NCBI GenBank assembly: GCA_963726455.1 | Contig: CAVSCK010000005.1 | Location: forward strand, 448,001-512,000 | Reading direction: 5' to 3' | Length of the DNA stretch: 64,000 nt | From: an uncultured bacterium | Lineage (GTDB): Bacteria; Zixibacteria; MSB-5A5; CAIYYT01 | Part shown: one piece after another, positions 1-64,000 of the stretch | Numbering within the stretch: position 1 is the stretch's first letter | Layout: each line of letters begins with the position of its first letter | The notes under the pieces: generated by a model | The model's input: only the letters and a program-made list of their open reading frames with translations | What the model was told of the DNA's origin: nothing | Databases searched by the model: none | Program-made: the position numbers and the translations under genes

Positions 1-1
1 A

Positions 2-3000
2 GTATCCCTTTATGGAGTCGGGTTTGCCGCCAATGCGGCCTACGATCAGGGCTCGCGCTCGGCGGAAGTCGGCGTATCCGGTACACACTGGAACTCGGAT
101 CAGTTGCTGGACCGTCCCGGCTCAAGTTCAGCGGGGAAGCCGCATGCCTCTCCCCCATCTTCTATTGGATATTACATGTCTGCCAAACAGATCGGCTACA
201 GTGCCATCGACCACCAGAGCAACCCGGGCAGAAATCAGAGACAGATTGCTGTCGGTTGCAGCGGCAATGTTCATAACGTGTTCATGTATGGCGAAGTCGA
301 TTATTGGAGCGGTGGCTTTCGCGACATTCAGTATGTTGCATACGTTCCAATGTCGAACCCACCACTGCCGACCGACATAGGTCCGCCGACCTCCGGTTAT
401 GCTTCGATCGCTACCAACCCGGTCAATGGTTTTGCGATCACGGCCTACCACTGGACTTCGCCAGATGCAACTTACGGCCGCTCGACGACACAGTGCGGAA
501 TTCAGAGCTCCTGCGCCGGTCAGATTTTCGGCATGAGTGACTATCCGGTGCCTCCGTCGGCGCTGCCCCAACGACCGAACTGCCAGAATATCAAGACCGG
601 TTTTCCGGCAACTATTGAGGAGAGTTATATTTGGCCTTCCGTGGCAGGTGACGTGAATTCTAGTTCCGGCAGACCGATAGCTCATCTTCTTTCGGGTGAA
701 TATGCCGGCGGCACAACTTCGCCGGGCCGTGACACCACCGGTCGTTATTCATTGGTATACTACAAATCTTTTGACGATGTCGTGGGTCCGTCGGCGACTT
801 GTGGTATGTTCATGGACTCTATTTCGAGCAACGTGTATGAAGTTGTCGCCAGCCCGGTCTCCAACAAAGTGGCTTTGGTCTACCTCTATCCGAGATTCTG
901 GACCGCCAATATGATGGCCCGTAACTGGGGCGATGATGACTATATCGTTTACAGAGAATCCTGGGATTTAGGCGCCACCTTTGGACCGCGCACTATCGTG
1001 CGGCAATTTCTGCCCACGGAGGATAGTATTGTCGGCACCGGCGGCGCAGTTTATGTCATGCGCGCGAACGAGATTTCGCCTTTGTACGACAACAACGATT
1101 GTCTCCATGTTCTCTACACGACCATGTGGAATGACACCGTCGGTCATACTTATCTGATCTATCCTTCGAAGTTGTTCCACTGGAGTTCCTGCAATTCTGC
1201 CTGTCAGGTGTTGTTGAAAGATGCCTCGAATTACGGCTCGAACAATTACTGCCGTCCTCCGGGATATCAGCTCAACATCTCCAAACCCAGCTTGTCCGAG
1301 TGTCTGCAGGGCGGCAACAGACGTTTGTATGCCGTATATTTGTTGAACCCCGACTATCAGACCGCCGATTCGGCATACACTGATTGTGGTGCCGAGGTCA
1401 ATCCCGGCGCTCAGAGATACGTCAACTACGAAATCTTCTCGCAGGCTTCCACCAGTTCGAGCGGTGATCTGTGGAGTGCGCCAGTTAACTTGTCAAATAC
1501 CCGTTCGGACAATTGCGCCACCGGTACCTGCAACGCGGAAGCTTTCTCCAGCACTGCGGAACAAGTGTCCGACTCTCTGAGAATTCAGTACATGGTTGAT
1601 AAGTCGCCGGGAGACTACTTTTACGCACAAGGCGCTGCGGTTATTAACCCGATCATGAACATGTCCTATCCGTGCTTCGCGGTTGCCACCGATGCGTCAT
1701 TGTTCGCGGAACCTACCGAGAGACTCTGGCCCTTTCGCACAACTCCGGCCGCCGGTCCCTCCCACACCGCTACTTTCCCGATCACGCTGACCAATGTAGG
1801 TAACATCTCCGCTGACTACGTCAGAACGGTTGCTTACACTCCGGCCACTTCATGGATGACCTTCGACGTTCCGGCCACGAGTTCAGTCCCTGCCGGTTGC
1901 ACCAATAGCCAGACGACAAACGTGACCGCTACCGGTCCGGCAATGGAAGGACTCTACAAGGCCACGATCACCTGGAGCTGGATGTCGAAGACTCTCAACT
2001 TCCCGGTCGAACTGTACAATTTCACCACCTGGTACCTGGAAGCGAATCTGGATATTCGCACCGCCACGTTCAGAATGGCCACCAATCAAAACACCCGTGT
2101 TGGGGGCCGCAAAGCTGGTTACGCCTTCCATTACTTCAGCGATGCTTCCAATGTGGATTACTTGCCCGATGGTTCGCTTCTGATAGGCACCGATAGCTTG
2201 CATATGAGCACGTCGATCTTCTCCGACAGCACGGGCGTTTTCGGTTCGCATGCCGGCAGAATCGGTCGTTTATTCTGCCTGAGCGGCATGTCGTACGACT
2301 CGATCGGCAATTCCTCATACCGCCATTCATGGGGCGTGGGCTGCAATCGCGATTCATCGATTGCTTTTGACGTGGATTTCTATGCCCCGAAGTTCGTCGA
2401 CAGCAGCGACTTTATGGTGGCGAGGTTCGTGTTCTATTCGGGTCCAAAGAATCCGGGAGCCACCATCAATAATGTCATGATCTCTTACGCGTGCGATTTC
2501 GACGTTCCGGATGACAGCGCGGACAACCAGTCCGGAACCGATGAAAGTCGTCAGATGGTCTACCAACGAGGAACGTGGGGCGCCAACGCCAACCGCTATG
2601 CCGCTCTTGCCGGCGTGCGCGGCGACGGTGGCCCGCTAGAAGCGGGCTTTGTACAGGACAACAATTCCACCGTGTATCGTGTACAGGGCTATGTAAATGA
2701 CTCTATCTGGAAGAAGATTCAGTCCGCGAACGGATACACGGCGTTTACCGGTGAGGCCCAGGATCTGAATTCGATTCTCGTGTTCGAAAAGACGGTGACG
2801 ATCACCCCGAAGTCCACGGGAAATTTCACAATATACGTGATCTTCGCCGGACAGCCACAAGACGGCGGATCTTTTGCCGGCCTGCAATCCGCGGTTGACA
2901 AAGCCAGGGAATTCCTGTGCGGCTATGTTCTGCCGCCTCCCAAGCCGTATTGGTGTTACGTTTGTACCGACTGCGGCGATGCCAACAGCGACGGTCATAT

Positions 3001-3187
3001 CTCAGTAAGTGATCCCGCTTTCTTATTGACGTACATTTTCTATGGCGGACCGGCCCCAGGTACTTGCCAATATCCAGAAGGGAAGGGAGACGCCAATGGC
3101 GATGGCCATGCTGATTTTTCTGACCTGGTGTACTTGGTGCAATACATTTTTGCAGGCGGTCCGGCTCCGCACTGTATGGTGAGGTAG
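2..3187 (+). CDS. Large secreted protein with C-terminal dockerin-type domain (5'-truncated by window edge)
   Basis: The frame is open from base 2. The C-terminus CGDANSDGHISVSDPAFLLTYIFYGGPAP...GDANGDGHADFSDLVYLVQYIFAGGPAPHC is a duplicated Ca-loop/helix dockerin repeat. Confidence 0.85.
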   Translation, partial: VSLYGVGFAANAAYDQGSRSAEVGVSGTHWNSDQLLDRPGSSSAGKPHASPPSSIGYYMSAKQIGYSAIDHQSNPGRNQRQIAVGCSGNVHNVFMYGEVDYWSGGFRDIQYVAYVPMSNPPLPTDIGPPTSGYASIATNPVNGFAITAYHWTSPDATYGRSTTQCGIQSSCAGQIFGMSDYPVPPSALPQRPNCQNIKTGFPATIEESYIWPSVAGDVNSSSGRPIAHLLSGEYAGGTTSPGRDTTGRYSLVYYKSFDDVVGPSATCGMFMDSISSNVYEVVASPVSNKVALVYLYPRFWTANMMARNWGDDDYIVYRESWDLGATFGPRTIVRQFLPTEDSIVGTGGAVYVMRANEISPLYDNNDCLHVLYTTMWNDTVGHTYLIYPSKLFHWSSCNSACQVLLKDASNYGSNNYCRPPGYQLNISKPSLSECLQGGNRRLYAVYLLNPDYQTADSAYTDCGAEVNPGAQRYVNYEIFSQASTSSSGDLWSAPVNLSNTRSDNCATGTCNAEAFSSTAEQVSDSLRIQYMVDKSPGDYFYAQGAAVINPIMNMSYPCFAVATDASLFAEPTERLWPFRTTPAAGPSHTATFPITLTNVGNISADYVRTVAYTPATSWMTFDVPATSSVPAGCTNSQTTNVTATGPAMEGLYKATITWSWMSKTLNFPVELYNFTTWYLEANLDIRTATFRMATNQNTRVGGRKAGYAFHYFSDASNVDYLPDGSLLIGTDSLHMSTSIFSDSTGVFGSHAGRIGRLFCLSGMSYDSIGNSSYRHSWGVGCNRDSSIAFDVDFYAPKFVDSSDFMVARFVFYSGPKNPGATINNVMISYACDFDVPDDSADNQSGTDESRQMVYQRGTWGANANRYAALAGVRGDGGPLEAGFVQDNNSTVYRVQGYVNDSIWKKIQSANGYTAFTGEAQDLNSILVFEKTVTITPKSTGNFTIYVIFAGQPQDGGSFAGLQSAVDKAREFLCGYVLPPPKPYWCYVCTDCGDANSDGHISVSDPAFLLTYIFYGGPAPGTCQYPEGKGDANGDGHADFSDLVYLVQYIFAGGPAPHCMVR

Positions 3188-3189
3188 TC

Positions 3190-5007
3190 ATGAAGAATAC
3201 ATGGTTCTTACAGATTGTTGTGCTGTTCGTGCTCACCTCGGCCCCATCTGCTCGAGCGGCCGAAGTCCATCTCGTTTGTCCGGTTAATGTTCCAAGTAGT
3301 CAACTGGTGCCCGGCGACTCGATAAGAGTGCAGGTGCTATTTGACTGCAGCATACCGGTTGGTGCATTCAGCCTTGGGTTCGAGGTCGATAACCCGTACC
3401 TCGAGATAACTTCGGTTGATACCGCAGGAACCGTCGTCCCTCCTGGATCGTCAGATTACTTGTTCTTCTATCACCCGGCGCCAAACAAATGCCTGGTTGG
3501 CTGGTTGCTCGGGGTCTACTCATCCGAAATTCTGCCCCAGCCCGGTCTACGGCTGTTGTTCTCTTTGAATTTCCGAATGTTGCCGGGTATCCGACCAGGC
3601 ACAGCGAATATTCAGTCTGCATTTATTCCTCCGGCAGGCCCGTTCGTGTTTACTGCCTTTCCGGGCTGCTACGACATCGAACCGCTCTACTATGACTGCG
3701 GGACGGCGGACATTGTTCTGGGAGGTGTCACTATTACCAGTGATCCTTCCTTCAATCTCTGTCCCGGCGCTGACGCACCGTTTCGAGTCAAGATCATCGA
3801 TGAACTCGGCGAACCCGTGGTTGGCGATAACGGCTTCTCGGTGAACTTTCAGAGCTGCGGGAGCGTGCGGAGTTGCACTGCTCCCGGTCTTCCCGGGACA
3901 ATCTATCCACTGGCTCCGACCAACGAACAAGGTGTCGTAACTTTCTACGCAAGTGGTCTCCAGTGTGTACAGGCCTGTCGTGCCATTGTCATGCATGATG
4001 GAAATCAAGTCGCCGACGTTCCTGTGCGATCCTTTGATGTTGACGGCGACTCGACTGTCCGTCTCGACGACTGGGACACGACCTCCGTCTGCGTGGATTT
4101 CACCGGCAACGGCGCCATCGACCACAATGATATCGACCTCTTCGAACAACATCGAGGTCATGGTTGCCAGCCCGACCCGTGCGAGCTCTTCGGATACAAT
4201 TTCATATTGAACCCGAGCGAAAACCTCGATTCGGGCGCCGTGGTGAATTTGAGTCTCTCGTTGTCCAATAACAATATGGCTCAGTCGTGTTATATCGGCG
4301 TCATCAGCTATTATATGGGCGCTTTCGGCACGGATGCTACGGATTCATTGCTCGGTTGGATCTATTACAACAGCAACCTCTCACCCGGCCAACAGGACAC
4401 GACCGAGGAATTCCAGTACCGGATTCCGGGCTGGGGACCGCGGTGTCTCAAAGCCAGGTTCACAACGCCGTGTTGTGCATCGACTGTTCAGTTGATCAGG
4501 TGTATCGACGTCAAGCGGCCCTGCGATCCCGACTCGAGTTTGTGCTATCACTTCAGCATCGACCTGGCGCGTGCCACCAAGAAATGCTACCGCTACCCGG
4601 ACCTGCCCGTCAACTGGCGGATCGAGGATTTGCCACCCGGAAGTTTCCCATACAACGGAACACCCGGTCCGGCGACTATCGACTACCTCATCTGTACGGC
4701 AGCCGGAGCTAGTCTCGGTGACACCGGGTCGGTGATGATCTACGTTGAAGAATACTCGGGGCTCGTGTGGCCGTTTGTGAATCGGGTGGTCATTACGTCC
4801 AACACTGGCGATGCCAACGCCGATTGCTTCGTTGACATCTCAGATGCGGTCTACTTGATCGCTTACATATTCAGCGGCGGTGCCGAACCCAAACCCTATG
4901 CTGCGGGCGATCCCAACTGTGACGGCTTCGTGGATATCTCTGATGTCGTTTACCTGATCACCTATATCTTCTCGACGGGAGTGCCGCCATGCATTGTCGA
5001 GCCGTGA
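3190..5007 (+). CDS. Secreted multidomain protein: cohesin-like N-domain, internal dockerin-like repeat, C-terminal dockerin
   Basis: Signal peptide; beta-sandwich pattern GDSIRVQVLF...VGAFSLGF...LLFSLNF; internal DVDGDSTV..DFTGNGAIDHND; terminal GDANADCFVDISDAVYLIAYIF / GDPNCDGFVDISDVVYLITYIF. Confidence 0.8.
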   Translation: MKNTWFLQIVVLFVLTSAPSARAAEVHLVCPVNVPSSQLVPGDSIRVQVLFDCSIPVGAFSLGFEVDNPYLEITSVDTAGTVVPPGSSDYLFFYHPAPNKCLVGWLLGVYSSEILPQPGLRLLFSLNFRMLPGIRPGTANIQSAFIPPAGPFVFTAFPGCYDIEPLYYDCGTADIVLGGVTITSDPSFNLCPGADAPFRVKIIDELGEPVVGDNGFSVNFQSCGSVRSCTAPGLPGTIYPLAPTNEQGVVTFYASGLQCVQACRAIVMHDGNQVADVPVRSFDVDGDSTVRLDDWDTTSVCVDFTGNGAIDHNDIDLFEQHRGHGCQPDPCELFGYNFILNPSENLDSGAVVNLSLSLSNNNMAQSCYIGVISYYMGAFGTDATDSLLGWIYYNSNLSPGQQDTTEEFQYRIPGWGPRCLKARFTTPCCASTVQLIRCIDVKRPCDPDSSLCYHFSIDLARATKKCYRYPDLPVNWRIEDLPPGSFPYNGTPGPATIDYLICTAAGASLGDTGSVMIYVEEYSGLVWPFVNRVVITSNTGDANADCFVDISDAVYLIAYIFSGGAEPKPYAAGDPNCDGFVDISDVVYLITYIFSTGVPPCIVEP

Positions 5008-5177
5008 AGTGAGTCCAGAAATGAGGTTCGCGGTCGGGACGCTATGCCGATGATTCTGTGAAAGTTGCGGAGAAGATCGCCTGCGCTTTGGGCGCAGGCG
5101 ATCCCGTTTCCACTTTACAAATACTATATGTTTGACTATATTAGTGTAGAAGCAGTCAATATCTCTTGGGAGGAACT

Positions 5178-6410
5178 ATGGGGTACCGTCCCGGTGCGGC
5201 GCGCGTCAGCGCGTTTGGCGCACTTCTGTTTGTCCTGCTATTCCTAGCGGGATCGGCCATTGCGGTCGCTGCGGCTAAAGAACAGGATTCGCCTGCCAAT
5301 TCAGTCCAGCTGCACACGGCTCAGATTGAACTCAGCGTTTCGCCATCCAGCCGGACTTCCGGGCTGTACTACTTCGGTGAAGGGCTGGACTACCTGCGTG
5401 ACGGTTCACTGATCATTGGCACCTCAGCCAATGATCTGAGTATGTTGATCTATTCCGATTCGCTGGGCAATGCCGGTGATCCGGCAATTGGACCGCTCTA
5501 TGGCCTTGGCGAAATCAGCATTGACTCCACCAGCAGTTCCAGCTACAGACATGCCTGGGGCAAAGGGTGCAACCGCGACAGTTCGATTGGCTTTGATATC
5601 GACTTCTTCGCCCCCAAGTCTACCGATTCGGCGGAATTTGTATTAGGCGTCGTCAAGTTCTATGCCGGCGACAAAAACCCTGATGCAACGATCAGCGGCG
5701 TTACGATTGCCTACGCGGCCGATTTTGATGTGCCGGATGCCGCCGGAGCCAACGCCGGCGGAATTGACGAAGCGAGAAGTGTGTTTTATCAGCGGGGTGT
5801 CAATGGAACCGGTAATACTCGATTTGCAGGCATAGCGGCATATCGGGATGACTATGCTCAGATCGATGGCGGAGTTATACTCGACAATGCCACCTGGGTG
5901 AATGGGCATGGCGGCTACCAACATGACAGCATTTGGCAAAAGATTCAGACGGCACAAGGGTTTGAAACCTTTCAAGGGACGCCGACCGATTTGAATACGA
6001 TACTCACCATAGGTCGTAATATCACAATTCGCCCCAAGTCGACTGGTGTCTTTACGATCTACTTGTTTCTCGCGACCCAACCGGAGGGCGGGACTCTAAA
6101 CGAGTTACAGTTTCATTTCGACATGGCAAAGGTGTTTATATGCAGTCATGTGATTACGTATGGCCTGTTTTGCATGGAACATTGGAATTGTGGGGATGCC
6201 AATAGTGATGATTTCTTTGACATCTCAGACGCCGTATTCTTGATTCAATACATCTTCGCGGGAGGCCCCGCACCGGCCACCTGCATGTATCCCCTTGGCC
6301 GAGGCGATGCGAATGGAGATTGTGCCGTTGATGTATCTGACGCCGTGTTTTTGATACAGTATATCTTTGCCGGCGGACCCGCGCCAGCTTGCGGTTATGG
6401 ATGCCAATAG
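5178..6410 (+). CDS. Secreted dockerin-domain protein, paralog of the C-terminal part of the 2..3187 protein
   Basis: SD GGGAGG before ATG 5178; signal peptide; shared motifs YRH.WG.GCNRDSSI.FD.DF.APK and DSIW.KIQ.A.G; terminal dockerin. Confidence 0.85.
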   Translation: MGYRPGAARVSAFGALLFVLLFLAGSAIAVAAAKEQDSPANSVQLHTAQIELSVSPSSRTSGLYYFGEGLDYLRDGSLIIGTSANDLSMLIYSDSLGNAGDPAIGPLYGLGEISIDSTSSSSYRHAWGKGCNRDSSIGFDIDFFAPKSTDSAEFVLGVVKFYAGDKNPDATISGVTIAYAADFDVPDAAGANAGGIDEARSVFYQRGVNGTGNTRFAGIAAYRDDYAQIDGGVILDNATWVNGHGGYQHDSIWQKIQTAQGFETFQGTPTDLNTILTIGRNITIRPKSTGVFTIYLFLATQPEGGTLNELQFHFDMAKVFICSHVITYGLFCMEHWNCGDANSDDFFDISDAVFLIQYIFAGGPAPATCMYPLGRGDANGDCAVDVSDAVFLIQYIFAGGPAPACGYGCQ

Positions 6411-6448
6411 ACGGCGTCGGGGTTCGACCTGAAGTGAACTAATAGTCG

Positions 6449-6482
6449 GGCCGCCTGCGGAATTTCACAGGCGGCCTTATTT
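6449..6482. terminator. Intrinsic terminator hairpin between convergent dockerin gene and tRNA-Glu
   Basis: GGCCGCCTG...CAGGCGGCC followed by TTATTT. Confidence 0.6.
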
Positions 6483-6557
6483 GGTAGCGCTACGGGGAGT
6501 CGAACCCCGGTTTGATGGCTGAGAACCACCCGTCCTGGACCACTAGACGATAGCGCC
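6482..6557 (-). tRNA. tRNA-Glu(CTC)
   Basis: Reverse complement GGCGCTATCGTCTAGTGG...TT-CTC-AG...GGTTCGACTCCCCGTAGCGCTACCA; cloverleaf with encoded CCA. Confidence 0.95.
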
Positions 6558-6787
6558 ATCGGTCTCTTCTAACAAGCAGCGCCGCTGCGTCCTATGCCTG
6601 CGGATGATCGCTGCCTGCCCATGCGTACATGGGAGTGGACAAATAAGCCGAACCGGCACCAAAGATCAAGCAGAATCTTGCGACCACTTATTCCCTTGAC
6701 AACTCCCAAGCGAATCAGATAACTTTCCGCGCTGATGACGACACACCTCGTGATGTTAACTCATTGCCGAGCATCGTCGTCGGTTGC

Positions 6788-6870
6788 GCGAGAGTGGCGG
6801 AATTTGGTAGACGCGCTGGACTTAGGATCCAGTGACTTCGGTCGTGGGGGTTCGAGTCCCCCCTTTCGCA
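6788..6870 (+). tRNA. tRNA-Leu(TAG)
   Basis: GCGAGAGTGGCGGAA...CTGGA-CTTAGGA-TCCAG, long variable arm, GTTCGAGTCC; CCA not encoded. Confidence 0.95.
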
Positions 6871-6968
6871 TTCTATGACAATTACGCGTAAGGCATTTTC
6901 TCCTTGCGCTTTCGCGCCGAAATCATTGATTTCCGGCTGTTATTGCCACACCGTGGCCGACATTAAGT

Positions 6969-7054
6969 GCGAACGTGGCGGAATTTGGTATACGCGCTAG
7001 ACTAAGGATCTAGTGGTGAAAGCCGTGGGGGTTCGAGTCCCCCCGTTCGCACCA
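6969..7054 (+). tRNA. tRNA-Leu(AAG)
   Basis: GCGAACGTGGCGGAA...CTAGA-CTAAGGA-TCTAG (anticodon AAG), variable arm, T-loop, encoded CCA. Confidence 0.9.
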
Positions 7055-7073
7055 TCATCAGAAAGGATATATC

Positions 7074-8366
7074 TTGTCGATTACCTACCAACTCTCCGAG
7101 GGGGAGAAGTGCAAACGAACGCTGAAGATTGAAGTCTCCCACGATCGCGTCCAGGAAAAGTTCGATGAGATTTACCGTAAGCTAAAGTCCGACGCGGAAA
7201 TCCCCGGCTTCCGCAAGGGCAAGGCGCCCCTGACCATGATCAAGTCGAAATTCTCGGCGACAGCCGCCAAGGACGTACTGGAAGAGCTCGTCGACGAATC
7301 GTATGCCGAGGCATTGTCACAGTCGAAACTCGATCCGATTTCATATCCGAAGATCGTCGATGTCGACTTTCATGAAGACAAGCCGTTGGTATTCACCGCC
7401 GAACTAGAAATCAAGCCCGTTATAAAGCTGGAGAGATACACCGGCCTCACCCTGAGAAAACCGGATGATTCGGTGAAAGAGGGCGAAGTCAAGGAAATGC
7501 TCGAGTACTTGCAGCGCAAAAATTCCTCGCTCGAAAGCGTCGATCGCCCGGCAGCCGAGAATGACTTTGTCATCGCCGACCTCGAAGTTCTGGCGGACAG
7601 CGGCGGCACGGTCGGCGAAAAGGAATTTAAGGACGTTTCGCTGGAGCTGGCTTCGGGGGCGGTTGCAGGACAATTCCTGAGTACCCTCAGCGGGATCAAA
7701 GTTGACGACCAAAAAGAGGTCGAGATTGCCTATCCGGCCGATCATTTCGACAAACGTTTTGCTGGAAGTACCGTTAAGTTTCTAGTGCGCGTAAAGGCGG
7801 TGAAACAGTTGAATCTGATTCCACTGGACGAGGAGTTCTTTAAGCAGTTTGGCGACAGCGTCAAGAATCTCGACCAACTGAAGGAAGAGCTGAAGGCGGA
7901 TATCCAGCGTCGCAAAAATAAACGCGCCAGCGACGATTTGCGGGAAGAAGTGATAAAGGAAGTTATCGACAAAAACCGTTTCGACTTGCCCGATTCGCTC
8001 CTGGAACACTTTCTGGACAACGTGGTGGCCGACTATCGTGAACGCAACAAAGGCACGGTCGACGAGGATGAAATACGCAATCATTTCCGCCCCGTTGGTA
8101 TCAGGCAGATTCGCTGGGATATTTTGATGCACGAGATCGCAGAAAAAGAAAAAATTAAGGTCGAACAGGCCGACATCGATGAGTGGCTGCAACGATTTGC
8201 CGATAATTATAAAATGACAATCGACGAGGCAAAGAAGGCGGTTACGGATAACCGGCGGATTGCTGACGTTAAAGATACCATTCTGGAGCACAAAGTTATC
8301 GAATTCGTCACCTCCAACTCCACGGTTGAGACCGTATTCTCGCCGATGGTCAGTCCGGAAGAGTGA
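7074..8366 (+). CDS. tig: Trigger factor
   Basis: [10 protein letters not shown] signature; SD GAAAGGA before TTG; lies upstream of clpP. Confidence 0.97.
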
Positions 8367-8388
8367 CGATTCGCAAGGAGGATCCGTT

Positions 8389-8979
8389 TTGTACGATCAA
8401 CTCATCCCGATAGTAGTGGAATCAACCGGCCGCGGCGAACGCGCCTATGATATTTATTCCCGCCTGCTGAAAGACCGCATCATTTTTCTCGGAACGCCGA
8501 TTGATGACAACGTCGCCAATCTGGTGATCGCTCAGATGCTGTTCCTGGCGGCGGAAGACCAGAACAAGGACATCTTCCTGTACATCAACTCTCCGGGCGG
8601 CATGGTTACGTCAGGTCTGGCGATCTATGACACCATGCAGTTTATCAAGCCAAAGGTTTCGACACTTTGCATGGGTCTGGCCGCATCAATGGGAGCTTTC
8701 CTGCTGGCAGCCGGCGAACCGGGCAAGCGGGCAGCGTTGCCTCACGCGCGCATCATGATTCATCAGCCGCTGGGCGGCGTGCAGGGCCAGGTTACCGATA
8801 TCGAAATTCAAACCAAGGAATTCGTTCACGCCAAGCAGCGTTTGAGCGAGTTGCTGTCCAAGCACACCGGTCAACCGATCGACAAAATTCTTCAGGACAC
8901 GGATCGCAATTTTTTCATGTCATCTGAAGAGGCGAAGTCCTACGGTCTCATTGACGAAGTCTACGAGAAAAGGCCGTAA
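8389..8979 (+). CDS. clpP: ATP-dependent Clp protease proteolytic subunit
   Basis: [38 protein letters not shown]; SD AAGGAGG before TTG 8389. Confidence 0.97.
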
Positions 8980-8997
8980 GGATTCGGAAAGGTCAAT

Positions 8998-10245
8998 ATG
9001 ACGTCAGGCAATAAGCGCGTAGAGCGCTGTTCGTTTTGCGGCAAAGATTCATACACCGTCCGCAAGTTGTTCTCAGGCTACAACGCATACATCTGTGATG
9101 AATGTATCTCCCTGACGCATGACCTGATTTCGGAAGAGCCGGTGCGTCGTGAACCCGCGCGGCCGTTCAAGCTGTCGAAACCGAAAGAGATCAAGTCGTT
9201 TCTCGATCAGTACGTAATCGGTCAGGAACAGGCCAAGAAGACCCTTTCGGTTGCAGTCTACAACCACTACCAGCGTCTCTTCCATCCGCAGGCAACAGCC
9301 GAAGTCGAATTGGAGAAATCCAATATCCTGATGCTGGGCCCAACCGGCACCGGCAAGACTTTGCTTGCGCAGACACTGGCGAAAATGCTGTCGGTACCGT
9401 TCAGCATAGCCGACGCGACGGTACTCACCGAAGCCGGTTATGTCGGCGAAGATGTTGAGAATATCCTCGTGCGACTGTATCAGGCCGCCGATTACGACAA
9501 AGTGCGCACCGAAACCGGCATTGTCTTTATAGATGAGATCGACAAGATCGCACGCAAGTCAGCCAATCCGTCAATTACCCGCGATGTCTCGGGTGAAGGC
9601 GTACAGCAGGGCCTGCTCAAGATTCTGGAAGGCACCGTCTCGAATATCCCGCCCAAGGGTGGCCGCAAACATCCGGAACAACCGTTCGTGCAGATCGACA
9701 CACGCAATATCTTATTCATCTGCGGTGGCGCATTTGACGGGCTGGACAAGATCATCGCTCGTCGAATCGGCAAACAGCAAGTCGGCTTCAAGGTCGATCA
9801 ATCCGTATCGGTCATCGATGATACGAATGCGCTGTTACACCTAGTCGAGCCGCAGGACTTGCTGGAGTACGGTTTGATACCCGAAATGATTGGCCGCCTG
9901 CCGGTCGTGACGGTATTGAATGAGTTGTCCGACGAAGCGCTGCTGCAAATCCTGACCGAACCCAAGAACAGTCTGATGCGCCAGTATCAGAAGATCTTCC
10001 AGATGGAAAGCATCGAATTGGAGATTACTCCCGAAGCGCTCAAAGCCGTGGTCGAGATCGCGCGCAAGCGCAAGACCGGCGCCCGCGCCTTGCGGTCGAT
10101 CTTCGAAGAAAAGATGCTCGAAATCATGTACGAAGCGCCCTCCTATCGCAACGTCGCCAAAATCGTCATCACCGCCGACTGCATTGCCAGTGGCGCCGCG
10201 CCTGTGATCGAGCGGAGCGCCAAATCGAATAAGCAGAGCGCGTAA
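8998..10245 (+). CDS. clpX: ATP-dependent Clp protease ATP-binding subunit
   Basis: C4 zinc finger [33 protein letters not shown]. Confidence 0.97.
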
Positions 10246-10250
10246 ATTCG

Positions 10251-10476
10251 GTAGGTCAGGAGCCCGACTCTCAACTTCAGGTTCCGCTCGAATCACACCT
10301 GTCGCAATAATCCAAGGGAATAGCTGGTCTTGTCTCTGAGGGGTCCTGACATCCTGGCTGAATGCAAGATGTCGGGTTTCTCACTCCGTGTTGAGGTAAC
10401 CGATGTTGCTCCCATTAAGAGCGTTGGGCGGGCAAGCAGATAGTTCTGTCAGATATTCGTTCGGAACCCGACCTAC
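10251..10476. repeat. REPIN-like inverted pair of GTAG-type REP palindromes with long interiors
   Basis: GTAGGTCAGGAGCCC..70 nt..GGGTCCTGACATC followed by GATGTCGGGTTTCTC..78 nt..TCGGAACCCGACCTAC. Confidence 0.65.
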
Positions 10477-10546
10477 GAAACTTGTGCCTGAATGACGCCC
10501 AAGCTACAGCTTGCAATGCGTCGGCTGGCGCATATATTGACGGAGC

Positions 10547-12883
10547 ATGATCTACGAATACGGCACAGAACAGATCGATATCCGCGAATCGCTGCCGGTG
10601 TTGCCTGTCCGCGACACCGTGATCTTTCCGTTCATGGTGTCGCCGATGATTGTCGGCAGGCAGTTTTCGATTGATGCGCTTCAGGAAGCGATGATCCGCG
10701 ACAAGCAGATTCTCCTGCTCGCCCAGAAAGACAAGACTGTCGAGACGCCGGGCGGCAATGATCTTTACGATTTCGGCACGGTAGCGCGCATCCTGCAGGT
10801 AATGAAACTCAACAACGGCACCATGAAAGTTCTGGTCGAAGGTCTGAGCCGCGCGAAGGTGCTGCGCCTCAACAAGAACGACGGCTATCTGGCTGCGACC
10901 TTGCGTCTTCAGGTAGATGAGCTCGGAGTTGAGAAGGTACACCTCGAAGCGCTTTCCCGCACCACGCATCGTCGCTTCGCCGATTATGTGGCACTGAACC
11001 GCCGCATTCCCGATGAGGTGATCGCCAACACCAACGATATCGCCAGCGCCAGCCAACTGGCCGACGTGATCGCCGCGCACCTGCAATTGCCGATGGACAA
11101 GCGGCAGGCGGTGCTGGAATCGGTGTCGGTATCGAAGCGTCTGCAAATGCTGACCGAGCTGCTGGCCGCGGAGATCGCCATTCTGGAACTCGAACAAAAG
11201 ATCGACAGCACCGTGCGCGACTCCTTAAGCCAGAACCAGCGCGAATATTATCTCCAAAATCAATTGAAAGCCATCAAAGAAGAACTTGGCCAGGCCGACG
11301 AAGAGGCCGACATCGAAGACTATCGCGCGAAAATCGGCGCCATCCCGCTGCCGGCAGAGGCAGCGAAAAGGGCCGCCGAGGAAGTCGACCGGCTGTCCAA
11401 AATGCATTCCTATTCCGCGGAAGCGAACGTCATCCGCACCTATCTTGACTGGCTGTTGGCATTGCCGTGGAACACCTATTCTGAAGATCGCACCGAGTTT
11501 CATCAGGTCGAAAAGATTCTCAATGCCGAGCATTACGGTCTGGAAAAAGCCAAAGCGCGTATTCTTGAACATCTCGCGGTGATCAAGCTATCTAAGAATG
11601 TCAAAGGCCCGATCCTTTGTCTCGTGGGCCCTCCCGGTGTCGGCAAGACTTCACTCGGCAAATCGGTCGCCAATAGTCTCAACCGCAAATTCGCGCGGAT
11701 GTCGCTTGGCGGCATGCGTGACGAGGCGGAAATTCGCGGGCATCGGCGGACATATATCGGCGCCCTGCCCGGTCGCATTGTGCAGATGCTCAAGAAGACC
11801 AAGACTGCCAATCCAGTGTTCCTGTTGGACGAAGTCGATAAGATCGGCTCCGACTTTCACGGTGATCCCGCGTCGGCATTGCTTGAGGTGCTCGATCCGG
11901 AACAGAATTCCACCTTTCAGGATCACTACCTGGAATGCGAGTTCGACCTTTCGAAGATTCTCTTTATTACCACGGCAAATACAACCGCCGGAATTCCGTT
12001 GCCGCTGTTGGATCGAATGGAGATGATCGAACTTCCCGGCTATCTCGAATACGAGAAGGTCAAAATTGCCGAGCAGTTCCTGATCCCCAAGCAGAAACTC
12101 GAATGCGGCTTGGTCGAATATCGCATTGATCTGCCGACGCCTGTTGTTCAGGCGATCATTCGCGATTACACGCGTGAATCCGGTGTGCGCGAACTGGAAC
12201 GCAAGATCGGAACCATCTTCCGCCAGATCGCTCAACGAATCGCCCGCGGTGACAAGAAGAAGCGTTTTGCAGTTAGTGCTGCCGATCTTAAGACCTATCT
12301 CGGCGCGCGCAAATATCATGAACTGGAAGCCGGCAAAGCACTGCCCGGACGCGCGATCGGTCTGGCCTGGACGCGTGCGGGTGGTGAGATTCTGCCCGTT
12401 GAAGTCGCCTTGACCGAAGGCACCGGCCGCGTGACTTTGACCGGCAAGCTGGGCGAGGTTATGCAGGAATCGGCGCGGGCTGCGTTGACATATCTGAAAT
12501 TCGACGCCAAGCGCCTGAAAATTGCTCCCGACAAATTCAAGAATCTTGATGTGCACCTGCATTTTCCCGAAGGCGCGGTACCAAAAGATGGCCCTTCGGC
12601 GGGAATAACTATGCTCGTGGCTCTGGCATCCGCGTATCTGAGAAAGGCGCCTGCCGGTGATCTCGCCTACTCGGGGGAAATAACCCTTTCCGGTGAAGTG
12701 CTTCCTGTGGGCGGACTTAATGCCAAACTAATTGCCGCGGTTCGCGCCGGAATTAAGACAGTCGTTGTGCCGCATAGCAATAGGCCGGATATCGACGATT
12801 TGCCCAGGGAACTGACTTCCCAACTCAAAATCATTTTTGCTAAACGGGCCCCGGAAGTTTTAAAGCTTGCCTTTCCGAAGTAG
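10547..12883 (+). CDS. lon: Endopeptidase La
   Basis: LPVLPVRD N-domain, GPPGVGKTS, RGHRRTYIGA, PKDGPSAG. Confidence 0.97.
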   Translation: MIYEYGTEQIDIRESLPVLPVRDTVIFPFMVSPMIVGRQFSIDALQEAMIRDKQILLLAQKDKTVETPGGNDLYDFGTVARILQVMKLNNGTMKVLVEGLSRAKVLRLNKNDGYLAATLRLQVDELGVEKVHLEALSRTTHRRFADYVALNRRIPDEVIANTNDIASASQLADVIAAHLQLPMDKRQAVLESVSVSKRLQMLTELLAAEIAILELEQKIDSTVRDSLSQNQREYYLQNQLKAIKEELGQADEEADIEDYRAKIGAIPLPAEAAKRAAEEVDRLSKMHSYSAEANVIRTYLDWLLALPWNTYSEDRTEFHQVEKILNAEHYGLEKAKARILEHLAVIKLSKNVKGPILCLVGPPGVGKTSLGKSVANSLNRKFARMSLGGMRDEAEIRGHRRTYIGALPGRIVQMLKKTKTANPVFLLDEVDKIGSDFHGDPASALLEVLDPEQNSTFQDHYLECEFDLSKILFITTANTTAGIPLPLLDRMEMIELPGYLEYEKVKIAEQFLIPKQKLECGLVEYRIDLPTPVVQAIIRDYTRESGVRELERKIGTIFRQIAQRIARGDKKKRFAVSAADLKTYLGARKYHELEAGKALPGRAIGLAWTRAGGEILPVEVALTEGTGRVTLTGKLGEVMQESARAALTYLKFDAKRLKIAPDKFKNLDVHLHFPEGAVPKDGPSAGITMLVALASAYLRKAPAGDLAYSGEITLSGEVLPVGGLNAKLIAAVRAGIKTVVVPHSNRPDIDDLPRELTSQLKIIFAKRAPEVLKLAFPK

Positions 12884-12925
12884 TTTTCCTACCTTCAATC
12901 ACCGGTGAAATTGTAAGAGGATTTT

Positions 12926-14809
<1,884 letters not shown>

Positions 14810-14875
14810 GGAACCTGCCCGCCGAATTCTAGCGGTGGCGTAAGCCCTTGGCACGTTATTAGTTTCAGATTTCCG

Positions 14876-14920
14876 TTGACAGATATCCGGCAAATGCTAT
14901 ATTTCGTCAAGTAACGAAAT
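14876..14920 (+). promoter_or_regulatory. Sigma70-type promoter with ArsR-like operator
   Basis: TTGACA(14876)-16 bp-TATATT(14898), overlapped by palindrome ATTTCGT-N6-ACGAAAT (14901-14920). Confidence 0.7.
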
Positions 14921-15040
14921 GAGGATCAGCCGCGTCTGGCAATGACAAAGTGGCATTTACAGGCGGCAGGTTCGCGGTGAAAGAGCATATTACTTTAGAA
15001 TGACTGTTTCAACTACAAACCCCACCGACGAGGAGTGACT

Positions 15041-15793
15041 ATGTCTGTCGTCAAGATCATGGCAATGTTTATGCTTTTGGTTTTCAGTGCGAGTCAGGCG
15101 ATTGCCGCGACTACTGATGAAATCGCCAAAGCTTCAGAAAAGAAGAAAACTGTATTCTTGCTCGTAACTGATCCGGGCTCACAGGGTATCGAACAAGCCA
15201 GAGAGTTGATTAAATCCGCCTGCAAGCAAGTCAAGAATTCGACGATGATTGAATTCGACCGCTCGAACCAGGCAAACGCGGCTCTCGTAGGACAATATCG
15301 TCTCGCCGGTGCGCCGCTGCCTTTGATCCTGCTGCTGGCGCGCAATGGCGCCGTGGCCGGTGGTGTTCCAGCCGGACAAGCCACTGCGGAACAGTTGGCC
15401 AAGATGGTTCCCACCGACAGTAAAGCTGAAGTCCTCAAAGCCGTCCAGTCCGGGCAGTCGGTATTGGTGACCGCCACCAGCAAACGCATGCCCAAAGAAA
15501 GCAAAGCTTCCAGCGCCTGTGCCGCCGCCTGCAGCCAAATGCAGGGCAAGTGCTCCTCGGTTAGTCTTGATCTTGATGACGAAGACGAACTGCCGTTCCT
15601 GACCGAGTTGAAAATCAACCCACAGGCAACGGAACCGGTAACCGTCGTAATCAACGCCCAGGGCCAGGTGACCGGATCATTTCTGGGCGCCGTCCAGGTC
15701 GGTAGTCTGGTACAGGCCGCGACCAAGAAGATTGGCGGCTGTTGCCCCGGCGGCAGCAGTAGCAGCAGCGGCTGTGCTCCGGCCAAGAAGTAG
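15041..15793 (+). CDS. Exported protein with two tandem thioredoxin-like folds and a Cys-rich tail
   Basis: Signal peptide; internal duplication (KA..K.TVFLLV / KA..GQSVLVT; P.ILLL..NG.V / P.TVVIN.QG.V); CAAAC and GGCCPGG..GC. Confidence 0.7.
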   Translation: MSVVKIMAMFMLLVFSASQAIAATTDEIAKASEKKKTVFLLVTDPGSQGIEQARELIKSACKQVKNSTMIEFDRSNQANAALVGQYRLAGAPLPLILLLARNGAVAGGVPAGQATAEQLAKMVPTDSKAEVLKAVQSGQSVLVTATSKRMPKESKASSACAAACSQMQGKCSSVSLDLDDEDELPFLTELKINPQATEPVTVVINAQGQVTGSFLGAVQVGSLVQAATKKIGGCCPGGSSSSSGCAPAKK

Positions 15794-15803
15794 CGTGCGA
15801 TAA

Positions 15804-17033
15804 TTGAATACGAAATTCAGTTTCACTACCCTGATCTGGCGTGAACTCTGGCAACGCAAGTCGCGCCTCATTTCGGGATTGCTCACTATCACGCTCGGCA
15901 TCGCGGTCATTGTTGGCATCGAATCCGTAACCAGTGTATCCCGCGAGGTTGTTGCGAAGAAGCTCGATCTGCTGGGCGCCAACATCCTCGTATTGCCCCA
16001 GGCAGCGTCCGTCGACGACTATTATTCAGCAGACATCGACGCTCCGACTTTCCCCGAAGAATATGTCGAGCGCATTGCGACCTCGATGCTTCCCGGTGTT
16101 GACAATCTTTCGCCCAAGCTCAGTCGCCGCATCAAAGTCTCCGGCTATCCTGTCGTACTGACCGGCATACTTCCTCAAAGCGAGTTGGCCTCGAAGCCGA
16201 TTTGGCAGTCATCGGGGTTGATGGCTGCCGAGCTGCAGGTGGCCTGCGCCACCTCGAGCAATCCTGCCGACACGACACGGCTTGACCCGAGTCTCAAACG
16301 GGCAACTGTCGATTCTCTATCTGCATCGGAAGTCTGGATCGGCAGCACGGTCGCCGAACGGCTTAAGCTCTCGACCGGCTCCAGCGTGCAATTGGAGGGA
16401 AAGCCGTTCACAGTGGTACATGTGCTGCCGGAGAACGGTACCGTCGATGATAACCGCATCTTCGCGCACCTCCACAGCGTGCAACAACTATTGGGAACAG
16501 GCGAACAAACCAGCGCCATCGAGATCATGGGGTGCTGCAGCGCCATTTCCGATGGGCTGCTCGGCAAGCTGAGAAACATTCTGCCGGACACGAAAATCAC
16601 GACCATCAACAATATCGTTAACACCCAGATCGAGACCAACAAGCTCATGCTCAAAGTCTCGCTGATTCTGCTGGTGATCATCGTCATTGTCGGCGGAATC
16701 GCAATCGGCAATTACATGTGGGCGAACGTCGAGGAAAGGCGCAAGGAAATCGGCACTTTGATAACAATCGGATTCACGCGCGCGCGAATCTATCGACTGT
16801 TTCTTGCCAAGTCCCTGATCCTTGGATTCGTCGGCGGAGTTCTTGGTTTTGCGCTCGGCACGCTGGCCGCCGTGATATTAGGCCCGCAACTGGCCGGCCT
16901 GCAAATCCGTCCTGTACCGATCTACTTGTTCTGGTCACTGATTGTGGCCATAGCTATCGCGATCGCAGGCAGTTGGTATCCGGTCTATCGCGCCGCACGG
17001 CTTGACCCGGCGCTGATCATGCAGGAAATCTGA
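15804..17033 (+). CDS. MacB/FtsX-like ABC transporter permease
   Basis: One N-terminal TM, large periplasmic domain, ERRKEIG motif, three C-terminal TMs, PVYRAARLDP. Confidence 0.9.
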   Translation: MNTKFSFTTLIWRELWQRKSRLISGLLTITLGIAVIVGIESVTSVSREVVAKKLDLLGANILVLPQAASVDDYYSADIDAPTFPEEYVERIATSMLPGVDNLSPKLSRRIKVSGYPVVLTGILPQSELASKPIWQSSGLMAAELQVACATSSNPADTTRLDPSLKRATVDSLSASEVWIGSTVAERLKLSTGSSVQLEGKPFTVVHVLPENGTVDDNRIFAHLHSVQQLLGTGEQTSAIEIMGCCSAISDGLLGKLRNILPDTKITTINNIVNTQIETNKLMLKVSLILLVIIVIVGGIAIGNYMWANVEERRKEIGTLITIGFTRARIYRLFLAKSLILGFVGGVLGFALGTLAAVILGPQLAGLQIRPVPIYLFWSLIVAIAIAIAGSWYPVYRAARLDPALIMQEI

Positions 17034-17035
17034 CC

Positions 17036-17701
17036 ATGTATAAACTCGACAAGCTCACCAAGATCTATGCGCGCCGCGACGCCGAAGTCTGTGCTCTCGA
17101 CGGGGTCACTCTTCAAATCCAGCCGGGCAGTTTCGTGGTCGTGACCGGTGGTTCGGGCTCGGGGAAAACGACATTGCTGCTCACATTGGGTGGCATCATT
17201 CATCCCACCTCCGGATCGCTTCTGATCAAAGGCCAAGACTTGTACGGCTACTCCGCGAATGAATTGGCGGACTACCGGAACCGCACCATCGGATTTGTCC
17301 TGCAAACATTCAATCTCGTTCCCTATTTGACGGTGCTCGAAAACGTGATGGTGCCCATGCTGTTGAGCACTCGTAATGGAGACGGACGTGAATCGCGGGC
17401 TGCCAAATTGCTGGCACAGGTCGGTCTTGACAATCGACAGCAATTTCTGCCGCGCGAATTGTCGGTCGGACAGCAGCAGCGCGTGGCAATCGCCCGGGCA
17501 CTGGCGAACGACCCCGAGGTCATCCTCGCTGACGAGCCGACCGGCAATCTTGATCCCACTCTGTCTGGCGAAATTCTGACCATTCTGAAGGATTTAAATC
17601 TGCGGGAAAAACGTACGATCATCATGGTGACACATAGCCCTCAGGCCGCAGAGTTTGGTACCGCGCGCTTCCACCTTGACAATGGGAAGTTGGCCGCGTG
17701 A
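17036..17701 (+). CDS. ABC transporter ATP-binding protein (LolD/MacB type)
   Basis: GGSGSGKTT, LSVGQQQRV, ILADEPTGNLD. Confidence 0.95.
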   Translation: MYKLDKLTKIYARRDAEVCALDGVTLQIQPGSFVVVTGGSGSGKTTLLLTLGGIIHPTSGSLLIKGQDLYGYSANELADYRNRTIGFVLQTFNLVPYLTVLENVMVPMLLSTRNGDGRESRAAKLLAQVGLDNRQQFLPRELSVGQQQRVAIARALANDPEVILADEPTGNLDPTLSGEILTILKDLNLREKRTIIMVTHSPQAAEFGTARFHLDNGKLAA

Positions 17702-18108
17702 AATCTGCGTACGTATCTCCCGGTATTGCGACTGAATCGAAGCGTACTGGTAATCGCCTGCGTCACGTTCTGGAAGTCCACAAAGCCCTATCCGACTCTA
17801 ATCGCCTGCGAGCGTTGCTGGCCTTGAAAGGGCGCGAACTCTGCGTCTGTCAGATCACCGAATTGCTGCAGCTCGCTCCCTCGACCGTGTCCAAACACCT
17901 TTCCATTCTCAAACAGGCGCGGCTGGTCGAAATGCGAAAGGTTGGCCGCTGGATCTACTATCGCCTGACTGAACCCGACTCTGCTTCCGCCGAATTAATC
18001 CGCTTTCTGGAAACGTCTCTTGCCGACGATCGACAAATCAGGGATGATCGCAAACGTTTGAAGGATATTCTCAAGATCGACCCGGACACTCTATGCCGTC
18101 GGATGTGA
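17698..18108 (+). CDS. arsR: ArsR/SmtB family metalloregulator
   Basis: KALSDSNRL..ELCVCQI..STVSKHLSIL..GRWIYY. Confidence 0.9.
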   Translation: MKSAYVSPGIATESKRTGNRLRHVLEVHKALSDSNRLRALLALKGRELCVCQITELLQLAPSTVSKHLSILKQARLVEMRKVGRWIYYRLTEPDSASAELIRFLETSLADDRQIRDDRKRLKDILKIDPDTLCRRM

Positions 18109-18548
18109 ATAAGAAGCGCATTCTATTTCTATGTACTGGCAACTCCTGCCGCAGCCAGATGGCAGAGGGCTGGTTGCGCCATTTGTACGGCGATCAATTC
18201 GAAGCATTTTCCGCCGGTGTGGATATCAAACCGGTTGACCCACTCGCTGTCAAAGCCATGGCTGAGGCCGGCGTGGACATATCAAAGCAACAAGCCAAAC
18301 ACGTTCGCGATCTGCTGAAAATTCCCTTCGACCTGGTTGTCACCGTCTGTGATCAAGCGCGCGAGCAATGCCCAACTTTTCCCGGTAACATTAGAATGAT
18401 TCACATGAGTTTCGACGATCCGCCGTTCCTGGCGCGTGACACAAGATCGGAACCGGAAGCACTCAGCCACTATCGCCGCGTGAGGGACGAGATCAGAATG
18501 TTTGTTATCGAACTGCCAGGATTAGTGAACGAAGGAGTGAATTCGTGA
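18105..18548 (+). CDS. arsC: Arsenate reductase, thioredoxin-coupled LMW-PTP type
   Basis: [32 protein letters not shown]. Confidence 0.93.
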
Positions 18549-19609
18549 CTAAGGGCGCAGGTATATCTCAAAGACTCTCCTTTCTCGATCGTTTCCTGAC
18601 CTTGTGGATCTTTCTCGGGATGGGTGTCGGAGTCGGTATCGGCTATGTTTTCCCCGCAGTCGAATCGGTGATCAATCGCTTTCAGATAGGCACCACCAAC
18701 ATTCTCATCGCCATCGGACTGATTCTCATGATGTACCCGCCTTTGGCTAAGGTCCGCTACGAGGAGATGGGCGACGTCTTTCGCAATTGGCGCGTCCTGG
18801 CGATATCGCTGCTGCAAAACTGGGTCATCGGACCGATCCTGATGTTCGTGCTGGCCATAACATTTCTGAGCGGCTATCCCGATTACATGGTCGGATTGAT
18901 CATGATCGGCCTTGCGCGCTGCATCGCCATGGTGATAGTCTGGAATGATCTCGCCGGTGGCGACAAAGAATACGCTGCCGGATTGGTTGCGTTCAACAGT
19001 GTGTTTCAGGTGCTCTTCTACAGTTTATACGCATACATCTTCATCACGGTATTGCCCCCGCTGCTTGGACTAAAGGGAAGTATCGTCCAAGTCAGTATGT
19101 CCCAGATCGCCAAGAGCGTCTTCGTCTACCTCGGCATTCCCTTCATTGCCGGCATCATAACGAGATTCGCTTTGATCAAGGCCAAAGGCAAGGACTGGTA
19201 TCACAAGTCGTTCATTCCACTTATCAGCCCGATTACTCTGATCTCCCTGCTATTTACGATTCTGGTCATGTTCAGTCTCAAGGGGAACATGATCGTGCAG
19301 ATACCGTTGGATGTGCTGCGAATCGCCATTCCACTGTTGATCTACTTCGTCGTCATGTTCCTGGTGAGTTTCTGGCTAAGTTACAAAATCGGCGCCGACT
19401 ATCCGCGTGCCGCCACTTTGTCGTTTACAGCCGCAAGCAACAATTTCGAGTTGGCAATTGCCGTTGCCGTCGCGGTATTCGGAATCAACTCAGGCGCGGC
19501 GTTTGCGGCGGTTATCGGACCCCTGGTCGAAGTGCCGGTATTGATCAGTCTGGTAAACGTGTCGCTCTATTTCCGCAAACGTTATTTCGTGCCACAGGCA
19601 GCCAGGTAG
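18545..19609 (+). CDS. acr3: ACR3 family arsenite efflux transporter
   Basis: [39 protein letters not shown]. Confidence 0.96.
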
Positions 19610-19631
19610 CATCAGAGAAAGGCGCCGCCAA

Positions 19632-20378
19632 TTGAAGTTCGGGACAATCGTAATTGCGACACTGATTGCGCTCAGCGTGCTTTTCGCGACACGATCGACC
19701 GCCGCGGGTCCGCTACTCAAACTGCCTGAAGCTGAATTTGACTTCGGTTATGTGCCGCAGGGGTCCAAGGTGACTCATGTGTTCTGGTTGTACTCGGTCG
19801 GTACCGACACTCTAAAGATTATTCGCGTCAATCCCGGCTGAGGGTGTACTCAGGCGCCGCTTGAAAAGCAGGTGCTTGCTGTCGGTGACAGCACTAAACT
19901 CGAAATCATTTTCAGCGCCGGCAACAAACCGGGAATCGTCACCAAAGGGCCGGTCATTACGACCAACGAAGGACTGCCCGACAAGCGCGTAGTCATCAAG
20001 ACCAATATCGAAGCCAACCCTGACTCGACCTTTCCCATCGTAATCACGCCGCCGAAGCTGGAATTCAAGCAGATGGGGGACTCAATGCCTGAAGAATTGG
20101 ATTTTACCCTGAGCAATAAGTCTCGAAACACGGTGACGCCGAAACTAGTTAGTTCGTCTTTGCCGACGGCAACCGTGATTCTGCCCGGTGCGATACCTCC
20201 GGGCAAATCGGCGACGGGCACGATCAGAATCCCGAAAGCCGGGCCCCGGGCCGGTCAGGAAAAATCGATTACGATAGTACTCGACGACTCCGACAAAACC
20301 CGCTTTACGATTCCTGTGAAAATCACTTTTGCCGGGAAGATTATACCTCCCGGAAAACGGTTTGGTGAGGGTTACTGA
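19632..20378 (+). CDS. DUF1573 (Ig-like) exported protein, candidate selenoprotein with in-frame TGA at 19839-19841
   Basis: ORFs 19632-19841 and 19872-20378 are in the same frame. Read-through gives FDFG...TLKIIRVNPG-U-GCT...LAVGDSTKLEI, matching the DUF1573 CGCT motif; a hairpin follows at 19851-19878. Confidence 0.8.
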
Positions 20379-20434
20379 CGGCTGATCTGGCAAGCGTCGG
20401 TCCAAATTGCGGTTACAGATTCTAAATCTTCCAT

Positions 20435-20471
20435 TTGACTTGTTCGACTATTTGCCTATATTGCCAAATAG
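20435..20471 (+). promoter_or_regulatory. Promoter with ArsR-like operator for the second ars unit
   Basis: TTGACT(20435)-16 bp-TATATT(20457); palindrome CTATTTG-N10-CAAATAG (20448-20471). Confidence 0.65.
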
Positions 20472-20496
20472 GAATACAACCCCGAGGGTAATTTTA

Positions 20497-20817
20497 ATGG
20501 ATGCAAAGACCAAAGCCCGTTTCGAATCCAAAGCCAGAATCATCAAAGCGATGGCTCACCCGACCCGGCTGTTCATCGTTGACGAGCTGTCCAAGAAGAG
20601 CCGCTGTGTTTGTGAGTTGACGGAAATGATCGGCGCCGATACTTCCACTACGTCCAAACACTTGTCCATTCTAAGAGCCGCGGGTATTGTCCAGGACGAA
20701 AAACGCGGCTTGCAGGTTTGGTATACTCTCAAGGTGCCCTGCATCCTGAAGTTCTTCGGCTGCGTGGAACAGGTGCAGAAATTGTCCGCGAAAGAACAAT
20801 TGGCCGCACTCGATTAA
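20497..20817 (+). CDS. arsR: ArsR/SmtB family metalloregulator (second copy)
   Basis: KAMAHPTRL, RCVCEL, SKHLSIL, VPC..FFGCV. Confidence 0.9.
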   Translation: MDAKTKARFESKARIIKAMAHPTRLFIVDELSKKSRCVCELTEMIGADTSTTSKHLSILRAAGIVQDEKRGLQVWYTLKVPCILKFFGCVEQVQKLSAKEQLAALD

Positions 20818-20871
20818 TGGTGATGCTTTGAGATATCTGAGTGAATGTTCGGCCGCACGGGGACACGCCTA

Positions 20872-21819
20872 ATGTTGCAGCAATTTGCTGACTATCTCGT
20901 ATTCACGCTGCTTGGACTTGATCCCAGTACACGGGTGGCTCTTGCGCTCGACTTCTTCATCTACGACACCATCAAGATATTCCTGTTACTGGCAACCATC
21001 ATCTTCTGCGTGGCCGTTATCCGATCCTATTTCTCGCCCGAAAAGACACGGCGCTTCCTGTCGCACGGCAGAGAGTACCTGGGAAACATACTGGCTGCAC
21101 TCCTTGGCATTGTGACTCCGTTCTGCTCTTGTTCGGCCGTGCCACTTTTCATCGGCTTTGTCGAATCAGGAATCCCGCTTGGAGTGACTTTCTCGTTTCT
21201 CGTGTCGTCACCGATGGTCAATGAAGTGGCGTTGATAATGCTGTGGGGACTATTCGGCTGGAAGATAGCCCTGATCTACATCGGTACGGGCGTCGCCGTC
21301 GCCATTGTCTCAGGCATCGTGATCGGCCGACTGCGGATGGAACGCTTTGTTCAGGACTACGTCTACTCGCTGAAGATCGGTGAGAGCGCAATCGCGGAGC
21401 AAACCTTCCGCGACAGATTGGTGTATGCCCGCAGCTACACCGCCACATTGCTCAAGAAGATTTGGCCCTATATCTTAATCGGCGTCGGCATCGGCGGGTT
21501 CATCCACGGATATGTGCCTGACGGATTTCTTCTGAAATACGCCGGTCCCGAAAATCCTTTTGCTGTTCCGATAGCCGTGGCAATAGGAGTGCCGTTGTAC
21601 AGCAACGCTGCAGGTGTCATACCTATCGTGCAAGCGCTGATGGGCAAAGGAATGGCTGCCGGAACCGTGCTGGCCTTCATGATGGCGGTGACGGCCCTAT
21701 CACTGCCGGAGGCAATAATACTGAAAAATGTGCTCAAGATGCGGTTACTCATAACCTTCTTCGGCATTGTCGCCGTCGCCATTACCTTGACAGGATACTT
21801 GTTCAACGCCATCCTATGA
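20872..21819 (+). CDS. arsP: ArsP-family (DUF318) permease
   Basis: TPFCSCSAVP, SSPMVNE, GVPLYSN, LSLPE. Confidence 0.85.
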   Translation: MLQQFADYLVFTLLGLDPSTRVALALDFFIYDTIKIFLLLATIIFCVAVIRSYFSPEKTRRFLSHGREYLGNILAALLGIVTPFCSCSAVPLFIGFVESGIPLGVTFSFLVSSPMVNEVALIMLWGLFGWKIALIYIGTGVAVAIVSGIVIGRLRMERFVQDYVYSLKIGESAIAEQTFRDRLVYARSYTATLLKKIWPYILIGVGIGGFIHGYVPDGFLLKYAGPENPFAVPIAVAIGVPLYSNAAGVIPIVQALMGKGMAAGTVLAFMMAVTALSLPEAIILKNVLKMRLLITFFGIVAVAITLTGYLFNAIL

Positions 21820-21847
21820 TATCAGGATTGACGAAGAGGAGAACGAT

Positions 21848-22081
21848 ATGAAGATTGAAGTGCTGGGAACCGGCTGTTCGCGCTGCAAAAAACTGCACGA
21901 AAACGCCATGCAGGCGGTGATCGCCGCCGACATTGACGCCGACGTCGTCAAGGTTGAGGATATGAAAGAAATCCTGCGCTACGGCGTCATGGCGACACCG
22001 GCTCTGGTAATTGATGGTGTCGTCAAAAGCACAGGAGCCGTCCCTTCGCCCGCAGAGATTCGCAAGCTGCTGGGCAAGTAG
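21848..22081 (+). CDS. Small thioredoxin-family redox-active disulfide protein
   Basis: MKIEVLGTGCSRC...YGVMATPALVIDG. Confidence 0.9.
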   Translation: MKIEVLGTGCSRCKKLHENAMQAVIAADIDADVVKVEDMKEILRYGVMATPALVIDGVVKSTGAVPSPAEIRKLLGK

Positions 22082-22149
22082 GTGAATGCTATAGTTTCCT
22101 GAGGTCGAAACGAATTGAAATCTGATAACGTTGTGAATTGCAGGTAATC

Positions 22150-22611
22150 ATGAACCCTAAGAAATTAGCCACAATCTTGCTCGGCATCTTTGTGCTGGCT
22201 AGCTTCGTCGGCCTCACGCTCAAGGAATTCTCGGGCGAGAAGGCCGCGTCGCAAACCACTCAGATCAAGGGCACCAAGGTAGTCGCATACTATTTCCACG
22301 GCGCCAAACGCTGCCCAACTTGTATGAAGATCGAGCGCTTTTCCCGCACCGCCGTTGATTCGTTCTTCACTCCGGCGATCAAATCGGGCGATCTCGAATT
22401 TATCACGCTGAATTACGACGAGCCGCAGTACGAGCACTACTGGACCGACTTCAAACTCACGGCGCAGTCGCTTGTGCTCGTCCGCTTTACCGACGGCAAA
22501 CAAGAGAGTTGGGAAAACCTGACACAGATCTGGGATTTGGTCGGTGACGAAGCGCAGTTCTATTCTTACGTCCAGGAGGGTATCGGACGCTTTCTGAAAG
22601 AACTGCCTTGA
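22150..22611 (+). CDS. ArsF-family thioredoxin-like protein
   Basis: N-terminal anchor; VVAYYFHGAKRCPTC; positioned upstream of the ArsG-like gene. Confidence 0.75.
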   Translation: MNPKKLATILLGIFVLASFVGLTLKEFSGEKAASQTTQIKGTKVVAYYFHGAKRCPTCMKIERFSRTAVDSFFTPAIKSGDLEFITLNYDEPQYEHYWTDFKLTAQSLVLVRFTDGKQESWENLTQIWDLVGDEAQFYSYVQEGIGRFLKELP

Positions 22612-23297
22612 ACGATCTGATTCTGTCAATCGGCACGTCGCTCTGGCTCGGTATTCTCACATCGATCAGTCCCTGTCCTCTGGCGACCAACATTGCCGCG
22701 ATCTCATTCGTCACCCGACGCGTCGGTCAGTCACGCCAGGTTCTGATTTCAGGATTGCTGTACACCGCAGGCCGGGTGATCGCATACGGCGCTCTGGGTG
22801 TCATCATTACTGCCGGCATACTTTCGATGTCCGACATTTCCCTCACGCTGCAGCGTTACATGAATCGGCTGCTCGGGCCGCTGCTAATATTGGTTGGGAT
22901 GTTCCTGCTGGAATTGCTCAGTTTCGGCGGCAAGGGTGCCAGCGTCTCCGACAAGATGCAGCGCCGAGTGGAGCGGATGGGCATGTGGGGCGCTTTGCCG
23001 CTCGGCTTTGTTTTTGCTCTCACCTTCTGTCCCGTATCAGCGGCACTCTTCTTCGGCAGCTTGATTCCGCTCTCGGTTGAATCCAATTCTGTGCTGATGC
23101 TGCCATCACTGTTCGGCATCGGCACCGCCTTGCCGGTGATCACTTTTGCCGTGGCGCTGGCTATCAGCGTAAATACCGCCGCGAAATTGTTCGAGCATAC
23201 CAGGAAAGTTGAGTGGTGGGCCCGCCGCGTGACCGGAATCGTCTTGATCCTGGTGGGTATCTACCTCTGCCTGCGCTACATCTTCGATATCCTTTAG
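22608..23297 (+). CDS. ArsG-family (CcdA/DsbD-like) membrane protein
   Basis: GILTSISPCPLATNIAA and FALTFCPVSAALFFG; about six TMs. Confidence 0.8.
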   Translation: MNDLILSIGTSLWLGILTSISPCPLATNIAAISFVTRRVGQSRQVLISGLLYTAGRVIAYGALGVIITAGILSMSDISLTLQRYMNRLLGPLLILVGMFLLELLSFGGKGASVSDKMQRRVERMGMWGALPLGFVFALTFCPVSAALFFGSLIPLSVESNSVLMLPSLFGIGTALPVITFAVALAISVNTAAKLFEHTRKVEWWARRVTGIVLILVGIYLCLRYIFDIL

Positions 23298-24013
23298 TGC
23301 GCCCCGATATATGCGCCATTACGTAAGAACGGCGCACACTCGGAGACATCGATCTCCGCCGCCAGGTTGATGTCTGATCCGAAACCGATATCGATCATTT
23401 CTTTGCCTGATGCGCATCTTCGCAGGGTCTCCAGGGGATTTCTCTTCACTGACTCGAAGGCCGCGACGGCAATCTCCGCTTCCGGGGAACGTGAACCGGT
23501 TAACCGCGACACGATTGCCCCGGCACCGATAAGATCTTCGATTGCGAATCGCAAACTTCCATCCGGCCATTTCTCACCGGCCGATATCACGGCGATTCTC
23601 TTGCCCAGCTTCTGCGCTGCTGCCGCCACTGATGCTGCATTGCGGGGACAGCCCGCAAACGTCGGCAGGTTGCCCGTTGCCGTGCTAAGTGTTGATCCGT
23701 TTGGCGAAGGCAAGATCAATCGCGTCCCAGCCGGAATCTTCTGCAGGGAAACCGGCGACAAGGAATAGCCACCTTGCGCTTCACGACGGGATTTCGCCAC
23801 CACACCGCCGATTGATTCGGCAAAGACCGAGGAGGACATATCGCGCCACCGATACGGATAGACAACAGCACCCCGGCTTACGGCCACGTCCACGCAGGTC
23901 GAAAATGAAAGGATGTCTACGATGATTATCGCATCACATTGAGGAGCCAACGCCTCTATGCCTGCCAGCCCCCACTCGCACTTGATATCAAATTCGCTTT
24001 GATCGACAAACAT
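23294..24013 (-). CDS. 2-phosphosulfolactate phosphatase (ComB) family protein
   Basis: IIVDILSFST, SLSP, LPSPNGS, FAIEDLIGAGA. Confidence 0.85.
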   Translation of the reverse strand: MFVDQSEFDIKCEWGLAGIEALAPQCDAIIIVDILSFSTCVDVAVSRGAVVYPYRWRDMSSSVFAESIGGVVAKSRREAQGGYSLSPVSLQKIPAGTRLILPSPNGSTLSTATGNLPTFAGCPRNAASVAAAAQKLGKRIAVISAGEKWPDGSLRFAIEDLIGAGAIVSRLTGSRSPEAEIAVAAFESVKRNPLETLRRCASGKEMIDIGFGSDINLAAEIDVSECAPFLRNGAYIGAH

Positions 24014-24062
24014 TAGCTTGAAATTGCAGATTGTGAATAGTTATTGGGTGCCGCCGGCCGTA

Positions 24063-25217
24063 TCACGCACTCGGCGTCGGAGCTTTCTTCCGAAACATCA
24101 CCATTGTGAGTGCTCCCGCTCCGATTGCCCAGGCCACGAAATACACCACCCAGCCCAAGATCGGTATCTTGTAGCCGAGAGCCAATAGAATCATTCCCAC
24201 TAAGAGTGACCAACCGAGCGATATCCTGCCCTCCCTCTTGACCAAACGCAGTAACACCAGACCGAGTGTGATGGCCACAATAATGCGCGAAATCAGAAAC
24301 ATTAGAAAATAGATGGAAAGTCCCGCGAACGTGATCGGCAAACCGACGAACGTGAATCCGATTAAGATCAGCGCGATTGGTATGACGATTATGACAGCGA
24401 CTCCGATCAGTCCATCCAGTGCCGCATTCTTCTTGACTTCCTCAATGACCATCACGACTCCCTCACGCCTGATCAATATTACCAGAGCTCCCAGCACCAA
24501 CGAGCCGCCCAGGAAGATCAGCGACCACATCAGACCTGACGGAAAAGGGACATAGGAATTCGACTCCGCCGATTCCGATGATTTCTTTTTCCACTTCACC
24601 CCGCCATTGATCTGCGCTTCCGGAGCGATGCTGCCCTTGTTCTTTGAGGTGTAGTTTAGCTCTCCCCCGATTATGGCATCAGGCGTTACCGAAACATGAT
24701 CCGCCTTGATTCTGACATCGCCGTTTATCCGGCCGGCTATCGTCACAGTGCCGCCGCTGGCATACACTTTACCGTCAACTGTCCCGTCGATATAGACCTC
24801 GGCCCCGAACATGGCCAGATCCCTGCCCACGGTGGCATCGTTGCCTAGCGTCAAGTCGGCGCCAAATGCGATCAGGTCGCCATCCACCCGCGACATAACA
24901 TTGACTGTCTCCCCGAAAGCCCGCAACGAACGGCAGATTTCGCCATTGATACTGATCTTCTGTGCGCCGGCATTTACGTTGCCGTCGACGGTGCCGTTAA
25001 TAGTGACGTAGCGCGCCGCCGTCAGTACATCGCCGGTAATATTGCCGTCAAAATTGACCGTCGTCCCGGTGAGAAACAGGTCTTCTTGATAATCGCCGGT
25101 GATATAAACATCGGTGGCGGTCTTCAGTTGCAGAGCTGAAACCGGTAAGACGTTGACAAAGAGCAACGTCAACGCCAAGCTTATTGTGCGAATCGAAGCC
25201 ATCATTGTTCCCGTCAT
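24063..25217 (-). CDS. Bactofilin/polymer-forming repeat protein with C-terminal multi-TM domain
   Basis: Signal peptide; repeated I.G.V.GD beta-helix units; about five C-terminal TMs ending IPILGW. Confidence 0.8.
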   Translation of the reverse strand: MTGTMMASIRTISLALTLLFVNVLPVSALQLKTATDVYITGDYQEDLFLTGTTVNFDGNITGDVLTAARYVTINGTVDGNVNAGAQKISINGEICRSLRAFGETVNVMSRVDGDLIAFGADLTLGNDATVGRDLAMFGAEVYIDGTVDGKVYASGGTVTIAGRINGDVRIKADHVSVTPDAIIGGELNYTSKNKGSIAPEAQINGGVKWKKKSSESAESNSYVPFPSGLMWSLIFLGGSLVLGALVILIRREGVVMVIEEVKKNAALDGLIGVAVIIVIPIALILIGFTFVGLPITFAGLSIYFLMFLISRIIVAITLGLVLLRLVKREGRISLGWSLLVGMILLALGYKIPILGWVVYFVAWAIGAGALTMVMFRKKAPTPSA

Positions 25218-25425
25218 TGTCAGTACATCGCTAGCTTATTGAACGTAGCCGCAGCCCGTAAGTTACGTAGCAATATCAGTGCGGCTGACTTTCGACAATG
25301 GGTAAACATGGCGTTACGTTTAGGCAAGGAGAATTTTGCGGCCTGGCTGCGGGCACAAACCGGTTGACTTCGGCCGGCAATTTGTTAAAATATCGCGATT
25401 CTATTGATTAACTTTGGAGGAAACC

Positions 25426-25899
25426 TTGAAAAAGACCGTCCTTTTGCTTCTGTTTGGCATTGCCACCCTTTCTACTCTGTGGCTGGCCGGCTGCGCTTCC
25501 GAACCCGCCCCGACGCAGAAGCTTTACACCGATTCCAAGATGATGTGGGATGAAGTCAACCGTGCCTTTACGCTGCCCGGTCGCTCGCCTGAACGCGTTG
25601 ACCTGATGAACAAAATCCTCAGTGAAAAGTGGGACGTTCAAATTGTCAGTAATCTTCAACAATACCTCAAGGATGCCCCTAACGGCAAATACGCCAAAGA
25701 GGCCACCGACTTGCTGGAAAAGGCGCGGCAATCAGACAAGTTGCGCATGCTGGCTCAGGTTCGGCCAATGCTGGAGCAGCAAGGCATCCCCAAAACCGCC
25801 GCAGAATCTGACTCTGTTGCGGCCCGCCTGAATCGGGAGCGTATGCAGCAGTCCGGTTCCGATACCGCCGCCAAACCGGCGACTACCGGCGGCCAATAG
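25426..25899 (+). CDS. Hypothetical lipoprotein
   Basis: SD GGAGG, TTG start, lipobox LAGC; YL...P.G.YA..A helical motif. Confidence 0.75.
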   Translation: MKKTVLLLLFGIATLSTLWLAGCASEPAPTQKLYTDSKMMWDEVNRAFTLPGRSPERVDLMNKILSEKWDVQIVSNLQQYLKDAPNGKYAKEATDLLEKARQSDKLRMLAQVRPMLEQQGIPKTAAESDSVAARLNRERMQQSGSDTAAKPATTGGQ

Positions 25900-26096
25900 C
25901 GGTTTACGCATATTCCTGGACTTTTCAGCCCACGTCACCACAGGGCGTGGGCTCTTCTCTGCCTAAGGGAATTTGATTAAGGCGGTTTTCCGAAATCATA
26001 CCCCGGTTTCCGGTGTTTCCAGTCCACCAAATTTCTTTGCATTTTCTCCGAAATGAATTAGATTGACCTCTGTACTACTGGCCGACTGGGAGTCAT

Positions 26097-27302
26097 ATGT
26101 TTCAGTTCGCGCTGCTGACACTATCGGCGGTAGTCATACTTGTTTCCTCTCTTTTCGGCGGAGTCCTGAAAGTCCCCGCCCAATACTCCACAATACAGGC
26201 TGGAATTGTCGCCGCGAAAAATAGCGATACGGTTTTGGTCTCGCCCGGCATCTACTATGAAAACATCAAGTTCCTGGGGAAGAAGATCGTGGTAGCATCG
26301 CGCTACATCATCGACAAGAATCCCAACACGATTCGCGGTACCGTCATTGATGGCAGTCGTCCTGTCCATTCCGATTCGGCCTCGGTTGTGTTATTCAAGT
26401 CTACTGAGGATTCCACCAGCGTATTGTGTGGCTTTACACTGATCAATGGCGTCGGCACCATTATGCCCGGCACGTTTGTCGGCGGCGGTATACTTGTCAC
26501 CGGCGGAAGCGCCCCTACGATCAAATACAACATCATTCGCAACAACAGCGCCATCTCCGGCGGCGGAATAGCCGTTCGTTTCGGATTTCCAACAATCGCC
26601 AACAATGCCATTGTCGCCAACGTGGCCAACAACGGCGGCGGCATCTGGTTGGAAAACGGCCAGGTCATTGTCACACATAATGTGATTCGCCAGAATGTTG
26701 CCGATGCCAATGGCGGCGGAGTTGTCGTCAAAGCCGCGGCGCTCCTGTTCTTCAACAACTCGGTCACGGATAATCTCGCAACCCAGGGCGGCGGTGTCTA
26801 CTGTGACAGCGGCTTCTGGGACATTGGCTTTAACAATTTCTTCCGCAACACCGGTGGCAATTTCGTGGGTTGCGGCAGCCCTGGCCTTGGCGATAACACC
26901 CGCACCAAGAATTTCAATCTCGATTCCGCCGATGACTATCAGAATATCTTTATTGAACCTCTCTATACGAATCCTGCCGCCCACGATTATTCGTTATCCT
27001 GCCAGTCCCGCCTGATTGATGCCGGCGCTGCGATTCCAGCAACCTATCCGCTGGGTGGCGCACGCGAGGATATCGGCATGTTCGAGTATCCCTATCGTGT
27101 CGGCGATCTCACCGGTGACGGCAGAGTTAACGTCGCCGATGCGACCGCCCTTATTAACATCATCTTCCTGGATACGCCGATTCCCTGTCCAATCTATTCC
27201 GCCGACGCCGACTGCGACCGCATGATTACGATCGCTGACGTCATCGCCATGATCAACTACTGGATGGGAATTTCCCAGACTTCCTGCCTGTTTATCCGGT
27301 AA
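26097..27302 (+). CDS. Right-handed parallel beta-helix protein with C-terminal dockerin-like domain
   Basis: VPAQYSTIQAGI..DTVLVSPGIYYENI; N..GGGI repeats; DIGMFEY; GDLTGDGRVNVAD / DADCDRMITIAD. Confidence 0.85.
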   Translation: MFQFALLTLSAVVILVSSLFGGVLKVPAQYSTIQAGIVAAKNSDTVLVSPGIYYENIKFLGKKIVVASRYIIDKNPNTIRGTVIDGSRPVHSDSASVVLFKSTEDSTSVLCGFTLINGVGTIMPGTFVGGGILVTGGSAPTIKYNIIRNNSAISGGGIAVRFGFPTIANNAIVANVANNGGGIWLENGQVIVTHNVIRQNVADANGGGVVVKAAALLFFNNSVTDNLATQGGGVYCDSGFWDIGFNNFFRNTGGNFVGCGSPGLGDNTRTKNFNLDSADDYQNIFIEPLYTNPAAHDYSLSCQSRLIDAGAAIPATYPLGGAREDIGMFEYPYRVGDLTGDGRVNVADATALINIIFLDTPIPCPIYSADADCDRMITIADVIAMINYWMGISQTSCLFIR

Positions 27303-27332
27303 CGCTGAGCCAATAATAGGATCGCGTCAACT

Positions 27333-27391
27333 TGTCATTACGAGAAGTGTATTGGTGAGGTGTAATTAGCGAGGGCACGACCGAGCAATCT
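27333..27391. repeat. Degenerate TGTCATT(G)CGAG...CGAC..AGCAATCT-type intergenic repeat
   Basis: Resembles a widespread REP-like class; single copy in this window. Confidence 0.35.
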
Positions 27392-27396
27392 GACTC

Positions 27397-27435
27397 AAAA
27401 TAAGAACGCCGGCAGGTGACCCCTCCTACCGGCGT
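27397..27435 (-). terminator. Intrinsic terminator of the PDZ gene
   Basis: Minus strand ACGCCGGTAGG-loop-CCTGCCGGCGT followed by TCTTATTTT. Confidence 0.65.
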
Positions 27436-27508
27436 ATCCACGAATGAAAGGATGGATGTCGTGATCCTTTCTGGCGTTTCTATACCACTGACCTATGTCA
27501 GCTAGTTG

Positions 27509-28438
27509 CTATTTCATTTTGCTTTCCAACTGGTCCAGTTTGCGCTGCATTTCATCCAACTTGTGCTGCAAATCATCCAGTTTCTGCTGCATCTGAGTGT
27601 TGTCGGGGTTGTAATTATACATCGGCATCGGCGTGTTCATGCCGCCATGGAAATACGGCATCAACTGCTCCAGGTCGTCGACCGAGCCAAAGCTGTCAAT
27701 CTCGCCCACTTCCACACTGAAACTTTTTTCGGCCTTATCTCTTACGACAACCAGATCAACCTTGTCCCCCTTCTTCATCTCATGAATAGCCGAACTGACA
27801 TCGCTCGGTCCCTCAACCGACTTGTCGTCAACTTTCACGATAACATCGCCGACCTTAAGACCGGCCTTCTCAGCGGGGGTATCTTTGGCGACATCGGTGA
27901 TCAGCGCTCCGTTACCGTCTCTAACCCCAAAATAATCTCCCAGTTTGCCCGCCAGTGGCTCCATCGAAACACCGATTCCCGGCATCTTGCCGATTGTATT
28001 CTGTAATTGCTTCAGGTATCGCTCGCGCGTGCCTCCCCTTGACGAAAGATCTTGCTCACTCCGTTCACCGATCGTTACCGTGACGTCCATTTCTTTGCCG
28101 CCACGACTGATTGTCAGCTTCGCGTTGTCTCCAACTTTACTGTCACCAACCAGTTCAGTGAGTGTCTGCGAATTGTCAACTGTCGCGCCGTTCCATGCCA
28201 AAATAACGTCCTTGGGCTGCAAACCTGCCTTGTCTGCCGGTGAATCATGAGCGACGTCGTTTATCACCACTCCCTTATTCACCGAGAGACCAAATGCCTC
28301 CGCGAGATCGGGGGTCACATCCTGCATATAGACACCTATCCAGGGTTTGCCGGCGGCGTACAGTTGCTGCGCGCTCAACACAGCGGCAAACATCAGCACT
28401 GCTATGACAATGAGGTGTTTTCGGTTAAGAGGCTTCAT
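27509..28438 (-). CDS. Exported protein with two PDZ domains and C-terminal coiled coil
   Basis: WIGVYMQD..SPADKAGLQPKDVI and GIGVSM..TPAEKAGLKVGDVI; no protease domain. Confidence 0.88.
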   Translation of the reverse strand: MKPLNRKHLIVIAVLMFAAVLSAQQLYAAGKPWIGVYMQDVTPDLAEAFGLSVNKGVVINDVAHDSPADKAGLQPKDVILAWNGATVDNSQTLTELVGDSKVGDNAKLTISRGGKEMDVTVTIGERSEQDLSSRGGTRERYLKQLQNTIGKMPGIGVSMEPLAGKLGDYFGVRDGNGALITDVAKDTPAEKAGLKVGDVIVKVDDKSVEGPSDVSSAIHEMKKGDKVDLVVVRDKAEKSFSVEVGEIDSFGSVDDLEQLMPYFHGGMNTPMPMYNYNPDNTQMQQKLDDLQHKLDEMQRKLDQLESKMK

Positions 28439-28619
28439 GAGCTCTCCTTTCTTACTCCTTGTTATATTTTCTTACTGGTTGCCCAGTAAATTAGTTCCAG
28501 ATTGTTGTGGTCTTCTTGACCCTTCATACTTCCGTCCTCCAGTGGGGCGAAGTTCGTTGTTTGGGAGCCGCTTGCGGCAGGATTCGCCAGGCACTATATT
28601 GCCGTCGAGGTTATACGTT

Positions 28620-29843
28620 ATGGCACAAACCCAGCGAGACATCTACTTCGACCACGCCGCGACTACCCCTGTCGACCCAAGAGTACTAGAGGCGATGCTC
28701 CCATACTTTACCGAACGCTTCGGAAATCCTTCCTCGCATATCCATTCCAAAGGAGTTCAGGCCAATCAGGCGTTGGACGAATCACGCGCTGCTGTTGCAC
28801 GACTGATTAATGCCAGTCCGGAGACTATCATCTTCACGTCCGGAGCTACCGAAGCCAACAATCTGGCCATCAGCGGTTACTTGTCCGCTAATCCCAACCG
28901 AGGCAAACACTTAATTATATCGGAGATTGAGCACTACTCCGTGATAAACCTCTGCTTGAAACTCAAGCGTGAGGGCTATGACCTTACGTTACTTAAGGTT
29001 GATCAAAGCGGGTTAGTGAATCCTAACAAACTTCAGGCCGCCATACGCCCTGACACCGCCGTCATTTCGATCCAGCATGCCTCCTCAGAAATCGGCACGA
29101 TTCAGAATATCAAGGATTTAGCGGCTATCGCACGAACGTCGAATGTCTACTTCCATTCGGACGCGGCCGCTTCGGCAGGCAACATTGCGGTAGATGTTGA
29201 CACCCTCCGCGTAGACGCTCTGACCTTTTCGGCACACAACTTCTATGGTCCCAAAGGCGTCGGCGCGCTTTATCTCCGGCCTGGAGTAAATTTGGCAACG
29301 CAGTTAATCGGTGGATTCCAGGAGCACGGCTATCGTTCCGGCACCGAGAACCTGTTGGGAATTGTTGGGATGGCAAAGGCAGCCGAGTTGGCAATCGCAG
29401 AAATGCCTGAGCGAATTGCGCACCTGACAAAATTGCAGGAGCGTCTCTGGCAAGGGCTGTCCAAGAAATATGACTTCTTGCACTTCACCGGCCACAAGAC
29501 CCAGCGTCTGCCCGGGCACGTCAGCTTCTGGATGGAATACATTGAGGGTGAATCTCTGCTGCTCTTCCTCAATGTCTATGGTATCCAAACGGCTTCCGGC
29601 AGCGCCTGTGCCTCGAATATGCGCGGTCGTGACGAAACCGATCTGGCTGCCTCCCATGTGCTAACGGCTGTCGGCGTTCCGGCCGAATACTGCTCCGGTT
29701 CGCTGACCGTCTCGATGGGCAAGGGCAACACTGAAGACGAAGTCGACTACTTTGTTGAGGTCTTTCCACAGGTGGTCGACCGGCTATTGGCTATGTCCCC
29801 ATTATGGGCAGATAAGCTTAAGGGAAAAAATCCGTATTCGTAA
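28620..29843 (+). CDS. iscS: IscS/NifS-family protein (PLP Lys replaced by Asn)
   Basis: YFDHAATTP, FGNPSS, FTSGATEANN, SAH-N-FYGPKG, SGSAC; promoter TTGCGG-17-TATATT at 28572-28600. Confidence 0.9.
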   Translation: MAQTQRDIYFDHAATTPVDPRVLEAMLPYFTERFGNPSSHIHSKGVQANQALDESRAAVARLINASPETIIFTSGATEANNLAISGYLSANPNRGKHLIISEIEHYSVINLCLKLKREGYDLTLLKVDQSGLVNPNKLQAAIRPDTAVISIQHASSEIGTIQNIKDLAAIARTSNVYFHSDAAASAGNIAVDVDTLRVDALTFSAHNFYGPKGVGALYLRPGVNLATQLIGGFQEHGYRSGTENLLGIVGMAKAAELAIAEMPERIAHLTKLQERLWQGLSKKYDFLHFTGHKTQRLPGHVSFWMEYIEGESLLLFLNVYGIQTASGSACASNMRGRDETDLAASHVLTAVGVPAEYCSGSLTVSMGKGNTEDEVDYFVEVFPQVVDRLLAMSPLWADKLKGKNPYS

Positions 29844-29897
29844 TGTGGCGGGGCCGAATCCTGCCATAGGACAAAAAAACTTCATAGGGAGGTATTC

Positions 29898-30512
29898 ATG
29901 AAGAAGCCGGTTTATTTAGCATTGGCTCTTTGTTTATGCGTTGGCTCGCTTCAAGCACAGAATGGGCATCGGCCGACATTTTATCTTAACACGGGCATGA
30001 CCATTCCTTCATCACCGTTCGCCTTTGACTACTTATGGAGCACAGGCCCCAATTTCGGCGCCGGGATCGGCTACTTAGTAGCTCCGATTGTCACCGTTCA
30101 GGGTTACCTTGATTACAGCCACCTGCCAATGAATGATCTGGCATTCATGGGTGCTTATGGTCTCCCAGGCGACGTTAAGAGCATGAGTGGTGGAGCCACG
30201 TCGATCTTCACTCTCTCGGCCAATATTAAGCTGGACATGCGACCTATGGATATGCCCGCCTGGCCATACTTTATCGTAGGCGTCAGCTATTTCCGGGTTT
30301 CGATTCACGATGTGAAATACAACCTCCAGAGCGTCTCCCAAAAGTGGATAGGCAGTCACGAGAATGCTTTCGGCCTCAGCCTGGGGACGGGGGTCGAGAT
30401 CAAGATTCAAAGACGACTTACGGTATTCGCCGAAGGCAAATTGGGTATCGGCTACACGGAAGGCAGCCGGACACAGTACTTCCCACTCAAAGCCGGGATT
30501 TCGTTCCGATAG
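29898..30512 (+). CDS. Small outer-membrane beta-barrel protein
   Basis: Signal peptide; alternating beta strands (PYFIVGVSY, FGLSLGTGVEI); C-terminal GISFR. Confidence 0.75.
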   Translation: MKKPVYLALALCLCVGSLQAQNGHRPTFYLNTGMTIPSSPFAFDYLWSTGPNFGAGIGYLVAPIVTVQGYLDYSHLPMNDLAFMGAYGLPGDVKSMSGGATSIFTLSANIKLDMRPMDMPAWPYFIVGVSYFRVSIHDVKYNLQSVSQKWIGSHENAFGLSLGTGVEIKIQRRLTVFAEGKLGIGYTEGSRTQYFPLKAGISFR

Positions 30513-30616
30513 CTTCGCCAAATAATCCAAGAAATCGGTACCTGACGGGCGTATTTTGACTAAATTACTGTCTGGAAAGATGTGCTTGGGATGGTAAATC
30601 ATTTTTCGGAGTTCTT

Positions 30617-31027
30617 ATGCCTGAAGGCGCCTCACCATATTCCCAGAAAGTAATGGACCATTTCATAAATCCGCGCAACATGGGGGAAATCGCCGATGCC
30701 ACAGTTGTCTCGGATGTCGGCAATCCCGCCTGCGGTGACATGATGCGGCTCTATCTCAAGATAGAAAATGGCGTGATCGTCGATGCCAAATTCAAGACCT
30801 TCGGCTGTGGCGCCGCGATTGCGACGTCGTCTATGTTAACCGAAATGCTCAAAGGCAAGACGCTCGAAGAAGCCAAGTCTATTTCCAACCAGGCGGTTGC
30901 CGAAGCGTTGGACGGACTGCCGCCGGTCAAAATGCACTGCTCGGTGATGGCCGAGGAAGCGCTGCTAAAAGCTCTGGAGATCTATTACGAGTCACATGGC
31001 CCCAAGCCAGATAGTTTCGAAGTCTAA
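30617..31027 (+). CDS. iscU: Fe-S cluster scaffold IscU/NifU
   Basis: [33 protein letters not shown]. Confidence 0.95.
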
Positions 31028-31044
31028 TCCTGTGGAGAGATAAT

Positions 31045-31543
31045 ATGCCCGATACCAAAAAGGAAATCGCCGAGATAATCAAGTTCGGTATCAAGACCGA
31101 AATCGAGGGACAAAACTTCTATTCCACGCTTGCGCAAAAGATCGTTCATCCGGACGCTCGCAAGAAGATCGAGCAATTGGCGGCCGACGAAGCCAATCAT
31201 GAACGCCGTCTGCGGAAACTGCACGACCGCTTTGTCGGCACGGAGGTAACTGATTTGCCCGAAAAAGGCCTCGGCATATTCAAGGATGCCTTTGGTGATA
31301 AGCCGCTGGCCGATAAAGACACCATGCGTCTGATCGCACTGGCGATGGAAGCCGAGCGTTTGTCTGCCAAGCACTACAAGATGGGCGAAGACAAGGCCGC
31401 AGATCTCTCGGTGCGAGAATGTCTTTGCCGAACTGGTTGCCGAAGAGGACGGCCATTACGCATGGCTGGCCGCAGAGCGAGAATCACTGCGCGGACACAC
31501 CGACTGGTTCAGTTATGACGGTTCCGCGATGATGGAGGAGTAA
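31045..31543 (+). CDS. Ferritin-like/rubrerythrin-family di-iron protein (+1 frameshift ~31417)
   Basis: E..G..FY and LAADEANH. The second motif FAELVAEEDGH reads in the shifted frame, which ends at TAA 31541-31543. Confidence 0.85.
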
Positions 31544-31605
31544 GGCCAATCGCGGGCAGAAGCAAAACCAAAGGGCAGAATACCCAGGGAAGGAGGCGCT
31601 CAGAG

Positions 31606-32244
31606 ATGACTCCGGAAATTTACGATATCACGATTGTTGGTGGCGGACCGGCCGGTCTGTTTGGTTCTTTCTATGCCGGGTTGCGCGACGCCAAGACCAA
31701 AATAATCGAAGCTACCAAGACTCTCGGCGGCGCATTGGTGCAGGAATATCCCAACGAAGTCTTGCGCGACGTCGCCGGTTTCGTGTTGATCACCGCTGAG
31801 AAACTTGCCGAACGCTTTATCGAGCAGGCGTCTGCCTATAATCACACGTTCTGCAAAGGTGAGAAAGTCACCGGTCTGGCCTTCGACAAGTCAGACAAGG
31901 TGTGGAAGGTAACTACGGACAAAGGCGAACACCTTTCCAAAGCCGTGGTGTTAGCCACCGGTAGTCTGCAAAACCTGAAGAAGAAACACGCCGCGCTACT
32001 GGAATCGTTCAAGAAGATTGGCGTCAAAGTCAGCGAATTGGGAGTCGTGGTGGATGCGCAGATGCAGACGAATCTCGCCGGCCTGTTCGCGTGCGGAGAT
32101 ATCATCTCGAAACCGAAAGAGATGAACTTCATCACTGCTGCCAGCGCCGAGGCAGCCGTTGCCGTCAACAACGCCAAGAAATACTGCAATCCTGAGGTTA
32201 GCACTTTCCCCGGCTATTCGACCGATATCCGCAAAGCCAAGTAA
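31606..32244 (+). CDS. Short TrxB/YumC-like FAD-binding protein lacking the NADPH domain
   Basis: YDITIVGGGPAG, LATG, TNLAGLFACGD, FPGYST; only 212 aa. Confidence 0.8.
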   Translation: MTPEIYDITIVGGGPAGLFGSFYAGLRDAKTKIIEATKTLGGALVQEYPNEVLRDVAGFVLITAEKLAERFIEQASAYNHTFCKGEKVTGLAFDKSDKVWKVTTDKGEHLSKAVVLATGSLQNLKKKHAALLESFKKIGVKVSELGVVVDAQMQTNLAGLFACGDIISKPKEMNFITAASAEAAVAVNNAKKYCNPEVSTFPGYSTDIRKAK

Positions 32245-32263
32245 GATTTCTTACGATCAAAAC

Positions 32264-32302
32264 AAAAACCCCACCCGTCTCTGACGTGGTGGGGTTTCTT
32301 TT
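32264..32302. terminator. Bidirectional intrinsic terminator
   Basis: AAAAACCCCACC...GGTGGGGTTTCTTTT between convergent genes. Confidence 0.8.
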
Positions 32303-32326
32303 CGCTGCAATTTCGAAGGTGATTCC

Positions 32327-32779
32327 CTAGGCCTTTAATTCAGACGTGCAATTGGGGCAGCGCACCGCCTTGATCGGAATCGTTGAATAACAATAGGTGC
32401 ATTCCTTGGTCGTCGGAGCTGTCGCCGGTGCCGGCGCCGGGCGCTTTAACCGGTTGATCGCACGGATCAACATGAAGACGGCAAACGCGATAATAACGAA
32501 GCTGATGATCGAGTTGACGAACAATCCGTAATTGAGCGTGACCGCACCCGAAGCTTTGGCCTGCGCGACTGAGGTGTACGGACCCGGCACCGCGCCGTTT
32601 CTCAGCGTAACGAACAGATTCGAGAAATCGACATTGCCCAAGAGCAATCCGATCGGCGGCATAATCACGTCGGCCACAAGCGAACTGACGATTGACCCGA
32701 ACGCCGCGCCGATGATGATACCGACTGCCATGTCGACGACGTTGCCGCGCATGGCGAATTCCTTGAATTCTTTAAACAT
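32327..32779 (-). CDS. mscL: Large-conductance mechanosensitive channel
   Basis: [23 protein letters not shown]; C-terminal CxxC...CxxC. Confidence 0.96.
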
Positions 32780-32954
32780 CAGACCTCCTCCGTCTTGAAC
32801 TTTCCAAACCTTGTTGGTACTGACACTCTTTTCCGGCGATATCGCTGCAACTTATCGAAAATCACGTCTGTCGCAAGAGTGAAACCTTCACTTTGTGTCG
32901 CTAAGTCACCTTTTGTGGTATCGCCACGGCCGCTCCAAGGGCGGCTGTCTTAAT

Positions 32955-34667
32955 TCAGAACTTATTCGTGATCGGCCAGCGCCGATCTTTGCCGAAAGCA
33001 CGCGGCGTGATCTTAACTCCGGGAGCCGACTGTCGCCGCTTGTATTCCGCCGCGCCGACCATGCGAATCACACGTGCCACCAATTTCTTGTCAAAACCTG
33101 CCGCTACGATCTCCATTTCGTTGTGGTCAAGTTCGACATAGAGCCGCAAAATCTCATCAAGAACCTCATACGGTGGCAGCGAATCAGTGTCAAGCTGGTT
33201 CTCTTTCAGCTCTGCAGTCGGTGGTCGGTCAATTATCTCCTGCGCAATGATTTCCCGTCCACCGGCACGATTGAGATGATTACAGATCTTGAAAACCAAA
33301 GTCTTGGGAATATCTTTCAGCACCGAAAATCCGCCGACCATATCTCCATAAAGAGTTGTGTAACCGACGGCGGCCTCCGACTTGTTGCTGGTGCTTAGTA
33401 CTAAATACCCGAACCGGTTGGAAAACGCCATCAGAATGTTTCCCCGAATCCGTGCCTGCAAGTTCTCCTGCGTGAGCCCGCTTTCGCCATCTTTGAAAAT
33501 GTCGCAGAGAGAGCTCTGATAGCCGGCCATCAACTCGTCAATCGGCACTTCCCGCATCGCAATTCCCAGCAGCCGTGCCTGTCTCTCTGCTGCCGTGCGG
33601 GACAACTCCGACGAATACTTCGACGGCATATAGAGCGTGAATACATTGTCGCTTCCGATGGCATCCACCGCAATCGCAGCCGTTAGAGCTGAATCAATCC
33701 CGCCCGACAGTCCAATGATCGCTTTGCCAAAACCGTTCTTCCGAATGTAATCACGAACTCCCAAGACCAGTGCCCGATACACTTCCTCTGCTTCCGCCAG
33801 TCGCTCGGCGCATTTTGCGGCAACGGTCTTTCGACGTACGCCGGCGAACGGTGATTTCAACTCCACCTGCTTGACCACTGTCTTGGCGTCGGGCTGAGAA
33901 CTACGCTTTATGGCTGACCTCGCCTCCTGCTTCATATCACCAATCGGAAGGTCAACCACGAGCAATTCCTCCTTGAACTGCGCGGCTTTGGCGATCAGTT
34001 TGCCGTCGGGATCGAGCACCAATGATGCGCCGTCGAACACCAGCTCATCCTGTCCGCCGACCGTGTTGATATAACCGATATAGCTCCGGTTCTTAACCGC
34101 ACGTGAGCGCAGCATCTCGATTCGCTCTTCGACCTTGTGCATGTGATACGGCGACGATGAAATATTCAGCACCAGTTGCGCTCCCAATGCCGCCTGCTGT
34201 TCCGTCACTCCCGGACAAACCCAGATGTCCTCGCAGATATTGATCCCGACCTTCATCTTTCCGATTTGCAGTAACGGAATTTCCTGTCCCACCGCGAAAT
34301 ATCGTTTCTCGTCAAAGACACCATAATTGGGGAGCGCAATCTTGTTGTACGACAAGAGCAGCTTGCCGCCGCCGATCACTGCCGCCGAGTTGTAAACCTT
34401 GCCGCCACGAGCGCCGGCGTACCCGCAAACGACATTCATCCCATCGCTGGCCTCCACCAATCTGCGCAAGTACCGCTGATTCGCCTCGATGAATGCCTTC
34501 TTGAACAGCAGGTCTTCCGGAGGATATCCGCACAATGCCAGTTCGGGGAAAAGAATCAGGTCGCACTTCTGTTCCCGCCCTAGTGAAATAAAACCGACGA
34601 TCTTCTGCAGGTTTCCTGCAAAATCGCCTACGGTAGGATTTATCTGGCTTAGTCCAATACGGATCAT
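32955..34667 (-). CDS. nadE: Glutamine-dependent NAD+ synthetase
   Basis: FPEL..GYPPED, FDEKRYF, ICED, GLSGGIDS, ENLQARIRG, EYKRRQ. Confidence 0.96.
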   Translation of the reverse strand: MIRIGLSQINPTVGDFAGNLQKIVGFISLGREQKCDLILFPELALCGYPPEDLLFKKAFIEANQRYLRRLVEASDGMNVVCGYAGARGGKVYNSAAVIGGGKLLLSYNKIALPNYGVFDEKRYFAVGQEIPLLQIGKMKVGINICEDIWVCPGVTEQQAALGAQLVLNISSSPYHMHKVEERIEMLRSRAVKNRSYIGYINTVGGQDELVFDGASLVLDPDGKLIAKAAQFKEELLVVDLPIGDMKQEARSAIKRSSQPDAKTVVKQVELKSPFAGVRRKTVAAKCAERLAEAEEVYRALVLGVRDYIRKNGFGKAIIGLSGGIDSALTAAIAVDAIGSDNVFTLYMPSKYSSELSRTAAERQARLLGIAMREVPIDELMAGYQSSLCDIFKDGESGLTQENLQARIRGNILMAFSNRFGYLVLSTSNKSEAAVGYTTLYGDMVGGFSVLKDIPKTLVFKICNHLNRAGGREIIAQEIIDRPPTAELKENQLDTDSLPPYEVLDEILRLYVELDHNEMEIVAAGFDKKLVARVIRMVGAAEYKRRQSAPGVKITPRAFGKDRRWPITNKF

Positions 34668-35002
34668 AACATCCCCGACATATTTGTACGTAATTTAGCG
34701 ATTAAAGAGGCAGGCGCAACACGTTCCTGGCGATACTGCCGTCAGACAGTGGCAATATCGACCGACAATGCCGATTAGTCCATTTTTGGCCCGCCGTCGA
34801 CCGAAGTTTTTTCATGCTGAACTCAGAAATCCATTTACATTGTTAGAAGATTTGTCTATAATCACGTAATTATGAGTAAAAGAGACCGTTGTTGAACAAG
34901 TTGGCTCATGCCAAAAAAATCAAAAGCGGACGAAACTTATCTCGTGATCGATAGTTTAACAAGTACCGATATTCCATTAATCCATGAAGGAGTAAATAGG
35001 AC

Positions 35003-35416
35003 ATGAAAATTTCCCGCAAAGCTGATTACGCGCTGCGAGCCGTGCTGTATATTTCCAAGCAGGCGGTTGACAAAAGAAATTCCATCAACGCCATTGCCGA
35101 GTCCGAGTCCGTTCCCCGCGACTTTCTGGCAAAGATACTCAAAGAACTCACCCGCGCCGAGATTCTCAAATCATATCAGGGTGTGCATGGCGGCTATCAG
35201 CTCGCCAAATCACCGAATCAGGTGAGCGTCCTTGATGTAATCGAGGCAATGGACGGTCCGCTCGGAATCAATCTCTGCGTTCGCGGCGAGGACGGCTGCG
35301 ACTGCGAGAAATCCGACCGCTGCACCATGTATCCATTCTGGGACAAACTGCAGAAGCAGCTCAAAGGCATTCTCAAGAATGAGACCATTGCCAAGCTGCG
35401 CGGCGGCAGGAAATAA
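35003..35416 (+). CDS. Rrf2 family transcriptional regulator
   Basis: ADYALRA, G..GGYQLAK, Cys cluster CVRGEDGCDCEKSDRC. Confidence 0.93.
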   Translation: MKISRKADYALRAVLYISKQAVDKRNSINAIAESESVPRDFLAKILKELTRAEILKSYQGVHGGYQLAKSPNQVSVLDVIEAMDGPLGINLCVRGEDGCDCEKSDRCTMYPFWDKLQKQLKGILKNETIAKLRGGRK

Positions 35417-35435
35417 GCTTTTCGATTGTTCGATT

Positions 35436-35470
35436 CGGGTGGTTGTCAGCTATGACAATCACCCGTTTTT
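35436..35470 (+). terminator. Intrinsic terminator after the rrf2 gene
   Basis: CGGGTGGTTGTCA-gcta-TGACAATCACCCG-TTTTT. Confidence 0.85.
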
Positions 35471-35518
35471 GTTTACGAATCGTTGTCATCTCGAAGCCAA
35501 TTTCATAGATTCCCCTCA

Positions 35519-36386
35519 GTGAGCCGCAATCACATCATTCTCGTCTTTGCCGCCGTCGCCGCCAGTTGTGCGGCGCCATTGATTCGTGCCTGCCAATCCG
35601 ACCCGTTGGTGATTGCCGCCTATCGCATGACTTTCGCCTCGGTATTATTGTTGCCAATCTATCTCGCCCAGGGAAAACGCATCATCCTGCCGCAAGGCCG
35701 CGACCGCCTGCTGATTGCCGCCGCAGGATTGTTGCTGGCCGCGCACTTTGCGGTCTGGATCACCGCCCTGACAATGACTTCGGTTGCCAGCGCGACGGTG
35801 CTGGTGACTTTGCAGCCGTTGTTCCTTACCATACTGGCTCAACTGATTCTCAAGGAACGTGTCGATCGCTGGGGCTATCTGGCAATTGCGCTCGCCTTGA
35901 TTGGTGCGACTTTGATCAGTTGGGGCGATTTCCAACTTTCCGGCGAGCAGCTGGTTGGCGACTTACTTGTCTCTGGCGGGCGCGTTGTTTGCAGCGTTCT
36001 ATCTTCTCGTCGGACGAACGCTGGTGTCCAAACTCGGTACGATCAACTACACCTTCCCGCTATATTCAACTTCGGCTGTGGCATTGATCGCGGTCGCCCT
36101 GATCTCCGGCGGCTCTGTTGTTCCTGCACGAAGTCTCGATTTCGTCTGGTTCGCCCTGCTCGCAATTATTCCTACGCTGCTTGGGCATTCGCTCTACAAC
36201 TACTCCCTCAAACATTTCCGCGCCCACCTCGTGGGAATCGTGATTCTGGGTGAACCGATTATGGCGAGCTTATGGGCGTATCTACTCTTCACCGAGTCGC
36301 CTACGATTATGACCGCTCTGGGAGCGGCTCTAATCTTCGCCGCGATCCTCTTTACTTTCGGCCACGAAGAGAAAGTTTCGTCTTGA
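35519..36386 (+). CDS. EamA/DMT family transporter (+1 frameshift ~35966)
   Basis: AAYRM, LLLAAHFAVWI, TSVASA, GHSLYN, LGEPI; the two ORF halves join across one extra base. Confidence 0.85.
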
Positions 36387-36469
36387 CGAATCGGTACCCG
36401 CGTATATCTTGACCACGTAGTGCGGTCGCTGCGGGCGTCTTCTTGGGCCTGATCGGCCGCGGTCTCAAT

Positions 36470-36542
36470 GGGGCAGTAGCTCAGTTGGGAGAGCGGTACG
36501 TTCGCAACGTACAGGTCGGCGGTTCGATCCCGCTCTGCTCCA
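36470..36542 (+). tRNA. tRNA-Ala(CGC)
   Basis: GGGGCAGTAGCTCAG...GTACG-TTCGCAA-CGTAC...GGTTCGATCC; G3:U70 pair present. Confidence 0.95.
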
Positions 36543-36583
36543 TTTAGATTTTCCCGGCGCATCGCGGAACTACAAATCCCCCA

Positions 36584-38035
36584 TCAAAGTCTTGATGTAT
36601 CCTGTAGCTGATTTTTTGACGCCACTCGGCGATAGAGTTGGTGGCTCGGTTTGTCGGACGGCGCAACGTAGTCGACCCGCTCGTAGTTGCGCGCGAATTC
36701 AAGTGCGGCGATGATATCCCTCGCGGTCGGATAGTCCGGATCAATGAATATCCAGTCCGCGTTGACTGAATCTGCAAACTCGCGATAACGCCCGGCGCGG
36801 TTGTACGGAATCGCCTGCGGCGTGACCAATCCATCGCGGTCAACAATATTGCCGCGATAATAATGTCCCAGGTAACCGATGTCCTCTGCCAACACGATAT
36901 CTTTCGGCTGTGCATGCAGTGCCAGATATTTCCCCGCCTCCACATGCACATTACGGTATCCGTCCATCTCTGACTTCAAGCCGACGAAACTGGAGGTCAG
37001 GTGGACGAGCGATACTGCGATGACCACGGCAGCGATGGCCACCAAAGATATGTATTCTCGGACAACTGATTTGTGCCACCGCACATATTCAAGCAATCGA
37101 GCGATGCCCATTACAACGCCGAGAAGCACGACGGGATAGACCGGCGCCGGATACCAGAAAAAGACATGTGTGCCGCTCGCGACTAATACCAGCAAGTAGC
37201 CGGCACACCAAAACAGCATTACGGTGAGAAGTCGATCCTTATGGAATGTCGACACCGCGCCGGCAGCAAGTAGCGGCCACAAAATCCATCCGAAAGGCGA
37301 GCCGAGGCCCAATGTCATAACGGCGTTCTGCCACAAGACTGACATTCCTGAGTTCGAGTACAGCGCCATCTTGGCCACGGCCGAATTCGGCACAACTGAT
37401 CCAAAGTAGACGCCCGCGAATAACAACCAACCTCCCGCAATCAGTATCGCCGGAATGGCGCAACGAACTACACGATCTCGGTCGCGTATGAAAACGACCG
37501 TCGCCACCAGCGCCAGCAATGCCCACCCCTCAGGCCGCGCCAGTGTCGTCAGCGATGCCAGGATACTCGCCGATACGTTATGGCGGTTGTGAAGGAAGTA
37601 CATACTCGACGTAAACAACAGCGCTACCAGCGCTGTCTCCATGCCGCAGATATCGCAGATCACCGAGCGCGGGAATACGATGTAGATGATTGCCGGCAGT
37701 ACCGCCAGCTTGCCCAACCCGAGTTTGCACGACCAGCGATAAAGCAATACTGTGGTCAGTCCGGATGCGGCCAAACTCAGCAGGAGTGCAACTGTTTGAC
37801 TGCCGATTCCGACAACGTTGAACGCCGCAAGTACCAGTGTAAACAGAGGCGTTGAAGTCCCCAACACGCGTTCGCCGATGTTGTATACGAATCCGTGGCC
37901 CGCCGCCAGGTTTTCCGCGTATCGAAACGTAATAAACGCGTCATCTACAGTGTATTGCGTCGCAAAATGCACCACCAATCGCACGATAACGGCAGCGCCA
38001 AGAAGAATGTAATCGGCTCTATTCACGGCTGGCAA
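36584..38035 (-). CDS. GT-C fold membrane glycosyltransferase (ArnT/AftB-like)
   Basis: DDAFITFRYAEN, G.TSTPL, GMET, ARPEG, PNS..AK, DIG, DGL. Confidence 0.8.
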   Translation of the reverse strand: MPAVNRADYILLGAAVIVRLVVHFATQYTVDDAFITFRYAENLAAGHGFVYNIGERVLGTSTPLFTLVLAAFNVVGIGSQTVALLLSLAASGLTTVLLYRWSCKLGLGKLAVLPAIIYIVFPRSVICDICGMETALVALLFTSSMYFLHNRHNVSASILASLTTLARPEGWALLALVATVVFIRDRDRVVRCAIPAILIAGGWLLFAGVYFGSVVPNSAVAKMALYSNSGMSVLWQNAVMTLGLGSPFGWILWPLLAAGAVSTFHKDRLLTVMLFWCAGYLLVLVASGTHVFFWYPAPVYPVVLLGVVMGIARLLEYVRWHKSVVREYISLVAIAAVVIAVSLVHLTSSFVGLKSEMDGYRNVHVEAGKYLALHAQPKDIVLAEDIGYLGHYYRGNIVDRDGLVTPQAIPYNRAGRYREFADSVNADWIFIDPDYPTARDIIAALEFARNYERVDYVAPSDKPSHQLYRRVASKNQLQDTSRL

Positions 38036-38310
38036 GATATGCGATTGTTAGCGCGAACAGCAAACGCATCGTGCCCGTCAGTCGCGGAATTCGGAAGTGA
38101 GAGATTCATGTCATTTGTGCGGCTCACTGTCGCAACTTGAAACAGCGCATCTCAACATCCAAGCCAACTCTTCCGATAAGAGATAAGACAAGGCATCATA
38201 AGGGATATTCGGGTTCTGATCAGCACGACCAGAGGCGAATAATCACTGGTACACGGGGCAAATTTCAGCGACGCTGATAGTACGTCCGATTGCACGAAAG
38301 GGAGTAGCAC

Positions 38311-39450
38311 ATGAAGATCGAGCAGAAAGTCTGGCGGACCGGCATCGGCTGGGAACAAAGTTTAGTCGGAGATTCTGTCCGCGATGCACAACTGGTATTG
38401 TTGTTCGGAGACAGATCAGTCCTGTCGGAATCTCCCGCCTTGGGCGAAGTGAGACGCGACTACCCGAACGCACAGATTATCGGCTGTTCTACTGCCGGTG
38501 AAATCTGCGACACCAACGTCCTCGACGAAACCGTGGTCGCAACTGCCGTGCAGTTCGAACACTCGGAAGTCAGTGGAACCTCCGTCAAGATGGGCGGCGG
38601 CATCAGTAGCCATGACGCCGGCGCTGCTTTGGCTCAGAATCTTGACAAACGCGGACTCCGGCATGTCTTCGTGCTCTCCGATGGAATCAGCGTAAACGGC
38701 AGCGACCTGGTCAAAGGTCTGACCAAAAACCTGCCCGGCGACGTCACTGTCACCGGCGGACTTTCGGCCGACGGCGGTTGTTTCGAACGCACCCTCGTGT
38801 CGTGGAATGATTGCCTTGACTCAGGCACGATCGCCGCGATCGGATTGTATGGAAGTCGGCTACGCGTCGGTTTTGGTTCACAAGGAGGTTGGGACCCCTT
38901 CGGCCCTGAAAGAGTGGTAACCAAGTCCGAGCGCAATGTCTTGCGTGAGTTGGATGGTCAATCTGCCCTCGAACTATACAGAAAATATCTCGGCGAACAT
39001 GCGAAGGGTTTGCCTGCCACCGGCCTGCTCTTTCCGCTGAGCTTAAGAACGGGAGAGCGTGAGGCGGGCGTCGTCCGCACGGTTCTGGCGGTCGACGAAG
39101 GCGCCCAGAGCATGACCTTCGCCGGGGACGTGCCCGAAGGTTCTTATGCGCGTTTGATGAAAGCCAACTTCGATCGCCTGATCGATGGCGCGGAACTCGC
39201 TGCTCAAATATCCGGGAAAGCAATTGCCCCGGCCAGAGCGGAACTGGCGATCCTGATCACGTGCGTCGGCCGCAAGATGGTTCTGCGGCAGAGGGTCGAA
39301 GAGGAAGTTGAGGCGGTAAAGAACGTGCTCGGCAAGCAGACGTTCATGACCGGCTTCTATTCTTACGGCGAGATCTCGCCCTTTGCTCCCGGCGAACCCT
39401 GCGAATTGCATAACCAAACGATGACGATAACGACGCTGGCCGAGGAGTAA
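38311..39450 (+). CDS. FIST-domain signal transduction protein
   Basis: GCSTAGEI, TGGL..D, GGWDPFGP, TCVGR, GFYSYGE, LHNQTMT. Confidence 0.93.
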   Translation: MKIEQKVWRTGIGWEQSLVGDSVRDAQLVLLFGDRSVLSESPALGEVRRDYPNAQIIGCSTAGEICDTNVLDETVVATAVQFEHSEVSGTSVKMGGGISSHDAGAALAQNLDKRGLRHVFVLSDGISVNGSDLVKGLTKNLPGDVTVTGGLSADGGCFERTLVSWNDCLDSGTIAAIGLYGSRLRVGFGSQGGWDPFGPERVVTKSERNVLRELDGQSALELYRKYLGEHAKGLPATGLLFPLSLRTGEREAGVVRTVLAVDEGAQSMTFAGDVPEGSYARLMKANFDRLIDGAELAAQISGKAIAPARAELAILITCVGRKMVLRQRVEEEVEAVKNVLGKQTFMTGFYSYGEISPFAPGEPCELHNQTMTITTLAEE

Positions 39451-39465
39451 CATCGGATTCACAAT

Positions 39466-41184
39466 ATGCACAGCTTATTGCGTCGGCAATTGATTCGCTT
39501 CTTCGGTTATCCGGAGGCGGTTCCGGAGGAATTGTCCAGTTTCCTCGGGGCTGTCGAAGATGCCTATCAGCAATTTGACGGCGACCGCGCGATGCTGGAA
39601 CGATCTCTGGAATTGAGCTCCAACGAGCTGCTCCAGGCAAACGCCGACATGCGCGCCATCTTCGAAGTGCTGCCCGACCTCTTCTTCCGCATCGACGGTG
39701 AGGGAATCATCCTTGACTGCCGCGCGGGCAAAGCGACCGATATCCTCATTCCTCCCAAAACTCTGATCGGTAAACGAATCCAGGACATTCCCATCGCGGG
39801 CGTCGGCAGAAAATTCTCTGAGGCGATTCAATTGGTGAGTGAGCATCGTGCCATGACCAGTTTCGAGTATGCCCTGGAATCCGACGGCCAACTGCGTCAT
39901 TACGAGTCACGCCTGCTGCCGCTGCAAGAGAGCGAAATCATCACGATCATTCGAGATATTACGGAGAGCAAGCTCGACGAAGAACGCAAGGCCCGCTTGA
40001 CCGCCGCCGTTGAACAAGCAGTTGAGGCCATTATAATTACCGATGCCGAAGGCGTGATCCAGTATGTCAATCCCGCACTTGAGGCCATCACCGGTTATTC
40101 ACGCGATGAAGTAGTCGGCCAAAAGCCGAATCTCTTCCGCAGCGGCCGACACGATACCAAGTTCTATCAGGGTCTATGGGACACCTTGCGCAGAGGCGGA
40201 GTCTGGCAGGGGCGCTTTGTCAACAAGAGAAAGGACGGCTCGCTGGTCGAGTTGGAGGCGTCAATCTCACCCGTTCTGGACGCCGATCGGAGCATTATCA
40301 ACTACGTGGCGCTCGAACGCGATGAAACCGAAATGCTGCAACTGGAGGCCCAACTGCGTCAGGCCCAGAAATTGGAAGCGGTCGGTTCTCTTGCCGCCGG
40401 CATCGCTCACGAAATCAACACTCCCATTCAGTACGTCGGCGACAATGTCCGCTTCATGTCCGAGGCCTTCAATGGTGTCTTGCAGTTGCTGAGCAAGGGC
40501 GTCAGCAGTTGCCCAAAATGCGATCATCCAATACCGTTGCGGATTCTGTGCTCCATAGTTTCTCCCGAAATCGATATTGATTTCTTGAGCGAAGAGGTTC
40601 CGCGCGCCGTCGATGAAACGTTGCAGGGAATTGAGAGAGTGGCAACCATTGTTCGGGCTATGAAGGACTTCTCCCATCCCGATGAACGCGAGAAAGTTCC
40701 GACCGATATCAACAAAGCGCTCCTCACGACGCTTACGGTGGCTCACAACGAGCTGAAATATGTTGCGCATGTAAGAACCGCGCTGGATGAAGAACTGCCG
40801 CTTGTCGCCTGCTGCCCCGGCTCACTCAATCAGGTATTCCTGAATCTACTCGTTAATGCGGCTCATGCCATAGCTGATGTCGTCGGTGAGGGCGCTGCCG
40901 AAAAGGGCTGGATTACCGTAACCACAAAACGCAGCGACAATTATGCTATCATTGAGGTCAATGACACCGGCACCGGCATCAAGAAAGAAATCCGCGACCG
41001 CATCTTTGATTCATTCTTTACGACGAAGGAAGTCGGTAAAGGCACGGGCCAGGGTCTCGCAATTGCCCGCTCCGTCATTGTCGATCAACATGGCGGCTCA
41101 ATCACCTTCGACTCCGAGGAAGGCAAAGGCACCACTTTCCGAGTCACGCTACCACTCATCACCGACACCGTCCCCGTATCCTAG
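39466..41184 (+). CDS. PAS-domain sensor histidine kinase
   Basis: Two PAS domains, GIAHEINTP, NLLVNAAHA, DTGTGI, FFTTKEVGKGTGQGL. Confidence 0.95.
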   Translation: MHSLLRRQLIRFFGYPEAVPEELSSFLGAVEDAYQQFDGDRAMLERSLELSSNELLQANADMRAIFEVLPDLFFRIDGEGIILDCRAGKATDILIPPKTLIGKRIQDIPIAGVGRKFSEAIQLVSEHRAMTSFEYALESDGQLRHYESRLLPLQESEIITIIRDITESKLDEERKARLTAAVEQAVEAIIITDAEGVIQYVNPALEAITGYSRDEVVGQKPNLFRSGRHDTKFYQGLWDTLRRGGVWQGRFVNKRKDGSLVELEASISPVLDADRSIINYVALERDETEMLQLEAQLRQAQKLEAVGSLAAGIAHEINTPIQYVGDNVRFMSEAFNGVLQLLSKGVSSCPKCDHPIPLRILCSIVSPEIDIDFLSEEVPRAVDETLQGIERVATIVRAMKDFSHPDEREKVPTDINKALLTTLTVAHNELKYVAHVRTALDEELPLVACCPGSLNQVFLNLLVNAAHAIADVVGEGAAEKGWITVTTKRSDNYAIIEVNDTGTGIKKEIRDRIFDSFFTTKEVGKGTGQGLAIARSVIVDQHGGSITFDSEEGKGTTFRVTLPLITDTVPVS

Positions 41185-41275
41185 CACAAATCACTCAGCG
41201 CGCCAGCGCGCCGCATCCCCATTCAATCCCAAACACTACCTGGCAGGAAACTGTCTCCGCAGGGAGCCAAGTGTC

Positions 41276-41375
41276 GTTGTGCCGGGTCCTGCGCACGACG
41301 AAGTCGGGCGCGTAACCTGCTACGATTGATGGCACTTCTCCCCTCGCCCTTTGGGAGAGGGGCAAGGGGTGAGGG
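41276..41375. repeat. REP-like repeat cluster
   Basis: Degenerate copy of the 46201-46245 element, plus CCCTCGCCCTTTGGGAGAGGGGCAAGGGGTGAGGG. Confidence 0.6.
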
Positions 41376-41439
41376 AGCGCACCAGCATTCACTTCGATCT
41401 CAAAGCGATACCCTGTGAACCAAATTGCTATCGGAGGAA

Positions 41440-42348
41440 TTACTTCGCCGCCACAACCGCCAGCAACAGCGAATTGTAGCGCACATCGGGAGAGTCAAAT
41501 GAAGAACAAATCACGCACGGCACTTTGCCGCCGACCACGATCAATCCATACTCACTCTTGGTATACATTGCGAACGCTTTGTACACCCCGTAATTGGTGG
41601 CCAGATTCGGCCCAATCAATATCTCTGCTTGTCCCGCGACCGGTCCTGTCGCTCCCTTTTCTTTGGCAGCCGATTCAATCAACGCGACATCCATTGACAG
41701 CGGCCCATCCACGAGGCAACCTTTGATTTGCCCCTTGTCGGCCATCTTGGAGATTACCGCCCCATCGATCGTCACCGGCATCTGCGGGTAAATCACTTCG
41801 ACTGCCGCCAACATCGCCGCCTTGGGTTGCTTGTTCCCCATCTTGTGCGCCAATGCGACCGCGTTATTCAGGATGCTGACCAGATCCATCATCTCAGGCT
41901 CAGGGTTTACGATCGGATCTGAAACATACACCAGCCGGTTCAGATTCTCATTCTTGCAGACCATCACGCCCGATACCAGGTTGGGATGCACTCGATAGCC
42001 GAGCCGCCGTTCGAACAACAACGACAGAAAATCCTGCGTGCCAAAAACGCCCTTGCAAATTCCGCCGACCTTGTTGTCGTGAATCAACTCCAGCGCCGTG
42101 TATACCGAGTGGTTCGCGTCGTTTGATCTGACCAGTTCCCAGCCGCGTATCTCTACACCCGCCTCCTTGGAGGCGTTCATAATCGCCTCTTCTTCGCCGA
42201 TCAATACCGGCTTGACCAGTCGGTTCTTGATCGCCCGATCCAAGCCGATAATCAGCGCCGGATCGTGCGGCTCCACGCAAGCAATCAAAATCGGATCAGT
42301 CGCCCGTTCGCGCGCCAGCTTTTCGATATCGGCAAAATTCGCTGTCAT
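41440..42348 (-). CDS. Phosphate butyryl/acyltransferase paralog 2
   Basis: ATG 42348 overlaps the upstream stop; AAVEVIYPQMP, DGPLSMDVA, GGKVP. Confidence 0.85.
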   Translation of the reverse strand: MTANFADIEKLARERATDPILIACVEPHDPALIIGLDRAIKNRLVKPVLIGEEEAIMNASKEAGVEIRGWELVRSNDANHSVYTALELIHDNKVGGICKGVFGTQDFLSLLFERRLGYRVHPNLVSGVMVCKNENLNRLVYVSDPIVNPEPEMMDLVSILNNAVALAHKMGNKQPKAAMLAAVEVIYPQMPVTIDGAVISKMADKGQIKGCLVDGPLSMDVALIESAAKEKGATGPVAGQAEILIGPNLATNYGVYKAFAMYTKSEYGLIVVGGKVPCVICSSFDSPDVRYNSLLLAVVAAK

Positions 42349-43283
42349 TTCTTCACCTGCTTGAGATGATGCGACAACAGGCAGGCGATCGAAATCGACG
42401 CCAGCTTGTTGAACGCCGTATCCGTCCGCGATACCAGGCTCACCGGCACCTTGGCGCCGATAATCACTCCGGCGAAGGTCGCCGGCGAGAACAGGATCAA
42501 CACCTTGGAGATGATGTTGCATTCCTCGATCGAATCGACCAGGAAGATGTCGGCGTCGCCCGCGACATAATTCTTGATGCCGCGTTTCAACGCGATCTCG
42601 CGCGAGGTCGCCGCCTCAAATGTGACCGGCCCGTAAATCTCGCAGTTGTTGATCTCGCCGTTCTTGTGCATTGATGTCAACTGCGCCGCCTCCGTCGTTG
42701 CCGGAATTCCCGGATGGATATAGTCCACCGGCCCGGACACCGCAACCTTCGGCTTTTCATATCCCAGCGTGTGGAACAGAGAAACGGCATTTTGAATCAA
42801 TTGAATCTTCTGCTCGAATGTCGGCTTGACCACCATTCCGCCGTCCGTGATGCCCAGAAGCTTGTGGTAGCCCGGGAATCCAAGCACCGCGACATGGCTC
42901 AATGTGTTCTGCGTACGCAGCGAAAAATCCTTGGACAGAACGGTTTTGAGCAGTGCCGATGTCGACAGGAATCCCTTCTGAATCAAGTCGGCCTCGCCCT
43001 TATCTGCCGCCTGTGCCGCCAGAAACGCTGACTTGCCGGCGCTGTCGCTCTCGACAATAGTGAACCCGGAAAAATCTATCGCGTTCTGCTGGCCGATTTC
43101 CTTGAGCTTCTTTTCGCAGCCGTACAGCGTAAACTTGGCGATCCCAAGTTTGGCTGCTTCCGAACAGGCGCGCAGAACATCATCGTCCTCGGCAGCCGCG
43201 ACGGCAACTCGGAACGGCCCGTTTTGAGCGCCCAGCGCTTTGGCGCGTTCGATTATCCCGTTGGCAGATGTGATCTTATCCAT
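42345..43283 (-). CDS. ptb: Phosphate butyryltransferase paralog 1
   Basis: VAVAAAED, KG.L.T, LSHVA, TDGGM, GAKVPVSLVSRTD. Confidence 0.85.
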   Translation of the reverse strand: MDKITSANGIIERAKALGAQNGPFRVAVAAAEDDDVLRACSEAAKLGIAKFTLYGCEKKLKEIGQQNAIDFSGFTIVESDSAGKSAFLAAQAADKGEADLIQKGFLSTSALLKTVLSKDFSLRTQNTLSHVAVLGFPGYHKLLGITDGGMVVKPTFEQKIQLIQNAVSLFHTLGYEKPKVAVSGPVDYIHPGIPATTEAAQLTSMHKNGEINNCEIYGPVTFEAATSREIALKRGIKNYVAGDADIFLVDSIEECNIISKVLILFSPATFAGVIIGAKVPVSLVSRTDTAFNKLASISIACLLSHHLKQVKK

Positions 43284-43295
43284 ATTCTCAAGCGC

Positions 43296-43324
43296 AATTT
43301 AGAGATGTGCAATACATCTGTCAA
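43296..43324 (-). promoter_or_regulatory. ptb promoter with palindromic operator candidate
   Basis: Minus strand TTGACA-17-TAAATT; the spacer holds AGATGT-N5-ACATCT. Confidence 0.55.
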
Positions 43325-43510
43325 CTCAAATGCGTACAAGAATCTTATCCAATTTGGCGCCTAATACAGACGTTTGCAGCTTCTTTCTCCTTGACTTTGA
43401 AGCCATCTTTGGGTATCGTGTGGCGTACTAATTCAAGTCTAGTAGAAATGTTCCGCTGATTCACTCAGAGTCCCGGTTATTCATTAGTCCTCTAACAGGA
43501 AAGGAGACAA

Positions 43511-44338
43511 ATGATGTCCGTCAAATTTCGACCAGTGTCTCTGGCAACACTGCTCGTGCTGATTGCAAGCGCCTTCTTCATCAGCACCTACTCACAAACC
43601 ACACCGGACGCACTGGAATTATTGTGCCGGGTCGATTCCGTGGCGACCAAAGTGCCGAATGACAGTATCGTCATTCCGATATACCTGAACAACGTCCTCG
43701 ACTCGGTATCCGGATTTCAATTATTCATCGCTTCCGCCGATCAATACCTGGTTCGCTTTGCCCCCGATTCCTCCCATGGCGCCGTTATCTGGGCCAAGTT
43801 TGATACTGTCGGCACGAGAAGCAGCGGCTGGTCGATAGCTTCACGAATATTGGATGATCTGGGGACCTTTGTCTTGATAAGTGGGATAGCGCCGCCCGGG
43901 CCCAACAGCCCCAATGGAATTCCCCCGGCCGACGGAGTGCTTATCAAGCTGATCGCCCAAACCAGCGGCAAGCCGCTCGGATACTCTGTAGTGCCGATAA
44001 TGCTGAATCACACTCAGACTCAGTTCGCAAATATGAGATTCCGAACCATTGGCTGCAATTACGACAGTCTGGGACATTGCACAATCGACACGACTAAACT
44101 GGTGTTACAGGACGGTAAAGTCTTCACCTATTTGTGCGGCGATGCTAATGCGGATAGCTCGGTAGACATCTCTGATCCCGTATACATGCTGCAATGTATC
44201 TTCATGGGCTGTGAATGGCCGGAGACTAATCGCACTATGGACGCCAACTGCGATCAGCAAGTGGATATTTCCGACATCGTGTATCTGATTCAGTACATCT
44301 TCTCCGGCGGGCCGGCGCCCTGCGCGAGTTGCCCATAG
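43511..44338 (+). CDS. Secreted cohesin-like plus dockerin protein
   Basis: SD AAAGGAG; signal peptide; IVIPIYLNN..VSGFQL...IPPADGVLIKL; CGDANADSSVDISD / DANCDQQVDISDIVYLIQYIFSGGPAPC. Confidence 0.8.
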   Translation: MMSVKFRPVSLATLLVLIASAFFISTYSQTTPDALELLCRVDSVATKVPNDSIVIPIYLNNVLDSVSGFQLFIASADQYLVRFAPDSSHGAVIWAKFDTVGTRSSGWSIASRILDDLGTFVLISGIAPPGPNSPNGIPPADGVLIKLIAQTSGKPLGYSVVPIMLNHTQTQFANMRFRTIGCNYDSLGHCTIDTTKLVLQDGKVFTYLCGDANADSSVDISDPVYMLQCIFMGCEWPETNRTMDANCDQQVDISDIVYLIQYIFSGGPAPCASCP

Positions 44339-44485
44339 CGGCTGAACCTGATTCTTAGTATTGAGGGTGCGAACTCCAACGGGGTTCGCACCCGTTCCTA
44401 TTGCTACTAGCGACTCCCTTGACATCTTCCGGCTCATCGTCTATCCTTGTCACCAATACATGTCTATGCACAAGTAGGAGGACAA

Positions 44486-45340
44486 ATGACTATCAAAAAA
44501 CTCGGGATTGTCGGCTTCGGACAGATGGGTTCAGGCATCGCGCAGGTTGCCGCCGCTGCCGGTTACCCCGTCGTCGCCAATGATGCCAAAGAGGAATACC
44601 TGAAGAAGGGACTCAGCCGCATCGAAGGTCTGCTCAATAAGGCCATCGAGAAAGGCAAGGCCACGGAAGACGACAAGAAGAAAGTTCTCGGCAATATTAC
44701 CACCAGCACCGACTTCGGCGCTTTTGCGGATTGCGACCTCGTTATCGAGGCCATCGTCGAACATCTCGATCCCAAAGTGCAAGTGTTCGAAACGCTCGAC
44801 CGCGTCTGCAAACCGTCCTGCATTCTCGCGTCGAATACTTCGTCATTGTCCATCACCGATATGGCCGTCGCCACGCGTCGTCGCAACCAGGTAGTCGGAC
44901 TGCACTTCTTCAATCCGGTTCCGGTGATGAAACTCGTCGAAGTTGTCCGCACCATCATGACTGATGACGAAACCTTCAACACCGCCGTCACCTTCGCCGA
45001 ATCAGTCGGCAAAACCATCGTGCGCGCCAAAGATACTTGCGGCTTTGTCGTTAACTTGCTGCTCGTCCCATATCTGATCGATGCCATCCGCTGGTACGAA
45101 CGCGGCCTGGCCAGCAAGGAAGACATCGACAACGGCATGAAACTCGGCTGCGCCCATCCGATGGGACCGTTGGAACTGACCGATTTTATCGGCCTGGACA
45201 CGATCCTTTACATCGGCAACATCATGTTCGAGGAATTCCACGAAACACATTATGCGCCGCCGCCGTTGCTCAAGCGCATGGTAAAAGCTGGATATCTCGG
45301 ACGCAAGAGCGGCCGCGGCTTCTACGAATACAGCAAGTGA
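44486..45340 (+). CDS. hbd: 3-hydroxybutyryl-CoA dehydrogenase
   Basis: G.GQMGSGIAQ, IEAIVE, ASNTSS, HFFNP, HPMGP, GRKSGRGFY. Confidence 0.95.
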   Translation: MTIKKLGIVGFGQMGSGIAQVAAAAGYPVVANDAKEEYLKKGLSRIEGLLNKAIEKGKATEDDKKKVLGNITTSTDFGAFADCDLVIEAIVEHLDPKVQVFETLDRVCKPSCILASNTSSLSITDMAVATRRRNQVVGLHFFNPVPVMKLVEVVRTIMTDDETFNTAVTFAESVGKTIVRAKDTCGFVVNLLLVPYLIDAIRWYERGLASKEDIDNGMKLGCAHPMGPLELTDFIGLDTILYIGNIMFEEFHETHYAPPPLLKRMVKAGYLGRKSGRGFYEYSK

Positions 45341-45348
45341 GGTCTGTT

Positions 45349-46131
45349 ATGGAATATCAAAATATCATCGTCGAAACCACCGGCGCGAAAGCCAAAATCA
45401 CGATCAATCGCCCGAAAGCCCTCAACGCTCTCAACCGCGAAACACTGCGTGAAATCAAGGCCGCCTTCACCGAATTGGAGCAGGCGCACACCGTCCGCGT
45501 TTGCATCTTCACCGGCGCAGGCGAGAAGGCCTTTATTGCCGGCGCCGATATACCAGAGTTGAAAGAACTCGATGTCATCTCCGGCAAGGAATTCGTTGAA
45601 CTCGGGCACCAGACGTTCGCCCAAATCGAAAACTCCAAGATCGTCTCGATTGCCGCCATCAACGGCTTTGCCTTGGGAGGTGGTTGCGAGTTTGCGATGG
45701 CGACTGACATTCGTGTCGCCGCCGAAAACGCCAAACTGGGACAGCCGGAAGTCAACCTCGGCATCATCCCCGGCTTTGGCGGCACGCAACGTCTGACCCG
45801 TTTGGTCGGCAGAGGCCGCGCCAAGGAATTGATTATGACCGCGCGCATCATCACGGCCGAGGAAGCGCTCCGCATCGGTTTGGTCGAGGCCGTTGTGCCT
45901 GCCGACAAATTGGCTGAGGAGGTCAACAAGCTGGCCGATGTGATTATCTCCAAAGGTCCGCTGGCTGTGCAGTATGCTAAAGAGGTCATCGACCGTGGCA
46001 ATAACGTCGATCTCGCATCAGCCAACGCCTACGAAATGACGGCCTTTGCGGCGCTTTGCGAAACTGAAGACAAGAACGAAGGTCTCACTGCCTTCCTTGA
46101 GAAACGCGCCCCGGCCTTCAAGTCGAAGTAG
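45349..46131 (+). CDS. crt: Enoyl-CoA hydratase (crotonase)
   Basis: NRPKALNAL, AFIAGADI, ALGGGCE, GQPEV.LG.IPG.GGTQRL. Confidence 0.92.
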   Translation: MEYQNIIVETTGAKAKITINRPKALNALNRETLREIKAAFTELEQAHTVRVCIFTGAGEKAFIAGADIPELKELDVISGKEFVELGHQTFAQIENSKIVSIAAINGFALGGGCEFAMATDIRVAAENAKLGQPEVNLGIIPGFGGTQRLTRLVGRGRAKELIMTARIITAEEALRIGLVEAVVPADKLAEEVNKLADVIISKGPLAVQYAKEVIDRGNNVDLASANAYEMTAFAALCETEDKNEGLTAFLEKRAPAFKSK

Positions 46132-46154
46132 AACTATAGAATGAATCCAAGGTA

Positions 46155-46445
46155 GTAGGTCGGGTTCCCAGCGCAGCGCGGAACCCGACACTTTCCGGTT
46201 GTGTCAGGTCCTGCGCACGACGAAGTCGGGCGTGTGACCTGACACGAAGCCGCCCTACGGAACCGCGTGGCGTCATTCCCACGAAAGTGGGAATCCAGGC
46301 TGATTCGCCCGTAGTCGCGCACGGCAGTGCGCAATTAATATGGGCGAATAACATCAGGAAAGCGTCAAAACCGAAGCGGTTTTGACCTACAAAACTACGA
46401 TTTATTGATGGAAGTTTCTCGTTCCGTCAGGTCCCCCGGCCTGAC
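46155..46445. repeat. Dense mosaic cluster of at least six different REP-like palindromes
   Basis: GTAGGTCGGGTTCC..GGAACCCGAC; GTGTCAGGTC..GACCTGACAC; GTCATTCCCACGAAAGTGGGAATCCAG; GTAGTCGCGCAC..GTGCGC; GTCAAAACCG..CGGTTTTGACCTAC; GTCAGG..CCTGAC. Confidence 0.75.
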
Positions 46446-46453
46446 CCAGCAGG

Positions 46454-47395
46454 CTATGGCCTCACAACACCAATCTGGAAATGATGCTTGCCTACGAAGA
46501 CATTCAAATGCCCGCTGCCGCGGTTTGAGTTCGTCCAAAACGTGATAGTGTGGCCAAACCGCACCTCCACCACACCCAAATCAGAATTCGTGAGACTTAC
46601 TGAATCAATCGGCGGTATGCCGGCTATCACTATCTCTTGAAGAACGTTGCCTTCGGCCATCATGCCGCCAATCGTAACGATGCCGGCCTTCTGTGTATCC
46701 TTTTCCGTAATCAGAAATCTCAGTTTAGGTGGTCTAGCAGAATCAGCCGGATGTGACTCCACAGGAAAAGCATCTTTGTCAACGACCAACCGCTTCTGCC
46801 CCTGAATCTCGGGCGGTAGCTCATCCGACTTCTTAATCATCACACCGTTTCCCATATGGTGCCAACCGGTGTCCAGAACGACCGGCTTGGTGCGAGGGAT
46901 CGAATCTACCTTATCGACGATTCTCGACATAAACGCAAAGTGATTCCCGCGCTTACCTTGCGGATCCATATCACTTTTGGCAGTGCAAGACATGATAATA
47001 CCACCGATTTGGTAAGTTCCCTCAAGTGCAGCCATTTCAGAAACGAAATAGGTCTCGTTTCTACCCACTACGATTGGTGTTAACGGCGAAGTGTACTTCT
47101 TCTGTGAATTGTCAGGCCGCGTAATCACAATTTGCGCTTGCCACACCGAGTCCCACCCGCCACAGTCGGGCATCTTGGTAAATCTGAGTGTAATTTGCGC
47201 CTCCAGTTGATCGCCAGCCTTCATCGGCTTCTTTATGATGGTGAGTTCCCACGTTGCCGGCGGCTCTGGCGGGCGATAACTGAAATCGGACAACACGGAT
47301 GAGCGAGATTCTTCGGCAATGCAACAGCCCGTCGATAACACCAACCACAAAGTTGCCAGCCCCACTTTCATCAATATTGATCGTCTCTCGAACAT
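46454..47395 (-). CDS. Hypothetical exported protein
   Basis: 313-aa ORF with a signal-like N-terminus and no recognisable motif. Confidence 0.6.
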   Translation of the reverse strand: MFERRSILMKVGLATLWLVLSTGCCIAEESRSSVLSDFSYRPPEPPATWELTIIKKPMKAGDQLEAQITLRFTKMPDCGGWDSVWQAQIVITRPDNSQKKYTSPLTPIVVGRNETYFVSEMAALEGTYQIGGIIMSCTAKSDMDPQGKRGNHFAFMSRIVDKVDSIPRTKPVVLDTGWHHMGNGVMIKKSDELPPEIQGQKRLVVDKDAFPVESHPADSARPPKLRFLITEKDTQKAGIVTIGGMMAEGNVLQEIVIAGIPPIDSVSLTNSDLGVVEVRFGHTITFWTNSNRGSGHLNVFVGKHHFQIGVVRP

Positions 47396-47501
47396 AAAAG
47401 CATCCCGCGTGAAGTGCCCTCTATTTCTCTCGACTGCGAATCCAAAGACAATATTATCTGTGTCCGTCGATGTGGCAAGAACGGTCTCGCGAATTCACGA
47501 C

Positions 47502-47822
47502 ATCGTTTCTTTAGACTTACAACCGTGTCGCTGGATTATTCCCCCCCAAACACTAGCGCCGTCAGGATTCCTTCATTCTCGTTCCGTCAGGTCCTGCGCC
47601 GCGCCGGTTCCTGTTCCCTCTGTCAGCGCGTGTTTTCGCGGCGTGTGACCTGACGGCCTCACCTGTCTCACTCGTGTCAGGTCACACGGCTCTCCCACAT
47701 CACAACCCACCACCCGCCGCAGGACCTGACACAACACAAAATCATTTCTCTAGACCTACCACCGCGTCGCTGGATTATTCCCACCAAAACAATCGCGCCG
47801 TCAGGAATCCTTCCTGACGGCG
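47502..47822. repeat. 73-bp imperfect direct repeats enclosing two inverted GTCAGGTC..GACCTGAC elements
   Basis: 47502-47574 matches 47741-47813; elements at 47586-47654 (+) and 47674-47732 (-). Confidence 0.75.
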
Positions 47823-47850
47823 CCTTATACTAAAATGTCTGACCGGTTAA

Positions 47851-48819
47851 TTACTCGTAATCTGACTCGAGATAATCCAGCGTCGCTGCTTGTCTGTGCA
47901 GCCGTTCGGATAAACGCTTCGACAATTCCACCGCGGCGTTCTCGCCATAAACCTTCAGCATGTGATTCATCGCGATGACTTCCGAAATAACCGTGATGTT
48001 TTTCCCCGGCGAAATCGGAATCACGACCACCGGAATCTCGACACCCAAAATCGTCGTGTAACGGTCCTCCAGCCCCAGTCGTTCGTACTCGGCGCCACCC
48101 TCCCAGTAGGTCAGCCGAACTTCGACCTCGACCCGCTTCTGCAGTCGGATGGCGCGGATGCCGAACAACTTCTCGATGTCGATAATCCCGATGCCGCGGA
48201 CTTCCATATGATGTCCGAGCAATTCGTTCGATGCCCCGATGATCGTTGTCTGCGTCTTTCTGGTCAGCTTGACCATATCGTCCGCCACCAGGCGATGTCC
48301 GCGCTCGACCAAATCCAGCGCGCATTCCGACTTGCCGATACCCGATTTGCCGGTATACAGCAAACCCACACCGTACACGTCAACCAACGTACCGTGCTTG
48401 GTGATCGAAGGCGCAAAGAAGTTGTCGAGAAACAGCGAGAGGCGGTTGATCAGTTCCGTCGTCGAAAATCGCGTTGACAACAGCGGCAGTTTGTTCTTGT
48501 TGCAAATGTCCAGAAGCTCGCGTGACGGCACGATACCCTTGGTGGCTATCAGCATCGGAATATCGAACTTCATCACCTTGGTGAGCGCATCGATTCGTTC
48601 TTGCGGCGACAACGATTGAAGATAGGTCAGTTCCGTCTCGCCGAGCACCTGAACGCGCTTGTAGGCAAATCGATCGGTGTATCCGGTGAGCGCCAGCCCC
48701 GGGCGAAATATCTCATTCGTCTGAATCTGGCGCGGCAGTCCCTCGGTGCCTGCCAGTAATGTCAGATCCAGAAGTTCGCGGCGTTCTTTGTACAGCTTGT
48801 CAACGGTCAACGACGGCAT
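47851..48819 (-). CDS. hprK: HPr kinase/phosphorylase
   Basis: RPGLALTG, HGTLVDVYG, GKSGIGKSECAL, LVADD, MEVRGIGII. Confidence 0.96.
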   Translation of the reverse strand: MPSLTVDKLYKERRELLDLTLLAGTEGLPRQIQTNEIFRPGLALTGYTDRFAYKRVQVLGETELTYLQSLSPQERIDALTKVMKFDIPMLIATKGIVPSRELLDICNKNKLPLLSTRFSTTELINRLSLFLDNFFAPSITKHGTLVDVYGVGLLYTGKSGIGKSECALDLVERGHRLVADDMVKLTRKTQTTIIGASNELLGHHMEVRGIGIIDIEKLFGIRAIRLQKRVEVEVRLTYWEGGAEYERLGLEDRYTTILGVEIPVVVIPISPGKNITVISEVIAMNHMLKVYGENAAVELSKRLSERLHRQAATLDYLESDYE

Positions 48820-48833
48820 AGTCTACAGTGCTC

Positions 48834-49190
48834 TTAAAGTTCGACCTCATCGACGCTGGTGGTAAGATCGACTTTTTCCTTCTTGTCGGAAACGATTTTC
48901 TGTTTGCGGTCTTTGATCTTTCCTTTGTGGCGCTTCAGTTGCGTCGCCATCTTGTCCGTCACTTCCTCGATGGTGGCGAACATATCTTCGGTTGAGGCCT
49001 TGGCTACCAGATTGGAGCGGGATACATTCATGGTCAGCTCGCCGTCAAACCGATGTTTGTCCTGTGACAGCACCAGACTCGCCGAGATGATATTGTCAAA
49101 AAACTTCTCGAGTTTCTCAATCTCCGAAGTGGCGCGACCTTTGATGTCGTCATTCAGCTCGATTCGGCGGCCGGTTACTTTGATTTTCAT
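48834..49190 (-). CDS. hpf: Ribosome hibernation factor HPF/RaiA
   Basis: MKIKVTGRRIEL...KLEKFF...DMFATI...QLKRHKGK; SD GAAAGGAG; downstream of rpoN. Confidence 0.9.
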   Translation of the reverse strand: MKIKVTGRRIELNDDIKGRATSEIEKLEKFFDNIISASLVLSQDKHRFDGELTMNVSRSNLVAKASTEDMFATIEEVTDKMATQLKRHKGKIKDRKQKIVSDKKEKVDLTTSVDEVEL

Positions 49191-49378
49191 AAAACGACTC
49201 CTTTCCAGTCGGTTTATTTTCGCCCACAGAAGCAAAACCCGCGGTTTTCGCCCCCGTTGGGTTTGGGATTGAGGAAAGTATTAGATGCTGGTTGTCCGAA
49301 ACAATTGCTCATTTGCACTTCATGAGGAACATACGTACCTCACATCCCATTGCAAAAGAGGAAAAGGCCTTCCAGGCC

Positions 49379-50776
49379 CTATGTCGTTGCCCGACGCCGG
49401 AAGCGCGCGGGCTGTATCCTTAATTCCTCGCGGTACTTCGTCACCGTCCGGCGCGCGATACTGATCTCCTTCTGCTTCAGCATCTTGAAGATCTCCTGAT
49501 CCGACAACGGCTTAGCCGGGTCCTCGGAATTGATAATCTGCTCGATTTCCTGCTTGACCGTCCGCTTGGCCAATTGTTCGCCGTTTTCGGTGTTTACGCC
49601 GGAATTGAAGAAGTACTTTATTTCGAAGACGCCGTGCGGCGTCTGAACATACTTGTCGCTCGATACGCGCGAGATCGTTGCCACGTTCATCCCGACTATA
49701 TCCGCGATCTTTTCCATCGTCAGCGGCTTGAGAAATTCGACACCCTTCTCGAACCACTCGATCTGCTCGCGCACGATCGCCTGCATCACCCGGATCATCG
49801 TATTGCGCCGTTGATTGATCGCGTTCAGCAGCCAGCGCGCCTGCTCCAGCTTCTCCCTGACATATTGTTTGGTCTCTTTGGGAGTAGTGTTTCCCCGCTT
49901 GAGCAATTCCTTGTAGCCCGCGTTCACCCGCAGTTGCGGAATACTGCGATCATTGTGCGAGATCACATACTCTTCGCCGATCTTTTCAACAATCAAGTCG
50001 GGAATGACCGCGGCGGCGGCACGGGAGAATTTTCCAAAGGCCGGATGCGGCGACAACGACTTGATTACTTCCATCGCTTCCTGCACGCGCTCCAGCGAAA
50101 CGCCCAATGATTTCGCCAGTTGGAAATAGCTCTTCTTGTCGAGTGTTTCCAGATGTTCCTCGACAATACGATACGTCAGATTGTTCTCGATTGCCCGCTC
50201 ACGCAATTGCAGCTGCAATGATTCTTTCAGATCGCGCGCGCCGACTCCCGGCGGATCGAATCGCTGAATCTTTACCAGAATCCTCTCCACCCGGTCGGGA
50301 TCGACCTTGAGTGTCTCTGCCAGCTCTTCAATGGAACATGACAGAAAACCGGATTCGTCAATGTTGCCGATTATGAACTCGCCGATTTCAATATCCTCGG
50401 CGGAGAGCTTGAGATAACTCAGTTGTTCCAGCAGATGTTCGTATAGCGACTTCTCGCAGGCGACACCAAACTCCGGAAGATCACGCTGCTCACTTTTGTA
50501 TTCCCTCGCATCGTACTCGCCGTCATCGCGCAGATAATCTTCCCAGTCAACCGTATCTTCTTCATTGCCGTTTTGATTCTCGGCAACCAGTTCCGACTCC
50601 TGCGGGGATTCCTGCTCCAACTCCTGCGTTTCCACTTCTTCCAATAGTGGATTTACTGCGAGCTCATGCCGAAGTACCTGCTCCAGTTTCAAAACCGGCA
50701 TCTGCAGCATTTTCAAAGATTGAATGAGCTGCGGCGCCAGCTTCTGAGTCATTTTCAATGTGAGGTCGAGGCGCAT
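49379..50776 (-). CDS. rpoN: RNA polymerase sigma-54 factor
   Basis: NPLLE, DPPGVGARDL, TISRV, ARRTVTKYR RpoN box. Confidence 0.97.
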   Translation of the reverse strand: MRLDLTLKMTQKLAPQLIQSLKMLQMPVLKLEQVLRHELAVNPLLEEVETQELEQESPQESELVAENQNGNEEDTVDWEDYLRDDGEYDAREYKSEQRDLPEFGVACEKSLYEHLLEQLSYLKLSAEDIEIGEFIIGNIDESGFLSCSIEELAETLKVDPDRVERILVKIQRFDPPGVGARDLKESLQLQLRERAIENNLTYRIVEEHLETLDKKSYFQLAKSLGVSLERVQEAMEVIKSLSPHPAFGKFSRAAAAVIPDLIVEKIGEEYVISHNDRSIPQLRVNAGYKELLKRGNTTPKETKQYVREKLEQARWLLNAINQRRNTMIRVMQAIVREQIEWFEKGVEFLKPLTMEKIADIVGMNVATISRVSSDKYVQTPHGVFEIKYFFNSGVNTENGEQLAKRTVKQEIEQIINSEDPAKPLSDQEIFKMLKQKEISIARRTVTKYREELRIQPARFRRRATT

Positions 50777-50846
50777 AGTATCTACTTGTCCAGTAATAAC
50801 TTACCTAATGCATTGTCTCTATTGGTATTATCGGCTGCTTTTCCCA

Positions 50847-51575
50847 TCAATTTAGCCGGAACTTCTCGCCCAGATAAATCTTCCGCGCCTCCGGATCGGA
50901 GGCCAGGAATTCGGCGCTTCCGGCTTTTAGGATTTTCCCGTCACACATGATATACGCACGGTCTATCGTTTGTAATGTTTCGCGCACATTATGGTCGGTG
51001 ATCAATATCCCTAACCCTCTTTCTTTGAGCGAGTTAATGATACGCTGGATATCCTCCACCGCGATCGGGTCGATTCCCGAAAAAGGTTCGTCCAGGAGCA
51101 TAAAACTTGGGTCAAGAACCAGCGCCCGCGCAATCTCGACGCGGCGGCGTTCGCCACCAGACAATTGATAACCACGCGACTTCGCCAGCGATATCACATT
51201 TAGTTCTTCCAATATCTTCGTAACCCGTTCGGTTCGAGCTTTCCGAGACATTTTCAACGTCTCCGCCACCGCCATCACATTCTGCCAGACAGTCAATTTG
51301 CGGAATACCGATGGTTCCTGTGCCAGATAACCGATACCGAGTCGAGCGCGCTTATACATCGGCAATCCGCCGATATCTCTGTCATCCAAAAGCACTCTGC
51401 CTGACTGCGGTCGAATAAAACCAATCACCATATAGAACGTTGTGGTCTTGCCGGCGCCATTTGGACCCAGCAAGCCAACTACTTCGCCTTGATTGACTTC
51501 AATTGAGACCTCATCTACCACTTTGCGCTTGCGGTAGAACTTGACCAGATTTTCAGAGTAGAGTCTCTTCATCAC
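50847..51575 (-). CDS. lptB: LPS export ABC transporter ATP-binding protein
   Basis: [45 protein letters not shown]. Confidence 0.96.
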
Positions 51576-51648
51576 CTAATATATACCGTTCCTCAGGTTT
51601 TGTCTGCAACATATTACCGTCGGCGGCGCTTTCGGGTAAAGTTTTTGC

Positions 51649-52266
51649 TTACCGCGGATTTGCCGCCTTTGACAGCGCCTGCTTAATCCACGGGAGCTTC
51701 GCCTGCCAGAAGCGACTGACATCCGCCTCAGTAACGACCCTACCCTCTAATGACAACAACACAAACGAGTCGCCCTTCGGCATCAGCCACCCGGTCTCCA
51801 CGACACCGAACAGCGAAAACGGCCCGAACGACACTGCAATCGGTTCGGCCCCGGTGAAACCCTTCTCCTGCAGATATTCCCTGGCGCCGGCGGAACTCAG
51901 TAGCTGGAGCTTGACTGACTTGAGCACCGGCTCATTGGCCACTCTGGTCACCCAGGAACGCATCGGGTCGTCTTTGTATACCGCCACCAGCCGACCATCT
52001 CGCATCACAGGAACGATGATCGAATTGCGAGTTTCCTCGCCATAGCCGAGTACTCTCAGCGGGGTTCCGAGCGAGTCAGATTTGGAGCCGCTTCTTTCCA
52101 ATTCTGTCCGCACCATCTTCAGGAATTGCTCTGTTGACACCTGCCCAATTGCCGAGCACCAAGCAGCCAGCACAAGAAGGAGCGAGACGGCAGAAACGGG
52201 AGCAAGTCTGAGGCGTAAGTAGCCGCTTTGTCTCCCGCATATCAGATCATTGTGATGGCGTTTCAT
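51649..52266 (-). CDS. Hypothetical exported protein in the lptA position
   Basis: ORF overlapping the lptC stop; signal-like segment; no LptA beta-jellyroll pattern recognised. Confidence 0.6.
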   Translation of the reverse strand: MKRHHNDLICGRQSGYLRLRLAPVSAVSLLLVLAAWCSAIGQVSTEQFLKMVRTELERSGSKSDSLGTPLRVLGYGEETRNSIIVPVMRDGRLVAVYKDDPMRSWVTRVANEPVLKSVKLQLLSSAGAREYLQEKGFTGAEPIAVSFGPFSLFGVVETGWLMPKGDSFVLLSLEGRVVTEADVSRFWQAKLPWIKQALSKAANPR

Positions 52267-52798
52267 CGAAACTTCCCTTTAAGTTACGTTTTATCAACAC
52301 TTTATTGAGGCGTTGATCCGTTTCCAATCCGTCACCCGACACCCAGCCATTTTCCCGATAAACCTCTACATGTCCTTCGGTTACGACCTTATCATTCCTG
52401 GCATCCCAACGCAGTGAGTCCGCAACCAGACGGCGTCTATCGGTTATGGTATGTGCTTTGACGTGTCCAGACACCGACATCATGTTCGTGCGCTGGCTGA
52501 CCCGCCCCGAATCGGCAGTCAAAGTCGAAGTTTGTACGCCGGCAGAATCGAAAAAGTCGACGGTTACATCGTACAGGAGGGTGGTATCGGCGCGGTTGTA
52601 GGCCTTGAGCAGACTCGACTTGACTACCGCCGACCGTTTGCTGCCGTTCATCAGAAATATCTCCGAGTTGGTCATCACCTGATCCGGCTCGGCAAGTGAA
52701 CTCTTGTCAGCCGGCCGGTCACCATCGGAAGAAGTATTGCAGGCAACGCTGATCAAGATAATCAGAAGTAGCGCAGAGAAGTAAATTCGGCCGTGCAT
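52247..52798 (-). CDS. lptC: LPS export periplasmic protein LptC
   Basis: Lipobox-like SVAC; VDFFD..G..TSTLTADSG, LVADSLRWD, G.GLETD. Confidence 0.8.
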   Translation of the reverse strand: MHGRIYFSALLLIILISVACNTSSDGDRPADKSSLAEPDQVMTNSEIFLMNGSKRSAVVKSSLLKAYNRADTTLLYDVTVDFFDSAGVQTSTLTADSGRVSQRTNMMSVSGHVKAHTITDRRRLVADSLRWDARNDKVVTEGHVEVYRENGWVSGDGLETDQRLNKVLIKRNLKGSFDETPSQ

Positions 52799-52993
52799 CT
52801 AAAGATTCTACACCTTTCCCGTTACACAGGCGCATCTATATAAACGCAGACTGCGACGGAAAGATACGCCCCTGTGGGTGAGATGCAATATAGAAACACT
52901 TAGTGCAGGTAGACTTCTGGCGGGTAGGTTTCAGGAATTCCCGGCCGCGCAGCCGCACCTAGGCCGTCATTGCTTCGATCAGGCGAGCACTCG

Positions 52994-54361
52994 CTATTTG
53001 CAGGCGGCACATGGCGCCGGCCCACCCGAGAAGATGTAGATAATCACATACACCACATCGGAGATGTCAACCGTACCGTCGCAATTTGTATCTCCGGCTG
53101 CCAGCGGATCGGGGGCCGGACCGCCTGAGAAGATGTAGGCGATCAGCGCTACCGCGTCCGAGATATCCACGGCGGCATCACCGTTCGCGTCTCCGCACAG
53201 ATAAGACGAAGTATTCTTGTTAACCAGCACGGAAACGTTGTTTGAGGTAGAGTTCGCGGAAACCAGGTCAATATTGCCATCCAGGTTGACATCGAGGGCA
53301 ATCACCCAGCGTGGTTGCGATCCAACCGAGTACGTGGCGCCAGTAACGAACACGCTACCACGATTCTTCAACATTGTCAGGGTGCCGCCCGAGACACATG
53401 CGGTAATCAATTCCGGCTTGTTGTCGCCGTTGAGGTCGGCAGAGGTGATGGCACGCGGGTCGACTCCGACGGCATATGTTGTCGGCGCTCCGAAATTTCC
53501 CGCGGTCGTGTTCAGAAACACCAAAACGTTGTTGGAATTGGCGTTGCAAACAGCCAGGTCAATTTTGGTGTCACCGTTAAGATCGGCGGCACAGATTCCT
53601 GCCGGGCCGTCCCCGGCAGCATAGCTGATGATAGTCGGGAAGGTGCCGCTACCCGAGTTCTTCAAGACGGATATATTATCCGAAGCGAAATTGGCAGTGG
53701 CAAGATCGAGGTCACCGTCTTTGTCAAAATCGGCCGCGATTACCGCGTATTGCCCGCCCGGAAGAGTATAGAATATCTGAGGCAAGAAGGTTCCATCGCC
53801 GGCATTGAGCAGAATCGACAACTGGTTTCCGTTGGCGTTGGCAACTGCCAGATCGGGATACAGATCGTGATTCAAGTTGGCCACGCATACCGCTAGCGAC
53901 CCGACGGCGGTGGTATAGGAAACGGGCGCATCGAACACGCCGGTACCGTCATTCATCAGTATCTGCACCTTACTGTTCAGTTCGTTGCAGACGACAAGAT
54001 CGAGATCGCCGTCCTTGTCAATGTCGGCGGCGGCAATCCCGCGCGGATGGGAGCCGGCCGCGTAACTGACGGGTGGCTGAAACGAACCGTCGGCCAGCCC
54101 GAACAGAATCGCCACGCTGTCAACATTAAGGTCCGAAACGGCAAGATCCTTGATGCCGTCAAAATCGAAATCGCCGGAACAAACCGATAACGGATAGGTA
54201 CCGGCGGCATAATTGAACGGACCGTTGACGGCCACCGAATCACTGAGCGCAAAAACCAAACCTGGCGACAGCAGCAGCACCCCGATTAGCATGACTTGTT
54301 TCTGGAGCGACACGAGCAACCTCCTACAATAGCGATCTATAATGTCTACTATGCACGGCAC
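52994..54361 (-). CDS. FG-GAP/VCBS repeat beta-propeller protein with C-terminal dockerin
   Basis: Seven D.D.DG..DL repeats; CGDANGDAAVDISDAV..YIFSGGPAP / GDTNCDGTVDISDVVY; promoter TTGACA-17-TATATT at 54551-54523. Confidence 0.9.
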   Translation of the reverse strand: MPCIVDIIDRYCRRLLVSLQKQVMLIGVLLLSPGLVFALSDSVAVNGPFNYAAGTYPLSVCSGDFDFDGIKDLAVSDLNVDSVAILFGLADGSFQPPVSYAAGSHPRGIAAADIDKDGDLDLVVCNELNSKVQILMNDGTGVFDAPVSYTTAVGSLAVCVANLNHDLYPDLAVANANGNQLSILLNAGDGTFLPQIFYTLPGGQYAVIAADFDKDGDLDLATANFASDNISVLKNSGSGTFPTIISYAAGDGPAGICAADLNGDTKIDLAVCNANSNNVLVFLNTTAGNFGAPTTYAVGVDPRAITSADLNGDNKPELITACVSGGTLTMLKNRGSVFVTGATYSVGSQPRWVIALDVNLDGNIDLVSANSTSNNVSVLVNKNTSSYLCGDANGDAAVDISDAVALIAYIFSGGPAPDPLAAGDTNCDGTVDISDVVYVIIYIFSGGPAPCAACK

Positions 54362-54578
54362 ACCTCAACTTTCGGGGACGGCCCCGAAAATCGGGCGGTA
54401 TTACACCTGTCTAGAAAGGTTCAGCCCTCTATAGTTCTTGACAATTCATCCAGCAGGAATTATCCGAACGTAAGTCGAAAGAAGTATGGCAAGCGCCGAG
54501 TGATGGCTACATGCTGATGACAAATATAGATGATGGGGGCTAGTTTGTCAAGACTTTTCCGGCCGGCAGCCGCCTGGT

Positions 54579-55548
54579 CTACACGACTTTACTGTTGAGG
54601 ATATCGTGGATATGGACTATGCCGACCGGCCGCTGCTGATCGTCGACCACCACCAACGCCGTGATCTTGTGGTCTTCCATCAGTTTGAGTCCCTTGACGG
54701 CCAGCGCATCGGGCTCGATTTGTTTCGGATTTACCGTCATTACTTCACCGGCCTTGCGGGCGAGGAAATTGTCGCGGGTGCTGACCAGCCGTCTCAGGTC
54801 GCCGTCAGTGAAAATTCCGACCAGCTTGCCGGCATCATCGACAACCAGACGTGCTGCCCAGTCGCTTGTTCGTCACCACTACCAACGCGTCGGACACCGG
54901 CGTGTTGCGGTTGACTATTGGGAGATCGTCCCCGGAGTGCATCAGATCGCGAATGCGCAAAGTCAACTGCCTGCCCAGCGTACCACCCGGATGCAAGAGC
55001 GAGAAGTCCTCTGAGGTAAATCCGCGCGCCTCCTGCACAACCACAGCCAGCGCATCGCCGAGAGCCATCGCCGCCGTCGATGACGATGTCGGCGCGAGAT
55101 TGTCGGCGCCGGCTTCCTCGGGAACGGATGCATCCAACGCAACGTAGCTTCTCTTTGCCAGGGGCGATGACGAATTGCCTGTAATAGAAATAACTCGTAC
55201 TCCCAGCCGCTCGGTCACCGGATAGAAGAGTTCCAGTTCGTCGAGATTGCCGGACTTAGAGATCGCCAACACCAAGTCATCTTTCTGAATTATTCCCAGG
55301 TCGCCGTGCAACCCTTCGGCTGGATGCAGGAATATTGACGGGGTGCCGGTTGAATTGAAGGTCGCCACAATCTTGCGTCCCACCCAACCCGATTTGCCCA
55401 TTCCCGTTACAATCAGTTTTCCCTTGCAGCCGAGGATAGCTTCGACGGCAACGATAAATGAGCCGTTGATTTTGTCGGCAATTCGTCGTACACAGTCGGC
55501 CTCGTGAAGCAGAACTTCACGGGCGCGGTCAAGCATCTTTGAGTCCAT
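54579..55548 (-). CDS. kdsD: Arabinose-5-phosphate isomerase KpsF/GutQ (+1 frameshift ~54849)
   Basis: TGMGKSG, HPAEGLHGDLG, APTSS, HPGG; CBS domains (GIFTDGDLRR..GIVHIHDIL) continue in the shifted frame to TAG. Confidence 0.92.
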
Positions 55549-56071
55549 CGCGATACAGCTGTAAGAGGTTCAGTCCCCTGGCGTCAAGCAGAAAAGTGAT
55601 CACTTCGCGGCAGCAGCCCTTGCCGCCGTATCTTTCGGTCTGAAAATGCGCATACTCGAGGACTTCGGATTCAGTGTCAGCCGGACATACCGCCAGACCG
55701 ACACGCTCCATCATCACAATGTCAGGCACGTCATTGCCCACACAGGCGACTTCCGACAGACTCACATTGTGCTTTTTCATCAAGTCGTTCAGTGCTCCCA
55801 GTTTGTCCCACTGTTGATGAACATCCGCGATGCCAATTTCCTGACAGCGCCGCTCCGTAACATCGGAATTGCGCGCCGAGATAACGGCATACTGGAATAT
55901 TTTGCCGGCAGTCGCCTTGATCGCAAAACCGTCGGACGCCGAAAAGCTTTTCGCATCCTGATTGCCGCTGACAAAGATCATCCGATTGTCGGTCAGTACG
56001 CCGTCGACATCAAATATCACCAGCTTGATCTTGCCCGGATCGATTTCAAGCTTTCGCTGTAATCTCTGCAA
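55529..56071 (-). CDS. kdsC: KDO-8-phosphate phosphatase
   Basis: FDVDGVLTD, DG..I, GND..D, GGKGCCRE. Confidence 0.9.
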   Translation of the reverse strand: MQRLQRKLEIDPGKIKLVIFDVDGVLTDNRMIFVSGNQDAKSFSASDGFAIKATAGKIFQYAVISARNSDVTERRCQEIGIADVHQQWDKLGALNDLMKKHNVSLSEVACVGNDVPDIVMMERVGLAVCPADTESEVLEYAHFQTERYGGKGCCREVITFLLDARGLNLLQLYRDGLKDA

Positions 56072-56857
56072 TCCTCTTAACCTCGTTCAGTACTTCTCCA
56101 CGTCCGCCAGCGGCAGTTGTGTCGCGGCATCGGACTTCGCTTGCGCCGGATCGGGATGTGCTTCGAAAAACAGTCCGTCGATTCCAACCGCAATCGCGGC
56201 TTTCGTCAACGGCAGCACGAACTCGCGGCAACCACCCGACGAACCACCCTGGCCGCCCGGTTGCTGTACCGAATGCGTGGCGTCAAATACGACCGTATGG
56301 CCGGTCGCCTTCATTGTCACCAGTGAACGAAAATCAACCACGAGATCGCGATAGCCGAAGGTCGAGCCGCGTTCGGTGAGCATCACTCTGGTATTGCCGG
56401 CAGCGACGGCTTTGGCGGCAATATGACCCATATCTTCCGGCGCCAGGAACTGCCCTTTCTTGATATTGATCGCCTTGCCGGTTGCCGCAGCGGCGACAAT
56501 CAAATCTGTCTGCCGGCACAAGAACGCCGGTATTTGCAGGACGTCACAGACTTCAGCGGCGACTGCAGCTTCAGCAACTTCATGAATATCAGTCAACACC
56601 GGCAGTCCGAATCTCTCGCGAACAGATTCCAGTATTCGTAGCGCCCGGTCATCACCGATTCCTGAAAAAGACTTTCCCGACAAGCGATTGGCTTTGCGGT
56701 AGGACGATTTGAAGATCAGCGGAAATCCAAACCGTTCTGCGAGCTTGGCAAGCTTCTCCGCAGTCGTCATCACAATCTCTTCCGATTCCACCAGACAGGG
56801 TCCGGCAATCAGAAAGAGCTTCCCCCCGCCAAACTGCTTTTTGCCAATCTCAATCAT
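56046..56857 (-). CDS. kdsA: KDO-8-phosphate synthase (probable single-base deletion ~56092 truncates the last helix)
   Basis: IAGPC, KSSYRKANR, QIPAFLCRQTD, KKGQF, ERG, DATHSVQ; final helix VLNEVKRIAE is in an adjacent frame. Confidence 0.93.
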
Positions 56858-58531
56858 GGCGTCGTTTTGATCTCTGCTTCGCTCGGTTCGGTCTCCAGTT
56901 CCAGTTCCGGCTGATTTGGATGGTCGTGGTAAGTGACCGCGGCTTTCACAAACTCACGGAACAGTGGATGGGCGGCATGGAATCGGCTCTTCAATTCGGG
57001 ATGGAATTGAACCCCGACGAACCACCGGTGACCCGCGATTTCTATGATCTCCACCAGTTTACCATCGGGTGAAACTCCGGCGAGCTTCAACCCGGCACGG
57101 GTGAGCAATTCGCGATACTTGTTGTTGAACTCGTAACGATGGCGGTGGCGTTCCGAGATTTCGCGCTGCGTGTAGGCCTCGTAGCTCTTGCTGTTTTCGT
57201 CCAGCACACAGGGGAAGGCGCCCAACCGCATAGTACCGCCCATTTCGGTTACCTCATGCTGGTCGGCCATCAGGTGAATCACCGGATGTTTCAAGTCCCG
57301 GTAGAATTCATAACTGTGCGCATCCGAAAGACCGGCGACGTTGCGCGCGTATTCAATCACCGCGCACTGCATTCCGAGGCAGATTCCGAAGAAGGGTATA
57401 TTCCGCTCGCGGACGTACCGAATTGATTCGATCTTGCCTTCAACACCGCGCTCGCCGAAACCGCCCGGAATCAACAGTCCGTCGATATTCTGCAAATAGG
57501 CCTCCGCGCCGTTGGCTTTGATATCTTCCGATGCGATCCAGACCAGATCGACCTTGACATTGTTCTCCGCTCCGGCATGAATGAAGGCCTCAATGATTGA
57601 TTTGTAGGCGTCGCGCAGATTGACATACTTGCCGCAAATCCCGATCCGGACATGCTTTTCCGGTTTCTTGATTCGCTGCACCCTGTCTGACCACTCGCTC
57701 AAATCGGGTTGTGGCGCATCCAGACCGAGGTATTCAATGATGTAATCGTCCAGCCCTTGTTTGTGATAGACGAGCGGAACTTCATAAATCGTCTCGACGT
57801 CCAGCGTCTCGATCACGTGCTTGCGGCGCGATACTGCAGAACAGGCCGATCTTTTCCTTGATAGCATCCGACAACGGCTTTACGGAGCGGCAGAGCAGCG
57901 CTTGCGGTTGAATACCGATCTCTCTTAGATCGCGCACCGAATGTTGCGTCGGTTTGGTCTTGATTTCGCCTGCTGTTTCCACCCACGGCACTAATGTCAA
58001 GTGAATGAACATCGTGCTGCCGGGGCCTTCTTCCAGAGCGATCTGGCGGGCTGCTTCGAGGAAGGGAAGTGATTCAATGTCACCGACCGTGCCGCCGACT
58101 TCGGTAATCACCACGTCATAACTGCCGTTCTTTTGCGCCAGCTTGCGAATTCGCGCCTTGATTTCGTTGGTGATATGCGGAATCACCTGTACTGTGGCTC
58201 CCAGGTAATCGCCGTGTCGTTCGCGGTTGATAACCGATAGATACACCTGACCCGCCGTGACGTTATTGTCGCGCGACAAGCTCACCCCCGTGAAACGCTC
58301 GTAATGGCCTAAATCAAGGTCGGTCTCCGCGCCATCGTCGAGGACGAAAACCTCGCCGTGCTGGAACGGGTTCATGGTGCCGGGATCGACATTGATGTAG
58401 GGATCCATCTTCTGCAGATTGACGCGCAGTCCGCGCTTGGCCAATAGCACGCCGATGGATGACGACGCTATGCCCTTTCCCAGGGAGGATACTACACCTC
58501 CCGTTACGAAAATATACCGGGCCTTCTCCAT
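56854..58531 (-). CDS. pyrG: CTP synthase (+1 frameshift ~57830)
   Basis: [30 protein letters not shown]; GATase half [24 protein letters not shown]. Confidence 0.95.
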
Positions 58532-59278
58532 TTATCTATCTCCTCCCTCACGTGAGAGTATCATACTCGCCGCCTGCAAGTCCTCGGGACTGTTAATCGA
58601 AATCACCGGCCGCTCCAGCCGTGTCACGCCGATTGCATATCCCGATTCCAGGATCCGCAACTGTTCCAGCGATTCGGATATCTCACCGGTCGTCGGAGCC
58701 AGCGCAGTATACATCATCAAAAACTCTTTTCGATAGGCATAAATCCCAACATGGCCAAAATTGGTCGATTGCTGCCCATTACCAGTTATCGGCCGTCGGG
58801 AAAAACTGATCGCGTGGTCGTTTTCGTCCAATGCCACTTTGACCAGATTGCGATCCTCCAGTTCCGAGGCATCAGTGATCGGAAACACCGCCGTTGCCAC
58901 CGAGACTTTGGCGTCGCGCTCCAGCACCTTAACGGAGCGATCGATTATGTCTGCCGTCATGAAGACCTCGTCGCCTTGGATATTGACGCAGATTTCGCAG
59001 TCAATATTGGCAATCGCCGCGGCGCAACGCTCCGAGCCGTTGCGGTACGGCGCCGCAGAATAGAATACCTCTCCGCCATGTCGGCCAATCAGCGCCTCGA
59101 TCTGTCGGTCATCAGTGGCGACTATCAAATGTTTGAACCGACTGTATTGACGCGCGCCGTCATAGGTATGCAACACCAGTTCTTTCCCGGCGAGTTGCGC
59201 CAGTCCCTTGCCCGGAAATCGTGTCGAACCCAACCGCACCGGGATCACGCCGCAAATATTCATCGCGTTCGCTTTCAT
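58532..59278 (-). CDS. kdsB: 3-deoxy-manno-octulosonate cytidylyltransferase
   Basis: IPVRLGSTRFPGK, VATDD, NIQGDE, HVGIYAY, ESLEQLR. Confidence 0.95.
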   Translation of the reverse strand: MKANAMNICGVIPVRLGSTRFPGKGLAQLAGKELVLHTYDGARQYSRFKHLIVATDDRQIEALIGRHGGEVFYSAAPYRNGSERCAAAIANIDCEICVNIQGDEVFMTADIIDRSVKVLERDAKVSVATAVFPITDASELEDRNLVKVALDENDHAISFSRRPITGNGQQSTNFGHVGIYAYRKEFLMMYTALAPTTGEISESLEQLRILESGYAIGVTRLERPVISINSPEDLQAASMILSREGGDR

Positions 59279-59522
59279 CGTAACCAATTCAGCATTAATA
59301 CGATCTTTCCAAACTTCGAAGAACTAACGCTCACAATAAAGAACCACACAAGCTCGCCGGCTCATGTTGCACTGATCGATTAATCATGTACGGGTGAACC
59401 CGTGTCGAGACCAAAAAGCACGGGCTTCATGCTACCAGTTTTATGAGGTGATGTCAAGTATTTACGCGAAAATTAGCGGACGCGTCCTTATCTCGAAGGT
59501 GCGGAAGGCCTTGAGGGGGAAC

Positions 59523-60632
59523 TTAATATCCGAATACAGTAATGGAGCGGTTATTGCGCTCAGTGATGAATATTTCTCGACGGGTCGAATTGATCGCAAT
59601 CGAGGTCGGTTGCTGCAAGACGCGATCCTGCGGATAAACCAGTTTGAGCCGGCCTGTCAGATCGTAGACGTAAACCTTGCCCGTGGCGCCATCCAGAAGG
59701 TGCATTCGCATTTGATCGGGCTGCCAATGTCCGGCGGCGCCTATTGATGCACCTGCCGATGACGAATTTCTGGCCGCTGCAAAGGCAATCGGCATCGTGA
59801 TCTTCGTCCGCGTCGGCTGTTCAATTTCGTTGACGTAGTCACCGGTCGGCGAGTAAATCAACGCCTTACCCGTTGAATCGCCAATCCAAAAGCTTCCTTC
59901 CGGTGCAATCGCCGCCGCGGTCGGCTTCGGCAATCGCGAGCGGTCATCTTTCGGTATCAGGTTCATCAGTTCCAGAAAGTCGTAGAAGGGCTGTTCGACG
60001 ATCAGCGAAATTACCGCAACCTGTCCGGCCTTGGCGTCGATCACAGTCAGCAGTTTGCCGTTCGTGGAAAGTTGAATTGGCAGGATTCTTAGCTGCTTGC
60101 CGGGGTACCACGCGGCCGAACTAATATAGTCGCCCTCATGGTCGAAAACTGCCACGATGCCTTTGGTCGTGTCCGTGACTATCAACTGGCTGTCAGTCAC
60201 GGCGATGGCGTGCGGGATCACCTGCGACGGCTTGTCCAGATGCAGCGCACCGAGACGCGCGAGATTCGTCGAATAGATCAGTACGACCGGGTCGTCTGCA
60301 AAGCTCACGTAGATTGAATCGCCGTTGATCGCAATACATTGCGGTGTCAAATCCTTGCCTCCCTCGCGTACCTGAAAACTCGTCAGTTCAACGGGCGGCG
60401 CGTCGGGCGCCAGTGGTTCGTGCCGTGGTAAGCGCATGGACAGCAACGGTTTAATCTGAAAGGCGTAGATGCCGTAGAGGACTAGTAAACTCACCGCAAT
60501 CAGAAACACCAATCCACCCCAGGAACGAGACGCCCGCTTCGTCAGGTGAGATACTGTCGGTTCTGATTGCTCTTTGGTCGCTTCCATATGACCCAGTTTC
60601 TCCACGTTGTGCGGCAAATATGGCTGCCGCAC
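59523..60632 (-). CDS. Membrane-anchored NHL-repeat/beta-propeller protein
   Basis: One N-terminal TM; repeats P..IA......Y.; start may be ATG 60587. Confidence 0.7.
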   Translation of the reverse strand: MRQPYLPHNVEKLGHMEATKEQSEPTVSHLTKRASRSWGGLVFLIAVSLLVLYGIYAFQIKPLLSMRLPRHEPLAPDAPPVELTSFQVREGGKDLTPQCIAINGDSIYVSFADDPVVLIYSTNLARLGALHLDKPSQVIPHAIAVTDSQLIVTDTTKGIVAVFDHEGDYISSAAWYPGKQLRILPIQLSTNGKLLTVIDAKAGQVAVISLIVEQPFYDFLELMNLIPKDDRSRLPKPTAAAIAPEGSFWIGDSTGKALIYSPTGDYVNEIEQPTRTKITMPIAFAAARNSSSAGASIGAAGHWQPDQMRMHLLDGATGKVYVYDLTGRLKLVYPQDRVLQQPTSIAINSTRREIFITERNNRSITVFGY

Positions 60633-60810
60633 GGCGAATCTTCGGGTGAGTCCTGCAAGTCTCCTGCCTAGAAGTATTATCGGAAAATCGGGCGCAAACT
60701 CACACTATCGTTTTCGCCGCCTGACGATTGTCGACGCCGGCTGAAACATTTCGCCGGCGGGCCACGTCAAAAGGGCAGATTAACACGTGCAATCACCGAG
60801 GAGGTGTAAG

Positions 60811-61263
60811 ATGAATAAACGGTTATATCGGTCGCGGCAGCACAACGTTATTGCCGGTGTCTGTGGCGGACTGGGGGAATACTTCGATGTTGACCCCGTT
60901 TTCGTACGCATCCTGGCGGTGATTCTGGTATTTGCCCATGGAATCGGACTAGTTGCCTACATCGTTGCCTGGATTGCCATGCCGAAATCGCCGCTGGTAA
61001 CGGCATCTGTCGAAACAGTGGCGAGTACGGAAACTCCAGTGGATACCCAACCGCCGGCAGAGCCGTCAGTCTGGGCCAAGTACTGGGTCGGAATCATATT
61101 GATCGGGCTGGGCGTAATCTTTCTGGCCGATCATCTTTTCTGGTGGTTTCACTGGCGTTACGTCTGGCCTATTCTGTTGATCCTCGCCGGTGCAGCGCTG
61201 ATACTAAGATCATCCACGCGTCATAAGAATAACGGAGGCATTCATGAATCCATCCAGAGTTAG
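60811..61263 (+). CDS. pspC: PspC domain protein
   Basis: KRLYRSR...IAGVCGGLGEYF.VDP..VR; C-terminal W..VWP.LLI. Confidence 0.9.
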   Translation: MNKRLYRSRQHNVIAGVCGGLGEYFDVDPVFVRILAVILVFAHGIGLVAYIVAWIAMPKSPLVTASVETVASTETPVDTQPPAEPSVWAKYWVGIILIGLGVIFLADHLFWWFHWRYVWPILLILAGAALILRSSTRHKNNGGIHESIQS

Positions 61264-62146
61264 ATGGGGCATAACCCTTATTCTCATCGGGCTGGTCTTC
61301 CTGGCCAACAATCTCGGCCAGTTGAGTTGGTGGGTGTGGTACGACCTGTTGCATCTCTGGCCGGTCTTGTTGATAGTGATTGGCCTGGAGGTCATCGTCA
61401 AGAGATCCAAGCTGCAAATTCTCGGCTACCTCTCGTCACTGATCGTGGTCGCGACTTTCGCCTATGTCGTGATCGACAACCGTGGCAATCCCGACGATGA
61501 ATACGGATCCTATCCATCGTCTCGGTCAGAGGTCAGCGTCAGTTACGAAAATCAGGCGACTGCCAATTTCAAAATCAAGTTCGATGACGGCCGGCTCTAT
61601 TTCAACACCAGTGATGACAAACTCTTCCGCGCGGTCGCCGAGAACTCCCGGCGCGATCTGCAGCTGATTCCCGAGTCATCCGGTTCGAGCAGCGACATCA
61701 CGCTTTCTCCCGGCTCGAAACATTTTCGTCGTTGGGTGAACGTCGGCTCGAATGACAATCACTGGAAATGCTACATCCGCCCCGAAGTGGCCGGAAACTA
61801 TAACCTCGATCTCGCCGGTACTGATCTTCGCTTCTTCGGACAGGATTTGAAAGTTGACAGACTGGCAATTCAGGCCGACCGTTCTGACCTGGTCGTGCGG
61901 CTGGGGAAACAACAGGCGCGTTGTGATGTAAACCTGTCGGGCGACAACACTGATCTGGATATCTATTTCCCCGACTCAGCCGGCGTGCGAATCGAAGGCA
62001 CTTATCCTTCACAGACTGATATTGACGCTTTCAAATTGACCGATCGCGGCGGCTATCTCAGCAACGACTTATACGACCGCGCCGCCGTGAATTTCACGGT
62101 CAAGACCGAATTGAAGCAAGGCAAAGTGAGGGTGAGCAGCTACTAA
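61244..62146 (+). CDS. LiaF/LiaI-like (DUF5668) membrane protein with beta-rich C-domain
   Basis: WGI.LI.IG..FL..N, LWPVLLIVIG; overlaps pspC. Confidence 0.7.
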   Translation: MNPSRVRWGITLILIGLVFLANNLGQLSWWVWYDLLHLWPVLLIVIGLEVIVKRSKLQILGYLSSLIVVATFAYVVIDNRGNPDDEYGSYPSSRSEVSVSYENQATANFKIKFDDGRLYFNTSDDKLFRAVAENSRRDLQLIPESSGSSSDITLSPGSKHFRRWVNVGSNDNHWKCYIRPEVAGNYNLDLAGTDLRFFGQDLKVDRLAIQADRSDLVVRLGKQQARCDVNLSGDNTDLDIYFPDSAGVRIEGTYPSQTDIDAFKLTDRGGYLSNDLYDRAAVNFTVKTELKQGKVRVSSY

Positions 62147-62188
62147 TCTGACATTGGCTTTGTGAACTAGCTTTATCTCAATACTGGT

Positions 62189-63016
62189 TTAGCAACCGTC
62201 GCAGGGTGAGGCGCCCTCGCTGAAGATGTAACTCACGAGAAAGATCACGTCTGCAACGTCGGTTCCTCCGTCACAATTGACATCACCATTGCTACTATCC
62301 TGCGGGGCAGGTCCCGTCCCGAATATGTAATTGACCAGATAGACGGCATCAGCGATGTTGATGCTCTGCGAACCATTTACATCGCCACAGACCGCGGCAA
62401 GAGTAACGCCGGAGCACTCCGGGAAGCGGGGACGAAAGGTATAATTTTCCCAAGGGCTTTGGTAGAGACTCGAAAAGAGCCCGACCGGGTGGTTCCTCAC
62501 CGTCCAAATAGGTTCAATCGTAACTGTCTGCGGGACCAAATCCTGCAATTTGAGATAGAGGTATCCCACGAGGCGAGCAACACTTCCGAAAGTCGGCGGA
62601 ATTGAGTTGAAGCCCGCAAAGTCTACCCAGCCGACTTGGATCGAATCCCCAGATTCACTTGTCCAGGTATTCACAAAGGGTCGACTTCCGGGTGGGATTG
62701 GGCTATCAGGAGCAATCATCCACCGTGCGCCGAATCTAACTCCTGTGCCGTTCTCAGCCAAACCGACTGCAAAGCCGCCCAACTCGTAATCATTCCAAAT
62801 GTAGAACGGTATTGCGATCGAATCACCTGCCTGCATGGTATCGAGTGAGATCGTCATGGTACACCCGATCCTGAAAGTGTCGCAGACGCCTAGGTCCAGC
62901 CTTTTAATATTACCGACCGAGTCGTAATCCACATAACACGTATCCTGGGCGTTCGTGGCTGATGTCAGAAGCAAGCAACACGCAAACATGAACCACAAAG
63001 CCAATATCCGATTCAT
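62189..63016 (-). CDS. Secreted cohesin-like plus dockerin protein
   Basis: SD GGGAGG; signal peptide; GDSIAIPFYIWND..LGGF...IQVGWVDF...LVGYLYL; CGDVNGSQSINIADAVYLVNYIF / GDVNCDGGTDVAD. Confidence 0.8.
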   Translation of the reverse strand: MNRILALWFMFACCLLLTSATNAQDTCYVDYDSVGNIKRLDLGVCDTFRIGCTMTISLDTMQAGDSIAIPFYIWNDYELGGFAVGLAENGTGVRFGARWMIAPDSPIPPGSRPFVNTWTSESGDSIQVGWVDFAGFNSIPPTFGSVARLVGYLYLKLQDLVPQTVTIEPIWTVRNHPVGLFSSLYQSPWENYTFRPRFPECSGVTLAAVCGDVNGSQSINIADAVYLVNYIFGTGPAPQDSSNGDVNCDGGTDVADVIFLVSYIFSEGASPCDGC

Positions 63017-63230
63017 CTTACCTCCCAGCTTTCAATGCTTAAGTCTTGCAGTGCCGAATATCACAGCCCTCGGCCGCTTTTCGGACGCCAATCACAGTCA
63101 GTTGACAACAGTAGCCATAATATACAAACGTTCCGTCAAATGTCAATGCCATAATCCTTTGGCTGGTCCATCCGCGGCGAGTCGATTTTGCCCCCTTGCT
63201 AAAATCGGACTTCGGAGCTATATTATCACG

Positions 63231-63416
63231 GGATAGGAGCACGTTGGGTCGGTTGCGAAACTGAACCGCGGCCGAAACCCGCTTCCCGTTGCCAATCCCG
63301 AACGATCGTCTCCAACTCAACCAGGAGGAGGAGGAGCCGATGTTCCACACCGACGAACCTCGCACCGAGTACCCAAGCCGGTGGCTCGAAACCTCATAAT
63401 TCGAGCCACTTTTTTT
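63231..63416 (+). ncRNA. Candidate structured small RNA (6S-like rod), alternatively a 19-aa sORF mRNA
   Basis: Promoter TTGCTA-17-TATATT (63196-63224); long-range pairing TTGGGT..CGG.TGCGA / TCGCA.CCG..ACCCAA; terminator 63381-63416. Confidence 0.5.
63381..63416 (+). terminator. Intrinsic terminator
   Basis: GTGGCTCGAA-9 nt-TTCGAGCCAC-TTTTTTT. Confidence 0.85.
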
Positions 63417-63453
63417 GTGCCCACGAAGCATCCCAATATCTTGCTCAGACCGA

Positions 63454-63563
63454 ATGTCGGGTTTCTCTTCCCGTGGATTCGGAGAGGCGTGTCGAATGAG
63501 GGAAGCGAATGTTGGTGACGGCATTCGTGTGCGGCTGATACGGGACTCGGAACGCCGACCTAC
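63454..63563. repeat. REP-like element of the same family as 10369-10476
   Basis: ATGTCGGGTTTCTC-79 nt-TCGGAACGCCGACCTAC. Confidence 0.65.
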
Positions 63564-63607
63564 GGGACTACACGCCAAGCTTTTGTGAATCAGCAATGAG
63601 GGAAAAT

Positions 63608-64000
63608 CTATTTGAGCAGAATAAATAGCACCGCCGCGAGGGCAACAATCAGAATCGCAATCCACAACAGCGGGCTGATGTCGTGCTTCTTCCTGACTGG
63701 CACGGTGAATCCGACCGTGCTGCCGGCCGGTTGAGGCGGCGCCTCGGTTGTATCCGGGAACTTGCTGTGCGCGATTTGCTCGATCTGCGCTAGTTCCTTG
63801 TCGGTGCCCCAGTCGACGGTGGCGCGCCTGATCTCGTCGAAGTCCGGAATCTCTCCCTGCTCGATGACCCTGGCTATACAGACTGTGATATTATCAGAAC
63901 CACCGGCCTCATTGGCCTTGGCAATCAAAACCTGCGCCAGTTGATTAAGATCATCCGCGCCGGCATTGGCAGCTTTGAGAATCTCGGAGTCGGAGATCAT
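63608..64000 (-). CDS. PP2C/Stp1-family Ser/Thr phosphatase with C-terminal TM (partial)
   Basis: LIAKANEAGGSDNITV motif; hydrophobic C-terminus; start lies outside the window. Confidence 0.85.
   Translation of the reverse strand: MISDSEILKAANAGADDLNQLAQVLIAKANEAGGSDNITVCIARVIEQGEIPDFDEIRRATVDWGTDKELAQIEQIAHSKFPDTTEAPPQPAGSTVGFTVPVRKKHDISPLLWIAILIVALAAVLFILLK

Follow-up and report, generated by a model that had tools for sequence, protein, structure and literature searches.

A DUF1573 gene with an in-frame UGA, very likely read as selenocysteine, in an arsenic island of a Zixibacteria genome

The window, meaning the whole stretch of 64,000 nucleotides analysed here, contains an arsenic (ars) island in which every gene, from 15035 to 23297, is on the + strand. 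The genes and other features are listed in Table 1. The product of the first gene, CT, matched no Pfam or NCBIfam family. In the CT model (pLDDT 82.8) there are two thioredoxin-like domains, whose PDI/PDO-like matches have low TM-scores, and the CT family shares an invariant Cys162 within CAAAC and a conserved C-terminal GCCP...C tail. Its atlas neighbours are clusters that either lack a name or carry no more than 'thioredoxin domain' as one. For the permease and ATPase genes that follow, the models matched are FtsX, MacB_PCD and LolD, with scores under the family cut-offs. However, unlike the MacB/LolCDE-type (FtsX-family) ABC transporters whose models they match, they have no membrane-fusion or outer-membrane partner in the island module and are paired with CT and a candidate selenoprotein. 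Upstream of the island, purA (13533-14809) is broken into three frames, with two apparent frameshifts in the interval from about 14300 to 14440 that may be assembly indel errors or indicate a broken gene.

The candidate selenoprotein gene is a DUF1573 gene. The acr3 gene ends at 19609, 22 nt upstream of it and on the same strand, and no terminator-like site was found between the two. The two best promoter-like sites on the + strand are in the intergenic gaps that precede CT and the second arsR gene, though such sites are overall no more numerous than in shuffled sequence. Because the best sites are in these positions, the first operon appears to end with the DUF1573 gene. The strong site ahead of the second arsR, in a gap of 118 nt, is likely to be an ArsR-controlled promoter.

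Table 1. Features of the ars island and of the DUF1573 gene (window coordinates)
Feature	Position	Strand	Remarks
Promoter-like site	14876-14903	+	11/12; ahead of first operon
CT, exported 252-aa protein	15035-15793	+	Tandem thioredoxin-like folds, CAAAC motif, GCCP...C tail
MacB/FtsX-type ABC permease	15804-17033	+	
ABC ATPase (LolD/MacB-like)	17036-17701	+	Stop overlaps arsR start
ArsR/SmtB regulator 1	17698-18108	+	
ArsC, arsenate reductase	18093-18548	+	Thioredoxin-type (LMWP)
Acr3 arsenite efflux pump	18545-19609	+	TIGR00832, 454.8 bits
Shine-Dalgarno-like GAGAAAGG	19615-19622	+	9 nt ahead of TTG start; direct sequence reading
DUF1573 selenoprotein gene (candidate)	19632-20378	+	TTG start, 248 aa, stop TGA 20376-20378
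In-frame UGA, read as selenocysteine (U70; very likely)	19839-19841	+	First Cys position of CGCT motif
Proximal hairpin A (predicted)	19851-19878	+	Core 19854-19875, loop GAA 19863-19865; canonical bacterial SECIS distance
Distal hairpin B (predicted)	19878-19892	+	GCUGUC-GGU-GACAGC; encodes AVGDS; abuts hairpin A
Promoter-like site	20435-20462	+	10/12; TTGACT, 16 nt, TATATT; ahead of second ars operon
ArsR regulator 2	20497-20817	+	Likely true ATG start 20497; ORF open from 20407
ArsP_1-type permease	20845-21819	+	
ArsE-like thioredoxin	21848-22081	+	
ArsF-family protein	22138-22611	+	
ArsG-family permease	22608-23297	+	

The DUF1573 gene appears as two ORFs, 19632-19841 (69 aa) and 19872-20378 (168 aa). 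As the original prediction stated, these are one frame split by a single TGA at the first Cys of a CGCT motif. Reading through the TGA gives a protein of 248 aa with the motif RVNPG-U-GCTQAPLE. The Pfam domain DUF1573 (PF07610) spans the TGA (residues 30-125, E 7.8e-22, 77.6 bits relative to a cut-off of 26.1), and the U-G-C motif lies within this domain, as PG-U-GCT. The N-terminus, MKFGTIVIATLIALSVLFATRSTAA, resembles a signal peptide on visual inspection and is helical in the AlphaFold2 model, and the protein is apparently exported.

The AlphaFold2 model, built with 41 aligned homologues, has a pLDDT of 90.8 and consists of two tandem beta-sandwich Ig-like domains, with the PG-U-GC segment forming the loop after strand 61-67. 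Foldseek matches in the PDB were ASH/HYDIN-type and PapD-like Ig domains, together with 2qsv from P. gingivalis (function unknown). The tandem Ig-like domains thus agree with the Ig fold that had been proposed for the protein. The PDB matches are generic and gave no functional lead, and a sequence search of the PDB with the DUF1573 protein found no match at E up to 1.

The DUF1573 protein family was found in 60 of 61 genomes (60 related genomes and G000), and at least 44 of the 61 have a TGA-bearing match among the matches listed. A tblastn search over 54 related loci from Zixibacteria returned 80 HSPs. There is a TGA in 47 of them, in every case at column 70, the position of the first Cys of CGCT, and 32 HSPs, representing paralogues, have Cys in this column. 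One HSP does not span column 70. Conservation of the protein persists 3' of the TGA, with 13 invariant columns in 41 sequences. The genome that includes the window also has a second Sec-type DUF1573 paralogue elsewhere, at C4:603258-603938 on the - strand, with the motif VQPG-U-GCTKAPL and a distal hairpin identical to that in the window. This paralogue is arrayed with two Cys-type paralogues, C4:600984-601649 and C4:604141-604821.

The two ORFs produced by standard gene calling would be the correct gene structure if the TGA had arisen by nonsense mutation or acted as a genuine stop, leaving a pseudogene or two small genes, and apparent frameshifts do occur elsewhere in this assembly, in purA (see above). 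However, the 47 TGA-bearing homologues that share the column come from many independent assemblies, both the conservation and the confidently modelled fold extend across the TGA, and the RNA structure downstream of it is specific to Sec forms (see below). We consider this explanation very improbable.

An error in sequencing or assembly, with TGC or TGT as the true codon, is extremely unlikely. The public reads over the site amount to a single 277-nt contig (19826-20102, 11 differences) from a 96 %-identical relative, which has no alternative letter at the TGA, although the TGA is 13 nt from the contig end, too close for this contig to be decisive. However, the same TGA and flanking hairpins recur in dozens of other genomes, and the TGA is also present in the second paralogue of this genome. 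Given the fixed TGA column, the protein conservation and the RNA evidence, both a nonsense mutation and a local sequencing error are excluded for practical purposes.

The source genome (5 contigs totalling 3.64 Mb, with a marker-gene completeness of 100 %) contains all of the genes for selenocysteine insertion that were searched for. The selA (414 bits), selB (303 bits) and selD (392 bits) genes were each identified with scores above the curated cut-off, selB adjoins selA, and a tRNA-Sec(tca) found by ARAGORN is next to them. The selD gene (C4:1791814-1792734) has its own in-frame TGA, in the context ...CAG-U-ASK..., followed by a SECIS that is a single hairpin, GGCCAAA-GUU-UUUGGCC, at +16 from the UGA. 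A second selD-like copy, at C3:645393-646257, is in two adjoining pieces in different frames.

TGA ends 8 of the 17 neighbouring genes, the DUF1573 gene itself among them. TGA is an ordinary stop in this organism, and the internal TGA therefore needs local recoding. As selenocysteine is assigned here from sequence evidence, the UGA might be read through in some other way, by near-cognate insertion of Trp or Cys or under a reassigned code. However, the use of TGA as a stop in the neighbouring genes, the presence of the full Sec machinery, the alignment of the codon with Cys, which is the usual counterpart of Sec, and the hairpin at the SECIS position, as in the genome's own selD, all argue against this, and we regard it as highly improbable. 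The internal UGA is very likely decoded as selenocysteine.

Judged from sequence, the recoding element would consist of two adjacent hairpins. In the window, the stem of hairpin A is CAGGCGCC-GCTT-GAA-AAGC-A-GGTGCTTG (19851-19878), exactly as the original prediction gave it, and the G of the loop, at 19863, is 22 nt past the A of the TGA. This hairpin is part of the minimum-free-energy fold of 19836-19900 (-27 kcal/mol, z -2.36), which was equalled by 3 of 200 shuffles. Its description as SECIS-like holds in that it is specific to Sec forms, shows compensatory changes and lies at the usual SECIS distance. However, the description is incomplete, as the element also includes hairpin B.

In the following, positions are numbered with the U of the UGA as 0. 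Hairpin A is found at about +14 to +37 in the Sec forms and its sequence is variable, with compensatory variants such as GCUCC/GGAGC, CCUCUU/AAGAGG and CCACUG/CGGUGG. The apical loop begins between +20 and +24 in 44 of 46 sequences, and a G is present at either of the first two loop positions in only 30 of the 46. The predicted stability of hairpin A is -9.3 kcal/mol in the 47 Sec forms and -2.7 kcal/mol in the 32 Cys forms (Mann-Whitney p = 1.6e-11). When hairpin A was confined to one fixed register, only 73.5 % of its cells were paired. With one fixed structure for the alignment, 82 % of cells were paired in the Sec forms, a level reached by none of 500 shuffles, whereas the figure for the Cys alignment was 47.7 %, and 391 of 500 shuffles were as high.

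Hairpin B is at +39 to +53, with its loop at +45 to +47, and is more conserved than hairpin A, its nucleotides being near-invariant in the Sec forms only. It is fully paired in 38 of the 47 Sec forms but in only one of the 32 Cys forms, and the exact stem sequence is present in 36 of the former and none of the latter. The corresponding stabilities are -8.2 and -4.0 kcal/mol (Mann-Whitney p = 1e-9). The peptides encoded over hairpin B are nevertheless alike in Sec and Cys forms (AVGDS or APGDS). The 3.64-Mb genome contains only two exact copies of the 15-mer. Both belong to DUF1573-Sec genes, namely the window gene and C4:603258-603938, and both follow the UGA at a distance of 39 nt.

A divergent subfamily with the motif KGS-U-GCTAAVL has the same two-hairpin layout, with CCGUC...GACGG as hairpin A and UUCCCC-CGGGY-GGGGAA, at +37, as hairpin B. 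As the layout is kept with other sequences, the distal helix is conserved as a structure, beyond its sequence. This is a second, longer subfamily of DUF1573-like selenoproteins, found directly after the ABC gene at loci L111, L117, L118, L120, L122-L126, L128, L129, L133, L136 and L145.

The element resembles a canonical bacterial SECIS (E. coli fdhF type) and the SECIS of the genome's own selD in having a hairpin just 3' of the UGA. However, it differs from both by the addition of an abutting second hairpin at +39, a family-specific structure with a GG(U) loop and a conserved nucleotide sequence. The loop of hairpin B is farther from the UGA than is typical of bacterial SECIS models, and the element lends itself to asking which distances from the UGA, and which shapes, a bacterial SECIS can have. 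An Rfam search of the recoding region found no SECIS or other family, the only matches being two at chance level (E 2 and 5.5).

The original prediction presented the gene as a hidden selenoprotein. It is hidden in that gene calling splits it, and the protein will therefore be lost or truncated in annotations of the whole phylum. However, the family itself is not new. The entry 'DUF1573 domain-containing protein, pfam07610, UGC' appears among the prokaryotic selenoproteins in the lists given in PMC9312934 and PMC13188914, and the listing, as far as the text of these sources goes, can be traced to OS_HP2 of Zhang & Gladyshev 2007 (PMC1976440). The NCBIfam model NF041425, 'OS_HP2 family (seleno)protein', scores the window protein at 70.3 bits, below the cut-off of 100, and from its sequence the window protein appears to be related to this curated subfamily but to fall outside it. 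The two share PF07610, a Sec-Gly-Cys at the first Cys of a conserved CGC, Cys homologues and an unknown function. However, the window protein differs from OS_HP2 in belonging to a large Zixibacteria expansion, in having a second Ig-like domain and in being embedded in ars islands. What goes beyond the existing listing is the Sec-only association with ars islands, the module of CT and a MacB-type ABC transporter, and the two-hairpin element.

In the full text of the literature mentioning DUF1573 and arsenic (supplements aside), no paper appears to link the two. The co-mentions seen there concern iron in Bacteroidetes, or consist of an arsenic passage on other selenoproteins. Judging by titles and abstracts, none of the papers listed on Zixibacteria and selenocysteine is about the DUF1573 family. 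The Sao operon, a selenoprotein-containing ABC/efflux operon, is comparable, according to the passages of PMC13188914 that describe it, in that its selenoproteins and transporters are neighbours and the setting is one of metals or metalloids. However, the ATPase in the window scores 127 bits relative to 360 for SaoA and the ArsP-type permease 125 relative to 325 for SaoE, both far below the cut-off, and no match to SaoB, SaoC, SaoX or SaoT was seen in the window.

Homologues of CT were found in 49 of 285 Zixibacteria genomes. Islands were located via CT, not via DUF1573, and 40 such loci, the window and two further loci make up the 43 islands considered here. CT is always followed by the MacB/FtsX permease and ABC ATPase genes (window and L077-L146), and this trio is beside arsR in all of the islands except one short contig, mostly together with acr3, arsC or arsEFG genes as well. 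A profile search of six-frame translations identified a U-G-C DUF1573 gene in 26 of the 43 islands, in 10 families. Where the full flanks were available (a minimum of 1.5 kb beyond the ABC gene and of 1.2 kb ahead of CT), 24 of 34 islands have such a gene and 10 have no DUF1573 gene. As related islands are not independent, these counts are given alone, without statistics.

The position of the DUF1573 gene in the islands is of three kinds: it can immediately follow the ABC gene, immediately precede CT or, as in the window, be elsewhere in the island. None of the 28 island DUF1573 genes has a Cys at the motif, and three look frameshifted. By its conserved placement in clusters with arsR, arsC and acr3, the gene is a candidate component of ars operons. 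The proposed connection of selenium with arsenic stands in this respect, in that the Sec-type gene recurs in the islands, whereas a role of the Sec-x-Cys site in arsenic or redox chemistry is putative.

In a quick IQ-TREE analysis of 83 sequences, from which three rows with extra stops had been dropped, the window gene clusters with the island copies of G127 (f7), G019 (f1) and G053 (f14) with SH-aLRT 94. The island label changes five times in this tree, relative to a mean of 14 for shuffled labels, and none of 500 shuffles was as low, though most of the non-island rows were labelled without inspection of their context. In the islands of the same genus that could be read (G001 and G003), acr3 is directly followed by the second arsR and there is no DUF1573 gene. 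The gene was therefore either gained in the source genome or lost in its relatives. The order of genes in these islands (L107, L108) is as in the window, minus the selenoprotein gene.

A real selenoprotein whose job is not specific to arsenic could account for this picture. The protein might take part in thiol/selenol redox reactions of the envelope in general, or assist MacB-type ABC transporters, and simply travel with ars islands. The Sec and Cys paralogues of DUF1573 are common outside ars islands, where they are again beside FtsX/ABC genes. In both such loci scanned, in G026 and G035, close homologues (about 50 % identical to the window protein) are arrayed with other DUF1573 genes and accompanied by GWxTD-protein and FtsX/ABC genes but no ars genes. 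The same-genus islands work without the gene, and 10 of the 34 full-flank islands lack it. However, the gene was found in 26 of the 43 islands, which had been located through another gene, in three arrangements and 10 families and always in the Sec form. The island copies also form clades of their own in the quick tree, and the window gene belongs to an ArsR-type operon in which only 22 nt separate it from acr3. We regard a role that is not specific to arsenic as a real possibility, albeit not the expected one.

Taken as a whole, the locus is, we are confident, best explained as encoding an exported Sec protein that is produced through recoding by downstream hairpins, with its gene as the final cistron in an ArsR-type operon. 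The product would be a single exported protein of 248 aa with two Ig-like (DUF1573/ASH-type) domains and a Sec-Gly-Cys site at the surface. Recoding would be directed by the mRNA just 3' of the UGA, first by the variable hairpin A and then by the near-invariant hairpin B, with Sec insertion supplied by the SelA, SelB, tRNA-Sec and SelD of the genome. The operon would run from CT through the MacB-type ABC permease, ATPase, ArsR, ArsC and Acr3 genes to the DUF1573 gene.

As(III) has affinity for closely spaced thiols and selenols, and ArsR and ArsD are Cys-based As(III) binders of ars operons. The DUF1573 protein resembles ArsR and ArsD in having closely spaced soft ligands and in being encoded within an ArsR-controlled ars operon. 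However, it is Ig-like, apparently exported rather than cytoplasmic, and has Sec as well as Cys, and any binding by it is putative. From this affinity and the gene context, it is quite possible, if short of probable, that Sec70 and Cys72 form a periplasmic selenolate/thiolate pair that binds a trivalent arsenical or other thiophilic metalloid, or cycles as a selenenylsulfide. The partners of the Sec protein would then be CT, which is Cys-rich and has tandem thioredoxin-like folds, and the island's MacB-type ABC transporter.

More speculatively, CT, the MacB-type ABC transporter and an obligate-Sec DUF1573 protein might constitute a hitherto undescribed periplasmic arsenic module that captures or reduces arsenicals outside the cytoplasm, and the SECIS might be a family-specific two-hairpin element in which the distal hairpin is required. 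Such a module, if real, would for the first time assign a function to the DUF1573 selenoproteins. These selenoproteins have been without a function since 2007, and their Sec-only presence in islands beside CT and the MacB-type ABC transporter leads to a testable hypothesis, namely selenium-dependent extracytoplasmic arsenic chemistry.

Further in-frame stops were found in relatives. Those in the ArsR and ArsP matches were all upstream of the true starts and are an artefact of over-long queries, and a TGA in the CT gene of one relative, considered as a Sec candidate, was rejected as it aligns with Met, not Cys. Outside the ars islands, at L047 and L052, arrays of DUF1573 genes that include both Sec and Cys forms adjoin pairs of genes for GWxTD-domain proteins, two FtsX/MacB permease genes and an ABC ATPase gene, and the DUF1573 family may generally partner MacB-type transporters.
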